From the sequence record NC_028899.1: a stretch of 64,000 nucleotides of DNA; one strand, written 5' to 3'. The notes under the pieces are model-generated. The model was not told the DNA's origin and did no database searches. It saw only the letters and a list, made by a program, of their open reading frames with translations. This document shows, piece by piece, positions 1-64,000 of this stretch (the first letter of the stretch is position 1; every line of letters begins with the position of its first letter). Made by a program: the position numbers and the translations under genes.

Positions 1-1
1 G

Positions 2-253
2 AATTCGATGATACAGGAAGCCGGTTACCTTCGGCACCATGCGATAGTCGAATTTCTGTTGAATCTTCGCAGAAATGTAACTGTTGGGATCGTCTTCAAT
101 GTCGGGACGCTGATCCAGTGCCTGAGGAGTACCGAATACCACCACGGAGGATGGCAGTTTGTACTTGTTAGTTACATAGATCAGATCGCAGAGGGTTTCT
201 GTCTCCGGACGATTGAAGTCGTATGTCAGAATGAACTGGAAGATCGATGACAT
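2..253 (-). CDS. Partial ORF running off the left edge; probable virion structural protein (MSSIFQFILTYDFNRPETETLCDLIYVTNKY...)
   Basis: Translated by hand from the ATG at 253 (minus), preceded by GGAG. Open to the window edge. Product is a guess from context. Confidence 0.55.
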   Translation of the reverse strand, partial: MSSIFQFILTYDFNRPETETLCDLIYVTNKYKLPSSVVVFGTPQALDQRPDIEDDPNSYISAKIQQKFDYRMVPKVTGFLYHRI

Positions 254-322
254 ATGACTCCGTTCGGTGGTTAAAAAAACAAAAAAATATACTCGGCTCA
301 AACGATTAATGCTGCAGACATA

Positions 323-348
323 CTATCCAGGACTTCAGTCCTGGATAG
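323..348. terminator. Hairpin CTATCCAGGAC-TTCA-GTCCTGGATAG, flanked by CATA/TATG
   Basis: Perfect 11-bp inverted repeat just past the stop of 363..659. Confidence 0.7.
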
Positions 349-362
349 CAGTCTATGTACTT

Positions 363-659
363 TTACCGAGCCGGCTTACGGGCCGGTGCGATACCACTGT
401 ACGAGTACAGGTGGGTCGCTTCGATGCCTGCCATCTTGGCGTGGAAGAACAGTTCCGTGATCAGTTCCGGTGTCATTTTCGGGGCGATGGTGTGGCCCTT
501 GAAGAAGAACGAAATCGTGATCGGGTTCTTGGCTCCTTCCTTGAGCCAAGTGCCGACGATGGCGCCGTGCTCGCCTTTACCAGCGGCTTCAGGGCCGAAG
601 AAAACTTCATGCTTCAGTTCACGGTTCTTGCCGAAAATTGCGCCCAGGATCTTTTTCAT
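363..659 (-). CDS. Hypothetical protein (98 aa)
   Basis: ORF between two hairpins, with GGAG upstream of the start. Confidence 0.6.
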   Translation of the reverse strand: MKKILGAIFGKNRELKHEVFFGPEAAGKGEHGAIVGTWLKEGAKNPITISFFFKGHTIAPKMTPELITELFFHAKMAGIEATHLYSYSGIAPARKPAR

Positions 660-689
660 TTGTAAACTCCATTCAACATTTTGAAAGTA

Positions 690-705
690 GGGGACCGAAG
701 TCCCC
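690..705 (-). terminator. GGGGAC-UUCG-GUCCCC hairpin
   Basis: UUCG tetraloop on the minus strand after the stop of 720..1130. Confidence 0.65.
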
Positions 706-719
706 CGATTTACGACTGT

Positions 720-1130
720 TTAGTCGTTGTCGTAATACTGCTGCTCACGCTCATAATCTTCCTGATCTTTCTTCAGGCGATTCTGATGCGTAGGCTGCGT
801 CTTACATCCGTTGCAGATGAACAACGGTTTGTCACCTTGTGGTGCGTAGAAGTCATACCACTTCCAGAGTACCCCTTCCTTTTTAGGGAAGGACAGATGA
901 CAGTCACGACACTCATGAGGTTCGTTATCTTCCGCCTCCTGAGCTTTCTCGTCGCATGCTTTGCAGCACACGTGAGAACTGACTGGGCCGAAAGAATCCA
1001 TCTCTCGACGCAGTGCAACTGCTAAGTTGATGTCGGCGTCAACATGCTCGCAGCCGCCATCTTCTTCCAGTCGCGCTTGTTTATACTCGGGCGACGATGC
1101 CGAGATGTCTGAGCGAGTGAACCAGTTCAT
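720..1130 (-). CDS. Cys-rich putative zinc-binding protein
   Basis: CEH, CCKAC, CRDC and CNGC motifs; AGGAG RBS. Confidence 0.7.
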   Translation of the reverse strand: MNWFTRSDISASSPEYKQARLEEDGGCEHVDADINLAVALRREMDSFGPVSSHVCCKACDEKAQEAEDNEPHECRDCHLSFPKKEGVLWKWYDFYAPQGDKPLFICNGCKTQPTHQNRLKKDQEDYEREQQYYDND

Positions 1131-1193
1131 GGTTTTCGCATTCTCCTAAAAAGGTTTTGAGCGAGAGCGATGCTCTCATTTTGGTCCAGCTAT

Positions 1194-1664
1194 TTACATC
1201 CCGTACTTGACCAGCAGGTCGTCGAACTTCCGGAAGAACTCTCCGCGGATGTACGTGACGCCGCCGAACTCGCGAGCACTGACGCGATCGTCGGGATTGA
1301 TGCGGTAAGCGTGAAGCATGACGTCTGCGATCATCGGTTCCAGTTTGCGGACGAACGGAGTATTGTAATCCGCATCGAAACCGAAATGGCTGAGAACCGT
1401 CAAGTACGTATTGACGTCGATCGCCGAATGCAGACGAGTCTCGTAAAAGGTACGAGCATCATCGGCCTTGACACGAAAGCTTGCATCCATCAGCCACTTG
1501 TCGACTTTGATCAATGCAACTTCGCTTTTCAAATCGTCGTTCGAAACTGCAAACGGCTGAAAACGAAGATCGACCATGCCGCGTGGAGTACCGCCGAAAG
1601 TCTGTTCCATCGCTTCCTGCATTTCACCGGCGTAAATAACCTGAACCACTTTGATCGTGCTCAT
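1194..1664 (-). CDS. Hypothetical protein (156 aa), first gene after an early-type promoter
   Basis: ORF with GGAG RBS. Confidence 0.7.
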   Translation of the reverse strand: MSTIKVVQVIYAGEMQEAMEQTFGGTPRGMVDLRFQPFAVSNDDLKSEVALIKVDKWLMDASFRVKADDARTFYETRLHSAIDVNTYLTVLSHFGFDADYNTPFVRKLEPMIADVMLHAYRINPDDRVSAREFGGVTYIRGEFFRKFDDLLVKYGM

Positions 1665-1717
1665 TCCGACTCCATTTTAAAAGGGAACGAAAGCCTTTGT
1701 GTGGCTTTATCCTTTTC

Positions 1718-1738
1718 GTTATATATCAATGAAAAAAT
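1718..1738 (-). promoter_or_regulatory. Putative early (virion RNAP) promoter
   Basis: Minus strand ATTTTTTCATTGATATATAAC matches the motif recurring at 7 sites and resembles the phiKZ early TATATTAC motif. Confidence 0.65.
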
Positions 1739-1752
1739 CTAAAGAGAGACAT

Positions 1753-1785
1753 AGACGAGGATAGGGCTTTCGCCCTATCCCGTCT
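1753..1785 (-). terminator. Hairpin terminator followed by TATGTC
   Basis: AGACG-A-GGATAGGGC-TTTC-GCCCTATCC-CGTCT after the stop of 1792..3174. Confidence 0.75.
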
Positions 1786-1791
1786 TTTCGT

Positions 1792-3174
1792 TTAATCCAA
1801 ACCGACAAGACCTGCCTGATTGGGATCGTCCGCTCTCACGAAGATCACCATGGCAATAAACGAACGGTAGCCATTTGCCAGCAAACCTTTACCGTTCATC
1901 TTCGTTTGGATATGAGCCTTAAGCAGCACGCCGTTGACTTCCTTCACCTCGCCTTCGTTCAAGAACATGATCTTCACGTTCAAGCCAGGTTTGATGAGTT
2001 CCGGATCTGCATTTTCCCATTCGACCGTGTAGAAGTGACCTTGACTACGAGCCAGTCGGGAAGTAGCGAGATATGGATTAGCAGTGATGTTTTCAGCCGA
2101 CATGCGAACATTGTTCTTTCCGTTAGGAGCTTGCTCACCAACGAATTCACTGTTGTTCTTACTGCGCTGTACAAGCGCTGTGTTATTGCCATCCTTCGAG
2201 AAGCCCTGGACGATCTGGTTGGCATCTGCAAACATAACGCCATTACCAGCGTTATCCTGGATCTGACTCTTGTCAGATTGGATCTTCTTGTTACCTGTGG
2301 ACAGGATGGTCGTAATGCCATTCTGCGTGAGGTAAGTCTTTTCGATTTGAGGATAACGTTTAGCAGGAACCGAGATGACGATCAGTTTCTCTTTCGCATC
2401 GTCGAACCCTGCGGTGTCGTAAGGCGGATACACGTACCAGATACGGTCATGGACAAACTGCGCCATGCCGGTCGGGAATACGCCGCCTGTTTTCTTTTGT
2501 ACGTAATCAGCCAGATCCGACAACATAACACCATGGTCGATGATGACCTGAGGCCACTTATCAGTAGCCGCAGATGGGTGCATGTTCACACCCAGAAGCT
2601 TCTCATCGTCATCGAGTTGCAACTCAGCGCAATGCATCGTGATTGCATTCTTGATGACATCGGCATTGGTCGTATTGGTGTAGTTACCACCAACCGATAC
2701 CTTAGCAATGTCGTCAAGCAGTTTCGGTTTCAGCTGAATGTCGATTTCCACGAAGTCAATCAAATTCTGGACTTCGCGACTCAGGCTTTCTGAGTTATTG
2801 TCTTCCGCCATGTAGGGACGGGCTTTCGGGTCGATTGAGACATTGAACGTCTCGACAGTCACGGAACCAGGTTGGTCGGACTTGTCGTAGTTTGTATAAT
2901 TGAGGAGTTCCGTTTTCAGGATAAACTCCAGATTTCCCTTAGCCGGGTAAATCTGCGTGGTGTAGTCGCCAAGCAACATCACCACTCGCATCATTTTGAC
3001 TGCACCGTAAGCGAGTTCGTAATCGGCATGCTCATCGATGTCGGTGATCTTGATCACATCGAACGTCTGAGAACCGATCTTGAACTGCCCGGTATAGCTG
3101 TAGAAATTGGGAGAAACGCTGGACTGCATGACTCGTTGAATCTCGAAATCCAGCGGTGTGCTATCGACAATCAT
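1792..3174 (-). CDS. Virion structural protein, phiKZ gp101-like (tail/baseplate candidate)
   Basis: 460 aa; size and synteny at the end of the gp98-101 block. Confidence 0.6.
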   Translation of the reverse strand: MIVDSTPLDFEIQRVMQSSVSPNFYSYTGQFKIGSQTFDVIKITDIDEHADYELAYGAVKMMRVVMLLGDYTTQIYPAKGNLEFILKTELLNYTNYDKSDQPGSVTVETFNVSIDPKARPYMAEDNNSESLSREVQNLIDFVEIDIQLKPKLLDDIAKVSVGGNYTNTTNADVIKNAITMHCAELQLDDDEKLLGVNMHPSAATDKWPQVIIDHGVMLSDLADYVQKKTGGVFPTGMAQFVHDRIWYVYPPYDTAGFDDAKEKLIVISVPAKRYPQIEKTYLTQNGITTILSTGNKKIQSDKSQIQDNAGNGVMFADANQIVQGFSKDGNNTALVQRSKNNSEFVGEQAPNGKNNVRMSAENITANPYLATSRLARSQGHFYTVEWENADPELIKPGLNVKIMFLNEGEVKEVNGVLLKAHIQTKMNGKGLLANGYRSFIAMVIFVRADDPNQAGLVGLD

Positions 3175-3875
3175 TGCACGCGATCGTTAATACCGTTGCG
3201 ATCCATATATGACAGGAAGATGTCACGCATGGACGGACGTTCCGGCAACTTCTTCTCTTCCTGATTCTCGGCAGGCTTTTCGTCGACACGACGAGCAGGA
3301 GAGTATTGGTTGTGGACCGTATAGTGGTCGTCTTTTGCCTTGTTGCGGTTCTTGATCCGGTTGTCGACTGCTTCGAACATTTTGTGCAAATCGATGATTT
3401 CGCGCTGCACACCTTCGGGAATGAAAGTGCGGGCGAACTCTTCTCCGTACTCATGACCAGCGTACTGATACACGGCTTCGGCGAATTCGTCGATCTGAAC
3501 CAGATCTTCAAACGGCACATTGTGATTGAACACCGTCGACTGAATGCGCTTGGCCCAATCGAAGGTGTAATCCTGGCAAATCTCGTAGATCGCTTTCGTA
3601 TCGTCACGACGGATGATCGAGACCATCGTGTGTTCGTGATAATACTCCACCATCTGAGCGATAGTGATGTAACAGGGAGCAGCCTGTTTCATCAGCTCCC
3701 GGTCTACGTTTTGGTTACCCGAAGTGGGTAGGCCATAGCGTTCCAGGTACGCCGTACCATAACGAGCGATACGAGGTACCCGACAATACCAGACCCGCCC
3801 CCACAACGGATACCGAGGATCATCCATCGGGATGCTACTCGGATTCGGCGCTGGACGTTTCTTCTGTTCTGTCAT
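3171..3875 (-). CDS. Conserved chimallivirus protein, phiKZ gp100-like
   Basis: Synteny; 4-nt ATGA overlaps with both neighbours. Confidence 0.55.
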   Translation of the reverse strand: MTEQKKRPAPNPSSIPMDDPRYPLWGRVWYCRVPRIARYGTAYLERYGLPTSGNQNVDRELMKQAAPCYITIAQMVEYYHEHTMVSIIRRDDTKAIYEICQDYTFDWAKRIQSTVFNHNVPFEDLVQIDEFAEAVYQYAGHEYGEEFARTFIPEGVQREIIDLHKMFEAVDNRIKNRNKAKDDHYTVHNQYSPARRVDEKPAENQEEKKLPERPSMRDIFLSYMDRNGINDRVQ

Positions 3876-5221
3876 AACCTTCTCAAGTTGTACTTGATCA
3901 GCAACAGCAGCAACGGGAAGTAGTAGAACTTCTCCACATGTCCCCAGTTGTAGCTGTCGTCACACAGTTTCAGAATATCGCTGGCTGCGATAATTTTAAA
4001 GTCAATGTAGTCGAGCAGCAGGCTTTCGAGCAGCGACAGGTTCGTGTTGTCACGCGTATAGAACGCCTGAGAAAGCACGTAACCATCAAGCATGTTCACC
4101 GGCTTGATGTTCGGCATGACCCCTACGCTACCATCCGTCGGAGGCGGCACGGGCACATACGGCGGCATCGTGGACACGATGTTCACCGGCAGCACAGGTT
4201 TCTGGATTTCCTTGGACATCATGAAATCCACATTGGTTTTCGCATCAAGCGGATACACCACTTGAGCAATACCGTTGTAGCGCATGCTGGCAAGCAATGC
4301 CGAGCGATGGAAGTTCACACGAGACGTAACGCCCGTCTTCGTGTAAATCATTTTCATGAGCTTCGGATCACGATTGGACAACATCGTCCAGAGACTCAGC
4401 GAGCCGATTGCTCCATCGTCACCGATGTTCAGTTCACGGATCGACTGGATATGCACGTCGTCAAACGAGTCCATGATCGACTTGACGAAATCCACGAGAC
4501 CATGGTCATACGTCGGCACATCTTGCATGGGCACGACGAGCGTCATGTACTCACGGCTGAAATACTGGTTGAAGTACAACTGAATCATGTCGTACCAATA
4601 GGCCGCGAGCTTCTTGCCGTTCTCGTAGTCCTCTTCGACCAGCAACGGATTCTGCAAATTCAGCAGGAAATCCTTGACGAAGTAGTACGTGACCTGAGTC
4701 TTCTGTTCCAGATCGTTGATACGAACCCGATCGTTGATCGCGACCAGCTGGTATTCGATGGTGTGCGCATGATCGAGGAAGATCTGCATCGCCGTGACTT
4801 TCGTCACTTTGAAGATACCCTCGCGACCATCTGCTACACCGGCTCGGAACATGTCGCCTTCCTGAGGAACCAGGAACGGATACACGTTCGACATACCCTG
4901 CATCGTGATTTCGTTGGTAGCCGGATCCTGCGAGACTTGAGTCAAGTCCTGCGTGACCTTCAGTTCCATCGACCAGATGCGGCGATACTGTTGTTGAACT
5001 GCCGGCAAGGAAATATCCTGACCTTTCAGTTCGCTATTCTGATCGAGGATCTGTGAGTAGTAATCCACCACCCACGGCGAGCCTTCGATATACGCGATCA
5101 GATCGCTCTGAGGCGTATAAGTGGTATCGATGACAGCAGTCTTGACACCTGGCTTAAACGGACGAACGATGTCCGGTTTGGGCAGGTTAGGAGACTTGTC
5201 GGTATCTTCCCAAAGTGGCAT
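3872..5221 (-). CDS. Virion structural protein, phiKZ gp99-like
   Basis: 449 aa; synteny; LIAYIEGSPWVVDYYSQ and PQEGDMF segments resemble neck/head-completion proteins. Confidence 0.6.
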   Translation of the reverse strand: MPLWEDTDKSPNLPKPDIVRPFKPGVKTAVIDTTYTPQSDLIAYIEGSPWVVDYYSQILDQNSELKGQDISLPAVQQQYRRIWSMELKVTQDLTQVSQDPATNEITMQGMSNVYPFLVPQEGDMFRAGVADGREGIFKVTKVTAMQIFLDHAHTIEYQLVAINDRVRINDLEQKTQVTYYFVKDFLLNLQNPLLVEEDYENGKKLAAYWYDMIQLYFNQYFSREYMTLVVPMQDVPTYDHGLVDFVKSIMDSFDDVHIQSIRELNIGDDGAIGSLSLWTMLSNRDPKLMKMIYTKTGVTSRVNFHRSALLASMRYNGIAQVVYPLDAKTNVDFMMSKEIQKPVLPVNIVSTMPPYVPVPPPTDGSVGVMPNIKPVNMLDGYVLSQAFYTRDNTNLSLLESLLLDYIDFKIIAASDILKLCDDSYNWGHVEKFYYFPLLLLLIKYNLRRL

Positions 5222-5229
5222 TACGTCCT

Positions 5230-6780
5230 CTATTTCTTCGTGATTTCATAAACGCCATTGACTGTTGAGAACTGCACAGTCTTCATGGCACGATTGATGA
5301 CTCGACCACGCATGCATTCTGCAAACTGATCGAAAGTACGAGCGTTCAGGCCCTTGGCGATGTACTGACCGCAAGGACGATCGGAAGTCGTCGGTGCGAT
5401 GTAATCGACGATCTGATCGAACGCACAGCGTTGGGCTCTCAGACGCGCTTTAGCGTCTTCTGTGAGGTTTGTGAAGTCAGTTGACACCGACACACGGACG
5501 TGGTAGTACCGACGCTTATTGAGCGATCTGGTGCTCCACACGTTGAGGTTCTCGTCTACACGGATCCAAGACGGATCCATGAGGTTACGGCCCATGTACA
5601 AACTGACGTTTACAGCCGAATTGCGAGGCTGCGTTACGTACTGGGCTTCTGAGGCGATGAACTGCTTCATGCAGTCACTGAACTTGAATCCGTACGAATC
5701 TGCTTCGAGATCCGTCAGGTTCAGTAGCAAGTTAGGCTGACCATCTGGTTCGTCTCCCACGAGCACAAGAGTCGTTACCATGCGCATCGTCTTATCGACG
5801 ACATTGCGAGGCATGAACTCATCGAACGTCGGGAAATAACGACCCGGGAAATCGTTGTACGGAGCACCGACGTTTTGCATCGACTCGAAAGACTTCAGGT
5901 GAGCAAGCGACCACGACCGCGAGGTCTGGTGATCTTTCAGGCGTTGAAATCCTTCTTCATTCCGATACTTCTTGTCGAGGATCTGATTGTGAATCACAAT
6001 CGGATACATGAAGTGGACATCCTTCGGTTTCTCGTAACGCAAGACGTAAGGGATTTCGACTTCCCACACGTCCGTCTCATCCTTGCGTTGGCCGAAGTCC
6101 GGTTCAGCACCGATGTCGAAGAAACCGATACAACGACACTGCGTCTCTTTGAAGACGCCCAGCGTATTCTTGCCGGTCTGGTCGGTGAGCACACCCCAAC
6201 GCGGGTTCACCCATTTCTGGAAGAACTCATCGAATGTGTCGCCATAACCTGCCACGTTTTCCGTCATCTGCCAGATGGCTTTCAAGATAACCATGAAAGA
6301 TTCAGGCATCGAGAAAGAATACTGGAGTGTGTGGAGCCAAGTATCCTCGCGATTCGGGATCTTCATGATCATGTAATCGTACCAGCGACGGGCGTCCGTC
6401 TTGTTCTTGGCACGATAGTGAATCGTAAACTTCATTTCCACCGATGCATAGATCGGTCGCATTTCGACTTCGAGATCTCGATTGAGGAAAAGCGGAATCT
6501 GTTCGGCCTGTTTGGTCACCATCGCGGGCAACCAGTCTTGTACGTAGTTCTCCGTGATTTCCACGAAGATCTTGTCGGTGGAAGGAAAGCGCACGCTTTC
6601 GTTTTTCTTCGAGATGTAGCCGTGAGGCTGAGCCACCGTATCCGTATAGCCCGGATAATTGATGGTCATATCGGCAGGCAATCCCATCCGGTCGATCAGA
6701 ATTTCCTGAACCGTTGCAACAGCAATCGCACGGCTTACCGACTGATCGGATTCCAGGATAGGTCGTTGTACTTTGGGCAT
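5230..6780 (-). CDS. Virion structural protein, phiKZ gp98-like
   Basis: 516 aa; synteny. Confidence 0.6.
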   Translation of the reverse strand: MPKVQRPILESDQSVSRAIAVATVQEILIDRMGLPADMTINYPGYTDTVAQPHGYISKKNESVRFPSTDKIFVEITENYVQDWLPAMVTKQAEQIPLFLNRDLEVEMRPIYASVEMKFTIHYRAKNKTDARRWYDYMIMKIPNREDTWLHTLQYSFSMPESFMVILKAIWQMTENVAGYGDTFDEFFQKWVNPRWGVLTDQTGKNTLGVFKETQCRCIGFFDIGAEPDFGQRKDETDVWEVEIPYVLRYEKPKDVHFMYPIVIHNQILDKKYRNEEGFQRLKDHQTSRSWSLAHLKSFESMQNVGAPYNDFPGRYFPTFDEFMPRNVVDKTMRMVTTLVLVGDEPDGQPNLLLNLTDLEADSYGFKFSDCMKQFIASEAQYVTQPRNSAVNVSLYMGRNLMDPSWIRVDENLNVWSTRSLNKRRYYHVRVSVSTDFTNLTEDAKARLRAQRCAFDQIVDYIAPTTSDRPCGQYIAKGLNARTFDQFAECMRGRVINRAMKTVQFSTVNGVYEITKK

Positions 6781-6822
6781 AAGTGAGTCCCGTATTGGTT
6801 CTATGTCAAAAGATCAAACGAT

Positions 6823-6854
6823 ATACTACTCCTGGCACCGGCCAGGAGTAGTAT
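6823..6854 (-). terminator. Hairpin terminator
   Basis: ATACTACTCCTGGC-ACCG-GCCAGGAGTAGTAT, 14-bp stem. Confidence 0.75.
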
Positions 6855-6857
6855 CGA

Positions 6858-7271
6858 TCAATCACGCTGCATGTAATCGGGTAAATCAGGAAATGGCTGG
6901 ATCGTTCCTTTCAATCCATGGGAACAGTCCGAAAGGAAGAATACTTCACCAGGTTTAGCGCCGTTGCACCCTACCCAGGTATGACAGCGCTGACACTCGA
7001 AATCGTGTTCGTCTTCCGGATGCTTTTCATTGAACGTACACCAGCAATCATCGCCAGCTTTATGCGAAGAACAGTAGTGGCCTGTTGTCACCAGTACACT
7101 CGGACCAAATACGGGGTTGTTCACATCGCCATTCCACGTCCAGTTTTGTCCTGGGCGACCACCTGCCGTTGTGATCTGGTGTGAGGTTTTGCATCCCTGA
7201 CACCAATACGTCAAACCACTACGTCCCTGGCTGTCTGCCCAGCTACGTAGTTTCTTTGAGAGCAGTCCCAT
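6858..7271 (-). CDS. DUF6527-like Cys/His protein
   Basis: WCQGC..H, WTWNGD...P.FGPSVLV, CH and SDCSH motifs typical of DUF6527. The ATG at 7271 is preferred over the upstream TTG. Confidence 0.65.
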   Translation of the reverse strand: MGLLSKKLRSWADSQGRSGLTYWCQGCKTSHQITTAGGRPGQNWTWNGDVNNPVFGPSVLVTTGHYCSSHKAGDDCWCTFNEKHPEDEHDFECQRCHTWVGCNGAKPGEVFFLSDCSHGLKGTIQPFPDLPDYMQRD

Positions 7272-7307
7272 AATCTTCTCAACGAGTATTGTCCAAAAGA
7301 TCAACGC

Positions 7308-7335
7308 CTACCAGTAGCCTTTCGGCTACTGGTAG
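7308..7335 (-). terminator. Hairpin terminator
   Basis: CTACCAGTAGCC-TTTC-GGCTACTGGTAG (GAAA loop on minus). Confidence 0.75.
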
Positions 7336-7345
7336 ATGTCAATGC

Positions 7346-7585
7346 TTAATCGTCGTTGCGCGTACGCTCACGGAAGCCGCTATGGCTCTGCATGCGGGTC
7401 TTCAGGTCCTTGTTGCGACCATCGATACCGACAGCATGTCCGACTTCCTTGACGGCATTGCCGATTGCTCGGCCGGTGCCTTTCACGAGTTCACCTACGT
7501 TCCCTACGTCGTCTTTCAACGACTGAGTGAACGAACTCATCGAGGCTTGTTGTTTGGTGGGACGGTCGTGGCGGGAGAAACCCAT
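7346..7585 (-). CDS. Small hypothetical protein (79 aa)
   Basis: ORF starts 2 nt after the upstream stop; amphipathic VG-rich repeat. Confidence 0.5.
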   Translation of the reverse strand: MGFSRHDRPTKQQASMSSFTQSLKDDVGNVGELVKGTGRAIGNAVKEVGHAVGIDGRNKDLKTRMQSHSGFRERTRNDD

Positions 7586-7587
7586 GA

Positions 7588-8898
7588 TCAGTGTCCGTGC
7601 TTCTTCAGTTCGACCTGGTTGCCGTTCTTCATGTTGAAGGCGAGCACATAGGTCGTGAGGTTGATGAAAGCATTGACGACGCCGTCGACCAGGCCGTAAT
7701 ACATCAAGGCCGGTTGATCCATCGTCTTCTGGAAGAACTTCAGATCGTACATCATCACATCGCGCTCGGTCTTCTTCTCCTTGCTGGAGAACAGATTCGC
7801 GCCATGCTTCTTGATCTTCGCTTCCACTGCCTTGATGAACGCTTCCTTGTCGGCCTGATACTGACGCATCTTGTCGGCAAGTTTCTCGCGCTGCTGGTTC
7901 AAGAACTGAATGTTCTCGATGAGCTTGTCCGGATTAGCGGCGTCGCCATCCAGCACAGCGTACTTGTTGAGGTTGATCACACCCTCGACTTTCGTCTTGC
8001 TCACGCGCAGCTGGTCCACCCAACGCAGGTTTTCCTTCATGGCATCGCGACTTTTCGGATCGTACTTCGGCGGCTCTGCCATCTGGATGGTCACGTAGGT
8101 ATTGTCGCCGAATTCTTCCGACGCATACACCTTCACGTTGCCATTCTTACCGCGTGTTGCGGCCAGGATCCGACCATCGTGCGTTTCGTGGAAAGCGATG
8201 GGCATCGGCTTGGATTCGATCTTCTCACCGATGATGCTTTCCTTGGCGGACTTGTTCAGTTCGCCTTGAGCCGTGAACACCTTGACCATTTCGCTACCGA
8301 TCTGAGCCAGATAGGTCGCATTCATGATGCCATGATTGGTCGTGATGTTCTTGAGGATCTCGGGCTTGGAGAGGTCGCACTTCTCGAAGTAGCCATGGGG
8401 ACCAACCGGATAGGGAGCAGACTTCTTCTCCTCGTCCGTACGCTTTTCAGCAGCGTCTTTGACTTCTTCGGCTTTTTGCTTCAGTTCACCGACCTTCTCT
8501 TCAGCATCCTTGTTGCGAGTGAAGATCCGCTTGATCAGACCCCACACCCACTGGAACGCTTTCTTGATCGAGTTGATGATCGACATGAAAACGTTCTTGA
8601 CGCCTTCACCAAAACCCTCCAGAGCAGCATGACTCAGGTCATGCGTCTTGAAGGATTGGAGATCGGGCATCGCTTTGTACGGGGCACCGCCGATGCGTCC
8701 CAGTCGCAGGAACGATTCGACCGAGTGTTGGACGAGTTTGTAAGCCGTCTCATCGAGTCCCTTGTCGCCATCTGCCATCAAGTCCTGGGTATAGACCAGC
8801 GATTCCAGAGACTGAACAGCGGTTTCGACTTTCTCGTTATCGTGAGCATACGCCTGGAGGTCCATTTCCAGATCGTCGGCATAAGTGAGTGTGCTCAT
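7588..8898 (-). CDS. Internal head protein, phiKZ gp93-97 paralog family
   Basis: Acidic N-terminal propeptide ending in ALE (S/A/G-X-E prohead protease site), then GFGEGVKNVFMSIINSIKKAFQWVWGLIKRIF amphipathic helix. Confidence 0.7.
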   Translation of the reverse strand: MSTLTYADDLEMDLQAYAHDNEKVETAVQSLESLVYTQDLMADGDKGLDETAYKLVQHSVESFLRLGRIGGAPYKAMPDLQSFKTHDLSHAALEGFGEGVKNVFMSIINSIKKAFQWVWGLIKRIFTRNKDAEEKVGELKQKAEEVKDAAEKRTDEEKKSAPYPVGPHGYFEKCDLSKPEILKNITTNHGIMNATYLAQIGSEMVKVFTAQGELNKSAKESIIGEKIESKPMPIAFHETHDGRILAATRGKNGNVKVYASEEFGDNTYVTIQMAEPPKYDPKSRDAMKENLRWVDQLRVSKTKVEGVINLNKYAVLDGDAANPDKLIENIQFLNQQREKLADKMRQYQADKEAFIKAVEAKIKKHGANLFSSKEKKTERDVMMYDLKFFQKTMDQPALMYYGLVDGVVNAFINLTTYVLAFNMKNGNQVELKKHGH

Positions 8899-8926
8899 CT
8901 TTTTACCTTAAGTAGACGTCATAAGA

Positions 8927-8958
8927 GATACTCAGGGACCCGAAGGCCCCTGAGTATC
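8927..8958 (-). terminator. Hairpin terminator followed by TATG
   Basis: GATACTCAGGG...CCCTGAGTATC with a UUCG-containing loop on minus. Confidence 0.7.
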
Positions 8959-9002
8959 CCGTTTGACTAGACCGAAGTCAGTCTACCGCACGAGGCGAAG
9001 GA

Positions 9003-10319
9003 TTACTCCTTCGTTTCGTACTGGCGTGCCGACAGCTCAGCGTACTGCAGTGCCGAGCTCATGCCGCGGATCGAGTGCGAAGCGAACGAAGCCGCCGGCT
9101 CGTCCATCAGCTTGCGGAACATCGTTGCCGATGCCTTCGCCTTCTTGCCTGCGTCGCCCTTCGAATCGCCAGCTTCACGAGCCGCGCCCGACGCGAACTT
9201 TTCCAGCTTCGCGATGAACTTCGACTTGTTGTTGTTGATTTCGGTCAGGTTGCGCTTGTACTCGCTGACTTCGCCCGCGAACTTCTCGATCGCTTCCGCG
9301 AAGCCGCGGATTTCGTCGACGCCCAGGACCTTCAGGGTCTTGCCTTCTTCCTTCTTCTCGGAGAGGCTGACCGAGCCGGCCTTGATCTTGTTCGCAGCTT
9401 CTGCCGCAGCCTTCGCGTCGTCGCCGCCGCCAGCGCCCGGCACTGCCAGGTAGACGACCGTTTCGCCCGGGAAGCGCGAGGTCACGAAGACCTTGACGTC
9501 GCTTTCAGCCGTCACGCGCTTCATCGTGCCGCTGTCGGCCGGCTTGAGGCCGTATTCGCCCGGAGCCGGCATGATCGGCGTGACCGTCGACAGATCGGTC
9601 ATCTTGCCGAACGCGTCGGTGAACTTCTTCTGCGCTTCGAACAGCTTCTTGCCTTCGCCGGCGAGACCTTGCAGGTCCGAGATGCTGACCGGGTTGCCGT
9701 TGATGCGCACCGCGTTGTACAGGCTGTCGTTTTCGAGCGTCGACTCTTCGGCTTGGCCGCTGAGACGGGTCGTCGATTCCTTCAGCTTCTTCGCGCGGGC
9801 TTCGAGACGTTCGGCGGCGCCGAAGATCTTGTTGAAGAAGTTGCGCACCCACTCGATCGACTTCTTGATCGCATCGACGATCGATTGCCAGATCTTCTTG
9901 GCGGAGACTTCCAGCGCTTCGACCGTCGCACGGCCCAGCGCTGCGCGGTTCGAACGGGTCTTGAACGACTCGCTCGACGGGATGCCGAGTTGCTTGTACG
10001 TCACGCCGATGCGGGCGACCTTGAGCAGCGTTTCGACGGACGTTTCGATGATCTCGGCCGTGTTCTCGTCGATGCCTTCGCCTTCGTTCGCTTCCGCGAC
10101 TTGTTCGGCGATGGTTTCCAGGCCGTCGGCGGCGACAGCTGCCGCGTCGATCTGGTCGTTGCCCGTGTTGATCGCTGCTTCGTCGGCGTTGATTTCGCTG
10201 ACGGCCGATGCCAGGGTGTTGGTTTCGTCCGGAGCGATTGCGTCAGCGCCGGTCATGGTGTCTGCGGCGTCGAAGTTTTCGTTCGAGTGCAGGATGCCGC
10301 TTTGCGGAAGGAAAGACAT
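9003..10319 (-). CDS. Internal head protein, phiKZ gp93-97 paralog family (likely abundant)
   Basis: Acidic propeptide, SSE and ALE cleavage motifs, KKIWQSIVDAIKKSIEWVRNFFNKIFG helix; strongly biased codon usage. Confidence 0.75.
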   Translation of the reverse strand: MSFLPQSGILHSNENFDAADTMTGADAIAPDETNTLASAVSEINADEAAINTGNDQIDAAAVAADGLETIAEQVAEANEGEGIDENTAEIIETSVETLLKVARIGVTYKQLGIPSSESFKTRSNRAALGRATVEALEVSAKKIWQSIVDAIKKSIEWVRNFFNKIFGAAERLEARAKKLKESTTRLSGQAEESTLENDSLYNAVRINGNPVSISDLQGLAGEGKKLFEAQKKFTDAFGKMTDLSTVTPIMPAPGEYGLKPADSGTMKRVTAESDVKVFVTSRFPGETVVYLAVPGAGGGDDAKAAAEAANKIKAGSVSLSEKKEEGKTLKVLGVDEIRGFAEAIEKFAGEVSEYKRNLTEINNNKSKFIAKLEKFASGAAREAGDSKGDAGKKAKASATMFRKLMDEPAASFASHSIRGMSSALQYAELSARQYETKE

Positions 10320-10451
10320 GTGGATTACTCCATTGCAATGAAGGTTACTAAGAGGCCCTTAGTTTAAAACACCTACTCACGTAGGATCCTGAAAAACGTG
10401 CATTCTAAACTATATGCCTAAAACGCCACGCTTTAGTTTCTCACCAGACTA

Positions 10452-11036
10452 TTAAGAGCCGAAAAACACGCGCAGCGAGATGAGCATGTCGCTCAAACCG
10501 TCACGCTGACCGAGCCAGGTGCGCAAGAAGTCCCGGATCAACACGGGGTCATTGCGGTAACCATTGACCAGATATTCGCGCGTTGCGACGCCAATCGTCC
10601 AGGCGTTATGTTTGCCGATGTCCAAGGTATCCAGGAAGATCATGGGATGATACTTCCGAAAACCCGTATACACGTAGCAGACCGTCTCGTCGACGAAACG
10701 ATTTTGCATCGTGTCAAAATATGGGTTTTGTTTTTGTTTTTCGATCCATTCGTTGATGGTCAAGGTACCGAAAGCACGCAGAGCTGCCACATACAGGCGT
10801 TCGCGGAAAGCGAAGTCCTGCTTGAGCACACTTTCGTGCTTCAGGGTCTCTTTGTAGAGCTCCTCAATCGCCTGATTCGGAGTGAGGTCGTTATCCTCCG
10901 ACTCCAAGGTAATCCGGCGAGTTGCGGTACCTATAAGATCCACCTGAATGGGTTTGTTGACCTGTGCCTTACGGTACTCGATGGGCGCACCGAGAAAGCC
11001 GTTCGGATAGAGCTTCAACCCACCGAAGATTTTCAT
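10452..11036 (-). CDS. Conserved chimallivirus protein, phiKZ gp91-like
   Basis: Synteny; 1-nt overlap with the upstream stop. Confidence 0.5.
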   Translation of the reverse strand: MKIFGGLKLYPNGFLGAPIEYRKAQVNKPIQVDLIGTATRRITLESEDNDLTPNQAIEELYKETLKHESVLKQDFAFRERLYVAALRAFGTLTINEWIEKQKQNPYFDTMQNRFVDETVCYVYTGFRKYHPMIFLDTLDIGKHNAWTIGVATREYLVNGYRNDPVLIRDFLRTWLGQRDGLSDMLISLRVFFGS

Positions 11037-11926
11037 TACTGCATCTCCTCTTCGGCCTTGTTGATTTTGTAAATCAGTCCTTCCGACTTGTCGCGCAGGA
11101 TTTTGATCTCCTTCTCGATCTGCGGATTGGACTTGCCTTGTTTTGCTTCTTCCAGCAGCAGGATGCGTTGCTGGATGCGCCGGAGGTCTTCTTGCGCTTC
11201 CTTATAACGCCATGCCTGGAATTCAGCGATCCACTTGCCGATGTGGAAGAACGGGTTCAGGCTGACCGGGATGAAGCCCATCTTGAACGGGTCCATTTTC
11301 AGTCGGCCAAACAGCGCGTTGTTGTCGTCGCTGTCCGGATCCACCTTGACATTCGGGATGTCGTCGAACTTCTGCTTGAAGTGATCGTCCGACAGTGCTT
11401 CAAGGGTTTCCAGGAAGAACGGGAACCGATCCTCGACCCAGGCAGCTTCGCCCTTCGTGAGGTTATCCTTCTGGTAATCCTCGTACATGCCGACCGCTTC
11501 CGTTTCGTACACCGTAACTGCTTCGATGAACTTGCGGATGAAACGGTTCATGAACGCAGCATTGTCCACCAGCTGCATCATGACTGCCGAGCGATGATCG
11601 ATCGACATTTGCGAAACCGTTTCGGGCATCGACTTGCGAATTTCCTGGCCGAGGATGTCCAGGTTCTTCTGCACCTTGTGGAGGCGATCACGCAGGTCTT
11701 CGATGACGCTCGCGTTGCGACCCAGACGGAACGCTTGGCGATAACGCTCTTCGTAACCGATGACCACTTCCGACTTCGGCTTGATCGTTTTGAATGCCGC
11801 AGCAGCGGTGCCGACGATCGGTACGACCTTGGTGCTCAGATCTTGCTGGACCACGTCCAGCGAGGAGAGTACCTCGTCCTTACCCGTCACACCCTTGAGC
11901 GACTTGACGTATGCGTTGATATTCAT
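11036..11926 (-). CDS. Head/inner-body protein, phiKZ gp90-like
   Basis: 296 aa; synteny; C-terminal coiled coil (NPFFHIGKWIAEFQAWRYKEAQE). Confidence 0.65.
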   Translation of the reverse strand: MNINAYVKSLKGVTGKDEVLSSLDVVQQDLSTKVVPIVGTAAAAFKTIKPKSEVVIGYEERYRQAFRLGRNASVIEDLRDRLHKVQKNLDILGQEIRKSMPETVSQMSIDHRSAVMMQLVDNAAFMNRFIRKFIEAVTVYETEAVGMYEDYQKDNLTKGEAAWVEDRFPFFLETLEALSDDHFKQKFDDIPNVKVDPDSDDNNALFGRLKMDPFKMGFIPVSLNPFFHIGKWIAEFQAWRYKEAQEDLRRIQQRILLLEEAKQGKSNPQIEKEIKILRDKSEGLIYKINKAEEEMQ

Positions 11927-11942
11927 GTTGGCGGCCTTGCTG

Positions 11943-13037
11943 TTAGAAGCTCGGGGCGTTGCCGAGCTGGTAAGCTTTCAGAATATCGGTGATCGAGGCA
12001 CCTTCCTTCTGGTTGGACGCCTTGCACTCGCGGATCGACAGATCCGACACCGACGGGATGCCGGTCGTGTAGAACTGCACACGGTCGTATTCCGTATCCA
12101 TCACCGCCACGATGAACAGACCCGTTTCGTCGAACAGGCGCTGGCGTGCCTTGAAGTTGCTGAACTTGTCGTTCATCAGCAATTCGACCTTCTTGATGGT
12201 TTCCGCGCTGGTCACCACCAGGTTGGTCGCATTTGCCACCGACGGGTTCAGGCTCAGGAAGCCGGCGAACTTGTTGCTGCGACGCTGGTTCGTCAGAGCG
12301 GTATAGAGACCGTTCTTGTCGTCCATCAGACGCTTCTTGTGTTCCTTCACCAGATCGCGTGCCGTGAGCAGGTCGATCAGGTTGATCTGACCCGACTGGT
12401 ACTTGATCCAGCGCGAACCGGCGCTGTTGTCGGCATGACCCGTCGCCAGGAACTCGGCGAGCAGGCCCGGCACCATGGTGTTCGCGTTCAGGCGAATCAT
12501 GATCGGCAGAGTCTGCTTGTTGGCGCCGCTGGAGATCTGGACTTCGAGCAGCTTGCCCACCGACAGATTCGAAGCTTCCTTGATCACTTCAGTCGAACGC
12601 GCCGCGAGGCCGCCCGGTTCCATGATGTCGTTTTCTTCGACGCTGCGCGCTTCGTTCGACGGGTTGCCGAAACGCGGCAGGCGGTGTTTGAAGCCCTCGT
12701 TGGAGATGCTCCAGATCGCGCCGGCGGTATCGACCACGCTGTCTTTGACGGAACGGTTGGGGTTGAGTTTGTCCAGATGGCGAGCCACTGCGACATTGTC
12801 GATGCTGACCGTGAGCATGTTCCAGGCCAGCAGATAGTATGCCGAAAAAGCCGAATGCAGTGACTGGGTCACTGTGCTCGTATTTTCGTTGAAAAGCACA
12901 CTGGAGTCGACGATGAGGTTGGGTTCCACACGGGACGGGCGGGTGTAGTCGACGTACGAATCGGCTACGCCGGAACGCCACGCGTCAACTACCTTGCCGA
13001 CGGTAACGAGGCCGGCTTCTCCGAACTTTTCAAGCAT
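11943..13037 (-). CDS. Head/inner-body protein, phiKZ gp89-like
   Basis: 364 aa; synteny; SYVDYTRPSRVEPNLIVD segment; divergent from the next gene. Confidence 0.65.
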   Translation of the reverse strand: MLEKFGEAGLVTVGKVVDAWRSGVADSYVDYTRPSRVEPNLIVDSSVLFNENTSTVTQSLHSAFSAYYLLAWNMLTVSIDNVAVARHLDKLNPNRSVKDSVVDTAGAIWSISNEGFKHRLPRFGNPSNEARSVEENDIMEPGGLAARSTEVIKEASNLSVGKLLEVQISSGANKQTLPIMIRLNANTMVPGLLAEFLATGHADNSAGSRWIKYQSGQINLIDLLTARDLVKEHKKRLMDDKNGLYTALTNQRRSNKFAGFLSLNPSVANATNLVVTSAETIKKVELLMNDKFSNFKARQRLFDETGLFIVAVMDTEYDRVQFYTTGIPSVSDLSIRECKASNQKEGASITDILKAYQLGNAPSF

Positions 13038-13070
13038 GATTTCATTCCTCGGGATAACAGGACTTTTAAA

Positions 13071-14381
13071 GTGGATAACAGATTAGATCTAACGATTGAC
13101 CAGATCTATCAACTCGGCAAAAATGGTTCTGAGGACCTTGCAGCCGGGCTGGAGCGCATTTACAACGCGACTCCGCTCGGACCGCTGCCGAGTAACATGG
13201 TCAACACGATTTACGGTATCAACCACCGACAGACTCAGCTGGCTTTGCCTTTCAACCGCGACAATTATGGTTTGACATTTTTTACGCGGCCAAGGATGAA
13301 CCTGACCACTAACAACATGCGTTTTGTTAGGCAAATGTATCCGTTGTTGAACACGGAGCCAAGGTCTATTCAGCGGATTATTCGCTGCTTGCTGGATCCC
13401 TCACTGGCATATCCAGACACGCAGTATACCAACATCCAACCTGTCAAGTCGCCCTACGTGGACGACCTGAATATGTTTATTCCTCTGCTGTCAAATCTTT
13501 GCCTGACAGTTTCCGGCTGGCCTGATTTCGTCGTCGATACTCATACGACGCCCGAGGGTCATTACCGGGAATCGCACAGCATGATCGACAGCAGTGTTGA
13601 AGTGAAAAACACATACGAATTGTCGGTGTCCTTTCGGAACATACCGAATAATCCGGTCACATTATTGTTTTATTTCTGGATCTTCTACGCATCGAAGGTC
13701 TTCGAAGGTGAAATGATTCCGTATGGCTCCTCGCTGTACGAAAATGAGATCGATTACAACACCCGGATCTACCGACTGGTACTTGATCCGACCAAACGAT
13801 ACGTGCAACATATCCTGTCGACGGGTGCTTCGTTCCCGCTGAACGCTCCTGTTGGTGCGCTTGGCAACTTCGATCACGAGCAGCCCTTCAATGAATCAGG
13901 GGATAACGTCAACATCCGTTTCCAATGTATCGGGATGGATTACAACGATCCGATTCAGATCCAGGAATTTAACACTGCCGTCTCGATCATGAATCCTGGC
14001 ATGGATGACGCATTCCGTGACCAGTATTACATCAAGATTCCTTACCAGATCCTTTCGTTCTTCAACATGCGTGGTTATCCGCGCATCGAGAAGAGCACGA
14101 TGGAACTGGAATGGTACGTGTCCTATGCGATGTTCCAGTCGTATGCCAGCCAGCTGGCTGACTTTGCGAATATCCAGGGTATGCGCAACCAGACGTTCTT
14201 GCAATATATTTCCGCCTCTAGTGTCAATGATTATAAGAAAGCGTTGAGTGACATGGATAGCTCCGTGCCTAACGCTACCTATAACGGCGGGCTGGTCAAA
14301 CGAGCCGTCAATGGCGAATTTAGCCAGGATGAACTCGACCAGATTTCTCAAGCATACTTCGCTTCCAATGGAGCCAATTAA
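13071..14381 (+). CDS. Virion structural protein, phiKZ gp88-like (tail/baseplate candidate)
   Basis: 436 aa, GTG start; synteny; GLTFFTRPRMNL segment. Confidence 0.65.
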   Translation: MDNRLDLTIDQIYQLGKNGSEDLAAGLERIYNATPLGPLPSNMVNTIYGINHRQTQLALPFNRDNYGLTFFTRPRMNLTTNNMRFVRQMYPLLNTEPRSIQRIIRCLLDPSLAYPDTQYTNIQPVKSPYVDDLNMFIPLLSNLCLTVSGWPDFVVDTHTTPEGHYRESHSMIDSSVEVKNTYELSVSFRNIPNNPVTLLFYFWIFYASKVFEGEMIPYGSSLYENEIDYNTRIYRLVLDPTKRYVQHILSTGASFPLNAPVGALGNFDHEQPFNESGDNVNIRFQCIGMDYNDPIQIQEFNTAVSIMNPGMDDAFRDQYYIKIPYQILSFFNMRGYPRIEKSTMELEWYVSYAMFQSYASQLADFANIQGMRNQTFLQYISASSVNDYKKALSDMDSSVPNATYNGGLVKRAVNGEFSQDELDQISQAYFASNGAN

Positions 14382-17299
14382 TGGGCACGATTCGTGACTT
14401 CATGAACGACGCGCTAGCCGCGTCGTATGACCCTAGCGGTCAGTACCGGGCTTCGATGCGAACACTCACAGCGATCATGAACGGGGAGGTGGATGACATC
14501 TCCCCTGCCAACCCTGTCGTGTACGCGCTCGAAACTCAAGGCGCCCTGATTGCAGCGTTCACCGAGAACATGCAATCGGAAACGCGGCGTCTGTTGCAAG
14601 TGGCGGCGCTGACTCCTCAGGACCTCTACCCGCACATGGCAGATGTCCACTTCACCAACATCTTCAACCTGCCGGCGAAGACGACTTTCACTCTGATTCT
14701 GGATAAGAAGGAAATCCTGAATTCGATGAAACCGATTGCCGGCACGATGTCGAGTAAGGTGACGATTCCTCGCGACACGTACTTCACCATCTCGGACTAC
14801 GTCTTCGGTATTCACTATCCGATCGACATCATCCAACAGGTGCATGGCGGCATTCGCGTGGCGTACGACACGAGCCAGACCACACCGCTGCAAGCACTCA
14901 CGACGAACATCCTGAAGACCCGGGAAGTCATGCGTGACGGCGTGACGTATCTGGCCATCGACATCGATGTGTTCCAGTTCGTCATTGCGAGCAGCACGCC
15001 GACAGTGACGCAGGGCACGACGTTCAGCAAGAACATCGCAATCACGGATCTGTACTACGCCACGCGTGTCTATCGCACGCTTTCGGACGGTACGCAACAA
15101 GAGATCCCCGTCACGTACAGCGAGAAGATCTACGATCCGCTCAATCCGTGTGCCGTGGTGAAGCTGCTCGATGGCGTGGTGAACGTATCCATCCCGCAGA
15201 TCTACATCAACAACCAGCAGGTGTTGGGCGAACTGCGCATCGACATCTACACGACGAAGGGTCCGTTGCAAACGGATTTCAGCAGCTACTCGATTGGCTC
15301 GATCGGCTATCGCTTCCGCGACCTCAACAAGAACGCGGATACGACGTATACGGCTCCGATGCAGCAGCTGGATACCTGCACCGTGCTGGGCGAGCAACCG
15401 GTCTCTGGTGGCGTTCTGGCGATGACGTTCGACGAACTGCGCACAGCTGTGATTTCTGACGCGATTGGCGATCCGACTCTGCCGATCACGCCTGCGCAGA
15501 TCCAGAACTACATCACGCGCTTGGGCTACGACGTCATCAAGAACATCGATATCGTGACTGACCGGGTGTTCCTGGGTTCGAGGAACATGCCTGATCCGAC
15601 GGATCCGTCTTTGCTGACGGCCGCGAATGCATCCATCGAAACGATGAATGCTTCGTTCACCGATCTAATCGGCAATTCGGCTGTGGTCGACAACACCTCG
15701 GATTCGAATTCGGTCACCCTCACGCCGTCGGCGATCTACCAGTTGGTGGATGGCACGCTCAAACTGGTGGATGATAGCACGCTGACTGCGATCAAGCAGA
15801 TGCGTAGCGATCTGAAGGCTACCTACATCACGAACGGGAACTTCCTCTATTCGCCGTTTTACTACGTGCTGGATAAGAGCAACAACCAGTTCCGTCTGGC
15901 ACCTTACTACCTGGATAACCCCCAGGTTCTGTCTCAGACATTCCTTCAGGACAATGAAGGCACGCTGCTGCAGGTCAATACCAACGGTTACGACTTGCTA
16001 AAGACGGCAACGGGTTTCCAACTGAAACTCACGGTCAAATCCAACGACGACTACAAGGCCCTTCAGGACCAAGACGTCCAGTGTATTCTGGGCTTCAAGT
16101 CGCCGACTGAAGAAGATCCTTGCTGGTTGGTCGGTACGCTCTTTGGCACCGATCCTCAGAGCAAGGAGCGGATCTTTACGTTCGATCTGAACACCCAGTT
16201 TGCCATGGATGTGAACGATCGGATCGATTTCCGCAACTTCAAGATGTACGACACCACGAACAAGACGATCTATGCGGATCTCACGCAGGACTTCACTGTT
16301 ATCTATGCGACGCAATCGCAAATGGGTAACTTGTTCGTACCGGGTATGATCGACGCATTGCTGCCGCGTTATCTGGTCGGTGCTAACAGCAAGGCGATCT
16401 GTGAAGAACGTCTGACGCTGAAGTTCGGTGACGCATTGTCGAACCTCTGGGCTCGTGCGCGTTCGGTCGCATCGACGGTCGAATACGAAACGTATCCGAC
16501 CGATCAGATCCTGCGCTATTCGTCCGATCAGTGGAAGACCGATCCTGCAACCGGCAACCAGATCTTCATGGTCGATGGTAAACCCACTCGCGTTTTGCTT
16601 CATGCGAAAGGGGATCCGATCCTGGACGACAATGGTAATCAACAGATCCAGTTCCCGGCGGGCTCGGTGGTCTATGACTACACGCAGAATCCTCCGGTGC
16701 CGGTCGTCAAGAACGTGCGTTATCTGAAACACCGCTTCGAGCTGTTCCTGATCGAAGGCGTGTACGCTTTCAGCAATGACGACATTGCCGTAGCCTATCG
16801 CAACACGGTGGCCCAGCAAGTGGCTTCGTGGGTGACGACGGACATGGTGAGCGTTCAGAAGGCTTCGATGGACAAGTCCCGTGTCTATTTCTATCCGAAG
16901 ACCATCTTCGGTACGATCGAAGTCATGGTGGCTGATGGCATCGTCCAGCAGATCTCGGCGGGTCAACGTTTCGACGTGGCTCTGACGGTGTCCAAGGAAG
17001 TCTATCAAAACGAAGTGCTGAAGGCACAGCTGGTGACGCAGACGACGACGACTATCGCCGCTTATCTGACGAACCAGACTCTGGCCAACAGCGACATTGT
17101 CGAAAATCTACGCGTTGCGTATGGTGACGACGTCCTGGATGCTCAAGTATCGCTCTTTGGTGATGCTGCAAACATCCCTGTGATGCAGTTGGTCAACGAA
17201 GTACATCGTTGCGGTATTCGTAAACGCCTGGTTTCTCGTGATGACGATAAGCTGGTCGTGGAAGAAGACATCAACGTGACCTTCAGTGTCATTTCGTAA
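14381..17299 (+). CDS. Large virion structural protein, phiKZ gp87-like (baseplate wedge candidate)
   Basis: 972 aa; coupled to the previous gene (TAATG); synteny. Confidence 0.65.
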   Translation: MGTIRDFMNDALAASYDPSGQYRASMRTLTAIMNGEVDDISPANPVVYALETQGALIAAFTENMQSETRRLLQVAALTPQDLYPHMADVHFTNIFNLPAKTTFTLILDKKEILNSMKPIAGTMSSKVTIPRDTYFTISDYVFGIHYPIDIIQQVHGGIRVAYDTSQTTPLQALTTNILKTREVMRDGVTYLAIDIDVFQFVIASSTPTVTQGTTFSKNIAITDLYYATRVYRTLSDGTQQEIPVTYSEKIYDPLNPCAVVKLLDGVVNVSIPQIYINNQQVLGELRIDIYTTKGPLQTDFSSYSIGSIGYRFRDLNKNADTTYTAPMQQLDTCTVLGEQPVSGGVLAMTFDELRTAVISDAIGDPTLPITPAQIQNYITRLGYDVIKNIDIVTDRVFLGSRNMPDPTDPSLLTAANASIETMNASFTDLIGNSAVVDNTSDSNSVTLTPSAIYQLVDGTLKLVDDSTLTAIKQMRSDLKATYITNGNFLYSPFYYVLDKSNNQFRLAPYYLDNPQVLSQTFLQDNEGTLLQVNTNGYDLLKTATGFQLKLTVKSNDDYKALQDQDVQCILGFKSPTEEDPCWLVGTLFGTDPQSKERIFTFDLNTQFAMDVNDRIDFRNFKMYDTTNKTIYADLTQDFTVIYATQSQMGNLFVPGMIDALLPRYLVGANSKAICEERLTLKFGDALSNLWARARSVASTVEYETYPTDQILRYSSDQWKTDPATGNQIFMVDGKPTRVLLHAKGDPILDDNGNQQIQFPAGSVVYDYTQNPPVPVVKNVRYLKHRFELFLIEGVYAFSNDDIAVAYRNTVAQQVASWVTTDMVSVQKASMDKSRVYFYPKTIFGTIEVMVADGIVQQISAGQRFDVALTVSKEVYQNEVLKAQLVTQTTTTIAAYLTNQTLANSDIVENLRVAYGDDVLDAQVSLFGDAANIPVMQLVNEVHRCGIRKRLVSRDDDKLVVEEDINVTFSVIS

Positions 17300-17315
17300 C
17301 AAAAAAAAGATGAAC

Positions 17316-17349
17316 CATACACACCTGGGCTTGCGCCCAGGTGTGTATG
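17316..17349. terminator. Bidirectional hairpin between convergent genes
   Basis: CATACACACCTGGGC-TTGC-GCCCAGGTGTGTATG, 15-bp perfect stem, with an A8 run upstream. Confidence 0.85.
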
Positions 17350-17360
17350 TGCTCTTTCGT

Positions 17361-19091
17361 TTACAGACCAGTGATCTTGCGCAGATCAGCAGCAGATGCA
17401 GCCGAGATTTCCATCGAGCCGTGCTCGTCGTCTTCGCCATCGGTCGTGAACGACACACGAACGCGATCAGCACTCACCCATTGCGAAGGCAGCAGGTGTG
17501 GACGCACGATGTTCTCATCCATCTCCTTGGTCGTCTCGACCAGTTCTTCAGCCAATTCTTCCAGCGAAGGAGGAATCATTTCACCGAACTTGTTGTAGAA
17601 ATGAATGATCTCGCCGGCGTTCTTGCGCAGCGTATCGACGATCTGGTAACCGTGCTTGCTGACTTCCGCATAGACGCGGGAGATTTCAGCATAGACGCGC
17701 ATCAGGCCCACGAAGTTGGTCGACAGAGCACGGTGGATACGCATGATCTGCTGAGCACGCTTATCCTCGTCCTTGCTTCCTTCGTACTTCGTCGTCTTCG
17801 ACAGATGATTGGCCAACGATTCGAGTTTCTTCAGCGTGGGCTCGCCCTTCTGGAGCAATTCGATAAACGTGATGAGGCGCACGAAACGCACTTCACGCAT
17901 ACGACGCACGCCCAGGTGGTAGCCCACGAGCAGTTCTTCGAGATCGTTGTAGTTCGGTTCTTGCGAACCGTACTCGGCGATGTCGTCCTTCAGTTGCTGG
18001 GCCCAGTGAGGGATCGTATCGAACGTGTACCCGCCAAACTTCAGCGTGTTCTTGTCCAACACCATTTCTTCCAGGACCTTGAGCGAGCTGCTGAACTTCA
18101 TGGCTTCAGAGGTGTTCTCGCTGTTGCCACGATCGTCCGTGTGCTCGAACATATCTTCGAGCAGTTGCAGTTGTTGCGTCACGAGAGACGCTGCTTCAGC
18201 AAAGCCGTCGAACGAAGCCATCACCAGATCCACAGCCTTGTTACGCAGGCCGTAAATCAAGCGGGCGTACTTGCTGGGATTGCGCATGTAGCGATAAGCT
18301 TCTTCGCCACCTTCCATCGTCGTGAGGATCTCGGCCAGATTCACCGAGATGTGGTGCTTGCGCGACGGTACCGGATCGATGCCCTTGATGAGATCATCGG
18401 TGTTTGCGATGAGATCGTTCTTGAGCGCCTGAGGAATACGAGAGTTCTCGATTTCCTTGTGGTCGAGTACCGCCGGCACTTCCATCTCGATGTGCTGGGT
18501 CTTCGCTCCCTGGACCGCCTTGATCGTTTTCTCGACCGCGTGATCCTGGTTCTCCAGCTTCTTCTCGGATTCCTTGATGCCTTCCTTCGCCTTGTTCAGA
18601 TCACCAGAGCCACCGCTTTCCGATTCGCCACCGAAGAGCCAGTTGATGAACTTATAGATCAGAGCGACGAGGAACGCGATCGCTGCTGCAATCACGACCC
18701 ACATCTTGGCGGAGATCGATTCCAGGCTCGGCTTGTAGCCCACGCCGGACACGTCTTCCGTGAAACCGTTGGGCTTCACGAACGATTCCATGTCCGGAAC
18801 AAGCTCGATCAGTTCATAAGCCATACCACGACTCATGCCCTTGGCTTGTTTCATGCGACCGTAAAAGTCGCACAAACGGTTGACGTAAGCTTCGGTGGAG
18901 ACGATGAGATCGATGTCGTCTTTCATCTCCGGGAACTCGTTGGCAAGCTCCGGTTGCTTGAAGATGTCGACGTTCGGAATCTCGAACCCGCTGTTGGGAC
19001 CGCCGTTCGCAGCCGACTGCATGGCTTGTTTACGGATGTCCTCGTTATCGTTGAACTTGTCCCAGGTGAAAATGGAATCGCCTCGCATCAT
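17361..19091 (-). CDS. Processed head (ejection-type) protein, phiKZ gp86-like
   Basis: SLE cleavage motif followed by hydrophobic MWVVIAAAIAFLVALIYKFINWLFG; synteny. Confidence 0.6.
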   Translation of the reverse strand: MMRGDSIFTWDKFNDNEDIRKQAMQSAANGGPNSGFEIPNVDIFKQPELANEFPEMKDDIDLIVSTEAYVNRLCDFYGRMKQAKGMSRGMAYELIELVPDMESFVKPNGFTEDVSGVGYKPSLESISAKMWVVIAAAIAFLVALIYKFINWLFGGESESGGSGDLNKAKEGIKESEKKLENQDHAVEKTIKAVQGAKTQHIEMEVPAVLDHKEIENSRIPQALKNDLIANTDDLIKGIDPVPSRKHHISVNLAEILTTMEGGEEAYRYMRNPSKYARLIYGLRNKAVDLVMASFDGFAEAASLVTQQLQLLEDMFEHTDDRGNSENTSEAMKFSSSLKVLEEMVLDKNTLKFGGYTFDTIPHWAQQLKDDIAEYGSQEPNYNDLEELLVGYHLGVRRMREVRFVRLITFIELLQKGEPTLKKLESLANHLSKTTKYEGSKDEDKRAQQIMRIHRALSTNFVGLMRVYAEISRVYAEVSKHGYQIVDTLRKNAGEIIHFYNKFGEMIPPSLEELAEELVETTKEMDENIVRPHLLPSQWVSADRVRVSFTTDGEDDEHGSMEISAASAADLRKITGL

Positions 19092-19102
19092 GGCGGTTCA
19101 CC

Positions 19103-19579
19103 TTAGGAAATCGAGATCTTGCCGGTCTCGCGCAGCTTCGAGATCAGCAGGTTGGCCAGTTGCAACACGCGGCCAGCCGACAGACCCGTTTCCTTGATCG
19201 CTTCCCAGACTTCGACCGACATGATCGGAGCCAGGCCCATGGCGGTTGCCATGAAGTCGAATTCCGGATTGGCGTTGTAGTCGCACGCGTCACCGTTCAG
19301 GATGCGGCTGCGCAGCAAGAACATCATCTTGGCTGCATCGCACGCTGCCATCACGTCGATGAGGAGTTCTTCGTTCAGGAACGAGACCGTACGAGCCACG
19401 TTGCCCGCGTGTGCATCTGCGAACACCGTCATCGGGTTCAGTTCGTTACCGATCTTCGGCACGAGATGATTGCCGATCGCCATGCCGACGATAACCGGCA
19501 GGATCAAACGACGTTTCACGGTGTCGGGCAGCATGAGGCTGACCTTGCCCGCAAATGCTTGAATTTCGAGATTCTGCAT
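19103..19579 (-). CDS. Virion protein, phiKZ gp85-like
   Basis: 158 aa; synteny. Confidence 0.5.
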   Translation of the reverse strand: MQNLEIQAFAGKVSLMLPDTVKRRLILPVIVGMAIGNHLVPKIGNELNPMTVFADAHAGNVARTVSFLNEELLIDVMAACDAAKMMFLLRSRILNGDACDYNANPEFDFMATAMGLAPIMSVEVWEAIKETGLSAGRVLQLANLLISKLRETGKISIS

Positions 19580-19596
19580 GATGGATGACCTGTTGT

Positions 19597-20907
19597 TTAG
19601 GCGTTACGGAATTTGTTTGCGTAGTAGAACAGCTTGTTGGACGCCATGTCTTCGAGCTGTTGCTGGAATTCGATTTGCTTGCGCTTGTTGACGCCCGTCG
19701 GAATCAGGTAGTCGTAGACCAAGCCCACCAGCTGGGTATGGTCTTTCATGTTTTCGTTGACCTTGTCGATCACGTCGATGTCCTGACGAATACGTGCCGA
19801 GTCTTCCTTCGGCAGATCCGGACTCTTCAGTTCGTTCACGAGGTCGTTGCGGATACGCTTGAAACGCGCACCGGCCTTGTCGTACCAGTCGTGGTGGCTG
19901 TCGGCGAGCAGCAGGCCGGCGAGCAGCGCAAACGTCGTGTAGGCAGACCACAGCTGGCCCGTAGCCACTTCGAAGATACCGAGGCCGAGAACAGTGAGCT
20001 TCAGGAATTCGACGAAGAAGTAGCTCACCCAGCCGCGGCGATAGATCGTGCCCTTGTAGAGCTTGTCCAGTGCCGTCACCAGATCGCGGGCTGCGCCATG
20101 ACGCGTTGCGAACTGATCCGACAGTGCTTCGAAGCTGTTGATGTCGTAGCCTTCCACGCCCGACTGGCTGCGGTTCTTGCGAGCCAGGTTCGTGATGATG
20201 ACCGTGTAGATCGTCGTGTTGTTTTTCTTGGAAAGCTCTTGCGCGTCGACGGCTTCCAGAGCCATCATTTCGCCAGCTTCCTTGATGATGATTTCGCGTT
20301 GGCCGGCATCGGTCGTACCGTCCAGTTCGCGCACCATCGTGATGAGGATCTGGTTGGTCGTACGGAAGCGCACGAGGTGTTCGTAGAACGACCACACGTG
20401 ACCGACTTCATGCAGGATGATTGCCGAAATTTCGGCGCTCGTGTATTCACGGCCGTCGAAGAGTTTGTAGAGCAGACCCTTGTTGCCGTAGATCATGGGG
20501 GCATTGAGCCACATCTTGATCGGCGGCAGATCTGCGAAGTAGCCGTCCACCCAACCTGCGTTCAGGTCGAGCAAACCGCGTACTTCCTTGTCCTTGCTCT
20601 TGCGCACGTCTGCCAAGCTCTTCTTCGAGAGCGTGGTGTCTTTCCAGCCGTAGCCTTCGAGCAGCGGGCTGTTTTTGTCGATGTGCGGTGGCTCCGTCAT
20701 CATCGGCATATCGCCGACCGAGATGTCGAAGCTGATGTTCGTAACGTCCTTGATGACTTTCGCAACTGCGATCTCGAACTCGGTGCGTGCCTTACCGTCG
20801 CTATCGGTACGGTACTTGTCGATGATCGCCGTCAACTCGCGATGGAGACGATCGTTCTGGAACGAGATGCTCTCCGGCGAATAGATGGGATTGATTGTGG
20901 TAAACAT
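19597..20907 (-). CDS. Virion zinc-metalloprotease-like protein (M48-type HEXXH), phiKZ gp84-like
   Basis: ILHEVGH, downstream EALSDQFA motif and hydrophobic segments. The ATG at 20907 is preferred over the upstream TTG. Confidence 0.7.
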   Translation of the reverse strand: MFTTINPIYSPESISFQNDRLHRELTAIIDKYRTDSDGKARTEFEIAVAKVIKDVTNISFDISVGDMPMMTEPPHIDKNSPLLEGYGWKDTTLSKKSLADVRKSKDKEVRGLLDLNAGWVDGYFADLPPIKMWLNAPMIYGNKGLLYKLFDGREYTSAEISAIILHEVGHVWSFYEHLVRFRTTNQILITMVRELDGTTDAGQREIIIKEAGEMMALEAVDAQELSKKNNTTIYTVIITNLARKNRSQSGVEGYDINSFEALSDQFATRHGAARDLVTALDKLYKGTIYRRGWVSYFFVEFLKLTVLGLGIFEVATGQLWSAYTTFALLAGLLLADSHHDWYDKAGARFKRIRNDLVNELKSPDLPKEDSARIRQDIDVIDKVNENMKDHTQLVGLVYDYLIPTGVNKRKQIEFQQQLEDMASNKLFYYANKFRNA

Positions 20908-21003
20908 GTTTTGGCCGACCTTTGTCAACGGTAATTAAAAATCAGACGACACAATTCTGTGCCTGAAATTGTCCTACGCCTCATAAAAAAGGTGCGAAAC
21001 GGG

Positions 21004-23097
21004 ATGAATCCTATTCTGTTACTCAATAAGAGGAACAAAACAGCAGTTTATCCACCGGATCTGCTGATTTTCGACATCGATCGAACCTGTCCGATTCTGG
21101 GAAATCCCTATCCGATGGGTGACCAGGATGATGTCGATGAACGAAATCACGTAATCGAAGAGTATCGAAAACACTTCGAAAAAGAGTACGCTCGTAATGG
21201 TGCTCTCACGAAAAGAATTCATGAATTTGCAGACTTGATTCGCAGCGGCAGGCGGATCGGTCTTAGATGCTGGTGTCACCCAAAACCGTGTCACGGCAGA
21301 ATCATCATCTCTAAGATCAAAGAACTCCTGGAAGGAACCATGTCGGAAGCGCCTAATAAACCGAACAAAGAGTTTTTGAATTACCCTTTCAATCCAGAAG
21401 ACATCGACTACACGGAATGTCGTTTCGCCATTCACATGCCTCGGCGTGGAGAGAATGGTATCGACCTCCATGCAGTCAAGGAAGTGATCCACTTCAAAGA
21501 CGGAACCTCCAAGCCTTGGGTCCGTTACGTTCCGAACTACAAATGCAAGTTCTGGACAACGCGTCCCCACTTACGTAAAGGGCAGTTTGCCCACAAACAA
21601 AAGAAAGAGTGGGAGCATCTCGACAATCTGGTCGAAGGTCAAGCCACTGCTTCGGATCTGCCGTTTGCGGTCGCCCGTGCTCTGGACCAGTTACGTCTCG
21701 CGCAGCGTTACTTCGATCTGAAGGATTCGCCTTACGTCTATGGTCTCGATATTCCATCGACGGTACAACTCAAGCACGACTATACCGTGCGCATGCAAGG
21801 CAAAGCCGATACGCCGTTCATTACGGCTTACTCCGATACTGAAACGAACATGCTCGGTATCGAAGAAGGCGCCAGCAAACACATCATCATGCAGTCGCTC
21901 TTCCACGAAGATGGTCGACTCTATACGGTGATTCTGAAAGACTTCTTGAAGACTTTGCCGGGTAATCCGGAACAGGCTTTGCGCGCGCTCTACGACGAAC
22001 ACATGCCTGAACAAGGTAAGGAGATCGTCAAGGAGTGGGAGATTCTGCTCGTTGATCAACCGATCGATATCGTGAAGGCCATTCTGCTTCGGTGCCATAC
22101 CTGGCAGCCTGACTTCCTGTCGTTCTGGAACATGATCTTCGACTTGGACAAGATGATCGAATGCGTTGAAGACGCTGGTTATCGTGTCGAGGACATCTTC
22201 TGCGATCCGCGCTTGCCGCGTGAGCTGCGTTATGCGTATCTGAAGCGCGCTAACCCGTCCAAGACGTCTGCGTCGGGCCGCCTGATGACCAAGAAGCCTG
22301 CTGATCAATGGCATAGCTTCCTGTGTCCTGCATCGTTTTACATCATCGACCAGATGGCGACCTATCGGTTCATCCGTAAGTCGAAGCAGCTGGAAAAGAG
22401 TTACGGTCTGGATGACATTCTGGGCAAGGAACTCAAAGGTCTCGGTAAGCTCAAACACAAGCCTGCTGAAGGTCTGACCAAAGCTGAATTTCACATCTTC
22501 ATGCAACAGAAGTATCCTGGCGAGTATGTGATTTATCACATCTGGGATGCGGTCTGTATGCACCTGCTGACGCTGAAGACGAAGGATCTGTCATTCTCGT
22601 TGCCAGGTACGACGGAGTTCTCGGACTTCATGAGCTTCGAGTCTGAACCGAAGCGTTACATCCACAAGTTCCACTTTTACGCATTGGAGAAGCATAACTG
22701 CGTAACAGGTGTGTCGAGTAAGGCACTGGTGCAAGAATACGACGACATGACCATTTCCACCAAAGGTCACATCGTCACGCTTGAACCTCATTTGACAGTC
22801 GATACTGGGCTTAAGGTCTTCAATGATTATCCCGGGTTACAGACGAACTTCTACGGTCATAATGCTGACTTGGACGTGAAGTCCAGTTATCCTTACGGCC
22901 AATGGGGTTTCAACATGTCGCGTATGACGACTGTTCGTGAACTCATCGAGATCGAAGGAGTGCGAGATCATACTCGTCGCATCCAAGGTCTGAACATTTC
23001 TGGTGGACGCAGTAATGCAGTTGAATTCTGTACTGAGATCTTCGGCCTTCCGAGCCTCGCTGAACTCGACAAAATCTACGATCAAGCAAATGCTTAA
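21004..23097 (+). CDS. DUF4326 domain fused in frame to the split family-B DNA polymerase exonuclease/motif-A subunit (phiKZ gp82-like)
   Basis: N-terminus has GNPY and LRCWCHPKPCHG (DUF4326). Then ExoI SDTETN, ExoII FWNMIFD, ExoIII YHIWDA and PolB motif A DLDVKSSYP. Internal ATG at 21340 has a GGAAGGA RBS. Confidence 0.85.
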   Translation: MNPILLLNKRNKTAVYPPDLLIFDIDRTCPILGNPYPMGDQDDVDERNHVIEEYRKHFEKEYARNGALTKRIHEFADLIRSGRRIGLRCWCHPKPCHGRIIISKIKELLEGTMSEAPNKPNKEFLNYPFNPEDIDYTECRFAIHMPRRGENGIDLHAVKEVIHFKDGTSKPWVRYVPNYKCKFWTTRPHLRKGQFAHKQKKEWEHLDNLVEGQATASDLPFAVARALDQLRLAQRYFDLKDSPYVYGLDIPSTVQLKHDYTVRMQGKADTPFITAYSDTETNMLGIEEGASKHIIMQSLFHEDGRLYTVILKDFLKTLPGNPEQALRALYDEHMPEQGKEIVKEWEILLVDQPIDIVKAILLRCHTWQPDFLSFWNMIFDLDKMIECVEDAGYRVEDIFCDPRLPRELRYAYLKRANPSKTSASGRLMTKKPADQWHSFLCPASFYIIDQMATYRFIRKSKQLEKSYGLDDILGKELKGLGKLKHKPAEGLTKAEFHIFMQQKYPGEYVIYHIWDAVCMHLLTLKTKDLSFSLPGTTEFSDFMSFESEPKRYIHKFHFYALEKHNCVTGVSSKALVQEYDDMTISTKGHIVTLEPHLTVDTGLKVFNDYPGLQTNFYGHNADLDVKSSYPYGQWGFNMSRMTTVRELIEIEGVRDHTRRIQGLNISGGRSNAVEFCTEIFGLPSLAELDKIYDQANA

Positions 23098-23108
23098 AGC
23101 ATAGCACT

Positions 23109-23136
23109 CTACTCCTAGCCGAAAGGCTAGGAGTAG
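23109..23136. terminator. Bidirectional hairpin between convergent genes, TATG on both sides
   Basis: CTACTCCTAGCC-GAAA-GGCTAGGAGTAG. Confidence 0.85.
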
Positions 23137-23148
23137 GTCTATGTCTCT

Positions 23149-23745
23149 TTACAACACGCTATAACCAGCAGGCGTATAGATTGGGTTCTTTACGTAATCA
23201 GCAATAGACGCTGTCGTCAAAGCATGCGGACTGGCTGCGATCGGATACACTGTCGTCACACCAGCCGTGTACGACGTCATGTATGAAGCGATCGTAATCG
23301 CGCCTTGCGAGACGCCGTTCTTGTAAAATACAGCAACACCATTTGTGAGGTCACATGCGAAACCGATGTTATCGCCTTGTACGAAAGCAGTACCGTAGCC
23401 AGTACGCGAGTCGGCACTGCCATACATAAGCTGTGAAGTACTGCCAGTACAATACCAGCAGAGTTTACCGCCAGTCTTCCATGGATCGTTCAGAGAAGCC
23501 GTGCTATTAGCCAAGCCAAGAACCGGACTGTACTGGTTATTGCCTTCGAACAACGTGGCAATAATTTCAAAATACCATTTGCCGGTCGATTTTCCGTTTA
23601 AGCCAAAGACAGCGCCACCGATATCACTCAGGTTAGCGGTGTAGTTGTTATTGGAAAGCGTAACGGTAGAAGCCTTCATGTTCGGGTTGAAACCCGAACT
23701 TAGAGGAGCGGCTACTTTCTTTTTTAACAGCATTGCGGCTAGCAT
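23149..23745 (-). CDS. SPRY/concanavalin-like domain protein
   Basis: GKWYFEI, GDNIGFACDLTNG...FYKNG and VYP motifs. Confidence 0.75.
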   Translation of the reverse strand: MLAAMLLKKKVAAPLSSGFNPNMKASTVTLSNNNYTANLSDIGGAVFGLNGKSTGKWYFEIIATLFEGNNQYSPVLGLANSTASLNDPWKTGGKLCWYCTGSTSQLMYGSADSRTGYGTAFVQGDNIGFACDLTNGVAVFYKNGVSQGAITIASYMTSYTAGVTTVYPIAASPHALTTASIADYVKNPIYTPAGYSVL

Positions 23746-23748
23746 AAA

Positions 23749-24354
23749 TCACCACCGTGAGAAACCGGACGGAATTGGATTGAGTAAACTACCTGTGGAG
23801 ATGAGATCGACAATACCGTTCGTACCAGTTGCGTAAGGACTACCGCACAACGGATAGAACGTATGTCCGACGTTACTGTACGTCGCCAGACTGAGTGTCG
23901 CGTATGGAGTTGTTCCGATATAGAACTGAACTGTGTTGTTGACTAGATCCAGAGCCACACCAACCGTAGCACCGGTCGTGAAGAATGTACCATAGTTAAT
24001 GGACTTACCAACTCCGTAGAAGACCACGCAGTTGCTAGGTGCGTTCGAATAAACCAGGACTTCATCCGGTCCGTTGTTATACGGATTGGTCAAGTCGGTA
24101 CGTTCGGAACAGATACCGACGACAGGCGCCGCTCCACCAGACCAACCGCTTTCAACCTGAATGATTTTGAATTCGGTATACCACTTACCGGTGGTCTTTC
24201 CGAGAGTCCCACGCACTGATGCATGAGATGAAGAATTAAGGGTTGCTCGAAGGTTTCCATTTGACAAGGTGGCACCCGAGCTTAATGCCGCTGGATCCCA
24301 TGTCTGAGTCGAATTCGGAATGACCTTTTTCTTCAAGAGCATTGGCTCGAACAT
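23749..24354 (-). CDS. SPRY/concanavalin-like domain protein (tandem paralog)
   Basis: WDP...TLSNGNL, GKTTGKWYTEF, GATVGVALDL and FYP motifs. Confidence 0.75.
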   Translation of the reverse strand: MFEPMLLKKKVIPNSTQTWDPAALSSGATLSNGNLRATLNSSSHASVRGTLGKTTGKWYTEFKIIQVESGWSGGAAPVVGICSERTDLTNPYNNGPDEVLVYSNAPSNCVVFYGVGKSINYGTFFTTGATVGVALDLVNNTVQFYIGTTPYATLSLATYSNVGHTFYPLCGSPYATGTNGIVDLISTGSLLNPIPSGFSRW

Positions 24355-24402
24355 AATGATCCTAATTCCGCGTGTTAATTGTCATAGGATCCGGACATAG
24401 GT

Positions 24403-24430
24403 CTCCTACTAGGCTTACGCCTAGTAGGAG
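24403..24430 (-). terminator. Hairpin terminator followed by TATGTCC
   Basis: CTCCTACTAGGC-TTAC-GCCTAGTAGGAG (GUAA loop on minus). Confidence 0.8.
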
Positions 24431-24435
24431 TATCG

Positions 24436-25164
24436 TCAATCGGTGATGTACTGCACGATGTTCACGACGGACTGCTTGACTGAATCCAGATCACGCGTTG
24501 CATCGACGGTGAAGAGCGGACCGGCTTCCAGCAACGTACGTTGGCTGAATTGAGTACGGAAGTTCTGGATGAGGTTTTCGAAGAACTCGTCGGGCTTCGA
24601 TTCGAATGCATCCTTCTCGCCCGATGTCGCGGTCACGCGTTCTTCTACCCGTGCGCGTGAAGTTGCCAGATCGATGTTCAAGAAGATCGTCGCATAGCCC
24701 TTGATCTGGTTGTAAAGCCATGCACGCTTGTCAAGCGGATAAGCGGCCAGGATGTTGGGCAGGTTCAGATGGTAGTCAAACATCTGATCACAGAGCTTCT
24801 TAGGGATTCCCTGAGTGTAGTGCTGGTACACCCACGTCGTATCGTTCCAACGGTCACTGACGACCACCTGACCAGCCAGAAGGGCAGGAATGATCGACTC
24901 GGTCAGTACACGTCGGCGCAGATACAGAATACACGACAGAACTGCCGGCATCGGGATACGTTGATGGATCCATGCATCGCGCATGAACGACGCTTCTTCG
25001 TCTTTCGGATACGCTGCTACGAGCGTATTCGGAATCCCTTTCTTCGACAGGTAGTCGCTGATGAATTGGGAAATGCTGCTCTTGCCACTACCATCGATTC
25101 CTTCGATGGTCCAGAAACGATTCTGGTTCGCACCGATTTCTTTAGCATCCGGAAAGAAAGCCAC
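24436..25164 (-). CDS. tmk: Thymidylate kinase
   Basis: P-loop IEGIDGSGKSS, VVSDRW motif, IFLNID...S..RV, TVDA. Confidence 0.9.
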   Translation of the reverse strand: MAFFPDAKEIGANQNRFWTIEGIDGSGKSSISQFISDYLSKKGIPNTLVAAYPKDEEASFMRDAWIHQRIPMPAVLSCILYLRRRVLTESIIPALLAGQVVVSDRWNDTTWVYQHYTQGIPKKLCDQMFDYHLNLPNILAAYPLDKRAWLYNQIKGYATIFLNIDLATSRARVEERVTATSGEKDAFESKPDEFFENLIQNFRTQFSQRTLLEAGPLFTVDATRDLDSVKQSVVNIVQYITD

Positions 25165-25203
25165 GGTCTTCCTCGCAATTTAGTAAAAAGAAAGCAAAAA
25201 AAA

Positions 25204-25227
25204 AATCCCCAGTGTTACCTGGGGATT
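25204..25227 (-). terminator. Intrinsic terminator
   Basis: AATCCCCAG-TGTTAC-CTGGGGATT followed on minus by a long T run. Confidence 0.75.
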
Positions 25228-25248
25228 AAGACATGCGCCATCCGAGGC

Positions 25249-26013
25249 TTACACGCGGCGCATGTAAAGGCTCAGAGGCACATAGGACGGATTCACGAAG
25301 CGGTACATTGCTGCACGCGCTTGTTCTTTACGGCGGATGTTATCGGCATAATCCAGCATCGTCGACAACTGTTCATTCGTTTTGGCAATACCCACGTGGA
25401 TTGCAGCGCCCCGATCGATCGACCAGTACTGCACGCCCACATTCCCGTTGTCGTAGCAGCGGATCTGCACGCCATCGGGTACGACGAGATCTTCAATCGT
25501 CAGCTGGTGATTGCGGTTGTACTTCACCGGATACCAGAGGTTCTTGTTGACTTCGTCTGTGACGAAGCGCAGGTTGTCGAAGTAATAATTGGCTGCTTCC
25601 AGAACCATCGACTTGTAGTCGGGGTTATAGAATTCCTTCGACAGTTCCGTACCACTGAAGACACGGATGATCACCTTGCGCGGTCCACGCTGTACTGCCA
25701 CCATTTTCGACGGCAGGATGAACACGCCATGGCCGGGAATGACCTTGACGCCTTCTTCCTTCTTGTCGAACAACTGCCGCAGTTTCCCGCGGCCGTTGAA
25801 TGCCTTCGACTGCCCCAGCGCCGTATTGTACATACGGAATGCTTCGGGCGTGATGGCGTCATCGACGACCGGAGTGAACAAGTGGTTCTGGCGAATACTG
25901 TTGACGCGCCATGCCTTCTCGTCACCCCAGTTAATCATGACCAGGTCAGAGTCAATGGGAAACTCGTGACCAACGATACGAACAACATTTTTGCCGACAG
26001 AGATTTGCTTCAT
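25249..26013 (-). CDS. Hypothetical protein (254 aa)
   Basis: ORF with AAGGA RBS. Confidence 0.7.
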   Translation of the reverse strand: MKQISVGKNVVRIVGHEFPIDSDLVMINWGDEKAWRVNSIRQNHLFTPVVDDAITPEAFRMYNTALGQSKAFNGRGKLRQLFDKKEEGVKVIPGHGVFILPSKMVAVQRGPRKVIIRVFSGTELSKEFYNPDYKSMVLEAANYYFDNLRFVTDEVNKNLWYPVKYNRNHQLTIEDLVVPDGVQIRCYDNGNVGVQYWSIDRGAAIHVGIAKTNEQLSTMLDYADNIRRKEQARAAMYRFVNPSYVPLSLYMRRV

Positions 26014-26058
26014 TGTCGATTATTCCTTGCAGATTTTGAAATTGAATACGTCGACGTG

Positions 26059-26787
26059 TTAAACGTCGATTTCCTCGGGGGTTGCTGCTTCCGGGGTTTC
26101 CCCCGTTGCTGCTTTCTGGCGAGCCACAATGATCCGCTTTGCCATCTCGACGGCCACCAGGAAGTGGGCGTGAGAAGTCAGATACGGATTCTTCGGCACC
26201 GATACAGTACTCGCCAAGCGCCGCGGATCGCCAGCCTGCTCATAGTTCTCCAGCGGTTCGGTTTTCTGGTAGGCGTCGATCATCTCCTTGACGGCGGCGA
26301 TGACCGAATCCACCCACACATACTTCATCTTCCATGCGGACTTGTAATACCGCTTGGCGTCTTCTTCGTTGAAGCCGGCGGCCGCGAGGGTCGTCAGGCA
26401 GCCTTGCTCGAAGATTTCGCGCGTGCGCACGGACAGCGGAATCGCGACGATGGTTCGTCCGACTTCCTTTTCATCCTGTTTACGGATGTTGACTCGAAGT
26501 TCCCACTCACCGAGTCGATGGGGTACGCGGCTCCAGCCGTGGAAGAACTGCACCAGGTCTTTCTGGCGTCCTTCTGCGACGATCCGCTCGATCTCTGCGA
26601 CGGCAGCTTCGTCAGCCGGCGACACAGAGGGCATGGGGTGCGGTCGCATCGGCGGGCGATGCGCGGTATGGTTATTTCCTCCACGGCTATAAGTTGCCGT
26701 ATGCGGCCGATGACGCTGGCCTTCATGTGACTGGGGCGTGTTTTTCTTGTTGCCGCCGAATCGATGAGTCATGTTGAGATAAGTCAT
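26059..26787 (-). CDS. Hypothetical early protein with a disordered basic N-terminus
   Basis: ORF with GGGAG RBS downstream of an early-type promoter. Confidence 0.7.
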   Translation of the reverse strand: MTYLNMTHRFGGNKKNTPQSHEGQRHRPHTATYSRGGNNHTAHRPPMRPHPMPSVSPADEAAVAEIERIVAEGRQKDLVQFFHGWSRVPHRLGEWELRVNIRKQDEKEVGRTIVAIPLSVRTREIFEQGCLTTLAAAGFNEEDAKRYYKSAWKMKYVWVDSVIAAVKEMIDAYQKTEPLENYEQAGDPRRLASTVSVPKNPYLTSHAHFLVAVEMAKRIIVARQKAATGETPEAATPEEIDV

Positions 26788-26883
26788 TTAAGACTCCCTA
26801 GACAATTTTGGTAAGCGAGGGATTCGCTTGTTTTAACCAACAGAACTAGAACCCAGCAAAAGTTTTAGCCGGAAATTCATTTT

Positions 26884-26906
26884 GATTATATATTGTTGAT
26901 TTTTTC
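26884..26906 (-). promoter_or_regulatory. Putative early promoter
   Basis: Minus strand GAAAAAATCAACAATATATAATC matches the recurring motif. Confidence 0.6.
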
Positions 26907-26951
26907 TGCATTATATCTGAATGCTAGAGAAATAAAAACAGACATAGACAA

Positions 26952-26979
26952 ATACCAGATGCCCGAAGGCATCTGGTAT
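26952..26979 (-). terminator. Hairpin terminator followed by GTCTATGTC
   Basis: ATACCAGATGCC-CGAA-GGCATCTGGTAT (UUCG on minus). Confidence 0.8.
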
Positions 26980-26981
26980 CG

Positions 26982-27533
26982 TCATTTCGCTGGCGGCTTT
27001 GTAGGAGTCGTCTGAGACAACTGACGCTCCAGATTCTTGAGGAGGCTGCTTCCTGCCCCGAACAGCTTAGCGGAATGCTTCTTGGCAGAATTAATCACCT
27101 TCAAGAAATCCCTTCGAGGATAATGAATCAGTTCATCGAAGGATAGCCCGAAGATCTCATGAACCCGGTTCTCAGCGAACTGGTCGAGCCGGAAGTCTAT
27201 CGGATCAACAACGGACAAGTCCTCAAGAGGAGAACAGAAGAGCAGAGGCCATGGAACAGCCTCTGTATCCGGCGCATCGTGATTGTAAATACCAAATGCG
27301 GTTTCGTACTTCATCCGCATGAACAACTCGGCATCTACCACGTTGGGTAGTCTGGCGGTTGTCATGGCATCCAGAATCACGTTTGCCGGATTGTATTGCT
27401 TGTCTTCTGCTCTCACCTTTTCGGGTGCTAGTCCGATGTGCCCTCCAGTGCTCGTGACGTAATCCCAAGCAACTTCTGCTCGACCAGCTGAAAAAAAACC
27501 GAAATCGCATCGATTGCGATCAGGCGCGGCCAC
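26982..27533 (-). CDS. Conserved chimallivirus protein (baseplate/tail chaperone-like); start uncertain, possibly reached by -1 frameshift
   Basis: Overlaps the upstream ORF by 106 nt; first ATG only at 27359; YETAFGIYNH and IFGLSFDELIHYP segments. Confidence 0.55.
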   Translation of the reverse strand: MAAPDRNRCDFGFFSAGRAEVAWDYVTSTGGHIGLAPEKVRAEDKQYNPANVILDAMTTARLPNVVDAELFMRMKYETAFGIYNHDAPDTEAVPWPLLFCSPLEDLSVVDPIDFRLDQFAENRVHEIFGLSFDELIHYPRRDFLKVINSAKKHSAKLFGAGSSLLKNLERQLSQTTPTKPPAK

Positions 27534-28951
27534 TTGTCGCCGGACTTGGTGTCCTCGTACTCGTTGACCGAAGTCGTCGCGATGATCGCGACTTGCGTGT
27601 TGTTGATGTACTCACTGATCGCCTTGAAGAACTTCGAGGAGATCTCGTCGGATGCCGACAGGGACGAGAGAACCTTGTCCACGTTTTCGCGCGTGGTATA
27701 AAGCTCGCCGTCTTCTTCGATCGACTTGACGTAGTGCGAATACTGACGCAGACGCGAAGCCTTAGCCAGCTGGCTAATGTACTGCATGCGCTTCTTTTCG
27801 TCTGCTTCGGCGCCCAGTGCTTCATGCACTGCCGCCTGGATCTCGTTGATCCACTTCTCGCCTGAGTCGAAGTACTCACGCAGGCTCGGCGTGTACAGAT
27901 GCAGCTTCACGCCATCGCCGATGTCGACAACCGTGTTCTGATTGAAGACAAACTGGTCCTTGTACTCCTTGACCATTTTCACGGTCATGGGCTGCTCGAT
28001 GCGCTTGACCATGTGCGCCAGCTGCTCTTCCTTGAACATCTTGGCGTTCATGAAGAGCGCCTTACGCAGATCGATGATCTGGTTGATTTCCTTGGCCGGC
28101 AGCTTGGTGTCTTCCGTAAAGACTGCACGCGACATCGGGAAGCCGTTCGGATAAACCGACGTAGCGACCGATTGCGCGATCAAGGGCAGATCGTTGATCG
28201 TGATGTGATCGACGATGTTTTCCTTGGGCAGGTCTTTGACGGTGGTCTCGACCATCGAGGCGAGCCATGCTTCGACGATCGCCTTGGCTGTGAAGACCGA
28301 GTTGTTCGCGAACATGAGGCCATGCGTTGCACGACCGAGCTTGACCGGCTCGGCGATGACCGCACGCCACAGGCCGATGATGTCGATTTCTTCGAGCGGT
28401 TTGACCGTTGCGTAGAACCCGGAGCCCACCAGCGGAACCTGGACGGGCGAACCCAGGCCCAGACGCGACTTCACCGACAGAACGATACGTTCGGAGCTCA
28501 TGTTCGAACCACGACCGCGGTTCGAGAACTTCGGACGACCGATGTTGATGTTGCTGCCGTTGTAGGTCAGCGCATTGCGCCATTCGGCGTTCGGGTCTGC
28601 CAGTGCATCTTCGAACACGCCATGCGACGGAACCGAACGGAAGCCGTTGAGTAGCGTCTGGTACCAGTTGACGGAGTCTTCGTGAACGTCGACTTCGCCC
28701 ATCTTGGTTGTCGCCATGTCGTCGTTCACGCGCGTTGCGGTGTCCGGCAGCAGCGGGATCAGAACGCCCTGGAACTTTTCGACTTGTTCGTCGGTCGCGT
28801 CGGACATGAGAGCGGTTTTGCTCTCGTAGTTTTTGTCTTGCTTGGGCAGCTGTGCGTTCTGCGGGTCGATATTGACCTGCGTCTCTTCCGGCATGACGAG
28901 ATCCGTTTCGTCATGCTGGCTGCCCGGGGTATCTTCCGGTGCGATTGCCAT
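27428..28951 (-). CDS. Conserved chimallivirus protein, phiKZ gp77-like (T4 gp26-like baseplate hub assembly candidate)
   Basis: 507 aa; VPLVGSGFYATVKPL is reminiscent of gp26-type chaperones; synteny. Confidence 0.5.
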   Translation of the reverse strand: MAIAPEDTPGSQHDETDLVMPEETQVNIDPQNAQLPKQDKNYESKTALMSDATDEQVEKFQGVLIPLLPDTATRVNDDMATTKMGEVDVHEDSVNWYQTLLNGFRSVPSHGVFEDALADPNAEWRNALTYNGSNINIGRPKFSNRGRGSNMSSERIVLSVKSRLGLGSPVQVPLVGSGFYATVKPLEEIDIIGLWRAVIAEPVKLGRATHGLMFANNSVFTAKAIVEAWLASMVETTVKDLPKENIVDHITINDLPLIAQSVATSVYPNGFPMSRAVFTEDTKLPAKEINQIIDLRKALFMNAKMFKEEQLAHMVKRIEQPMTVKMVKEYKDQFVFNQNTVVDIGDGVKLHLYTPSLREYFDSGEKWINEIQAAVHEALGAEADEKKRMQYISQLAKASRLRQYSHYVKSIEEDGELYTTRENVDKVLSSLSASDEISSKFFKAISEYINNTQVAIIATTSVNEYEDTKSGDKWPRLIAIDAISVFFQLVEQKLLGITSRALEGTSD

Positions 28952-28964
28952 GTGGCGTGTTCCT

Positions 28965-29660
28965 TTAGATGCGGATCAGATCGTGACCCATGCGCGGATC
29001 GACGTTGATCGGTTCTTGGGCTTCAGCAGCCGCCGAGAGAGCTTCTGCATCGATGCCGTCCAGACCTTCCTTCGGCTGCTCGACTTCTTCAGCCAGCTGA
29101 GGACGGTCGCCTTCTTCCAGCACGACGTCGGTGACGTCCGGCAGCTGGCCGTTCTTCATCATCTCGACGACGAGTGCGTCTTGAGCGTCGAGCAGCTGCT
29201 TGAGCGCTTTGTTGTAGATCTGGTTCAGACCGTTGATGATCGGTTGGAACGTGTTGAACAGATCGATGTCGAATGCCTGATAGGCTTCGAAGATGCGGAA
29301 TGCTTCCGACAGTTCTGCGTAGCTCAGGCAGAGCTTCTTCTTGTCGGCATGGCTGTCCCACAGCGCCTGGAAGTCGCCGGCCAGCTTTTCGGCGAGCGGC
29401 GGGATCTGGGCCTGCAATGCGTCGAACGCTTCCTTGTCGCCGTTCTTGGCGATCTTCATCAGCACGACCTTGTGGCGATACTGGCCGAAAAGGATCGCGA
29501 GCTTTTCGATGTTGCCTTGGCTGCGCGTATGGACGGCCTTCAGCTCGTACCAGCAGCGCGAGGTCTTCTCGCGATCGAATCGCTTGTTCTTGTCGGTGAT
29601 GCCGAGGGCAGCACGGCGTTCCGCGTCACGTTGACGACGGCCTGCGGATTTCACAGTCAT
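28965..29660 (-). CDS. Helical conserved hypothetical protein
   Basis: ORF with biased codon usage, in the gp77-gp79 interval. Confidence 0.6.
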   Translation of the reverse strand: MTVKSAGRRQRDAERRAALGITDKNKRFDREKTSRCWYELKAVHTRSQGNIEKLAILFGQYRHKVVLMKIAKNGDKEAFDALQAQIPPLAEKLAGDFQALWDSHADKKKLCLSYAELSEAFRIFEAYQAFDIDLFNTFQPIINGLNQIYNKALKQLLDAQDALVVEMMKNGQLPDVTDVVLEEGDRPQLAEEVEQPKEGLDGIDAEALSAAAEAQEPINVDPRMGHDLIRI

Positions 29661-29756
29661 TTTTCATATCCCCAATAGGAATTTTAGATGGTTCACCAGA
29701 CGATAACTTCAGGCAAATAAAAAAGTATTTATTTACTCTGTTGTGTAGATCCTCTG

Positions 29757-30671
29757 ATGAATAAGGAGAACACTATGCTCGACCCGAGCTTGGACAACTT
29801 TTTGGAAAACGCATTACCCGCAGAGAAGTACAAACTCTACGTCGACATCATCTCCTATCTGGAGAGCATAGAATACGACACGATCGAGAGTGAGCTTCTC
29901 AACCTCATTTTCATGTCGATCGGCGACGAGAACGAAAAAGTTCCGAAACCGGAATCGACCTGCGTCGACGAAATCTACGGCCACCTGCGCGAGTGTCTGA
30001 TCTCTCAGCTTTCGCAAAGCGGCGTGAAAGCCAACGAAGACGTCAAGCTAAAGGATGTGTACGATTTGGCCATCGGCCTTTTCCACATCGGCACCCACGA
30101 AGACATCGCAGGTATCGTGGCATGTTGCAGTCTCGACGAATCGCCAATCAATCGTCTGGCTGAAGTTCTCCAGCTGGTGACGACCGTCAGTGCCGATCAC
30201 TGGCTGATGGTGATCGACGAAATTCAACCCGAAGTCATTCGCCGCATCGTCGAAATGAGCAAACAGACGATCGACTCCGAGTACCAAGAGATGGAGAAGA
30301 CGGCTGAATATTTACAGAAAATCCGCATCTACTCCGAGTACTGCGTGAAGAACGGCGAAAGCGATCTGGAGATCTTCCGCCTGGTTCAGCGCGTTGTGCT
30401 GGGACAAAACTTTGAAGTGTATCTGCATTCCGGCGTGCTGCACGAACTCTTCGAAGGTGATGAGATGGACAAGCTGGCCAAGGAAATGTATGGCATGGCT
30501 TTGATCTCCAACGACGCATCGCAGGATCCGGTGGGAGCAATCCGGACCATCATCGAGCAGTACATCGAAGATACACGCCGTATCATCGAACTGAATTCGC
30601 AAGTGCAGCTGGTCAATGCCGAATTCGTCAAGTTCTATCAAATCACCAGCCAGGGCCTGAATAATGGATAA
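29757..30671 (+). CDS. Conserved protein, phiKZ gp79-like
   Basis: 304 aa, directly upstream of and overlapping the vRNAP subunit. The start may be the ATG after AAGGAG (MLDP). Confidence 0.6.
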   Translation: MNKENTMLDPSLDNFLENALPAEKYKLYVDIISYLESIEYDTIESELLNLIFMSIGDENEKVPKPESTCVDEIYGHLRECLISQLSQSGVKANEDVKLKDVYDLAIGLFHIGTHEDIAGIVACCSLDESPINRLAEVLQLVTTVSADHWLMVIDEIQPEVIRRIVEMSKQTIDSEYQEMEKTAEYLQKIRIYSEYCVKNGESDLEIFRLVQRVVLGQNFEVYLHSGVLHELFEGDEMDKLAKEMYGMALISNDASQDPVGAIRTIIEQYIEDTRRIIELNSQVQLVNAEFVKFYQITSQGLNNG

Positions 30672-31995
30672 GCGCGACTTTTTCATGCTTTGCATGAGAG
30701 AGGGCAAGTATCGGGACAAACGTTGGGTGATTCGTGCTTTCGCTTTGGTGCGGGAGAACAAAACACCCGAGACGTCCAAGCCTCTCGACATCATCCAGAC
30801 TCCCGCCGGACACTTTTACAAGCATCCGGAAAGTGGGGAACTCGAACAGATTCGCGGTGCAGTGAAACCCGGCAAGCCGATGTATGGCTTCAAGGAAAAG
30901 CTGACGGTGAAGAAGGGTGAATTGCCCGGACTTCTCAAAGACGAAGAAACCGATTATGGTCGAATCCTCTACCATTGCATCGTCTTCGTACATTCTTTCG
31001 GCGGCAAGGTACCGTTCAAAAATGTTCAGTTGAACATGAACGACTTTGAAGACGAACTCGCAAGTAAACTCGAAGATGACGTAATGGTCGTCGATAGTCA
31101 GGGTAATGTGGACCCGGACACGAGTAAAAATGAAAAGCCTGATCGTTTCTATCCTCGGGAGTTGGTCAGGTATTATGAAGCAATGGCATATACCCGCGGA
31201 TTGGCCATGCTTTGTGTACCTGCCGCTTCTCCTAAGTCGATGACTATCGATCCGAAGGTTCTGAAGCGGCGTGACGAGCTTTTCAACGATCCCAATATCG
31301 ATCTGAGCAATCAGGCGGTAGCGGCATCTGTGGAAAAGGAACTGGTCGACATGGATCGGGATTCGTTCAAGGACGATTCCGCTTCAGGCTTCCTGATCAA
31401 CAAAAAAGACTTTGCGGTTATCCGCAAGAAGCGTTTCATTTCTTTCGGCTCGGGGGCTGGGCTCACACCTGACTCGAAGACGGCATACGTCAAACGTAGC
31501 TTGAACGAAGGTGTGGATGTAAGCAAGTTCAAGGACTACAACGATGAAATGCGTACTGGTTCGTATAAGCGCGGCGTGGAAACGATGTTCGGTGGCGAAC
31601 TGGACAAGTGGCTGGTTCGCGAATCTTCGAACATTAGAGTTCTGCCGGATGACTGCGGTAGCACTGTCGGTATTCCGACCGAGATCAACGAACTCAACAA
31701 ACTCAAGTGGCTCGGCTTCAACATCGTCGAAGGCCGCTCCGTAACCAAGTTGTCTGAGGACAACATTGGCACTTATATGGGCAAGACTGTTCTGCGACGG
31801 TCCCCGGCTGCATGCTGGGCACCTAAACCGGACTATTGCACGGTGTGCCTGGGCGAAAAGCTCTCGATGAACCCGGATGCGATTTCGATTGCATTCTCGC
31901 AATACGGTCACGATTTCATGGGTGAATCCATGTCCGCAATGCACGGCAAATCCCTGTCGATTGCTCGGATGGATCTCGTGGCTGAAGCTTCTTAA
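30664..31995 (+). CDS. rpoC: Virion RNA polymerase beta-prime C-terminal subunit (phiKZ gp80-like)
   Basis: Bridge-helix-like RGVETMFGGELDKWLVR, DDCGS, RSPAAC...YCTVCLG zinc site, trigger-loop-like FMGESMSAMHG. Confidence 0.85.
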   Translation: MDKRDFFMLCMREGKYRDKRWVIRAFALVRENKTPETSKPLDIIQTPAGHFYKHPESGELEQIRGAVKPGKPMYGFKEKLTVKKGELPGLLKDEETDYGRILYHCIVFVHSFGGKVPFKNVQLNMNDFEDELASKLEDDVMVVDSQGNVDPDTSKNEKPDRFYPRELVRYYEAMAYTRGLAMLCVPAASPKSMTIDPKVLKRRDELFNDPNIDLSNQAVAASVEKELVDMDRDSFKDDSASGFLINKKDFAVIRKKRFISFGSGAGLTPDSKTAYVKRSLNEGVDVSKFKDYNDEMRTGSYKRGVETMFGGELDKWLVRESSNIRVLPDDCGSTVGIPTEINELNKLKWLGFNIVEGRSVTKLSEDNIGTYMGKTVLRRSPAACWAPKPDYCTVCLGEKLSMNPDAISIAFSQYGHDFMGESMSAMHGKSLSIARMDLVAEAS

Positions 31996-32018
31996 CTTTC
32001 TTTCTGGAGAACATTCAC

Positions 32019-32915
32019 ATGGCAACGGAACAACAAGGCGGTACGGACGTCGCTCAGCAAGACGCAACGCAACAACAAGCACCGCAGGGTGATGCAGCAC
32101 AGCAATCGGGTGCAACGCAGCAAGGCTCGACCGATACGGCTGCGAAAGATGCGCCGCCGGCTGACGGTGCGGGCGCTGCTCCGCAAGGCGACGCGGCAGG
32201 CGCCGATGCCACCAAAAGCGACGCTACGCAAGCTCCAGCTCCTTCGCAAGACCAAGCAGCTGCGGCGAGCGACACGAAACAAGCTGCTGTGACTGCCACC
32301 GTGCGCAAGACCATCCCGGCGCCGGCTGCTCAACAACAAGCTACGCGCGATGCATCCGTACAGCAAGCTCCCACGGCTGCTGTTCCGCAAAAGACCGTCG
32401 CCACTGGCGTGACCGTGCAGAAGACCGACAAGACGGAAGTCATCGACGATCGTCAACTGCCGGAAGTCGTGGCTGCGATGAAGGTCGCCAAGCCGGAGAC
32501 GCAATCCGCTCTGTACCAGGTCATCCAGTACGCGAGCGACATGAACCCGGCCAAGCGCAACGAACTCAAGCAGATCGAGCAAGCGCAAGCCAACCTGCGC
32601 GTGGCACTCTACACGCTGCTGTCGGCGGAAGACACCAACTTCAAGGTCGTCTACCAGGCACTGCTCGCAGTCGTGCGCGCGCACTCGAAGAAGTGCTTCG
32701 CCATCACGGCACGCAACCGCGGCCTGAACACGGTCAGCCTGCAAGTGATCGACAACAAGAACATGCGCTTCTTGACGAAGATCGTCGATCTGCTCGTCCT
32801 GACGGCCGGCACCAACGAAATCGAGCAAGTCAAGCAGCACTACGACTTCTCGAAAATGGCTGAATGGTGCCCGAACGTGCGCATTCAGCAGAACCTGACG
32901 TCGTACTACGCGTAA
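32019..32915 (+). CDS. phiKZ gp81-like protein with an Ala/Gln/Pro-rich disordered N-terminal half
   Basis: Low-complexity first ~140 aa and a helical C-terminal domain; synteny after gp80. Confidence 0.6.
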   Translation: MATEQQGGTDVAQQDATQQQAPQGDAAQQSGATQQGSTDTAAKDAPPADGAGAAPQGDAAGADATKSDATQAPAPSQDQAAAASDTKQAAVTATVRKTIPAPAAQQQATRDASVQQAPTAAVPQKTVATGVTVQKTDKTEVIDDRQLPEVVAAMKVAKPETQSALYQVIQYASDMNPAKRNELKQIEQAQANLRVALYTLLSAEDTNFKVVYQALLAVVRAHSKKCFAITARNRGLNTVSLQVIDNKNMRFLTKIVDLLVLTAGTNEIEQVKQHYDFSKMAEWCPNVRIQQNLTSYYA

Positions 32916-32930
32916 GCGTAAGACAGACAT

Positions 32931-32964
32931 AGACTACCTACCGCCTCACGGCGGTAGGTAGTCT
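32931..32964. terminator. Bidirectional hairpin, TATG on both sides
   Basis: AGACTACCTACCGCC-TCAC-GGCGGTAGGTAGTCT, 15-bp stem between convergent genes. Confidence 0.85.
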
Positions 32965-32977
32965 GCGTTTATGCCGT

Positions 32978-33820
32978 TTAGGCGTAACCCATCTTTTTTG
33001 CCTTGCGATTCTGCTTCTTCACACGTGCAGATCGCTGGCGCCGGTTCTTTTGATGTTCTTGATTGTCACGGCGCGCTTGAGCAGCGTAATTCGTACGCTC
33101 GATGTGTTTGACTGCATCTGCGAAATACTCGTCGACAGCTTTGCGGAAGAACTCTTTCGATACGAGTTCCCACTCAGTCATGTCTTCGTCCGTCAGATAG
33201 TCGAACGGCTTCGTGGCATAATCCATCGTAGTCTTCGCGATGTTCTGCGTAAAGAACGACAGGATAGCCACCGTCATCGCTTCGCAACGATCGCTGTAAT
33301 GCAGATGCTGGCGATGACGATAGAAAACGCCTTGAATACCTTTCAGACGGAAGTTGCTTTCGACGAAACGCATCAGTTCCATCCCGATGCCTGACAAGCC
33401 TTTTCGCCCAGAATACTCAATGATCGAGTCACATGCGTGCTTCATGACCACATGGAAGTAATTCGGCATGTAGGCGTCGATCAATGCTTTCTTCTTGCAG
33501 TTGTTCTCGTATTCCTGCATCGACCTTTCAGTGAGTTCGAGAACCGTCTGCGTGAATAGGAACAAAGACCAGTGATACGTCTTGGCCTGTTCCATCGTTT
33601 TGACCAACTTGTCTTTGAATTCCTTGTAGCGGAAACCTTGCAGTGTCCACTCGCGGTCTCGCTCGGCCTCATAAGCCTTTTGTATGTTTTCGATTGCGCG
33701 ACGATCCTTGCGATTCGGTTTCTTCGACTTGACTTTACGTTGTCGAGTCGAGAACCAGATAAATGCGAGGACGATTGCACCAAGAGTCAGTGCCCCGAAA
33801 AAGACGTGGTCGATGTTCAT
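32978..33820 (-). CDS. Membrane-anchored hypothetical protein with a basic C-terminal tail
   Basis: N-terminal TM segment VFFGALTLGAIVLAFIWF; K/R-rich C-terminus. Confidence 0.7.
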   Translation of the reverse strand: MNIDHVFFGALTLGAIVLAFIWFSTRQRKVKSKKPNRKDRRAIENIQKAYEAERDREWTLQGFRYKEFKDKLVKTMEQAKTYHWSLFLFTQTVLELTERSMQEYENNCKKKALIDAYMPNYFHVVMKHACDSIIEYSGRKGLSGIGMELMRFVESNFRLKGIQGVFYRHRQHLHYSDRCEAMTVAILSFFTQNIAKTTMDYATKPFDYLTDEDMTEWELVSKEFFRKAVDEYFADAVKHIERTNYAAQARRDNQEHQKNRRQRSARVKKQNRKAKKMGYA

Positions 33821-33848
33821 TTTAAAAAGCTCTTCTTAAAGGTTTATT

Positions 33849-34253
33849 TCATTCCGGAACATAAGAAAGTACAACGTAAGCGATACCAGGTTCGAGTCCG
33901 ATCTTGTCGCCAAGAATCGGAATCAAGCTGATACCGTCCAATGACGACATATAAAGCGCCGTCAGCCCAGCTTTGTCGTTTTCGAATTCACATTCACACG
34001 TGAATGCGCCATCGTCTTCGACAATTTTGCCAGCCTTAATGCACTGGCTAAAATCGGTTTTGGAGGGATTCTTCCCCTGGATGTACTGCTGGAGTGCGTA
34101 GGCCAAACGAGCCGGTCTAGCGCCCTCGTTGAAGGCCGCAAAGTGCTTTCTCCACTCATCCAGATCAGTCTCGTACTCAGGCGGTAAGAAAATGTCCACA
34201 ACCTGATTGGTACGAGACCGGATAGTCTTTTGAACTAACCGGTCCAGGCTCAT
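33849..34253 (-). CDS. Hypothetical protein (134 aa)
   Basis: ORF coupled to the upstream gene (GGAG RBS in its last codons). Confidence 0.65.
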   Translation of the reverse strand: MSLDRLVQKTIRSRTNQVVDIFLPPEYETDLDEWRKHFAAFNEGARPARLAYALQQYIQGKNPSKTDFSQCIKAGKIVEDDGAFTCECEFENDKAGLTALYMSSLDGISLIPILGDKIGLEPGIAYVVLSYVPE

Positions 34254-34254
34254 A

Positions 34255-34530
34255 TTACTCCTCGTTCAAAAGTAAAAGTACTTTGTTGAAAACATCTTGC
34301 CAGGTATCGAACGGGCCTTCAATGAGATTGAGTTCCAGTTCGGTTTCCAGTTCAGACAGAATGTCCATGTGATCCAGCGCATCCAGATCCCCGCTCTGGA
34401 AAGACAACGCCAGGAATTCACGGAACTCCGCACTGTTCTCGACCGCAGACTTGCGAACCGTTTTCGAATCGTACGACGCTACAACATTGACAAGCACTCG
34501 TCGTGCTTTTTGTGCTTTGGCCTCAGCCAT
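34255..34530 (-). CDS. Acyl-carrier-protein-like protein lacking the phosphopantetheine serine (DAL instead of DSL)
   Basis: SFQSGDLDALDHMDILSELETELELNL..FDTWQDV aligns by eye to ACP [35 protein letters not shown]; 91 aa, acidic C-terminal half. Confidence 0.65.
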   Translation of the reverse strand: MAEAKAQKARRVLVNVVASYDSKTVRKSAVENSAEFREFLALSFQSGDLDALDHMDILSELETELELNLIEGPFDTWQDVFNKVLLLLNEE

Positions 34531-34584
34531 TTTAAAACCCCGCCTTGTTATTACTGTTACTGGTTTCGGTCGAAAACCAAATAA

Positions 34585-34779
34585 TCAGTCGCGCTTTATG
34601 TTGTATAAATCTTTCAATTCAGGATGGCTGACGCGAAGTTGAATCATCCAGGAACTCGGCACGTCATTGAATTCGAAAAACATCTGAAAAGCCTGCCCTT
34701 TCTCGTCCACAACCTGACAGAGAATGTGTTTGTCCTGAGGCAGTTTCTTCATTTGTTCGATAATGTCTGCGGGAGTCAT
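34585..34779 (-). CDS. Small hypothetical protein (64 aa)
   Basis: ORF with GAGG RBS. Confidence 0.6.
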   Translation of the reverse strand: MTPADIIEQMKKLPQDKHILCQVVDEKGQAFQMFFEFNDVPSSWMIQLRVSHPELKDLYNIKRD

Positions 34780-34804
34780 AAGACCTCAAAAAAAATAAGT
34801 AGAC

Positions 34805-35295
34805 AGCAAAAAGGGCGGTACAGAGTGGCCGAAGCCACCCCATACCGTGCCTAAGATGAAACAGAACGTGCATCCCAAGGTCGTCGAACCTACCGTCCAG
34901 GAATTACAGACGACGACTATGGGCTGCAAGCTACTCAGCGAGTGTCTCCCGACATATCGCATAACTTACAACTGGTCCCGAAAAGACCCCTTACAATCGA
35001 TGCGGGCGTAACACACACGAAGGCCCAAGATACGCTCCGGCGCCGCGAACGCGCGCGGCGCCGATAAGCTGCCAGGCATCACCAAGCTCTTAAAGGAGAT
35101 CTCATATCGGCGGCACTAAAAGGCGGCCATGAGATGTGATTGCGATGCGGGATGGAAACCGATTTCGAGACCGATTCCTATCGCGCGTACGACATGTGTG
35201 TTTCGCAGGCTTTTCACCTGAGTGAGGGGCTAAGTGGCAACCAAGCGGCCAATCCCAACACATCTGACTTGCACAGATCTTCAGACGCCATCTTG
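34805..35295 (-). ncRNA. Candidate large structured ncRNA (~490 nt) ending in a UUCG terminator hairpin
   Basis: No credible ORF. Many stems (11-bp 35037-35064; ATCTCAT/ATGAGAT; CGCAT/ATGCG; GTCGTCG/CGACGAC), long-range pairs, a 9-bp pseudoknot candidate, and GU wobbles favouring minus. Confidence 0.6.
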
Positions 35296-35307
35296 TTAAA
35301 GAACGAA

Positions 35308-35344
35308 TCGGCTGAACGATCCCTCACGAGATTGGTCCAGCCGA
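35308..35344 (-). terminator. Hairpin after the Ala-rich gene (terminator or first domain of the ncRNA)
   Basis: TCGGCTGGAC...ATCTC-GTGA-GGGAT...GTTCAGCCGA followed by TTCGTTCTTT. Confidence 0.6.
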
Positions 35345-35354
35345 CAGATCACGC

Positions 35355-36383
35355 TTACGGTTGCAGCGCGTCGGTTTGGTCCGCTGCGGCGGCGTCGACT
35401 GCGGGCGCGGCAGCTTGTTCAGCCGTTGCGTCCGCTGCCGGTGCCTGTGCTTGAGCGGCATCGGCTTCCACCGGTGCTGCCGTTTGCGCCGCATCCGCAG
35501 CTTGCTCCGCCGGAGCGCCAGCGAGTGCCGCAGCCGTTGCCGGGTCTGCGTTCACTTCCGGCGTTTGCGCCAGAGCTTCCGGCGAGTGGTCGACTTCTTG
35601 CGAAGCGTCACCAGCCGGTGCAGCTGCTTGATCCGCAGCGGGGGCTTCAGCTTGAGCAGCGTCCGCTGCCGGGGCTTCTGCCTGTGCTGCTTGCTCACCG
35701 ACGGCGGGGTCGACTTGCGGGGCAGCTTCTTGAGCCACGCCTGCATCAGCCGCGCCGGCCGGTTGAGCTTGTGCAGCAGCGTCGTTCGTCACGTCAGCAG
35801 CTTGGGCCGGTGCTGCGGCTTGTGCATCTGCTGCGGGAGCGTCGACTTGTGCAGCATCTGCGGCCGGAGCCGTTTCTGCTGCTGCATCGCCTGCGACTTG
35901 CTCGGGTGCCTGTTCAGCTTGCGCTGCACCTGCGTCCACGCCAGCCGCGGGATCTTGTTGGGCGTCCGCTGCCGGAGCAGCTTGTTCCGCCGTACCGGCA
36001 TCCGCCGGTTGTTCTGCTTGAGCGGCGTCGGCTGCGGGAGCCGCGTCCGTTGCGCCAGCTTCTTGCGCCGGGGCGTCGCCCGCCGGTTGTGCTGCTGCGC
36101 CTGCGTCTTGTGCCTGACCTGCTGCGACCTGGCTGTCCAGTGCAGCTGCTGCTGCGCCGGCTGCTGCCGCTGCGGCCACGCCGTTGTCGCCGAGGCCGAG
36201 TGCTTCGTTCGTCTTGTCGCCGAGACCTTCGACGTTGTCCGTCACCACGACCGGATGCTCTTCCTTCTTCTTGTGGAAGAGGTTGACGATGCGGTCGACC
36301 ACGTGTTCGGGCAGTGCAGCGAGGGCTTCGACGGCCAGCAGTTCGGCTTTCAGTTCGTCGATGACTTTGTGGATGATACTCAC
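35355..36383 (-). CDS. Acidic Ala/Gln/Pro/Asp-rich intrinsically disordered protein with an N-terminal helix
   Basis: APAADAAQAE-type repeats; AAGGAAAG RBS; highly biased codons. Confidence 0.75.
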   Translation of the reverse strand: MSIIHKVIDELKAELLAVEALAALPEHVVDRIVNLFHKKKEEHPVVVTDNVEGLGDKTNEALGLGDNGVAAAAAAGAAAAALDSQVAAGQAQDAGAAAQPAGDAPAQEAGATDAAPAADAAQAEQPADAGTAEQAAPAADAQQDPAAGVDAGAAQAEQAPEQVAGDAAAETAPAADAAQVDAPAADAQAAAPAQAADVTNDAAAQAQPAGAADAGVAQEAAPQVDPAVGEQAAQAEAPAADAAQAEAPAADQAAAPAGDASQEVDHSPEALAQTPEVNADPATAAALAGAPAEQAADAAQTAAPVEADAAQAQAPAADATAEQAAAPAVDAAAADQTDALQP

Positions 36384-36434
36384 GATCTTTCCTTTATGGA
36401 AGGTTAAGTTGTACAGCGTTTTACCAGCAAAACG

Positions 36435-36629
36435 TTACTGGCTCATAGCATCTTGAGTCAGATGCAGAACCCCTGGCGGAGGCGAGTGCAAACGCGATCC
36501 GTCGTTCTCCTGAGTCGTCTCGCAGTACTGCGGAAACACCAGGCTGGAATCGTGCCAGAGGCGCCCACTAAAGTGGACGATGTCCTTTCTGCAATGAATG
36601 CAGATTGATTTTGTTTTGTTCTTTGCCAT
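36435..36629 (-). CDS. Small hypothetical Cys/His protein
   Basis: CIHC, H and C residues; ORF follows the upstream gene closely. Confidence 0.5.
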   Translation of the reverse strand: MAKNKTKSICIHCRKDIVHFSGRLWHDSSLVFPQYCETTQENDGSRLHSPPPGVLHLTQDAMSQ

Positions 36630-36637
36630 GGAGCTTT

Positions 36638-37021
36638 TTAAAGGCCGATGGGCTGGAACCAGATCACTCCGAGTACGGGGACCGACGCAATCACGAACGC
36701 GTAAGCAAGCTTACAGAACGTGTGTAGGAGTTGATCTCCCATTGCGCTAATGCGCTTTTGGACTCGAAGACAATCGATGGTCCAGTGAAGGATGAATTCA
36801 GCGAGCGCAAGTCGAAGCGCAAGTCCGGGATAAAACAACCAGACGACTCCGAACGTTCCGGCTGCCTGTATCAGACAGTGGGCACTCAAGCCGAACCACC
36901 ACGGGAAGACTTCCACCTGCTTGTTCTTGATGTCGGACAGGAATTGCCCTTGACCAGGAAAGTCGAAGTACAGGTGAACAGCCAGCAGTGCAACCACTGC
37001 CAAGATAAACGTCTCGAACAT
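36638..37021 (-). CDS. DUF3307-family membrane protein
   Basis: HLYFDFPGQ, HCLIQ, EFILHWTID and DQLLH motifs with TM helices; CAGGAG RBS. Confidence 0.75.
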   Translation of the reverse strand: MFETFILAVVALLAVHLYFDFPGQGQFLSDIKNKQVEVFPWWFGLSAHCLIQAAGTFGVVWLFYPGLALRLALAEFILHWTIDCLRVQKRISAMGDQLLHTFCKLAYAFVIASVPVLGVIWFQPIGL

Positions 37022-37039
37022 GGTCGCTCCTGAATGAAA

Positions 37040-37492
37040 GAAGGCGCAGCCTAAGCTTAGTCTACAAGGCCGTAAAGGATCTTACGTGCATATCCAGGAC
37101 GCCAATCATCTCGTCCATAAATTTGCATCAGTTCCTCAAACGACTCGTAGTACTCCGGATCCCATTGATCTTCAAGGCCGTAGCACGAGCAGTGAGACGC
37201 GTACACTTCGAAGAATTGCTTCTTCTCGTGATCGTATCCAAACACCACCGAAGATCCTTCATAATCCTGGCACTCATACCCTGCGTACAGGATCTGGTAC
37301 TTCGGATCATCTACGATTCGAAATTGCTCGAAAACATCTTCGCGCGATTTAAATTCGTCATGGAAAACGGGTTCTTTCGACAACAGCGTAGCTTCGTTCA
37401 TGATAATTCCAGTATTGAGTTAAGGAAAGCATTTCCTATACGCACTCTTTACTGAACTTCTCACTACCTAACCACGCCTAAGCTGCGCCTTC
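37040..37492 (-). repeat. 16-bp imperfect inverted repeat (37040-37055 / 37477-37492) bracketing ORF 37057..37401
   Basis: Minus RNA GAAGGCGCAGCUUAGG pairs fully with CUUAGGCUGCGCCUUC (14 Watson-Crick + 2 GU). Confidence 0.8.
37057..37401 (-). CDS. Hypothetical phage protein (114 aa)
   Basis: YAGYECQDYEGS...FEVYASHCSCYGLEDQW motif, recalled as seen in diverse phages. Confidence 0.7.
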   Translation of the reverse strand: MNEATLLSKEPVFHDEFKSREDVFEQFRIVDDPKYQILYAGYECQDYEGSSVVFGYDHEKKQFFEVYASHCSCYGLEDQWDPEYYESFEELMQIYGRDDWRPGYARKILYGLVD

Positions 37493-37500
37493 GAAGAAAA

Positions 37501-37590
37501 AGCCTGAGATCTATATCGCCGGGGGAGACGCTTTGTTAGAGCCGCATACCGTAGGAGGTTGGAGCATGCGCTCGAACTCGATCTCAGACC
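37501..37590 (-). ncRNA. Candidate 90-nt sRNA with anti-Shine-Dalgarno and C-rich loops
   Basis: 11-bp closing stem; long hairpin with loop UCCAACCUCCUACG; second hairpin with loop UCCCCC; U-run after. GU pairs work only on minus. Confidence 0.6.
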
Positions 37591-37630
37591 AAAAAAAATA
37601 GAAGGTGAACTGTGAAAGCTTCACCCCCTT
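37591..37630 (-). terminator. Intrinsic terminator between the two small RNA elements
   Basis: GGTGAAGCT-TTCAC-AGTTCACC followed by TTCTATTTTTTTT. Confidence 0.7.
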
Positions 37631-37640
37631 ATTAAAGAGG

Positions 37641-37750
37641 TGCCCAGAACGCATACCCGTCGCCGCGGGCGCATCCTGATTGGGTCTGTGTCATCGCCTG
37701 CGTGCGTTCTCGCCGCGTGGCTATGAAATCAAGACGATCGTTCTGGGCAA
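37641..37750 (-). ncRNA. Candidate 110-nt structured RNA
   Basis: Perfect 11-bp closing stem TGCCCAGAACG/CGTTCTGGGCA; inner GTCTTGATT/AATCAGGAT, TCAT/ATGA, GCG-AGAA-CGC and GCCCG/CGGGT stems. Confidence 0.55.
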
Positions 37751-37775
37751 ATGATAAAGACTTTCTGTTATTTTT

Positions 37776-38552
37776 TTATTTCCTTTTCAACTCATTCTGC
37801 CATTGCCAACGGCGGCAACGATAGAAGTATCGAATCATCATCTCCTGAGGACCGGAGTCATCATTCGATGATGGTGCTCGGTTGGCGATCTGCTTCAATG
37901 TTTCCGTGCGACGCTTCACGTAATGTTCCGTGATCGATAACGTCATTAACGGATTGACGATTTTCTTACCGCCATCGTCTCCATCATAAACCACGAATTC
38001 ATCTTTGCCGTCTTCGCCGAGATTCCACCGACAGATCACGACACCTTCTTTCTCGTAATAGGTCCGTATTTGAGTATAGCAATACGGACCCGACTTGTAT
38101 TCGTTATCGTGGATTACGAGATCGTCGTGTTTGGTCACGAGCTGGAAATGGTTCCGACGCAGTTCAGTGTACGCACTGCGACCGGAGATCCGCTGATACG
38201 CCAGTTCTGCCGCCATGATCCGTTCTTCCTTTCTGGCTTCTTGCCAAGGAATGAATTCTTTCGAATTCATTTCATAGAAGACCGTGAGGATGAATTTCAA
38301 CAACCGGTTCTGACGATGTCCTTGCGGATGGGCTGTCTCAGGAAGAGAGAACAGTCGAAGCAGCCGCTCGTCTACCTTGAACTTGTCTTTATTCGCGATT
38401 TCGTGTTCATCATTCTCGCGAATGAAAGCAGCAGGCGCCAGGTACATCTTTCCGGCCAAGTTCCTGTCTGTCGGCTTATCCGAAAGAATCTCGGACAGCA
38501 TGAAGTAAGGCCCAGCCAGCGTATTGAATTCTTGAATGACTTGCAGTAACAT
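37776..38552 (-). CDS. Hypothetical protein (258 aa)
   Basis: ORF with AGGAGAGG RBS. Confidence 0.7.
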   Translation of the reverse strand: MLLQVIQEFNTLAGPYFMLSEILSDKPTDRNLAGKMYLAPAAFIRENDEHEIANKDKFKVDERLLRLFSLPETAHPQGHRQNRLLKFILTVFYEMNSKEFIPWQEARKEERIMAAELAYQRISGRSAYTELRRNHFQLVTKHDDLVIHDNEYKSGPYCYTQIRTYYEKEGVVICRWNLGEDGKDEFVVYDGDDGGKKIVNPLMTLSITEHYVKRRTETLKQIANRAPSSNDDSGPQEMMIRYFYRCRRWQWQNELKRK

Positions 38553-38597
38553 CTTTGCCTCTCCTTTTAGGTAAGTAGGCCAAACTACGTTTTGAAA

Positions 38598-39107
38598 TTA
38601 AAGCTCGACAAAGTCGATCTTCGGACCATGTCTGAGTGAGCCACACCACTCGCTGCTATCACGCAGCTTACCATGAATGGTGGAAAGAATGATCCCGGCA
38701 CGATCAGACTGGCGGTAATACAACTTGGGAATCCACATGTTGCATTCAACCGCGATGTTGTCGACACTGACCAGTGCATTGACCGGCAGCATGTGATCGG
38801 TACGGCCCATGTTGTCACTATCGTTCAGCGCTTCTGCCATTTTCAAGAAGGTATTGCGCTGAGTCGTGAGAAAGCCATAGGCCGGATCATACACGCCGCA
38901 GTCTTCTGCCAGCTGATTGTTCTCGTTGACGAGTTTGATACACTCGTCGTAGGAAAGGGGGCCGATTCTGTCAAGATACACTGAAAGCACCATTTCGGCG
39001 CGGCGCTTCAGTCGTTCACTGCCTGGACCACGATCCTCCATCAGGTCCTTCAATTGTTGTTCACGGCGAAGACGCAGTTGGTCTTCGACTTCTTGTCGAG
39101 AAAGCAT
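38598..39107 (-). CDS. Hypothetical protein (169 aa)
   Basis: ORF in a tightly packed minus-strand operon. Confidence 0.7.
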   Translation of the reverse strand: MLSRQEVEDQLRLRREQQLKDLMEDRGPGSERLKRRAEMVLSVYLDRIGPLSYDECIKLVNENNQLAEDCGVYDPAYGFLTTQRNTFLKMAEALNDSDNMGRTDHMLPVNALVSVDNIAVECNMWIPKLYYRQSDRAGIILSTIHGKLRDSSEWCGSLRHGPKIDFVEL

Positions 39108-39110
39108 TTT

Positions 39111-39800
39111 TCAGCCCTTGTAAAGTTCGAACAACTCGGTGATCAAATCCGATTTGTCGATTTCACCCAGCTCGTATTCGTTGTAGATCGTGCTGGCATC
39201 CATGTACAGATCGTGGACATTGCCAGTGACGGGCCAACGCTTACCTTTTACGGTAAGAACGGAATGGTCAGGAACTTCTTCGCCTTGCATCGCCATCAGC
39301 AGGCGACCATTCATCGGGTGTTCGTAAATCGACAACGGTTCCAGATGCGACAGCATGTCGATACCCACGACGATCTGGTTCGTACTGTCAGCGGCGCGAG
39401 CGCGTTGCACTGCCATGACGCTCAGGCCCAACTGATTGAAGCGAACCCGATTCTCTATCTGGCGCAGATAATCGAAGACGCCTTTCATCAGCACACTCGA
39501 CGCGGGGTTGCTCGCAACGAATGCCATTGCTTCGAAGCCATCGGTTGAGGGATGGATGAACAGATGCTGCAACGGCACACCGTAAAAGCTCGGTTTCCAT
39601 TTGCCCTGGTGTTCTTTGACAAACGAATGGCCAAACGGTCCGACGTGCATGAACTCTTGCAGCAGGAAATCGACGACGAAGTTCAGTTCATCGTCTTCGG
39701 GAGCATCGGGGTCACGCATGAACCAGAAGTCGGTGGATCGGAAATTGATTTCCTCTTCCATCTGGTCGTAGCGTTCTTTGTGTTCAGAACCTAACAACAT
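39111..39800 (-). CDS. Hypothetical protein (229 aa)
   Basis: ORF with GGAGG RBS. Confidence 0.7.
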   Translation of the reverse strand: MLLGSEHKERYDQMEEEINFRSTDFWFMRDPDAPEDDELNFVVDFLLQEFMHVGPFGHSFVKEHQGKWKPSFYGVPLQHLFIHPSTDGFEAMAFVASNPASSVLMKGVFDYLRQIENRVRFNQLGLSVMAVQRARAADSTNQIVVGIDMLSHLEPLSIYEHPMNGRLLMAMQGEEVPDHSVLTVKGKRWPVTGNVHDLYMDASTIYNEYELGEIDKSDLITELFELYKG

Positions 39801-39850
39801 AGGCCCTCCATTTAAGTAGCCAACTGATTAGTGCTGGCATTAGAAAAAAA

Positions 39851-39874
39851 GATCCCGTCGTACTGACCGGGATC
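39851..39874 (-). terminator. Intrinsic terminator
   Basis: GATCCC-GTC...GAC-C-GGGATC followed on minus by a T7 run. Confidence 0.65.
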
Positions 39875-39926
39875 GGATATTAAGTGCCTACCCATTATCT
39901 CGCGAACGAGATTGGGAGCCGCCATA

Positions 39927-40580
39927 CTACTTGTTCAGCATTTCCTGCTTCTTGGAGTAACGCTGAGTGGCGTTGAAGAAGAACGACTGCATCGACACGA
40001 AGAAGTTTTGCTTGCGCTCACGCGGCATATAAACTTCGTTCTTGCTGCGGTCGTATTCGAAACCGAACAGCCGACAGGCCATGACGAAGTCATACTGACA
40101 GCCTTCCGACCAGACCGGTTCCATGCCGATGAATTCGCGTGCGCCGGAAACATCCGACGTGCAGGCCAAAACTCCCGCGAAGCCGTTTTCCGTAAAACTG
40201 TAGCGATCGTGAATGATCACGTTCATACCAGGAACAACAACGATGATGTACAGCCGCCGATGAGTCCTTTCGTCCAGGAAACGAACCGTCTTGCCTGCCA
40301 CCACGGTCTCGCCATCATGGCAAACAAAGGTAGCCGACGCCAGCGGATCGAAGTATCCGGTACTGTTGCTGACTTCTTCTGTCGGCAATTTAGCGGTGAT
40401 CTCGTAATCCGCATGCATGCAGCCGACGGCGAAGAGATTGTTCAGACCCGCAATCTTGTCGCGACCCTGATCGTAGTTGCTCTTCATCGAAGCCTCGACA
40501 TCGCTGTCGTGTACGCGTACAACAAGGATCGAGTCGGCATTCGAATCGGCGAGAACGGCGGCATTTTGGTTTTGGCTCAT
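39927..40580 (-). CDS. Hypothetical protein (217 aa)
   Basis: ORF with GGAG RBS. Confidence 0.7.
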   Translation of the reverse strand: MSQNQNAAVLADSNADSILVVRVHDSDVEASMKSNYDQGRDKIAGLNNLFAVGCMHADYEITAKLPTEEVSNSTGYFDPLASATFVCHDGETVVAGKTVRFLDERTHRRLYIIVVVPGMNVIIHDRYSFTENGFAGVLACTSDVSGAREFIGMEPVWSEGCQYDFVMACRLFGFEYDRSKNEVYMPRERKQNFFVSMQSFFFNATQRYSKKQEMLNK

Positions 40581-40639
40581 GTTATTTCTCCAGGTAAATT
40601 ATGGCAGGGAAATATCCCCATTAGGTTTTGCTTCTACTG

Positions 40640-40867
40640 TCAGACAGCAGCTTGGAACGTCAGAGTGTCGATCTTACCGACGCGGTAAAGGGCGCGTTCA
40701 ATACGCAGCAAGCGGTGATCGATTTTCTTGCTAACGGCCATAAAACCACCAAGGCTAATGCCTGAGGTGCGAGCTGCTTCCTTAGCTGCTTTCAGTTCTG
40801 CATACTTCGCGAACAGCTTGTTAACGCGAGTAGCGAAGGTGATCTTTTTCAGAATGTTCTTAAACAT
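40640..40867 (-). CDS. Small basic early protein (75 aa)
   Basis: ATG at 40867 with CGGAG RBS, directly downstream of the early promoter motif. Confidence 0.65.
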   Translation of the reverse strand: MFKNILKKITFATRVNKLFAKYAELKAAKEAARTSGISLGGFMAVSKKIDHRLLRIERALYRVGKIDTLTFQAAV

Positions 40868-40931
40868 GTTGTTCTCCGAATGACTACATTTTGGAAGGTA
40901 TCTCTGCTTTCTTTTGCAGAAGGTCACCGGA

Positions 40932-40952
40932 GTTATATATAGTTGAAAATCT
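40932..40952 (-). promoter_or_regulatory. Putative early promoter
   Basis: Minus strand AGATTTTCAACTATATATAAC. Confidence 0.65.
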
Positions 40953-40985
40953 TTATAATGAGATTTTAAAGACAAAAAAATAAGC

Positions 40986-41015
40986 ACACTACCAGGGCGT
41001 GAGCCCTGGTAGTGT
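40986..41015 (-). terminator. Intrinsic terminator after the helicase
   Basis: ACACTACCAGGGC-GTGA-GCCCTGGTAGTGT; T7 tract on minus. Confidence 0.8.
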
Positions 41016-41020
41016 ATGCT

Positions 41021-42631
41021 TTAAACGCCGAGTGTTGACGTGTGATGCATCGTCGTGGAGATCAATGCTCGTTCTTTCATCAGTTCCCGTTTGGACCGAT
41101 GATAGGTCATGTGCTTCGCAATGTTCATGCACACAAAGTACACAAACGTCGGAACACGATCCGAACCGTAAAGTCTCTTGAGATCGCGTAAGCGGCCAAG
41201 ACTTTGGAGGTTGGACTGAATCGAATCGATAGCAACCGTCAAGATCACCGTCGTCAGATTCGGGATGTCGATAGCAGTGCCAGCCTTTTGCAAGGTAGCG
41301 ATGATCACATCCGCCTGCAGAGCTTTCTCTAAAGAGTCTCCCTGGTTGTATTTCGCGAACGTCAAGTCAGGCATCATCTGCTTGTAGTAAAACATCGCGT
41401 CTTCGCACATCTTTCGAGTTGCAAAGTAGATGAGACACTTTTCGCCTGGCTTTCTTTCGAAGAAGTACGTCTTGCGCATTACATCGTACACCATCAACAA
41501 ATACTGCTTGAACAGTTTCGTTGATCGCTGCAAAGACTTCTCAAATTCCACATGGGAATATGATGTTCTTCCACGGGCCGTAGTCTTAAGACGACGAGGC
41601 TCATGGATGTCATACAACCACGCGATAGATCTGATATACTTCTTGTACTCAGGAACGACCATCCGGTTTTTATTCGGATAAGCCATCTGGTACATGTCCA
41701 TCATGAACTGATTGCGGCTAATCAGCGTAGCGGACAAAGAAAGTGACTGCTCGATGTGGCAATACAAATCGAACAGGAAGTTCGCATGAAAGTCCTGATG
41801 CGTTTCGTCAATGATTCGAAAACCAAAGCCGCATGCCTGCATGAACTCCCAGGGATAAATTCTGAACCCAGGAACATATTCGCCAGGAGGCAATTTCTCA
41901 TGTTCCGTGATCCAGTTACGCATCGTGGCGTTTGAGATCAATACGATCGTTGGTTCCAGCCAACCATCCATGAGACCATTAATCAGCCACTGCAACCTCG
42001 CAGATCCACCATCGTTCTTTTCTCCACCAATGGTGATGACCTGAGTGGGTGCGATATCGCACTGTTTACTGATGTCCTCGACCCACTTATCCAGGTAACC
42101 TGGCTTCATGAAGCCGACTGTTCTCAGACCCCAGAATGCAGCCGCGAACAGCGACAAAGCGGATTTACCGCCACCGGTCTGGAGACCTAACAGTTTTGAA
42201 ACGATGTCAGGATTCTTCAACTGCTCAAGGATCGGTACTTGATCGTCGAACGGTTTAAAGTGATCCTTAATCTTGATTTCTACTTTTGCCGATTCGTAGA
42301 CCGGCTCAATTGTGTAAGTTACATCCTCGGGTTTCGCGCCTGCTCGCTCCAGGATTTTCTTGAAGTCGGGCAAGCTGTTAATGTGAAAACGGTACTCCAG
42401 ATCGGGATGCCCCCAATCGTATTCGAGCGGAGGTTCGTTTATACTTGTTCTTGTCGGCGGAGAAGAGTAGGAATCTTTGAAGTCGAGATACTTCTCGCCT
42501 CCTGCTTCATCCCAGTCCCAATACTCGAACCAGGAAGCAAATTTTCCCACGATCTTCCGCGCCGCCGGAGAGGGTTCGCCAAACTTCACCGTGTAGTGAT
42601 GGCTAAACACTCTGACGATTAGCTTACTCAT
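41021..42631 (-). CDS. Superfamily 2 (DExH) helicase, phiKZ gp75-like
   Basis: Walker A LQTGGGKS, IIDETH, LSAT, TAIDIPNL and QSLGRLR motifs. Confidence 0.9.
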   Translation of the reverse strand: MSKLIVRVFSHHYTVKFGEPSPAARKIVGKFASWFEYWDWDEAGGEKYLDFKDSYSSPPTRTSINEPPLEYDWGHPDLEYRFHINSLPDFKKILERAGAKPEDVTYTIEPVYESAKVEIKIKDHFKPFDDQVPILEQLKNPDIVSKLLGLQTGGGKSALSLFAAAFWGLRTVGFMKPGYLDKWVEDISKQCDIAPTQVITIGGEKNDGGSARLQWLINGLMDGWLEPTIVLISNATMRNWITEHEKLPPGEYVPGFRIYPWEFMQACGFGFRIIDETHQDFHANFLFDLYCHIEQSLSLSATLISRNQFMMDMYQMAYPNKNRMVVPEYKKYIRSIAWLYDIHEPRRLKTTARGRTSYSHVEFEKSLQRSTKLFKQYLLMVYDVMRKTYFFERKPGEKCLIYFATRKMCEDAMFYYKQMMPDLTFAKYNQGDSLEKALQADVIIATLQKAGTAIDIPNLTTVILTVAIDSIQSNLQSLGRLRDLKRLYGSDRVPTFVYFVCMNIAKHMTYHRSKRELMKERALISTTMHHTSTLGV

Positions 42632-42708
42632 CGTGCAAAAAACCCCATAGGCATAGCTCAAAGGATTGAGCCACTGTATGTTTTATCGAGGTTCGATTAG
42701 AAAAATTA

Positions 42709-42732
42709 ATGGGAGAGCCGAAGCTCTCCCAT
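42709..42732 (-). terminator. Hairpin terminator
   Basis: ATGGGAGAGC-CGAA-GCTCTCCCAT (UUCG on minus), followed by TAATTTTT. Confidence 0.75.
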
Positions 42733-42738
42733 CCCTAT

Positions 42739-43563
42739 TTATGCTGCTGCGAACGGACGCTGTCCGCGCTTACCGTAGCCGTTCAAATAGAACTGCCTGA
42801 TGAAGTCGTGCAATTGAGGATCTTTCTCCATTGCTTCGCGCAGAGAGACCCAGCCCTCGTTCTGATAAACCTTTTGAATCTTCAACTGGAACGGTTGGGA
42901 CTTGATGTACTCGTCCGATTTTTTCAGTGGATCGTCATAACGAACGATATCCATCGGCGTTCCACCAACTGTCCACGACACTCGAACGGTTCGGATGTTC
43001 GGGTAGTAGTTCAGTGTTCGAGGTGTGTTGTAAACAACGCCAGGCAGGTCTTCCGGCATCCTGGTATAAACACCCTGACGTTCGTACTGGAAATCATTCT
43101 GCTCCAATACAGCCTGCAAGGAATCTTTACCGAAATGATGATAGGCTGCGGCGATCAGCATCAAAGTACGATCCGCAAAAATAACTTCCGGATTGAACTC
43201 TTTCGTTTCACCGGCAAACGGGCGCCAAAGCAACCGAGTGTACAGATGCAGCAGATACGTACGGCGCAGACCTGGTTCGAGACCGGACAAGCTTGCAACG
43301 CCGACCTCAACCATGTGGGTTGGAATATTGACACGGCGAACCTGATTGGGCTGTCTACCCAGCACGACAGCAATAGGAACGTCGAGGAAACGCGTGTCCG
43401 TACCAACACGGTAATTATCAAGATCTTTCTTATACGAAACGTAGAATGTCTTCACACCGGAACTTTGTGATTCCAGAATGACTCCTGTTTCTTCTTTGTC
43501 AGCAGCGACAAAGTTGAACATGTCGATGATCTTACATTCCATTACTTCATTGTGCGTTGACAT
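42739..43563 (-). CDS. Hypothetical protein (274 aa) inserted between the RNAP and helicase genes
   Basis: ORF with GGAG RBS. Confidence 0.7.
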   Translation of the reverse strand: MSTHNEVMECKIIDMFNFVAADKEETGVILESQSSGVKTFYVSYKKDLDNYRVGTDTRFLDVPIAVVLGRQPNQVRRVNIPTHMVEVGVASLSGLEPGLRRTYLLHLYTRLLWRPFAGETKEFNPEVIFADRTLMLIAAAYHHFGKDSLQAVLEQNDFQYERQGVYTRMPEDLPGVVYNTPRTLNYYPNIRTVRVSWTVGGTPMDIVRYDDPLKKSDEYIKSQPFQLKIQKVYQNEGWVSLREAMEKDPQLHDFIRQFYLNGYGKRGQRPFAAA

Positions 43564-43650
43564 CTTTTAAAAGCTCCATTACGGATTTACGCCCCCTAAA
43601 GCGGGAGCAAGGGAATAGCCGTTTTGACCCACGGCTGAGGGTTACTACAC

Positions 43651-45648
43651 TTACACCTTCGGCAACAACTCCGGATGGAGAATCGCATCCATCGGATGAT
43701 CAGGACGGTTTTTGTTGATGAACGACTCAACCGAACTGAAAATGATGGTGTGCTTTTCGAAAGCCATCGTAGCAGCGAGCGAGCGCATCGCCATGGCGCG
43801 AGACATAACGCCAATGCCTTTCTTACTCCACGGCTTAGGCAGTGCATACTGACCAGCAGCAGCCGAACGAACCATGATCCCATAAACTGCAACTTCGACC
43901 TGCGCCATGTTAATGGACAGTTCCTTGTTGAGCAGTTCGTAGGTATCGATGAGGAATGCATCCACGTCGGTAAACTGATCGCGAACTTCTTCCCGTTTCA
44001 CTTCCGACTCGATATGGGATTTGAATCCCAGCGAGAAGTCAATGAGCGAATCGTTCTTCATGGGAACATAAGCGAACGGTTTGGTGACATCCCATTTACT
44101 CATGTCGATCACGAAATTGTTCTTCGCGTCGATTTCCCAATACTGCTCCTTCACGTACTTGAGCATCTCGTGAGAGAAGCTTGCCATACGTTTGCCGGTG
44201 CCGAGGATGAACGGACGACGGTCAATGTACATGCCGTAATCCACTTCCAGCGCCATCGAGCCGATTTCCGTAATCCGATTGATCGAGACACGATCGATAT
44301 CGGTCAAGTACATCACGTCCGTCAACGACTTTCCTTCGTCGTGGCCGATGATCATCTTGTACGGCTTACCTTCCAGATGGTCTGTGAAGTAATACGAGAT
44401 TCCGTCCTTACCAACAGACAGGAACTTCGCATCTTCATCGACGACGCGCAGCTTTTGCACCACGCTATTTGCCAGGTAATGCTTTTTCGACAACTGACGC
44501 TGAATGATGAATGCGTACAGGTCGGTGGTCATCAGCTGACCGAGGTTGGTGCGTTTCGGGATCGTGAGACTGATCGCACCCAGACAGCACTCACACACGC
44601 CATTCGGATCTGGGTGAGCGCAGTGCAGGATGCTACGCATGTGGATGATTTGTCCGATCAGATGCTCGTCGGTACTCTTCAGTTCCATCAGCGTCTGGGA
44701 CGGATCCCTCGGGTCGTAGTAATACTTCCCGTCGAGCAGGTCCAGATCCGAACCAGTCAGATCGTTGTGCTCGCGAATCTTGAACGGGATGAAGCCCGTC
44801 GTCCCACAATCACCCGGATGCACATTCATCAGGATCTCGTTCAAGATCTCCTGACGCCGAGACTGATACACTGCATCTTCCAACTCGGCTTTGGTGGCTT
44901 CGATGGCCTGGGATGCCTTACGCGATTCGACCATGTTGTCATACAACGAGCGATGGCCGTCGGTATAATTCGACATCAGCGGATACTTGAAAATCTCTCC
45001 GCCCAGATCCTCGATATAACCAGTCGGTGCAATTGCTTGAACCAGCTGGTTTGTCTTGATGACGCCTGCACGAGCCATGCGGACCGCACGGTTGTTCTTG
45101 ATTTCGGGAATTTCCGATTTCGCGATTAACTTGGTGATGCCTTGAGTCGTTCCCAACACCGACTCTTCCGTGGGCCGCATCTTTTCGAGAAGCTCTGCGA
45201 TCTCGGGCACCCTGAACAACTTGATAACGTCTTTGATGGACACGGTCGAAACCGACGTACCCATCTTGACTGCCAGCAAATTGTACATGACATTCCCATA
45301 CTCGTAAAACTCTTTGGTGAGTTCTTCGAGCAGGTCGTAGTCACCGAAGCGGCCGGTCTTCTTGTACGCTTCGTAGATGTCCCAGTGCATGATGTTCAAC
45401 AAGTCCATATGCATGTTCTTGTGGAACGTCTTCTTCTTCATCGAATGCGAGATGTGATGTCGCATCTTCAGCGGGATCGGACGCTTGCGAATCCAATCCC
45501 ACATCGGCATCGTGAAGTTGGTTTCACGATCGTTGGTGAGCAGCTGGCCGTCCTCGAACTCCAGATAAAATTCACCCGTCAACACCTCGCTCAATTCACG
45601 AGATGAATATTGCAAGAGTTCCTGCGCTGGAAAGATAATGTCCGTCAT
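43651..45648 (-). CDS. rpoC: Non-virion RNA polymerase beta-prime C-terminal subunit (phiKZ gp74-like)
   Basis: ESRKAS...DAVYQSRRQ bridge helix, GDCGT, RSILHCAH...GVCECCLG zinc site. Confidence 0.9.
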   Translation of the reverse strand: MTDIIFPAQELLQYSSRELSEVLTGEFYLEFEDGQLLTNDRETNFTMPMWDWIRKRPIPLKMRHHISHSMKKKTFHKNMHMDLLNIMHWDIYEAYKKTGRFGDYDLLEELTKEFYEYGNVMYNLLAVKMGTSVSTVSIKDVIKLFRVPEIAELLEKMRPTEESVLGTTQGITKLIAKSEIPEIKNNRAVRMARAGVIKTNQLVQAIAPTGYIEDLGGEIFKYPLMSNYTDGHRSLYDNMVESRKASQAIEATKAELEDAVYQSRRQEILNEILMNVHPGDCGTTGFIPFKIREHNDLTGSDLDLLDGKYYYDPRDPSQTLMELKSTDEHLIGQIIHMRSILHCAHPDPNGVCECCLGAISLTIPKRTNLGQLMTTDLYAFIIQRQLSKKHYLANSVVQKLRVVDEDAKFLSVGKDGISYYFTDHLEGKPYKMIIGHDEGKSLTDVMYLTDIDRVSINRITEIGSMALEVDYGMYIDRRPFILGTGKRMASFSHEMLKYVKEQYWEIDAKNNFVIDMSKWDVTKPFAYVPMKNDSLIDFSLGFKSHIESEVKREEVRDQFTDVDAFLIDTYELLNKELSINMAQVEVAVYGIMVRSAAAGQYALPKPWSKKGIGVMSRAMAMRSLAATMAFEKHTIIFSSVESFINKNRPDHPMDAILHPELLPKV

Positions 45649-45653
45649 ACGAC

Positions 45654-47936
45654 TTAACCTTCCTTGTTAAAGAGTTTTCGAATGAAGCCGCTTGCGCGTT
45701 TGATTGCGCTCGTGGCCGTACGCGCCATGCGCTGGAACGTACTGGTCGACTCGAACAGGTGTTCCCGATTCTTGTCGATATAGGAGTCGCGGTTGCCGAT
45801 ATCCGGATCCTTGTATTTTTGGAAGACGAACTTGTAGCCGTTGCAGTCGAGAATGTGTTTGAAAAGTTTGAGGGCCCGGTTGTTGCCAAGCGGGACATGA
45901 TTGCGATCGACGCCCCGATCGATGTTGGTCGGCGTATCCGAATCGAGAACCGAATACACATACTCGCGGTGAGTTGCGAGCGAGTTGTTTCGATCCAGCA
46001 GGTCTGCTGCAACTTGACCACCACAATACGACATGATGATCCGCAGTTCTGCTTCGGAGATTGCCTTGACTGCTTGAGTCTTTGCCGGGTTCGAATACTT
46101 GTCCGAACTCGTGACCTGACCGAGAACACCCAGATGCTGAACCTTGGCCGTATTGGTTGCGATCCAGTCGTCGGAGATCTTCTCCAGCAGCATGAAGTAC
46201 TTGTGACCCATCTCGATGTCTTCTTCGGTCCATACCCACTGACCGGAATAATCGCGATACTCCACAGGCCCAACACGAGGCGGGAATTCTTCTTCACATG
46301 CTTCAACCGCTTGACGCCACGCGGTCATGTTGTGCGTCGGACTGAGGATGTGGATGCATGGGAACTTCAGCAACCACGACAGATGCAATGCACGCTGTTC
46401 GTCGGAATCGAACTGCATGCTGGTATAATGCTCGTGCATCGTCGGGCTGAGAATCTCATACAGCCGCATCAGATCCGACCAGACCTTGTCATATGCCTGT
46501 TGTTGCTTGGGCATATCTTCCACAACCTGCTTTTGGCTAGGCCGATCCTCAGGTCCGAGATTGATCGTGTCACGAACCGTCACCAGGAACTCACGAGTCA
46601 CCTGATTGAAATACGGCTCATACAGACCGCCGAAGTTTTGCCGGTTAAACGGCGACTCCGGAGACATGACCACTTCGGCACGAACACCCCACTGGTTACG
46701 CGGCATTTCGTCGTCAGGCAGAACGTGACACACAACGCCCTTGTCGCCTGCACAGCCGGTTGCCTTGTTGCCGATGTTGGGCAGGATCTGGTACTGGATC
46801 TTGAACTCGACACGCCAATCGTCGATCGGTGCTTTGTGATACAACTTCTGCACCACGTCACCGATGTCGTAATCGGTCATCGCGCATGCTTCCAGAACGA
46901 GACGATGGAATTCGTCCGTCAGATACATTTCGCCTCGACGAGCCTTGTACTGAATGTTGTACTCTTCGAGGATTTCGCGATAGAAGCGGTCGGTCAGTTC
47001 CTTGTAATACTCGACCTGGTCGTTCATGCCGTTGGGCAGGGAACGGTTATCGTGATAGACCATGATGTCGATGATCTGCCCTTCGCCTGCGCGAGTATAG
47101 AGCTTGTCATCATACGTCATGTCGAGCATCATGGTGTCATAGATACCCATGCTCGTCACTGCGAGTCGATCGTCGAACTCGCGAGTGGCCATCAGCAGAC
47201 CGTCAGGACGAATCCATTCGCCAACGTCTTTGAAGATTTTGTAACGCTTTCTCGGATCCTCTGCCTTCGGATCGCCGAACATGTTCAGGCCATAACGGTT
47301 TTGGCCCCAGCTAGCGGTACGAGTCTCAATCATGTTGAAACTCATCTTCTTCAGAGCGGATTCGGAAATCAGAATACCATCTTCAGACACTGCCGGGTGA
47401 CTCATGTTGGCGAACATGAGATTCAGGCCATAACCATAACCGCCGCCGGATTTGATCGACGGCGATGTGAGGAATTCGGTCCCCTCCTCAAAACTTGCCC
47501 CTTTCGCAATGCGAGCCCAATCGCTCGTCTTGTTATACTGGAAGCCGAAGTACTGATGCTCCAGCGAATAGTCACGCAGGTCCAGGCAGCCGATTTGACG
47601 CGTTTTCAAATCAACATAAATTGCGATCCTTTGAGGATTCTTGATCGTGCTGCCAATGGTACGCGAACGCGGAAAGCGATCGACGACTCGAAGGATTTCG
47701 ATATCGCTCGGCGCTTTGACGGAAAAACAATACTCCCCGAATCGTGCTTCGGTCCCGGTCTGCCAGTAGCGTTCTTCGGAACCTGAGATGACAAGTGCTT
47801 GCGGCAAGTGGCCAGCGAACATCACCTTCCGAGGACCGCTATTTACATCGACCCATGGGTCCATCGAATTGTTTGATAGAAACTCCGCATAGAGTTCGCT
47901 TGGATGACGCGCTAATGTTGTCATTTGACCATCCAT
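45654..47936 (-). CDS. rpoB: Non-virion RNA polymerase beta C-terminal subunit (phiKZ gp71-73-like, uninterrupted)
   Basis: NSGPRKVMFAGHLPQAL, SEDGILISES, GNKATGCAGDKGVV...DEMP, SPFNRQNFG and AISEAE motifs. Start is ATG 47936 or 47924; the TTG at 47984 lies in the leader. Confidence 0.92.
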   Translation of the reverse strand: MDGQMTTLARHPSELYAEFLSNNSMDPWVDVNSGPRKVMFAGHLPQALVISGSEERYWQTGTEARFGEYCFSVKAPSDIEILRVVDRFPRSRTIGSTIKNPQRIAIYVDLKTRQIGCLDLRDYSLEHQYFGFQYNKTSDWARIAKGASFEEGTEFLTSPSIKSGGGYGYGLNLMFANMSHPAVSEDGILISESALKKMSFNMIETRTASWGQNRYGLNMFGDPKAEDPRKRYKIFKDVGEWIRPDGLLMATREFDDRLAVTSMGIYDTMMLDMTYDDKLYTRAGEGQIIDIMVYHDNRSLPNGMNDQVEYYKELTDRFYREILEEYNIQYKARRGEMYLTDEFHRLVLEACAMTDYDIGDVVQKLYHKAPIDDWRVEFKIQYQILPNIGNKATGCAGDKGVVCHVLPDDEMPRNQWGVRAEVVMSPESPFNRQNFGGLYEPYFNQVTREFLVTVRDTINLGPEDRPSQKQVVEDMPKQQQAYDKVWSDLMRLYEILSPTMHEHYTSMQFDSDEQRALHLSWLLKFPCIHILSPTHNMTAWRQAVEACEEEFPPRVGPVEYRDYSGQWVWTEEDIEMGHKYFMLLEKISDDWIATNTAKVQHLGVLGQVTSSDKYSNPAKTQAVKAISEAELRIIMSYCGGQVAADLLDRNNSLATHREYVYSVLDSDTPTNIDRGVDRNHVPLGNNRALKLFKHILDCNGYKFVFQKYKDPDIGNRDSYIDKNREHLFESTSTFQRMARTATSAIKRASGFIRKLFNKEG

Positions 47937-47974
47937 TTCTGTTTTGAAAGTGAGCACTGTCTGAGACTTCTTGA

Positions 47975-47996
47975 CAGTATCCAATTGATGATATAT
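47975..47996 (-). promoter_or_regulatory. Putative early promoter plus conserved leader
   Basis: Minus strand ATATATCATCAATTGGATACTG, 21/22 identical to 60165-60186. Confidence 0.65.
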
Positions 47997-48031
47997 TTCT
48001 CTAATATTTTATATAGGACTCAAAGATAACC

Positions 48032-48373
48032 ATGCCAGCCCTCATCGATAACATCGACAACTCCGGTCCGGCGATCTATTACACGGACACATTCCGACAG
48101 ATGATCGAAGACCACCTGCTGGTGATCTCTTCGATGTCAACGACGCAAACCAGAACGATCACGGATGACGACTGGGCGACGTTGTACAGATTTGAAGGAG
48201 ACTTTTATGGTCTTCTTAATGCGTTGGGTTATGACCGACGCTATCATTGGACGATTTTGCGAATGAATGGCTATCGTAGCCGTTTTGAAGCAACCGACCA
48301 GATCACAACACTGCTGTTGCCTGACTGGGCCTACATCGACAAGTTGGCTCAGCTGAGTAAAGAAAAGAAGTAA
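48032..48373 (+). CDS. Conserved small chimallivirus protein (LysM/baseplate-wedge-like candidate)
   Basis: YRFEGDFYGLL...YHWTILRMNG motif; AAAGA upstream; own terminator. Confidence 0.6.
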   Translation: MPALIDNIDNSGPAIYYTDTFRQMIEDHLLVISSMSTTQTRTITDDDWATLYRFEGDFYGLLNALGYDRRYHWTILRMNGYRSRFEATDQITTLLLPDWAYIDKLAQLSKEKK

Positions 48374-48386
48374 GCAACAAAAGAAA

Positions 48387-48420
48387 ATGATACTGACTCC
48401 CGTTAGGGAGTCAGTATCAT
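48387..48420. terminator. Bidirectional hairpin between convergent genes
   Basis: ATGATACTGACTCCC-GTTA-GGGAGTCAGTATCAT, 15-bp perfect stem. Confidence 0.85.
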
Positions 48421-48432
48421 GCTTATGCCGTC

Positions 48433-50061
48433 TTAACGACGGTAGTAACGGTCACGCCGATCATAGCGATCGTCACGATCGTAATCGCGATCTCGCGAAC
48501 CACGATCACGCAGATCACGAATACCACGACGACGACCATCGCGGTCATAGTCTCGATCATCACGGTCATAACGGCTACCACGACGACCACGATACTCGCG
48601 ATCTTCTTCATCGCGCAATGCCGAACGCAGAGCCGGATTGTCTTCGAAGACATCACCGGATCTTTCGCGACGACGATCATCCCGATCGTAGTCACGGTCG
48701 CGTCGATCATAATCACGATCCCGTTCGCGATCCCGACGATCGTAGTCACGATCACGGGCACGACGGTCATCGTAATCACGCTCACGACGACGCTCACGCA
48801 ATTCGCGCTCTTCTTCTTCGCGACGCTCACGTTCGAGTCGTTCTTCACGTTCACGCAATTCACGCTCACGCCGTTCGAGTTCACGACGTTCACGGTCTGC
48901 AATGCTGCGGGCTTCACGTTCGCTCGTTACTGCCCGATCAGTACCTGAAGCCTCGTGGGTTCTGTCGGGCAGTGCTTTTCCCAGGCTTTCGCCGGTCGAC
49001 TTCGGGGCCGGAGCGCCGAGAATCATGCGACCACGAGGAGCCGGAGGTTGGCTAGGGCGCTCTTCACGAGCTGCGCCGAGGCGACCGCGTTCACGGACTT
49101 CTTCGGCACGACCCATGTCGCGTTCTTCACGACGACGATCGTCTTCTTTCTCGCGATCCATCTCTTCGCCATGTTCATTGGCGTTGAGTGCAGGAATCGT
49201 GCGAGCCAGCTTTTCGACCATGTCCTTGCTGTCGAAGATTTCCTTCCAGATCCCGATCTCTTCCGGGAACTGCAAGATCTCCGGCAGATCGACCTTGTCC
49301 ATATAGGGCTGGGCCGATTCCACCAGAGCGTCGACGACGTTCAGGGTTGCACGTACGAGCGACTCGATGAACGGAGCCGAACGCGAGTTGATGCCGACGT
49401 TGAAGAATTCCGGATCGGATGCCAGATTCGGGAAGATGAACTCGAACAGCTTGATGAGCATCTCGCGATTCTTGTTCGACAGCTTGACGCCGTTGATCGG
49501 TTCCTTTTCCGGCTTCTTCAGAGCTTCGTAGATCGGGAAGGTCACGATACCGGCACGACCATAAGTCGTGCCCTTGACCACCCCGCCGCGCTTGATGAAG
49601 ATGTTGATAAACATGTCCGCGTTGTTGCGGGACTTCGTGTTCTTCTGAATCGACTCGAAGTCTTTCACCAGCGTATGATCGCACTTCGACAGCGCGTTCA
49701 GAACCTGAGCCTGCTCGGTCGTCAGGTTCTTCTGGTTGTCTTGGTCGTACGCGATTGCGATCAACTCCTTCATGAAATACGCAATCGACGCGTTCAGACG
49801 TTGCACGTACTGGTCGCGCAAGCTGGCCACCATGTCACTGATGCCCAGATTGAACGATTCGCGCAGCGGATGGAAGCCCACGCGATTGTCCCAGTTCTTG
49901 TTCTTCATCTGCTCGCGAGTGGGCAGAAACACACGCTTGCCGTTGATCGTGGCAGGCATGAGTTGGTCGCCGAGCTTCACCGAGACGTAGCCGTCCTCGT
50001 CAGCCACCATCCAGCCCAGGTCCAGCAGAATCTTGTAATAATCGATGATCTTGTCACGCAT
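48433..50061 (-). CDS. phiKZ gp70-like protein with a long R/D/E-rich disordered C-terminus
   Basis: Synteny (between the PicA-like gene and nvRNAP beta); RDYDRR repeats. Confidence 0.7.
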   Translation of the reverse strand: MRDKIIDYYKILLDLGWMVADEDGYVSVKLGDQLMPATINGKRVFLPTREQMKNKNWDNRVGFHPLRESFNLGISDMVASLRDQYVQRLNASIAYFMKELIAIAYDQDNQKNLTTEQAQVLNALSKCDHTLVKDFESIQKNTKSRNNADMFINIFIKRGGVVKGTTYGRAGIVTFPIYEALKKPEKEPINGVKLSNKNREMLIKLFEFIFPNLASDPEFFNVGINSRSAPFIESLVRATLNVVDALVESAQPYMDKVDLPEILQFPEEIGIWKEIFDSKDMVEKLARTIPALNANEHGEEMDREKEDDRRREERDMGRAEEVRERGRLGAAREERPSQPPAPRGRMILGAPAPKSTGESLGKALPDRTHEASGTDRAVTSEREARSIADRERRELERRERELREREERLERERREEEERELRERRRERDYDDRRARDRDYDRRDRERDRDYDRRDRDYDRDDRRRERSGDVFEDNPALRSALRDEEDREYRGRRGSRYDRDDRDYDRDGRRRGIRDLRDRGSRDRDYDRDDRYDRRDRYYRR

Positions 50062-50074
50062 TTTTTAGGTTACC

Positions 50075-51523
50075 TCAATAGTTGAAGCCGCGACCTTGGT
50101 TCGAGCCCATGCCAGTTGTAGAAAGGATTTCGTCGAACAGATTGTTGAAATCGCGCGACGTATCACGGATGTCTTGCCGATCGTTGGTCAGGATCGGAGA
50201 CGTGAGCGAATTGCAGAAACACGGGAACACATAACGGCCGAGATCCTGCCCGTCGTAATACATCGTAAAGTCCACTTCCCCGAATACGCGGCACTTCACT
50301 TGCAGACCGATATCGAACCGGTCATCGGCGGTCATCGGATACATCAGCTCGTCGATCAGGCGTTCCTCGAACTGATCCACAAACCAGGACAGATCCATGT
50401 CCTTCACGAACGACTTGGCATCGGTCGGAACGAACTCGAAACCGCCGTTGAGCGTCTGGTTGTGAACCTGGAAGCTGATCGCGTGCAGGCCGGTTTCCAT
50501 CATCAGGGCCGGGACTGCAATCTGAACCAACGCCGCCAGCTTGTCTTCTTCTTCCTGACCATCCAGCGGATTGGTCTCGCGATGATACATCGTCATGTCG
50601 CGAGTCAGGTCGTCGAACAGCTTCGTTTCGGTCCGGCGCTCAGCTTCCGGATCCAGACGCAGCAGATCGTCGAACGTGAAGTTGTCGGTCGTCGTGGACA
50701 GGCCGCGAATGTTCGACATCGCACGCAGGAACACGTCGTCGGAGGTATAGGACTCTTGCACATAGCCCTGAGCCGTAGCATTCACGTCCAGGACCGAATT
50801 CCCATACTCCATGTTGTCGACAGCCTTGCGGCGAGCATCGAGAACCTTGGACATATAACGCGAACCGATTCGATTCGAGTTACTGGACTTCACCGCGTTC
50901 TTCGACAGCGTCGTTCGCAGATCGGTCACATCGTCGACCAGTTCCAGCGTCTGCTCGGCATCAAGCGCCGAATAGACATCTTCCGGACGCATCGTGAAGA
51001 GCTTGTCGCTACGACGACGCAGGCCGGCATTTTCACGATCGGACAGAACATCGTTCGCATTGCAGGGCATGAACACGGAACGATAGCCACCGCGACCATT
51101 CGGGACCTGACGCTCTTGCAGCAAGAACGTATTGTTGACATAGAACTCCATGTCATGATCCACGTGACGCGTGGTGAAGCCGACCGAATTGGTATAACCC
51201 ATCAGGACCTGCTTCATCTTGTCGCCGGTGCCGATGTGGATTTCCAACGTCAGAATGAACCGGCCGCGACGCTCGGACCAGCCATTCGGTACTTCGATGA
51301 CGCCGCGCGGATGCATGTCCGGCACCATGAACTGATTTGCGATCGAAGCCAGGATCGACGGAGTGAAACGTTTGGACTTCTGGAAGCGCTCGTCGATGCG
51401 ATCCAGCAGATCGCCACGAATTTCCGTTTTGTACGGCCGAAGAACCTGATCCTGATACGTAGCCGACTCGGCGATGATAAGTTCTTCAACGAAAATTTTG
51501 ATGTCTTGACGACCAGTACGCAT
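50075..51523 (-). CDS. picA: Phage-nucleus protein import factor PicA/Imp1 (phiKZ gp69-like)
   Basis: 482 aa, between the gp68-like and gp70-like genes. Assignment is mainly by conserved gene order. Confidence 0.65.
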   Translation of the reverse strand: MRTGRQDIKIFVEELIIAESATYQDQVLRPYKTEIRGDLLDRIDERFQKSKRFTPSILASIANQFMVPDMHPRGVIEVPNGWSERRGRFILTLEIHIGTGDKMKQVLMGYTNSVGFTTRHVDHDMEFYVNNTFLLQERQVPNGRGGYRSVFMPCNANDVLSDRENAGLRRRSDKLFTMRPEDVYSALDAEQTLELVDDVTDLRTTLSKNAVKSSNSNRIGSRYMSKVLDARRKAVDNMEYGNSVLDVNATAQGYVQESYTSDDVFLRAMSNIRGLSTTTDNFTFDDLLRLDPEAERRTETKLFDDLTRDMTMYHRETNPLDGQEEEDKLAALVQIAVPALMMETGLHAISFQVHNQTLNGGFEFVPTDAKSFVKDMDLSWFVDQFEERLIDELMYPMTADDRFDIGLQVKCRVFGEVDFTMYYDGQDLGRYVFPCFCNSLTSPILTNDRQDIRDTSRDFNNLFDEILSTTGMGSNQGRGFNY

Positions 51524-51538
51524 TGCTTAGCCCCTATT

Positions 51539-53110
51539 TTAAAAAGTGTACAGCGAAATGAACTGCGCATTCCGCAGCTGCATGTAGATGGCATAGTCAG
51601 CCAACCGATTCCGAATGTCGTAACCCACTCGGTGAGTTTTGTTTGCAGCGCTGCCACGCAGCTCCGCGATTTGCTCCTCAGCCATGTTCAGAAACCACGT
51701 ATGGTCAGACAACTGCTGAGCCAAATCCATGATTTCATTGACAGCGTCGTTGTTGGGCTTCACCGCCTTTTTCGTCGGATGACGACGGTAGTACGGATAA
51801 AGCTCATTGAGTTTATCGATTTTGTCCTTCGTGATGTGAGCACGCGACTCGGAACTATACGAGCCATAGCCTTCTGCATTCATGCTTCGTGCAGTCGGAA
51901 TGCCCGCCAGATCCTTGAAGTCCGTATTCCACAGAACGAATTGAGCAATGCCAGCCAGGCGCAAGATGCTGGACTTGTTGATGTCCCACATCGAGCGAGC
52001 ACTGACGATCGGACTGACGACCCACTGGATGATTCGGATCTGACATTCTTCCAGTGTGTGGCTGCTCATTGCATCAGCAGCTTCCATCGCACGATCAAGC
52101 TCGGCGATTTCTTCTTCCGACAATTCGTTCTTCAGCAACAGCCGCGCTGCGATCTCCCGATAATACTCGGTCCACTTCTCGATTGCGGTGAACTCACCCG
52201 GCGGAACCAAAGGCTTGTTCTTGTACTTCTCCGCACGCGACGAAGAGTCTTCGCTCGAATCGTCCTCGTTCGGATTGATCTTTTCAAGAATCGCGTTCTG
52301 ATGGCTTTCGTTTTGCGAGAGCCGATTGCGAAGCGTCTTGTGGATGATCTGCACGAGATGCGTGTCCGACGGTTGACGCGTGAAGCTTGCGATCACCAGG
52401 AAGCGCACGAGGATGTTCGCTACCAGGTTCGTCTGGAACACATCGGAACCAATGCCGTCGATGGATGCTCGAATGTTGATGTCGTCTTGTTTGACGTTCT
52501 TCGCCACATAGTGGTTCAGACGCTGCATTGCCGGCGACTCAGCAATCGAACTCTTCGAGATCGTGAAGTACGCATTCAGATCTCGGAATGTCGGACCAGA
52601 TTCCTTTTTCGTGATTTCTGCGAACTCACCCCAGATCGGAGCGATCGAGCGCAGCTTAATCACCATGTACACGAGTTCCCAATAGTCCGTGATCAAATAC
52701 GTCTGCTCACGGCTGCCGGGTTTCTCGTGCGAAAACTTGTACTCTGCATCCAGATCTTCAGGAATCCAAATGCCTGCATGATAACGAGTCCAACGCTCGA
52801 AATCTTCCGTGTCGTGGAGATCGATGATCTCGTTGACGATCGGACGCAACTGGAGAATCAACGGGTTGACGTTGAATGTCTCGTTGAAGACGATCTTTGC
52901 CTGGCGATACAGATCGAAGATTTTGTCCTGAAGTTCGATGTCGATCCGCGACCAGTACTTATTGATTTGTTGAAACGGTTCGTATGTTCCTTTCTTGAAT
53001 GCTTGTCCATAAACCGATCCGCTGAACTCCAGGGTTTCCCCACGGTGTTCGATCAGGATCATACCGTTACCAGCGACGCCTGCGTGTTGGAATTTCGCTT
53101 GCATCGACAC
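51539..53110 (-). CDS. Non-virion RNAP fifth subunit (promoter-specificity, phiKZ gp68-like)
   Basis: 523 aa; KPGSREQTYLITDY and PIWGEF segments; synteny. Confidence 0.75.
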   Translation of the reverse strand: MSMQAKFQHAGVAGNGMILIEHRGETLEFSGSVYGQAFKKGTYEPFQQINKYWSRIDIELQDKIFDLYRQAKIVFNETFNVNPLILQLRPIVNEIIDLHDTEDFERWTRYHAGIWIPEDLDAEYKFSHEKPGSREQTYLITDYWELVYMVIKLRSIAPIWGEFAEITKKESGPTFRDLNAYFTISKSSIAESPAMQRLNHYVAKNVKQDDINIRASIDGIGSDVFQTNLVANILVRFLVIASFTRQPSDTHLVQIIHKTLRNRLSQNESHQNAILEKINPNEDDSSEDSSSRAEKYKNKPLVPPGEFTAIEKWTEYYREIAARLLLKNELSEEEIAELDRAMEAADAMSSHTLEECQIRIIQWVVSPIVSARSMWDINKSSILRLAGIAQFVLWNTDFKDLAGIPTARSMNAEGYGSYSSESRAHITKDKIDKLNELYPYYRRHPTKKAVKPNNDAVNEIMDLAQQLSDHTWFLNMAEEQIAELRGSAANKTHRVGYDIRNRLADYAIYMQLRNAQFISLYTF

Positions 53111-53143
53111 TCCTTTTAAAAATTTCCTAGCTAATACCAGGGA

Positions 53144-53164
53144 ATGATATATCGTTGAATTTCG
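53144..53164 (-). promoter_or_regulatory. Putative early promoter
   Basis: Minus strand CGAAATTCAACGATATATCAT. Confidence 0.7.
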
Positions 53165-53180
53165 TTTAAAAGAGAGTTTT

Positions 53181-53208
53181 CACATGGGTGCCCGAAGGCA
53201 CCCATGTG
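53181..53208 (-). terminator. Hairpin terminator
   Basis: CACATGGGTGCC-CGAA-GGCACCCATGTG (UUCG on minus). Confidence 0.8.
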
Positions 53209-53237
53209 TCTGATTAGTGGTTCCGTTGGGCTACTGC

Positions 53238-54002
53238 TTAGAACGAGATGTCGTCGAAATCGGAACTGCCTCCGGAGAAGCCGCCACCCGATGCATCGGA
53301 ATCGCTTTCGTTGTCGCCGCCCCAACCACCACCGCCGCCACCGCGATTGCTGTTGTTGCCACCCTTGTTCCAGTTGCCGCCGCCACCACCGCCGCGGTTA
53401 CCGCCGCCGCCGAAGTTGCCGCCTTGTTTGGGTTCCGGATGCTTGTACGTATTGACCGAAACCATGATCATCGCGTCGGACACGAACTTGTAGATCGCGC
53501 GTGCCACGAGAATCGAGACTTCTGCTTCTTGCATCGGCTCGCCGTTGCGGGCCAGATGGTGCCAGTACGTCGGTGCGAACTTGAAATGGATCTTCGGCCG
53601 CGACTGGTTTTCCAGGTCTTCGACCAGGATGTACACGATGCCTGCGGGGTTCTTGCCCACTTCGACACGTGCGACGTCGACACGCTTCTTGTCCTGGCCG
53701 CGCATCGATTGGCAGAACATTTCGAGCTTGATCGGCTCTTTCGACTCGGTCACCTGCCGCAGTTGTTCCAGGTGGATCTGCATGTCGAGCACGCCCATCT
53801 TCGCCTGGATACGACCGAAGTTGTTGTCCTTGTCGTTCGGGTCACGGGTGAACACCGTGATGCCGGGGTTGTCGTTGTTCGCGTAGTAGTGCAGTTCCGA
53901 GAAACCCTTTACGCCCTTCACGGGACAAGGGGTGGACAGCACAACTCGCTTCGAGTCGAGAAGGTTCTTGTCACGAGCCTTCGGTTTGAAATCGCCTGCC
54001 AT
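53238..54002 (-). CDS. chmC: Nucleus-associated ss-nucleic-acid-binding protein ChmC-like (phiKZ gp67-like)
   Basis: Immediately upstream of the gp68-like gene; beta-rich core and Gly/Asn-rich disordered tail ending DFDDISF. Confidence 0.65.
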   Translation of the reverse strand: MAGDFKPKARDKNLLDSKRVVLSTPCPVKGVKGFSELHYYANNDNPGITVFTRDPNDKDNNFGRIQAKMGVLDMQIHLEQLRQVTESKEPIKLEMFCQSMRGQDKKRVDVARVEVGKNPAGIVYILVEDLENQSRPKIHFKFAPTYWHHLARNGEPMQEAEVSILVARAIYKFVSDAMIMVSVNTYKHPEPKQGGNFGGGGNRGGGGGGNWNKGGNNSNRGGGGGGWGGDNESDSDASGGGFSGGSSDFDDISF

Positions 54003-54061
54003 GGCTACCTCTTGAATGGTTGGTTGTCGGACTCCAGATCATAGATAGACCTGGTAAAAGA

Positions 54062-54898
54062 TTACATCATGTCTTTCACGGTAGCCGTGAAATACGGATT
54101 TTTCAGCTGATCCAGGTTCATCCGGATTCGAGCGTCGGTAGTCAATGCGCTCCAGCCGTATTTCGTTGCAAGATCGACGATAGCTTTGCGAAGCTTGGAA
54201 TCCATCGGCGAGAAGAATTCCTTTTCACCAAATATCCGTGCGAAGTATTGGGTGAACGGAATCATCGAGAGTTCTTTACCGTTGTTCAGTTTCGTGTACC
54301 ATAACGAACGGTTCTTGATTGCTCCCGTATGCGATTCGATCAGGTCCAGTTCCTCGAAGGACTTATAGGACAACAGATCCCACGCAATGTGTGTTTGGAT
54401 CAGAAAGTTTCCATCCTTCTTATCCGGCGCGATATCGGTATCGAACGACTTGACGTAGTCCTTACCCACATCGTCCAGGAATTGCTGAATGGAGTCTTCC
54501 ATACGCTTACGTTCTTCCACCTGTTTCGGCGTGATATCCGATTTAAAGATGGAGTGATGCTTGTATCGCGTATAGATGGCTTTATAATTGCAGAGGTACA
54601 AGCTCGGGTCGATCTTGGTATCTGCGAGAACGCGTTTCACCGCTTCCCATTCGTCGTGCATGAGTTCTGCAATGACGCCGGGTTTAAGCAGAATATTGAT
54701 GTCAGCCGTAAACGAGCCGACGATGTTTCGATAGAGCGTACGGGCATTGAGCCAGTAGTGATCGTATTTCAGATGAGGCGCTTCATCCCACTTACGTTCC
54801 GGATGAATATTCATCAAGGATTCGAGAGCGAGAGAAGTCGGCACATTCACCGGAAACTGACCACGCGCCATCTTCTCAGTGAATGTGAAGACGTTCAT
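54062..54898 (-). CDS. Conserved chimallivirus protein, phiKZ gp66-like (5'-3' nuclease-like fold suspected)
   Basis: Synteny; NARTLYRN, THIAWDLL and IESHTG segments. The ATG at 54898 is preferred. Confidence 0.55.
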   Translation of the reverse strand: MNVFTFTEKMARGQFPVNVPTSLALESLMNIHPERKWDEAPHLKYDHYWLNARTLYRNIVGSFTADINILLKPGVIAELMHDEWEAVKRVLADTKIDPSLYLCNYKAIYTRYKHHSIFKSDITPKQVEERKRMEDSIQQFLDDVGKDYVKSFDTDIAPDKKDGNFLIQTHIAWDLLSYKSFEELDLIESHTGAIKNRSLWYTKLNNGKELSMIPFTQYFARIFGEKEFFSPMDSKLRKAIVDLATKYGWSALTTDARIRMNLDQLKNPYFTATVKDMM

Positions 54899-55059
54899 TG
54901 TGTCCAAATTCCCAGATGAATAGCTGCAATCAACCCAACCTCACGCTTAGTGGGATGATTATAAATGGTCGAATTATTCAGAGCCAGCAGAGGCCAATCA
55001 TTCTGAGTGAAAGGGTAAGTCCTCTTCTTAAAATGCCTCAGAGGCTGACCATTCATCAT
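54895..55059 (-). CDS. Possible 54-aa ORF below the track cutoff (MMNGQPLRHFKKRTYPF...IHLGIWTQ)
   Basis: Fills the gap exactly: starts 5 nt after the upstream stop, and its TGA overlaps the next ATG (ATGA). Confidence 0.4.
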   Translation of the reverse strand: MMNGQPLRHFKKRTYPFTQNDWPLLALNNSTIYNHPTKREVGLIAAIHLGIWTQ

Positions 55060-55064
55060 TTCAA

Positions 55065-55532
55065 TCATGATATCCTTACGAAGCTATCGATCCACTTCTC
55101 CAAGAACTCACGTTCCGTCGGACGAACAATCATTCCACCGAAAACAAGATGGCCGGAATACCGGATCGAGGGATTCCCATATGGCGTCGTCTCACCTATA
55201 CCGCGAGGAATCGTAGCCTTTTCCATGAAACGTGAGGGGCTGGCTGGCGGTCGAGGATACTTACGGATCATATCCGCCAATGTACTCAACTGCCAGTACT
55301 TGGTAAAGAATTCCGTCATATCGGAAAAATCGATCGGCGACGACTTTCCGACATTGCTCGCTTTATGAACAACCATTTCGACACCAGCGATGCTATCGAT
55401 ACCGTTGTTCGGATAACCGATGTAAGGACCATTCGAGATCCATTCGGTTTCATTTTCCGGTTGGCTTTTCGGCAACGGTGCATGACCGTTGCGCTTAAAC
55501 TGGTTGATATACGAAAAATTCGGACCGCTCAT
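55065..55532 (-). CDS. Hypothetical protein (155 aa)
   Basis: ORF with GAGG RBS after the SbcD-like gene. Confidence 0.6.
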   Translation of the reverse strand: MSGPNFSYINQFKRNGHAPLPKSQPENETEWISNGPYIGYPNNGIDSIAGVEMVVHKASNVGKSSPIDFSDMTEFFTKYWQLSTLADMIRKYPRPPASPSRFMEKATIPRGIGETTPYGNPSIRYSGHLVFGGMIVRPTEREFLEKWIDSFVRIS

Positions 55533-55538
55533 GATTCC

Positions 55539-56735
55539 TCACATAACGGATGTCATCAGTTCGTCAAAGTACTCACGCTCAGCATCATTGTTAAGCGTAA
55601 TTCCCAGACGTTCCAGAATGATCGATTTAATGTTCGACGAGTCGATGGTGAAAGGCACGTAATCAGCCTCGTCAGTAGTTTCTAACACAGTCGACGTGTC
55701 AACCTCATCCTCGTCAAGAATCTTCTTCGAGAAGTGAATGAATGGGTACATCGACTGATAAGACTCTATGCCAGCCAGAACCGGATGTCCACGGCGAGCA
55801 GCAAGCCTAAGATGAGAATGAGGACGCAGATTATCGCAGGTGTCCATGACCTGCTTGTGCGCAGCGTCAAGATCCTCAGCAACCTCCAGCGTCTTAAAAT
55901 CCATTGCATGTTCGTTAACCTGGAACGTAGCTTTAAAGTTCCCGTCGCGATTAACTACTGCATGAACGAACCCTTTCGGAGTCTCCATGCCGTGTCGCTG
56001 ACGGTCTGGTGAACCTTGGATTATGATTCTTCCTTCTCTCCGGAATTCGTGGTCGTGACCAACGAAGGTCAAGTAACGCACCAATTTCAGATATTCTTCC
56101 GAACTATGGAAGCGTGAGTGTCGGCCAACCGGTACTTGGAATTCGAAGAAGCCATGAATGAGAGCAAAGTCCACTTTGTCAAGCGCACGAGCTTCCATCA
56201 TGTCTTTTACCTGACGAAGCGTAACTTCGTCAGAAGTATTCTTTTCGTCCGGAATCACGAGCAGGTGAATATCCCAATTCTCCAGATACTCGATCGAAAC
56301 TTCCTTGACGTAACGCAGTCTGCATTTATCTGCTTCCTCGGCCGCATCATTAATAGCGACAAAGAGGTGAGATTGCAAACGATCGTGAGAGGGCGTGCCT
56401 TCAATCACGACGACATCGACGTCTGCTCTCGCACAACGAGCTAACAGACGCCGTATCCATGAAACAATGAACGGAACATCCCGATGGTTAACCGGGAGAC
56501 CTCGATCAAACACATCGCCGACAATAAAGAGGATGTTGATTCCCTTCAGAAAGTCGAACGACAACATGTGATCGAGGCCCTTGACCATGAACTCGGCCGG
56601 ATTGGATGCGCATCCCAGATGAATGTCCGAGATGCTGGCAACCTTAATCTGTGTCCAGTTCGTAGTCGCCGACGTCTGCAGCGTTGCGACCGCCTGCGCT
56701 ACTGAGGCCGACAGCTTTGTCTTTGTTGGGGTCAT
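55539..56735 (-). CDS. sbcD: SbcD/Mre11-like metallophosphoesterase nuclease (phiKZ gp65-like)
   Basis: DIHLG, GDVFD, GTPSHD, IHG, GHDH and QGSPDR motifs. Confidence 0.85.
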   Translation of the reverse strand: MTPTKTKLSASVAQAVATLQTSATTNWTQIKVASISDIHLGCASNPAEFMVKGLDHMLSFDFLKGINILFIVGDVFDRGLPVNHRDVPFIVSWIRRLLARCARADVDVVVIEGTPSHDRLQSHLFVAINDAAEEADKCRLRYVKEVSIEYLENWDIHLLVIPDEKNTSDEVTLRQVKDMMEARALDKVDFALIHGFFEFQVPVGRHSRFHSSEEYLKLVRYLTFVGHDHEFRREGRIIIQGSPDRQRHGMETPKGFVHAVVNRDGNFKATFQVNEHAMDFKTLEVAEDLDAAHKQVMDTCDNLRPHSHLRLAARRGHPVLAGIESYQSMYPFIHFSKKILDEDEVDTSTVLETTDEADYVPFTIDSSNIKSIILERLGITLNNDAEREYFDELMTSVM

Positions 56736-57366
56736 TTTGAAGGTTGATCAGATTCAGGATCTTGTCATGCTTGCCATAGCGCTCGAAGATCGCGTTCCAG
56801 ATACGGATGTTCTCGTACACCTGCTCGGTCGGCTTGTCCTTGATGTGCAGGCCCGAGAGCTTACGGTTCAGGAAGACCTGCGAACCGGCTGCGTCGAATT
56901 CCTTCAGGCGGGAGTAATGCCGCTCGATCAGCGTCATCGATTCGCCACCCGGCTTCGCCTGTTCGAGGATCGACGTATCGAACAGTGGCGGTACCGTGAA
57001 GAGAACATTGCCTTGCGTGTCGACGATGTCGACGGAGACTTTTTCGCCGCCTGCGACTTTTTCGAGCCAGGTCTGGTAGTTCACGTGAGCGGTCGGTGCA
57101 ACTTCGCCGGCGAACAGAGGCAGGAAATGCTCGACGAACAGTTCTTCCGGGAATTGCGAATTCTGCTCGACCAACGTCAGTTGATTCGAAATGCCGCGGA
57201 TGTCGATGCCGATACCCATGCGACGGTTCTTTTGCAGAGCTTCGAATACTTCCATCGCCTGCTTTTGGCGCGGATGAGGTTGGGCGACGTCGGTCGGCGG
57301 CTCAGCTTGACGCGGAGCGGTGTTGTCGAGTTTGTTGTCGAGTTCTTCTTGGGTTTTCGGTTTCAT
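56644..57366 (-). CDS. Conserved chimallivirus hypothetical protein
   Basis: 240 aa in the core block; VLFTVPPLF segment. Confidence 0.65.
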   Translation of the reverse strand: MKPKTQEELDNKLDNTAPRQAEPPTDVAQPHPRQKQAMEVFEALQKNRRMGIGIDIRGISNQLTLVEQNSQFPEELFVEHFLPLFAGEVAPTAHVNYQTWLEKVAGGEKVSVDIVDTQGNVLFTVPPLFDTSILEQAKPGGESMTLIERHYSRLKEFDAAGSQVFLNRKLSGLHIKDKPTEQVYENIRIWNAIFERYGKHDKILNLINLQNDPNKDKAVGLSSAGGRNAADVGDYELDTD

Positions 57367-57773
57367 GTCGGGCTTCCGGTTGCATCGAGTTTATAGATGC
57401 GCTGGACTTGAGTGCCCAGCAGGTCAATTGCTCGTGCGAGGGTGTACGGAACACCATTCGCTACGAAACTACATCCTATTTGGATGGTCTGTTTCGAATT
57501 ATCTTCCGAATCCGTGTAGATTCGACAGTCCATCTGGATATTCGTGAACTGAGTCGCGAAGTAATCGTTCAGATAGGAATTCAGTTGCGACGTAAGTTCG
57601 CCGTCCGAGGCTGCATCTGCGATCAGTGACTGATAAGAAGTCACTTTCGACTTGTCTTTGTAGAAATGCGTCTGAGACTTCTGCGTCGTGAAGAAATGGG
57701 CGAGCATGAAGTCTGCTTTTTCAAGCGGATTCTCCACCCAACCACTGGGAGAAAAGGTCGGTAATACGGCCAT
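57363..57773 (-). CDS. Conserved chimallivirus protein, phiKZ gp62-like
   Basis: PTFSPSGWV...KAD...HFF..QKSQ segment; synteny; ATG at 57773. Confidence 0.55.
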   Translation of the reverse strand: MAVLPTFSPSGWVENPLEKADFMLAHFFTTQKSQTHFYKDKSKVTSYQSLIADAASDGELTSQLNSYLNDYFATQFTNIQMDCRIYTDSEDNSKQTIQIGCSFVANGVPYTLARAIDLLGTQVQRIYKLDATGSPT

Positions 57774-57798
57774 GTTAGCACCCGAAAGCAAAAAAAAA

Positions 57799-57829
57799 AT
57801 ATGGTCAGGGGTTTATCCCCCGACCATAT
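57799..57829 (-). terminator. Intrinsic terminator
   Basis: ATATGGTC-AGGGG-TTTA-TCCCC-CGACCATAT followed on minus by a T10 run. Confidence 0.75.
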
Positions 57830-57836
57830 CCGAACA

Positions 57837-58493
57837 TTACATGTTCTCGTTCAACACCGAAGTCGGATCTTTCTTTTTCGCCGCATAATGCGCTTCGAGC
57901 ACATCCCACGTCGTCAAGATGTCGCCTTGTTCGATCACATCCAGAGGACGTTCGTCGTCTTCCGGCAAGAACAGATCGTGATAGGCGACCCATGCGTCGT
58001 CGCCGAAGCGATCGAAGTTGTTCGTGATGCCATGACGATCTTCCGTCCAGATGACACCATCGATCACACGCATGAAGTCCGGATCGTCGAACCCGCGACG
58101 ACCAGGGTGATAGTTGCGATACGAATCCGAATAGCCGTCGATTTCCTGATTGGCTTCCAGGATTCTCGACATGATGTTCGCCATGAGATAGCGCTGCATC
58201 GTCGGCTTGGCACGTTGCAGATCGTCGATTGTCCTGAGCGGACGCACGATATCCTTACGCATCGGATCGGCAGTATCGCGAACCCGGGCACGAATACGCC
58301 GCAGTGCTCGTTCGCCATTATAGCGTTCGAACACTTCGCGCGAGTCCTCAAAGAACCCATTGAAGAGTTCCGTGATTCTCGGCGCATAGCGTTCTACCCG
58401 GTCTCTCAGATAACCGAGAGTTCCCTGATGGGGTTCTCCAAACAATTCGGCGTCGATATCGTCTTCGCTGATATAACCGCCTCTGATTCCCAT
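57837..58493 (-). CDS. Conserved chimallivirus protein, phiKZ gp59-like
   Basis: 218 aa coupled to nvRNAP beta-prime N; YLMANIMSR...IDGYSDSY segment; synteny. Confidence 0.55.
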   Translation of the reverse strand: MGIRGGYISEDDIDAELFGEPHQGTLGYLRDRVERYAPRITELFNGFFEDSREVFERYNGERALRRIRARVRDTADPMRKDIVRPLRTIDDLQRAKPTMQRYLMANIMSRILEANQEIDGYSDSYRNYHPGRRGFDDPDFMRVIDGVIWTEDRHGITNNFDRFGDDAWVAYHDLFLPEDDERPLDVIEQGDILTTWDVLEAHYAAKKKDPTSVLNENM

Positions 58494-60124
58494 TAGTGCA
58501 GTGTCCTTACGCTAAACATTTTGTACATCCGATCCAACTTCTGGGGATCGGGTCTGCGCGCTGCTTCGCTGTAGTTGTACAGATGGTTCACCACAGACGA
58601 GACGATCGGCTTGGGCAACGGCATGTTGTCGCCGATCTTGCGCGGGCCGGACAGTTTCCACGCACCGAAATGCGGGGCCAGATAACGGAGTTCGTCCGTC
58701 GTCCAGTTGTCCATAGTCAGGAAGCCAAACATCTGATCGCCATCGAAGTCCGCGTTCGGGCCAGCAACCGAGATGATCGGATAGCTGATCGACATGATCT
58801 TCGGATTGGTCTTGATCTTCGTGATGAACATCCGCTGAATCGAAGTACGATACATAGACGGATTGCGGCCGAAGATACACGGGATACCGCGCTTGGGCGG
58901 ATACTTACGTGCGTCATAGGCGCCTTCACCAATCGGCTGACCAATCAGTTTGCCATCCTGGATCGACGCTTCGATCGTCGGAGACAATTCATACGGCGAT
59001 TCATCCAGCAACTCGTCGAAGAGCTCTTCGAGAAGCGGATGATGAACGTGCGTATGCGCATTCAGGAAATACGCTGCGTCATTGTGACCGAAGCCACGTT
59101 TGAACAGCTTACCCATCAGGTGCAGACGGAACGTCGTGACTGCCAGAGCCCACGGCAGATGAATCTCATCGTGATGATGCGGCTCCGTGAGCGAGTTGAT
59201 AACCGCCCGGAAGCTGAACCAACAGCGAGTCGCATATACGTGTTTTCGAACGAGGCCCGGTTTGCCGGCGATGAAGTTCTTTTCATAGTCACGTCCGAAC
59301 TCGGACAGTGCTTCGGAAAGCTTGGACGCACGATTTTCCTTTTGGGCAATCGAGAAGTCCTTGATCTCGCTGTCGATGCCGGAGATGTTCCGCACCGCAT
59401 CGATAATCGTCTTCAGCGTCGTATCCATGTACGTACCGAACTTGGTGTTTTCAATCACCAAGATGGTCTTGTTGTGGATCGGCACATACCGGGAGAAGAT
59501 GCGATCGCGATACATTGCGATGAAGATCTGCATCTCCTTGAGTTTTTCTTTTTTGTCCTTTGTTGAACTGAATTGTGGAAACTCACAAAGCTGACCGATG
59601 ATCCAGTCAAAATTGTGATAGAAGAAGTTCAGCCCCCGACGAATGCCGCGATTTTCGAGTTCGTCCATCCATCGACCATGATGCTGGCGATTCGGACGAT
59701 AGTCCGTATTCGTCAGATACTTGATGATGTTGAACTTCTGATTGCTGTTGTTCGAGAGGCTGAAGAAGTCCGACAGAAGCCGCCATGCCTGAGGATTGAT
59801 CAGGGCATCGACGCCTTCAGGCCGCTCAACCCAGATGATGGGCTCAAGCGGTTTGTCGAGCATCGGCTGGACCGCAGTCTTGCATTTTCGACAGATGGTC
59901 CCCTTTCCCTTTCTGTCGATGTGATGCTGGCCGATGGTTGCTCCGCACGAACACTTCGGAATAGTGTCGAGCAGATCGGTGTCGTTATACGTCACGAAGA
60001 AATTCTCGTCGAACGTCGATTTTTCCGTTTCGAGCGTATCGAGGACCTTGTTGACGATGATCGGGTCTGTTGTTATTTGCGAGAATAGCTCGTCATAGTT
60101 CTGCATTTCCAAATGTGTGCCCAT
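58493..60124 (-). CDS. rpoC: Non-virion RNA polymerase beta-prime N-terminal (catalytic) subunit (phiKZ gp55-56.1-like, uninterrupted)
   Basis: NADFDGDQM catalytic motif, GRNPSMYRTSIQ, N-terminal CSC...CRKC zinc finger; AAGGAGGT RBS. Confidence 0.95.
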   Translation of the reverse strand: MGTHLEMQNYDELFSQITTDPIIVNKVLDTLETEKSTFDENFFVTYNDTDLLDTIPKCSCGATIGQHHIDRKGKGTICRKCKTAVQPMLDKPLEPIIWVERPEGVDALINPQAWRLLSDFFSLSNNSNQKFNIIKYLTNTDYRPNRQHHGRWMDELENRGIRRGLNFFYHNFDWIIGQLCEFPQFSSTKDKKEKLKEMQIFIAMYRDRIFSRYVPIHNKTILVIENTKFGTYMDTTLKTIIDAVRNISGIDSEIKDFSIAQKENRASKLSEALSEFGRDYEKNFIAGKPGLVRKHVYATRCWFSFRAVINSLTEPHHHDEIHLPWALAVTTFRLHLMGKLFKRGFGHNDAAYFLNAHTHVHHPLLEELFDELLDESPYELSPTIEASIQDGKLIGQPIGEGAYDARKYPPKRGIPCIFGRNPSMYRTSIQRMFITKIKTNPKIMSISYPIISVAGPNADFDGDQMFGFLTMDNWTTDELRYLAPHFGAWKLSGPRKIGDNMPLPKPIVSSVVNHLYNYSEAARRPDPQKLDRMYKMFSVRTLH

Positions 60125-60164
60125 CCAACCTCCTTCTAAGCACGATTGTAAAAAGACTTACAGC

Positions 60165-60200
60165 CAGTATCCAATAGATGATATATCGTTGTACTTTTTT
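60165..60200 (-). promoter_or_regulatory. Putative early promoter plus conserved leader
   Basis: Minus strand AAAAAAGTACAACGATATATCATCTATTGGATACTG. Confidence 0.7.
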
Positions 60201-60293
60201 ACATATAGAGAACTGTGTATAAAAAAACACAACGATAAACCAAAAGAAAAATCCCAAGACTACTTGGATTTTTCTCATTGTCCTGCGCAGACA

Positions 60294-60572
60294 TCAACGC
60301 GCGGACAAACGATTGCTACGTGCCAATGACTTGGCATTCATCGCACGAAACATCACATCTTTGGCGGCATGCTCGAAACTCGACATGCGACGATCATAGT
60401 CGCATTCGATAATGTTCAGAGCAACGCTAAGCTCCACGAGAGGGAGTTCAGGAAATTTAGAGACAACTTCCTTAAAAGCTTCTTGCGATGTTGCGCCTTT
60501 CTCACGCGCATCGTTGTAAGTATCACGAATGTCAGCGAAGGCAATCAGGGTAGCATTTATGGTCTTATTCAT
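60294..60572 (-). CDS. Small hypothetical protein (92 aa)
   Basis: ORF between chimallin and beta-prime N. Confidence 0.55.
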   Translation of the reverse strand: MNKTINATLIAFADIRDTYNDAREKGATSQEAFKEVVSKFPELPLVELSVALNIIECDYDRRMSSFEHAAKDVMFRAMNAKSLARSNRLSAR

Positions 60573-60601
60573 TATGTTTCACTGGTTGACGGCAAAAGAA
60601 A

Positions 60602-60633
60602 AATAGAGAGATCCCCGAAGGGATCTCTCTATT
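60602..60633 (-). terminator. Chimallin terminator
   Basis: AATAGAGAGATCCC-CGAA-GGGATCTCTCTATT, then TTTCTTTT on minus. Confidence 0.85.
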
Positions 60634-60664
60634 CATGGAGGTACTACAGGCTTACGCCGGCAGC

Positions 60665-62611
60665 TTACCAGCGGTTGTCGTTGCGATCGCTGCGATCGTA
60701 GTAACGATCGTCGTAGCGGTCACGCGACTGACGCTGATTGCGATACAGACCACCGCTACCCGGACGGGACAGGATCGTATCGATGTTGCCGTACGTGGTG
60801 CGATAGCGATCGCTGCCATCGCGGCTGGACGACGTCGGGTTGAGCGACAGCTTGCAGCGGTTGATCGCCTCGATCAGCGCTTCGTCGAAACGGACGTCCC
60901 AGTTGTAACGCTGGTGGAAGCCCGTGATCACAGCGGTCGGCACGAAGTCACGGATGATCTCGTAGCGTTCCGACTGCGACAGCGTGCTGTCGTCGTTCGT
61001 CGATGCAGCCATGCCCCACTTCTGGATGAGAAGCAGGTCGTCTTCTTTTTCCGGACGCAGCATGTTGAGCAGCGCCAGATAGTCGAAGTCGCGCAGGTCC
61101 AGACGGACGCCGCGGTCACCTTCCGTGTAGTAGCCAGCGTGGATACGCTCGACATGGCTGTCGAGGATCGGTTCCGTACGACCGTACAGATCCTCGAAGT
61201 GGCCGTCGGTCAGAACGCAGGCCGCATCGTAGATGCGATCCATTGCCTTCTGGCTGCCTTGGGCCGCTGCCATGAGGTCCACGTGCTGCCACGTGGAGGC
61301 GCCGCATTCCGGTACGTCGATCGAGTGGATCACGCCGGGACGCACGGTGGTGCGCAGCAGAGCTTGACGCTTCGCAGCGGTGAAGCTCGCGTTCTTCGTT
61401 TCGAGGCGCTCGCCGAAACCGCGCTCCATGTCCTGGAGGTTGGGCTCGATGGCCAGCGCGCCGATGTTGCGCATGTCGTCTTCGCCGGTCGACAGGTTCG
61501 GTTCGAACGCACGCATCACTTCAGCGGACTCGCCCACCGCATGAGCCGTGGCGTGAGCCAGGAGCATGGTCGTCGGCGAGAAGTCGACGGTGTCGGTGAA
61601 CGTGTTGATGAAGCGCAGCGCGTACAGCTGGCATTCTTCGTTGCGACGATCGCTACGGCGAGCGTAGAGGTCGTTGCGAGCCGATGCACCTTCAGCCGGC
61701 GCATAGACGAAGTCGAAGTAGCCGCCGACACGCGAGATGCGGGTGCCGGTAACCAGCTGGTCGATCGGATCGCGGCTGTTGCGGCCGCGGTTTTCGCGCG
61801 AGATGAGATCGATGATCACGTCGGCACGGACCGGCAGATGGCCACGATCGTAGATGTGGTTCTGGCGGTGCTGGATGTGGATCGCGTTGTAGCTGTCGTC
61901 TTCCGAGGTCAGACGCAGTTGCGGCGCGTCCGGATCGTTGCGGTCGATGGCCGTCTTGATCGCGGCGAACGAGTTCTTCACGCAATCGGCGATCGCTTGC
62001 GGATCGTCCTTCGCGCTCGGGAAGCCGTCGTAGATCACTTCGGCATCGGCCGTGAACAGGTTCTTGCCCGGATAGGCACGACCCAGCACTTCCTTGACGA
62101 CGTCGCGAACCTTCGAGTCGTAGCCGTCGCCCGGCACTTGCACGATGGTCACGCGATTGCCGCGGAAGGTTTCTTCACGCGGACGCAGCGGTTCTGCCGA
62201 ACCCGCGAGCAGGAACGTGTGGTAGCCGACGCCGAGGCTTTCCTTGGCGCGCTTCGTACCCGCCACGACGATGCACGAGAACGGGATACCGGCGACGCTG
62301 GCGTCGATCGGGAACACCTGGCAGTTCAACATGTTGTTGTCGTCCTTCGCCGGCATTGCTTCGACGAAGTCGCGACGGAACTGCTCCAGTGCTTCTGCAG
62401 TACCCGACATCGCGATGGGAGTCGGGTTCATGCGGCCGATGCTGGACAGCGATGCGAAACGCGCACCGCTGCTTTCGCGACGGCTGTCTTCACGACGGCT
62501 TTGACGCTCGTCTTGTGCTTGTTGCGAACCCCGGCGCTGTTCGCTGTCGTCTTGCGCACGACGCATTGCTTCACGAACTTGGGAGGGTTGGTCCTTGCCT
62601 TCGATGCTCAT
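60665..62611 (-). CDS. chmA: Chimallin (phage nuclear shell protein, phiKZ gp54-like)
   Basis: ~648 aa directly upstream of nvRNAP beta-prime N, under an early promoter, with very biased codons. LPVRADVIIDL, RVGGYFDFVY and SIDVPECGASTW segments. Confidence 0.85.
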   Translation of the reverse strand: MSIEGKDQPSQVREAMRRAQDDSEQRRGSQQAQDERQSRREDSRRESSGARFASLSSIGRMNPTPIAMSGTAEALEQFRRDFVEAMPAKDDNNMLNCQVFPIDASVAGIPFSCIVVAGTKRAKESLGVGYHTFLLAGSAEPLRPREETFRGNRVTIVQVPGDGYDSKVRDVVKEVLGRAYPGKNLFTADAEVIYDGFPSAKDDPQAIADCVKNSFAAIKTAIDRNDPDAPQLRLTSEDDSYNAIHIQHRQNHIYDRGHLPVRADVIIDLISRENRGRNSRDPIDQLVTGTRISRVGGYFDFVYAPAEGASARNDLYARRSDRRNEECQLYALRFINTFTDTVDFSPTTMLLAHATAHAVGESAEVMRAFEPNLSTGEDDMRNIGALAIEPNLQDMERGFGERLETKNASFTAAKRQALLRTTVRPGVIHSIDVPECGASTWQHVDLMAAAQGSQKAMDRIYDAACVLTDGHFEDLYGRTEPILDSHVERIHAGYYTEGDRGVRLDLRDFDYLALLNMLRPEKEDDLLLIQKWGMAASTNDDSTLSQSERYEIIRDFVPTAVITGFHQRYNWDVRFDEALIEAINRCKLSLNPTSSSRDGSDRYRTTYGNIDTILSRPGSGGLYRNQRQSRDRYDDRYYDRSDRNDNRW

Positions 62612-62714
62612 CTTGATGTTTTCCTGTTTTGGAAGAAATGAAAAGTAGGTACGCATACCAGGATTAGTCACGTACGAGAAAGAATTGATCCGATTCCAAT
62701 GGCAGATCAACTTT

Positions 62715-62735
62715 GTAATATATCAATGAAATTTG
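62715..62735 (-). promoter_or_regulatory. Early promoter for chimallin
   Basis: Minus strand CAAATTTCATTGATATATTAC contains the exact phiKZ early consensus TATATTAC. Confidence 0.8.
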
Positions 62736-62911
62736 TTTAAATCGCACGATATACCACTGCACGCGAACATAGGTGCTGCAACACGCAGATGGTTTCATCT
62801 GCACAGTATAGGGGAAAAACAATAAGTTTTTATATCCCTAGACATTTCCCGGTCGCGCGTTCATGCTATGACTACGATTGCTAGAAAATTATCTTACATG
62901 GATGTGCTCGA

Positions 62912-63991
62912 ATGCTCAGCATCTTCAATGACCTTCACCCCCGGATGAAGGGTGTCATCAAATTCCCTGAGTGGACATTCATCCGCGATGGGATCATGAT
63001 GAACCTGGATCACACGAACAAGTACTACCGCAGTAGTGCTTATGCGGTTGGGTCGGATCACGAACTGATCAAATTGCTGTTCGGTTTGACCACGAGTACT
63101 GAACTCGATCTGGCTACCTATTACAAACGAGTCGATGCGAAAGCTTTGACTGTTGCACAACAACTGGGCTTTACGACTTCTATCAGCAAAGGACATGTTT
63201 TCAACAATGTGTTCTTTGGCGGCAAGAGTCGCGAGGTCATCATCGTTCATAACGAGACATTCGATCCGGAAGACGTAACGGCGCATTGGCAAGATGCACA
63301 GCCGATTCGGATCCTGCGTCATGGCTTTGACTTCATCGATTGCTTTCCTCTGCAAGGTCAGATCGAGAGCAATGGCGTGAGTGTCTTTGCCATCAATCTG
63401 TCTATGCTCGGGGTTCAATACCGAGCGTTTCGTCAGTGGCAGAAACAATTCAATGCAGGAGAAGTGGGTCGCAGTTCGATCTATCACTTCTGCTATTCGT
63501 ATCCGCTGAACAACATGATTTATGATGCGTTGGACCACTCGATGTTCAATCGACTGATCCGACTGCGTCAGAATCTTCCCACGAGCGACAACCAGTATCG
63601 TCATCCGTTTCACGTGACGAACTTTACGGTTCGTGCAGACAGAATCCTTCAGAAGGTTCTGGAAGTACTGGTTGCAAATCCACTCGATTTGTACAACATG
63701 TGTGCTACGATTCCTCTCGTGAATCAAGGCAGCTTGCTGAACCTGCTTCGGCTTCCGGACATCTACGAATCTCGGCAAGTGAACTGGGCCATTTACATGG
63801 CTCGGATCGAAATGCTGATGTTCCTGATGAGTTTCGATCAGAATCTGAAGATGATGAACCAAAGCGAACTGAGTAAGATCAAGTATGAACTGAATCTGTA
63901 TCTGCGAGACGGTACGATTCAGTCTGCTGTTCCTCACGAAATGTTCGTCCGGCAAAAAGCAGTGATTGAACAAATCGTTGCCAAAATGTGA
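62912..63991 (+). CDS. Conserved chimallivirus protein, phiKZ gp52/53-like
   Basis: 359 aa, divergent from chimallin; synteny. Confidence 0.6.
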   Translation: MLSIFNDLHPRMKGVIKFPEWTFIRDGIMMNLDHTNKYYRSSAYAVGSDHELIKLLFGLTTSTELDLATYYKRVDAKALTVAQQLGFTTSISKGHVFNNVFFGGKSREVIIVHNETFDPEDVTAHWQDAQPIRILRHGFDFIDCFPLQGQIESNGVSVFAINLSMLGVQYRAFRQWQKQFNAGEVGRSSIYHFCYSYPLNNMIYDALDHSMFNRLIRLRQNLPTSDNQYRHPFHVTNFTVRADRILQKVLEVLVANPLDLYNMCATIPLVNQGSLLNLLRLPDIYESRQVNWAIYMARIEMLMFLMSFDQNLKMMNQSELSKIKYELNLYLRDGTIQSAVPHEMFVRQKAVIEQIVAKM

Positions 63992-64000
63992 ATCATACAC

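Follow-up and report, generated by a model that had tools for sequence, protein, structure and literature searches.

A conserved three-way-junction RNA of Chiangmaivirus jumbo phages with a 16S-like loop complementary to the start region of a phage RNA polymerase gene: a possible riboregulator

Small RNAs of the RNAIII/RsaE type of Staphylococcus aureus block translation initiation by a kissing interaction between a C-rich loop and a Shine-Dalgarno (SD) sequence that is displayed in a hairpin loop of the mRNA; RNAIII carries UCCC motifs, has several hairpins, and often recruits RNase III. Among the small RNAs known from transcriptomes of phiKZ-like phages, we know of none with a known function or target, and to our knowledge neither an anti-SD loop nor a target has been proposed for those of phages 201phi2-1 and phiKZ. 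The latter RNAs, sRNA001 to sRNA011 of 201phi2-1 and an sRNA located upstream of gp182 in phiKZ, were detected by ONT-cappable-seq of these nucleus-forming jumbo phages; they are short, non-coding, intergenic or part of 5′-UTRs, and often arise from a terminator near the start site; some show conservation across genera, and their roles are unexplained (PMC11512511). Small RNAs with CU-rich loops directed against ribosome binding sites (RBSs) have been documented in the host clade, namely in Burkholderia (RF02278), where overexpression of ncS27 slows growth (PMC5688073).

The window analyzed here, a stretch of 64,000 nucleotides from record NC_028899.1 (record positions 158889–222888), is part of the genome of the Ralstonia jumbo phage RSF1, genus Chiangmaivirus. 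RSF1 is a phiKZ-like, nucleus-forming jumbo phage, and Chiangmaivirus phages are under development for biocontrol of plant pathogens of the genera Ralstonia and Burkholderia. RSF1 and RSL2 are sensitive to rifampicin, indicating that host RNA polymerase (RNAP) is needed (PMC5468394). All genes from ORF204.1 to ORF210 are encoded on the minus strand, and the element described below sits in a 374-nt gap between ORF207 (37776–38552) and ORF206 (37057–37401). The features of the element, its surroundings, and its predicted target are compiled in Table 1.

Table 1. Coordinates (window positions) of the RNA element, the neighboring module, and the predicted target region
Feature	Position	Strand	Remarks
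Three-way-junction RNA element, ~90 nt (closing stem P1, long arm P2, short hairpin P3)	37501..37590	minus	MFE fold
P1 5′ arm GGUCUGAGAUC	37580..37590	minus	11 bp with 37501-37511
P2 long arm, GUU-C-GAGC-GCAUGC ... GUAUGC-G-GCUC-U-AAC	37535..37577	minus	fold and homologs
Apical loop UCCAACCUCCUACG, 14 nt	37550..37563	minus	contains ACCUCCU
Loop 11-mer UCCAACCUCCU	37553-37563	minus	perfect complement of beta-prime start region
Invariant loop core CCAACCUCC	37554-37562	minus	includes 16S-like ACCUCC
P3 short hairpin CGUC[UCCCCC]GGCG	37517..37530	minus	4 bp
Intrinsic terminator, phage-canonical	37591..37625	minus	GGUGAA...UUCACC + UAUUUUUUUU; directly abuts element
Conserved upstream hairpin	37641..37749	minus	11-bp base UGCCCAGAACG/CGUUCUGGGCA, invariant; interior ~90-100 nt, highly variable
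A-rich box AAUAAAAAAAUAA	37768-37780	minus	precedes hairpin 37641-37749
Inverted repeats GAAGGCGCAGCC... around ORF206	37040-37061 + 37471-37492		
RNAP beta-prime (N-terminal part) gene, RSF1 ORF227	58493..60124	minus	phrog_2987, E = 9e-172
Predicted target AGGAGGUUGGA	60124..60134	minus	SD + spacer + A of AUG of RNAP beta-prime gene
Hairpin in beta-prime translation-initiation region	60117..60143	minus	GUGCUUA / UGGGCAC; 13-nt loop displays target

Folding of the minus strand of the element yielded a minimum free energy (MFE) of −34.2 kcal/mol with a z-score of −3.26, and none of 200 dinucleotide shuffles was as good, whereas the plus strand of the same segment had a z-score of −0.45. The modeled structure is clearly non-random. 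In the predicted fold, the P2 arm is capped by a loop of 12–14 nt, CUCCAACCUCCUAC, with unpaired probabilities of 0.87–1.0. The heptamer ACCUCCU within this loop equals the anti-SD sequence of 16S rRNA. The MFE fold reproduces the architecture proposed in the earlier note, which had described an 11-bp closing stem, a P2 arm presenting an anti-SD loop, and a second, short hairpin with a C-rich loop.

In blastn searches of 50,697 phage records, a single copy of the element was retrieved from each of nine Chiangmaivirus genomes (RSF1, RSL2, FLC6, FLC8, FLC4-4C, FLC4-5C, FLC4-11C, RsoM3USA, and SURPRISE13) and from no other record; the nine homologs represent only six distinct sequences. Each homolog, when folded alone, adopted the same three-way junction with a CCUCC motif in the apical loop (9/9). 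A covariance model (R1) gave scores of 81–112 bits in every Chiangmaivirus and located one copy, with no extra copies, in the RSF1 genome. In a structure-guided alignment, 95% of the cells were standard pairs, as compared to 27–41% when the partners were slid by 1–3 columns. Both sides had changed at four pairs, two of them in the 4-bp stem P3 (C-G to U-A). Since the family is narrow and comprises six distinct sequences, the evidence from covariation is positive but thin.

Conservation is distributed unevenly over the fold. The inner six base pairs of P1, GAGAUC/GAUCUC, are nearly invariant, with a single G-C to A-U swap in SURPRISE13, whereas its outer pairs vary yet stay paired (UA/UG/CG), and the apical stem of P2 alternates between U-G, U-A and C-G and between A-U, G-C and G-U. 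Invariant nucleotides are found in the inner part of P1, the junction strands (GA, AAAG, AUA-A), the bases of P2 and P3, and the loop core. The strong conservation of the junction nucleotides hints at a tertiary fold, or at a partner such as a protein or ligand, neither of which a simple display scaffold needs. The loop core CCAACCUCC is identical in all six distinct sequences, so the loop on which the earlier note had built its proposal is conserved among the relatives; the second C-rich loop, which it had also listed, is not conserved in sequence, reading UCCCCC in RSF1 and SURPRISE13 and CUAACC or CGUG elsewhere. DNA identity of the element across the genus is about 84%, compared to only 74–77% for the neighboring ORF208 protein.

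Twenty of the 168 alignment cells are G-U pairs, which become A-C mismatches on the opposite strand. The z-scores agree, ranging from −2.2 to −3.3 for the gene strand in every lineage and from +0.15 to −1.35 for the opposite strand, indicating that the functional molecule is an RNA in gene direction. We consider it very probable that a genuine structured RNA, conserved and specific to one strand, is encoded here and that it represents a new family.

Searches for known families returned no candidate. Rfam reported nothing relevant, either on the window at gathering thresholds or on 37380–37800 at E ≤ 10, and ARAGORN (0 tRNA or tmRNA genes) and the Rfam tRNA model gave no match on the window. 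Membership in RF02278 was rejected: there was no covariance-model match at the gathering score (window) or at E ≤ 10 (37380–37800), and RF02278 has a two-hairpin architecture, while the element is a three-way junction whose P3 loop is CU-rich in RSF1 and SURPRISE13 only. Known riboswitch and leader families were discarded as there was no Rfam match and P1 does not overlap the downstream SD. Identity with an intrinsic terminator was dismissed likewise, since the terminator scan called none on the element, the U-run past P1 is not conserved, and the true terminator lies at 37591–37625. A small protein-coding gene on either strand was rejected because 1-nt indels and a variable T-run break both a 47-aa minus-strand ORF and a plus-strand mini-ORF; one-nucleotide indels also rule out the gp216 annotation that covers the element in FLC4-5C. 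The mini-ORF (37553–37602, plus strand) comprises 11–19 aa and runs into an A-run, its RBS being created by the loop complement.

Pattern scans were performed with GAGCGCANNCNCCAACCTCC on viral contigs, with CGAGTTNGAGCN{5,10}CCAACCTCC on viral and metagenome contigs, and with GATCGAGTTN{30,55}AACAAAGCG on viral and genome contigs, which together yielded about 200 loci. The covariance model was applied to the first 78 of 120 genome loci. Among the loci put through the model, none passed except those of RSF1 and RSL2 (best score of the others, 17.4 bits; E = 0.24), and the loci outside RSF1 and RSL2 were treated as chance matches.

Upstream, the element abuts the terminator so closely that it starts at the last T of the T-run or at the next base. 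This arrangement leaves no space for a dedicated promoter, and a scan for sigma-70-like promoters called none for the element on the minus strand. The terminator tail, composed of the hairpin and (C)TATTTTTTTT(GG), recurs at about 25 sites genome-wide, mostly after genes, and TATTTTTTT is the top over-represented 9-mer of the 223-kb RSF1 genome; a recurring element was sought after other terminators, and none was found. All relatives keep the terminator at this position, its hairpin having one of two alternative sequences. Upstream of the large hairpin, the relatives have an A-rich box and a TATG-like motif, for which RSF1 reads TATC. The upstream hairpin could be an sRNA of about 150 nt of the leader-terminated type. 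The A-rich box, hairpin, terminator and element move as one module, and the genes upstream of it differ between phages (ORF207 in RSF1, ORF200 in RSL2, and an ORF208 homolog in the others).

ORF207, coding for a protein of 258 aa without PHROG match, occurs at this position in RSF1 only. In the relatives the ORF208 homolog runs straight into the RNA module, and in RSL2 this site is occupied by another small ORF, ORF200; the differing ORFs mark the junction as a hot spot of gene gain and loss.

Downstream of the element, two arrangements were observed. In RSL2, FLC8, FLC4-11C, and SURPRISE13, a gene coding for a DUF3307 membrane protein starts about 20–25 nt past P1. The other five phages have an ORF206 cassette, bracketed by inverted repeats of 17–24 nt, between the element and the DUF3307 gene, and the whole cassette is missing from the four phages named above. 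The cassette resembles a small insertion of the mobile or moron-like type, or else a long-range RNA stem around the gene. ORF206 codes for a protein of 114 aa assigned to phrog_8792, with a weak match to an integrase-labeled PHROG, and inverted repeats were also noted at two further loci (local coordinates 1641–1657/2079–2095 and 1640–1663/2062–2085). P1 is followed by a U-run, UUUUUCUU, in RSF1 only; the other eight phages lack it and read ACCCC or AUCCU, suggesting that in most relatives the element is part of a longer transcript, that is, of a 5′-UTR. Taken together with the abutting terminator and the layout of the downstream genes, the restriction of the U-run to RSF1 is explained most simply by an element that forms the 5′ part of the ORF206/DUF3307 transcript.

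The window contains exactly two copies of AGGAGGTTGGA: one is the loop complement (37553–37563), and the other lies at 60134–60124 on the minus strand. The perfect complementarity of the loop 11-mer to a site reaching from the RBS to the A of the ATG at 60124, as had been claimed from inspection, was verified; this ATG opens an ORF of 543 aa, ORF227, whose product was identified as a phage RNAP beta/beta-prime subunit by its match to phrog_2987 (E = 9e-172) and by annotation. Within PhiPA3, the best match is to gene 054, annotated as RNA polymerase beta subunit, and we take the ORF227 product to be the N-terminal beta-prime subunit of the non-virion RNAP, related to gp55 of phiKZ. The RefSeq record NC_028899 places the start of ORF227 at TTG 60112, whereas the GenBank records of FLC6, FLC8, SURPRISE13, and RsoM3USA use the ATG and that of RSL2 uses a later start. 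Since tblastn alignments of ORF227 with RP12, PhiPA3 and others start at residue 1, and since the N-terminus of the RP12 protein (MGIHL) shares the pattern MG.HL with that of RSF1 (MGTHL), ATG 60124 was accepted as start codon. It is preceded, at a distance of 4 nt, by AAGGAGG and is conserved in the relatives. Judging from these alignments, the start of ORF227 in RefSeq is probably four codons short.

The mean unpaired probability of the target site was 0.81 in the predicted fold. As the target is presented in a 13-nt hairpin loop, a loop-loop kiss would be geometrically natural; however, the hairpin is invariant, so it cannot be probed by covariation. The target is conserved in the relatives except for RSL2, which has GGAGGCUGG. 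That the target is conserved does not count as specific evidence, as the beta-prime leader is invariant throughout. In RP12, which represents the nearest other genus, the beta-prime gene has a weak RBS, GAGG, without the extended motif, and thus RP12 provides no independent support for the pairing. The region upstream of the beta-prime gene (60194–60230, minus strand) shows a conserved T-rich box and then CTATATGTAAAAAAG, which is preceded by a terminator; this 15-mer is unique in the window and holds a TATG that resembles the start motif of phiKZ late promoters.

When both strands of the whole 223-kb RSF1 genome were scanned for duplexes with the loop, the beta-prime start region was the best non-self site (−20.8 kcal/mol), so that the target singled out in the earlier note also ranks first phage-wide. 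The next-ranked sites are located in the arms of two perfect hairpins or outside annotated start regions. The GTAGGAGTATGGAG sites, which rank second and third, were rejected as targets, since they form arms of two perfect terminator-like hairpins and are therefore inaccessible. A perfect 14-bp hairpin, CCATACTCCTACCC-N4-GGGTAGGAGTATGG, is present in two copies (RSF1 record positions 90561–90592 and 121623–121654), just downstream of the endolysin and major head protein genes and without a T-run; the 3′ arms resemble the loop complement (GTAGGAG-TA-TGGAG versus GTAGGAG-GT-TGGAG).

A match of this kind may in part be expected from the enrichment of SD sequences, a caveat that had been raised along with the original observation. 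It weighs less than feared, because strong SDs are rare in RSF1: AGGAGG occurs at 4 start sites and GGAGG at 22 (~237 genes), which argues against a generic SD effect. In simulations with random loops that keep CCUCC, a perfect 11-nt complement was present at some position of the 223-kb genome for 11% of the loops, and inside 6,892 candidate start regions, a set that is deliberately over-generous by roughly 30-fold, for 2.8%. An analytic estimate based on the 4 real AGGAGG or the 22 GGAGG start sites gave a chance of about 0.01–0.02. With a chance of about 0.01–0.03 for a start-site match, the target match is suggestive, not decisive.

Across the genus, the predicted duplex has an energy of −20 to −21 kcal/mol in five of the six lineages, and the invariant core CCAACCUCC is the exact complement of GGAGGUUGG. 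Of the two pairs that flank this core, one is missing from RsoM3USA and the other from SURPRISE13. In RSL2, a U-to-C change in the target (GGAGGCUGG) meets an unchanged loop, and the resulting uncompensated C-A mismatch weakens the duplex to −16.5 kcal/mol, which on the sequences compared counts against co-evolution of loop and target. As regards the functional class of RBS-occluding sRNAs with C-rich or anti-SD loops, the motif is predicted to be unpaired in a stable hairpin loop in all nine homologs, and the extended complementarity to SD and start codon is conserved, though weakened in RSL2.

The best functional reading of these data, which we put forward tentatively, is that of a riboregulator that occludes an RBS by pairing of its loop with the start region of the beta-prime mRNA. 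A structured RNA of about 90 nt would be transcribed in the direction of the surrounding genes, probably not as an independent gene but as the leading part of the ORF206/DUF3307 transcript or as a fragment processed from it, and transcription would reach the element by read-through of the terminator or from an unrecognized start. The three-way junction would keep the 14-nt loop open, so that its core CCAACCUCC could pair with GGAGGUUGG in the initiation region of the non-virion RNAP beta-prime mRNA; the first contact would be a loop-loop kiss, as the target is itself presented in a hairpin loop. By covering the SD sequence and the start codon, the kiss would exclude the 30S subunit and lower beta-prime synthesis, and the outcome might be a timing or feedback control of the phage polymerase. 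Action in trans would be possible from a 5′-UTR as well as after processing. Expression, the RNA ends, pairing in vivo, and repression are steps that we infer.

The trans-acting repressor of the non-virion RNAP envisaged in the earlier note is thus supported in part by the conserved minus-strand RNA, the covarying stems, the invariant pairing loop and the rank of its target, while the RSL2 mismatch, the missing room for a promoter, the restriction of the U-run to RSF1 and the strongly conserved junction nucleotides speak against it. In its full form, namely a jumbo-phage riboregulator whose 16S-like loop kisses the RBS of the phage's own non-virion RNAP beta-prime mRNA and exerts post-transcriptional timing or feedback control, the proposal is possible but on the doubtful side. 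The loop might also act on strong RBSs of the host.

The main rival explanation, comparably doubtful but plausible, is that the element acts in cis, as a 5′-UTR element of the DUF3307 operon with or without ORF206, serving to stabilize or process the mRNA or forming a riboswitch- or operator-like aptamer; the loop would then contribute to the fold or to a local pseudoknot instead of serving as a trans-acting seed. The short distance from P1 to the DUF3307 gene in four phages, and the insertion of the ORF206 cassette exactly between element and DUF3307 gene in the other five, are consistent with such a role, as is the leader-like module of A-rich box, hairpin and terminator that precedes the element, which is reminiscent of the premature-termination 5′-UTR units of 201phi2-1 (PMC11512511). 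Conserved junction nucleotides combined with covarying stems are, moreover, a pattern typical of aptamers. However, the SD of the downstream gene is not sequestered by P1, SD sequences at this position vary (AAGGA, AGGAG, CGGAG), and their 4–5 bp of pairing potential with the loop are not conserved. No known riboswitch or leader family matches, and a role in cis leaves the invariance of CCAA beside CCUCC unexplained.

It is unlikely that the element is a protein-binding or decoy RNA, for example for a factor or nuclease that recognizes the 3′ tail of 16S rRNA, or a sponge for strong host SDs. A decoy would account for the invariance of the loop and of the junction strands alongside variable helices, and for a loop containing the 16S anti-SD sequence, but the identity to 16S rRNA is limited to 7 nt. 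A sponge would spare most phage mRNAs, since strong SDs are rarely used by the phage itself (22 GGAGG in ~237 genes); its stoichiometric action, however, would require very high abundance.

Somewhat less probable still is the lack of a dedicated function, the element being a compound terminator or insulator structure between transcription units with coincidental loop complementarity. The immediate vicinity of the terminator, the U-run UUUUUCUU behind P1 in RSF1, and the 11% chance that the genome holds an 11-mer complement fit this explanation, whereas the missing U-run in the other eight phages, the higher conservation of the element DNA (~84%) than of the ORF208 protein (74–77%), and the compensatory changes that maintain all three helices do not. 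A functional plus strand, on which AGGAGG-N7-ATG (37553–37569) would drive synthesis of a tiny peptide (MRSNSIS...), is highly improbable: the RBS is of textbook quality with a 7-nt spacing to ATG (GTG in SURPRISE13), AGGAGG is rare in the genome, and one third-position change (TCG to TCA) is synonymous, but the length of the T-run varies, so that the length and C-terminus of the peptide (11, 12, 13, or 19 aa) are not conserved, conservation and covariation reach into the would-be untranslated sequence upstream of the RBS, G-U pairs and z-scores favor the minus strand, and the neighboring genes from ORF204.1 to ORF210 as well as the adjacent, strand-specific terminator all belong to the minus strand.

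The riboregulator reading thus offers a concrete, testable pairing, a loop-to-loop match of 9–11 nt at the translation start of a polymerase subunit that is essential to the phage. If it were true, a phage that runs its own transcription would also tune translation of that machinery by RNA, and this would be the first functional assignment of any chimallivirus small RNA. Should the pairing not be real, the element would still define a new family of conserved structured RNAs that Rfam lacks and that marks a leader region.

In function, the predicted riboregulator comes closest to anti-RBS sRNAs with CU-rich loops, such as those of RF02278 and of the RNAIII/RsaE type. Compared with the systems described previously, the likeness to the double-hairpin or toxic sRNAs of RF02278 (ncS03, ncS05, ncS27, ncS62) lies in the CU-rich anti-RBS loops and in the Burkholderia host clade. 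RF02278 RNAs, however, consist of two tandem hairpins of about 60 nt, while the element is a three-way junction of about 90 nt; it has the motif consistently in one loop only, is phage-encoded and present as a single copy, and has a phage gene as best predicted target. RNAIII and RsaE are unrelated to it in sequence, size and host, and the analogy to their loop-SD kisses is functional only, the pairing of the element being a predicted one. The sRNAs of 201phi2-1 and phiKZ occupy other genomic positions, whereas blastn and the covariance model place the element in Chiangmaivirus only; by sequence, it is unrelated to the jumbo-phage sRNAs described so far.
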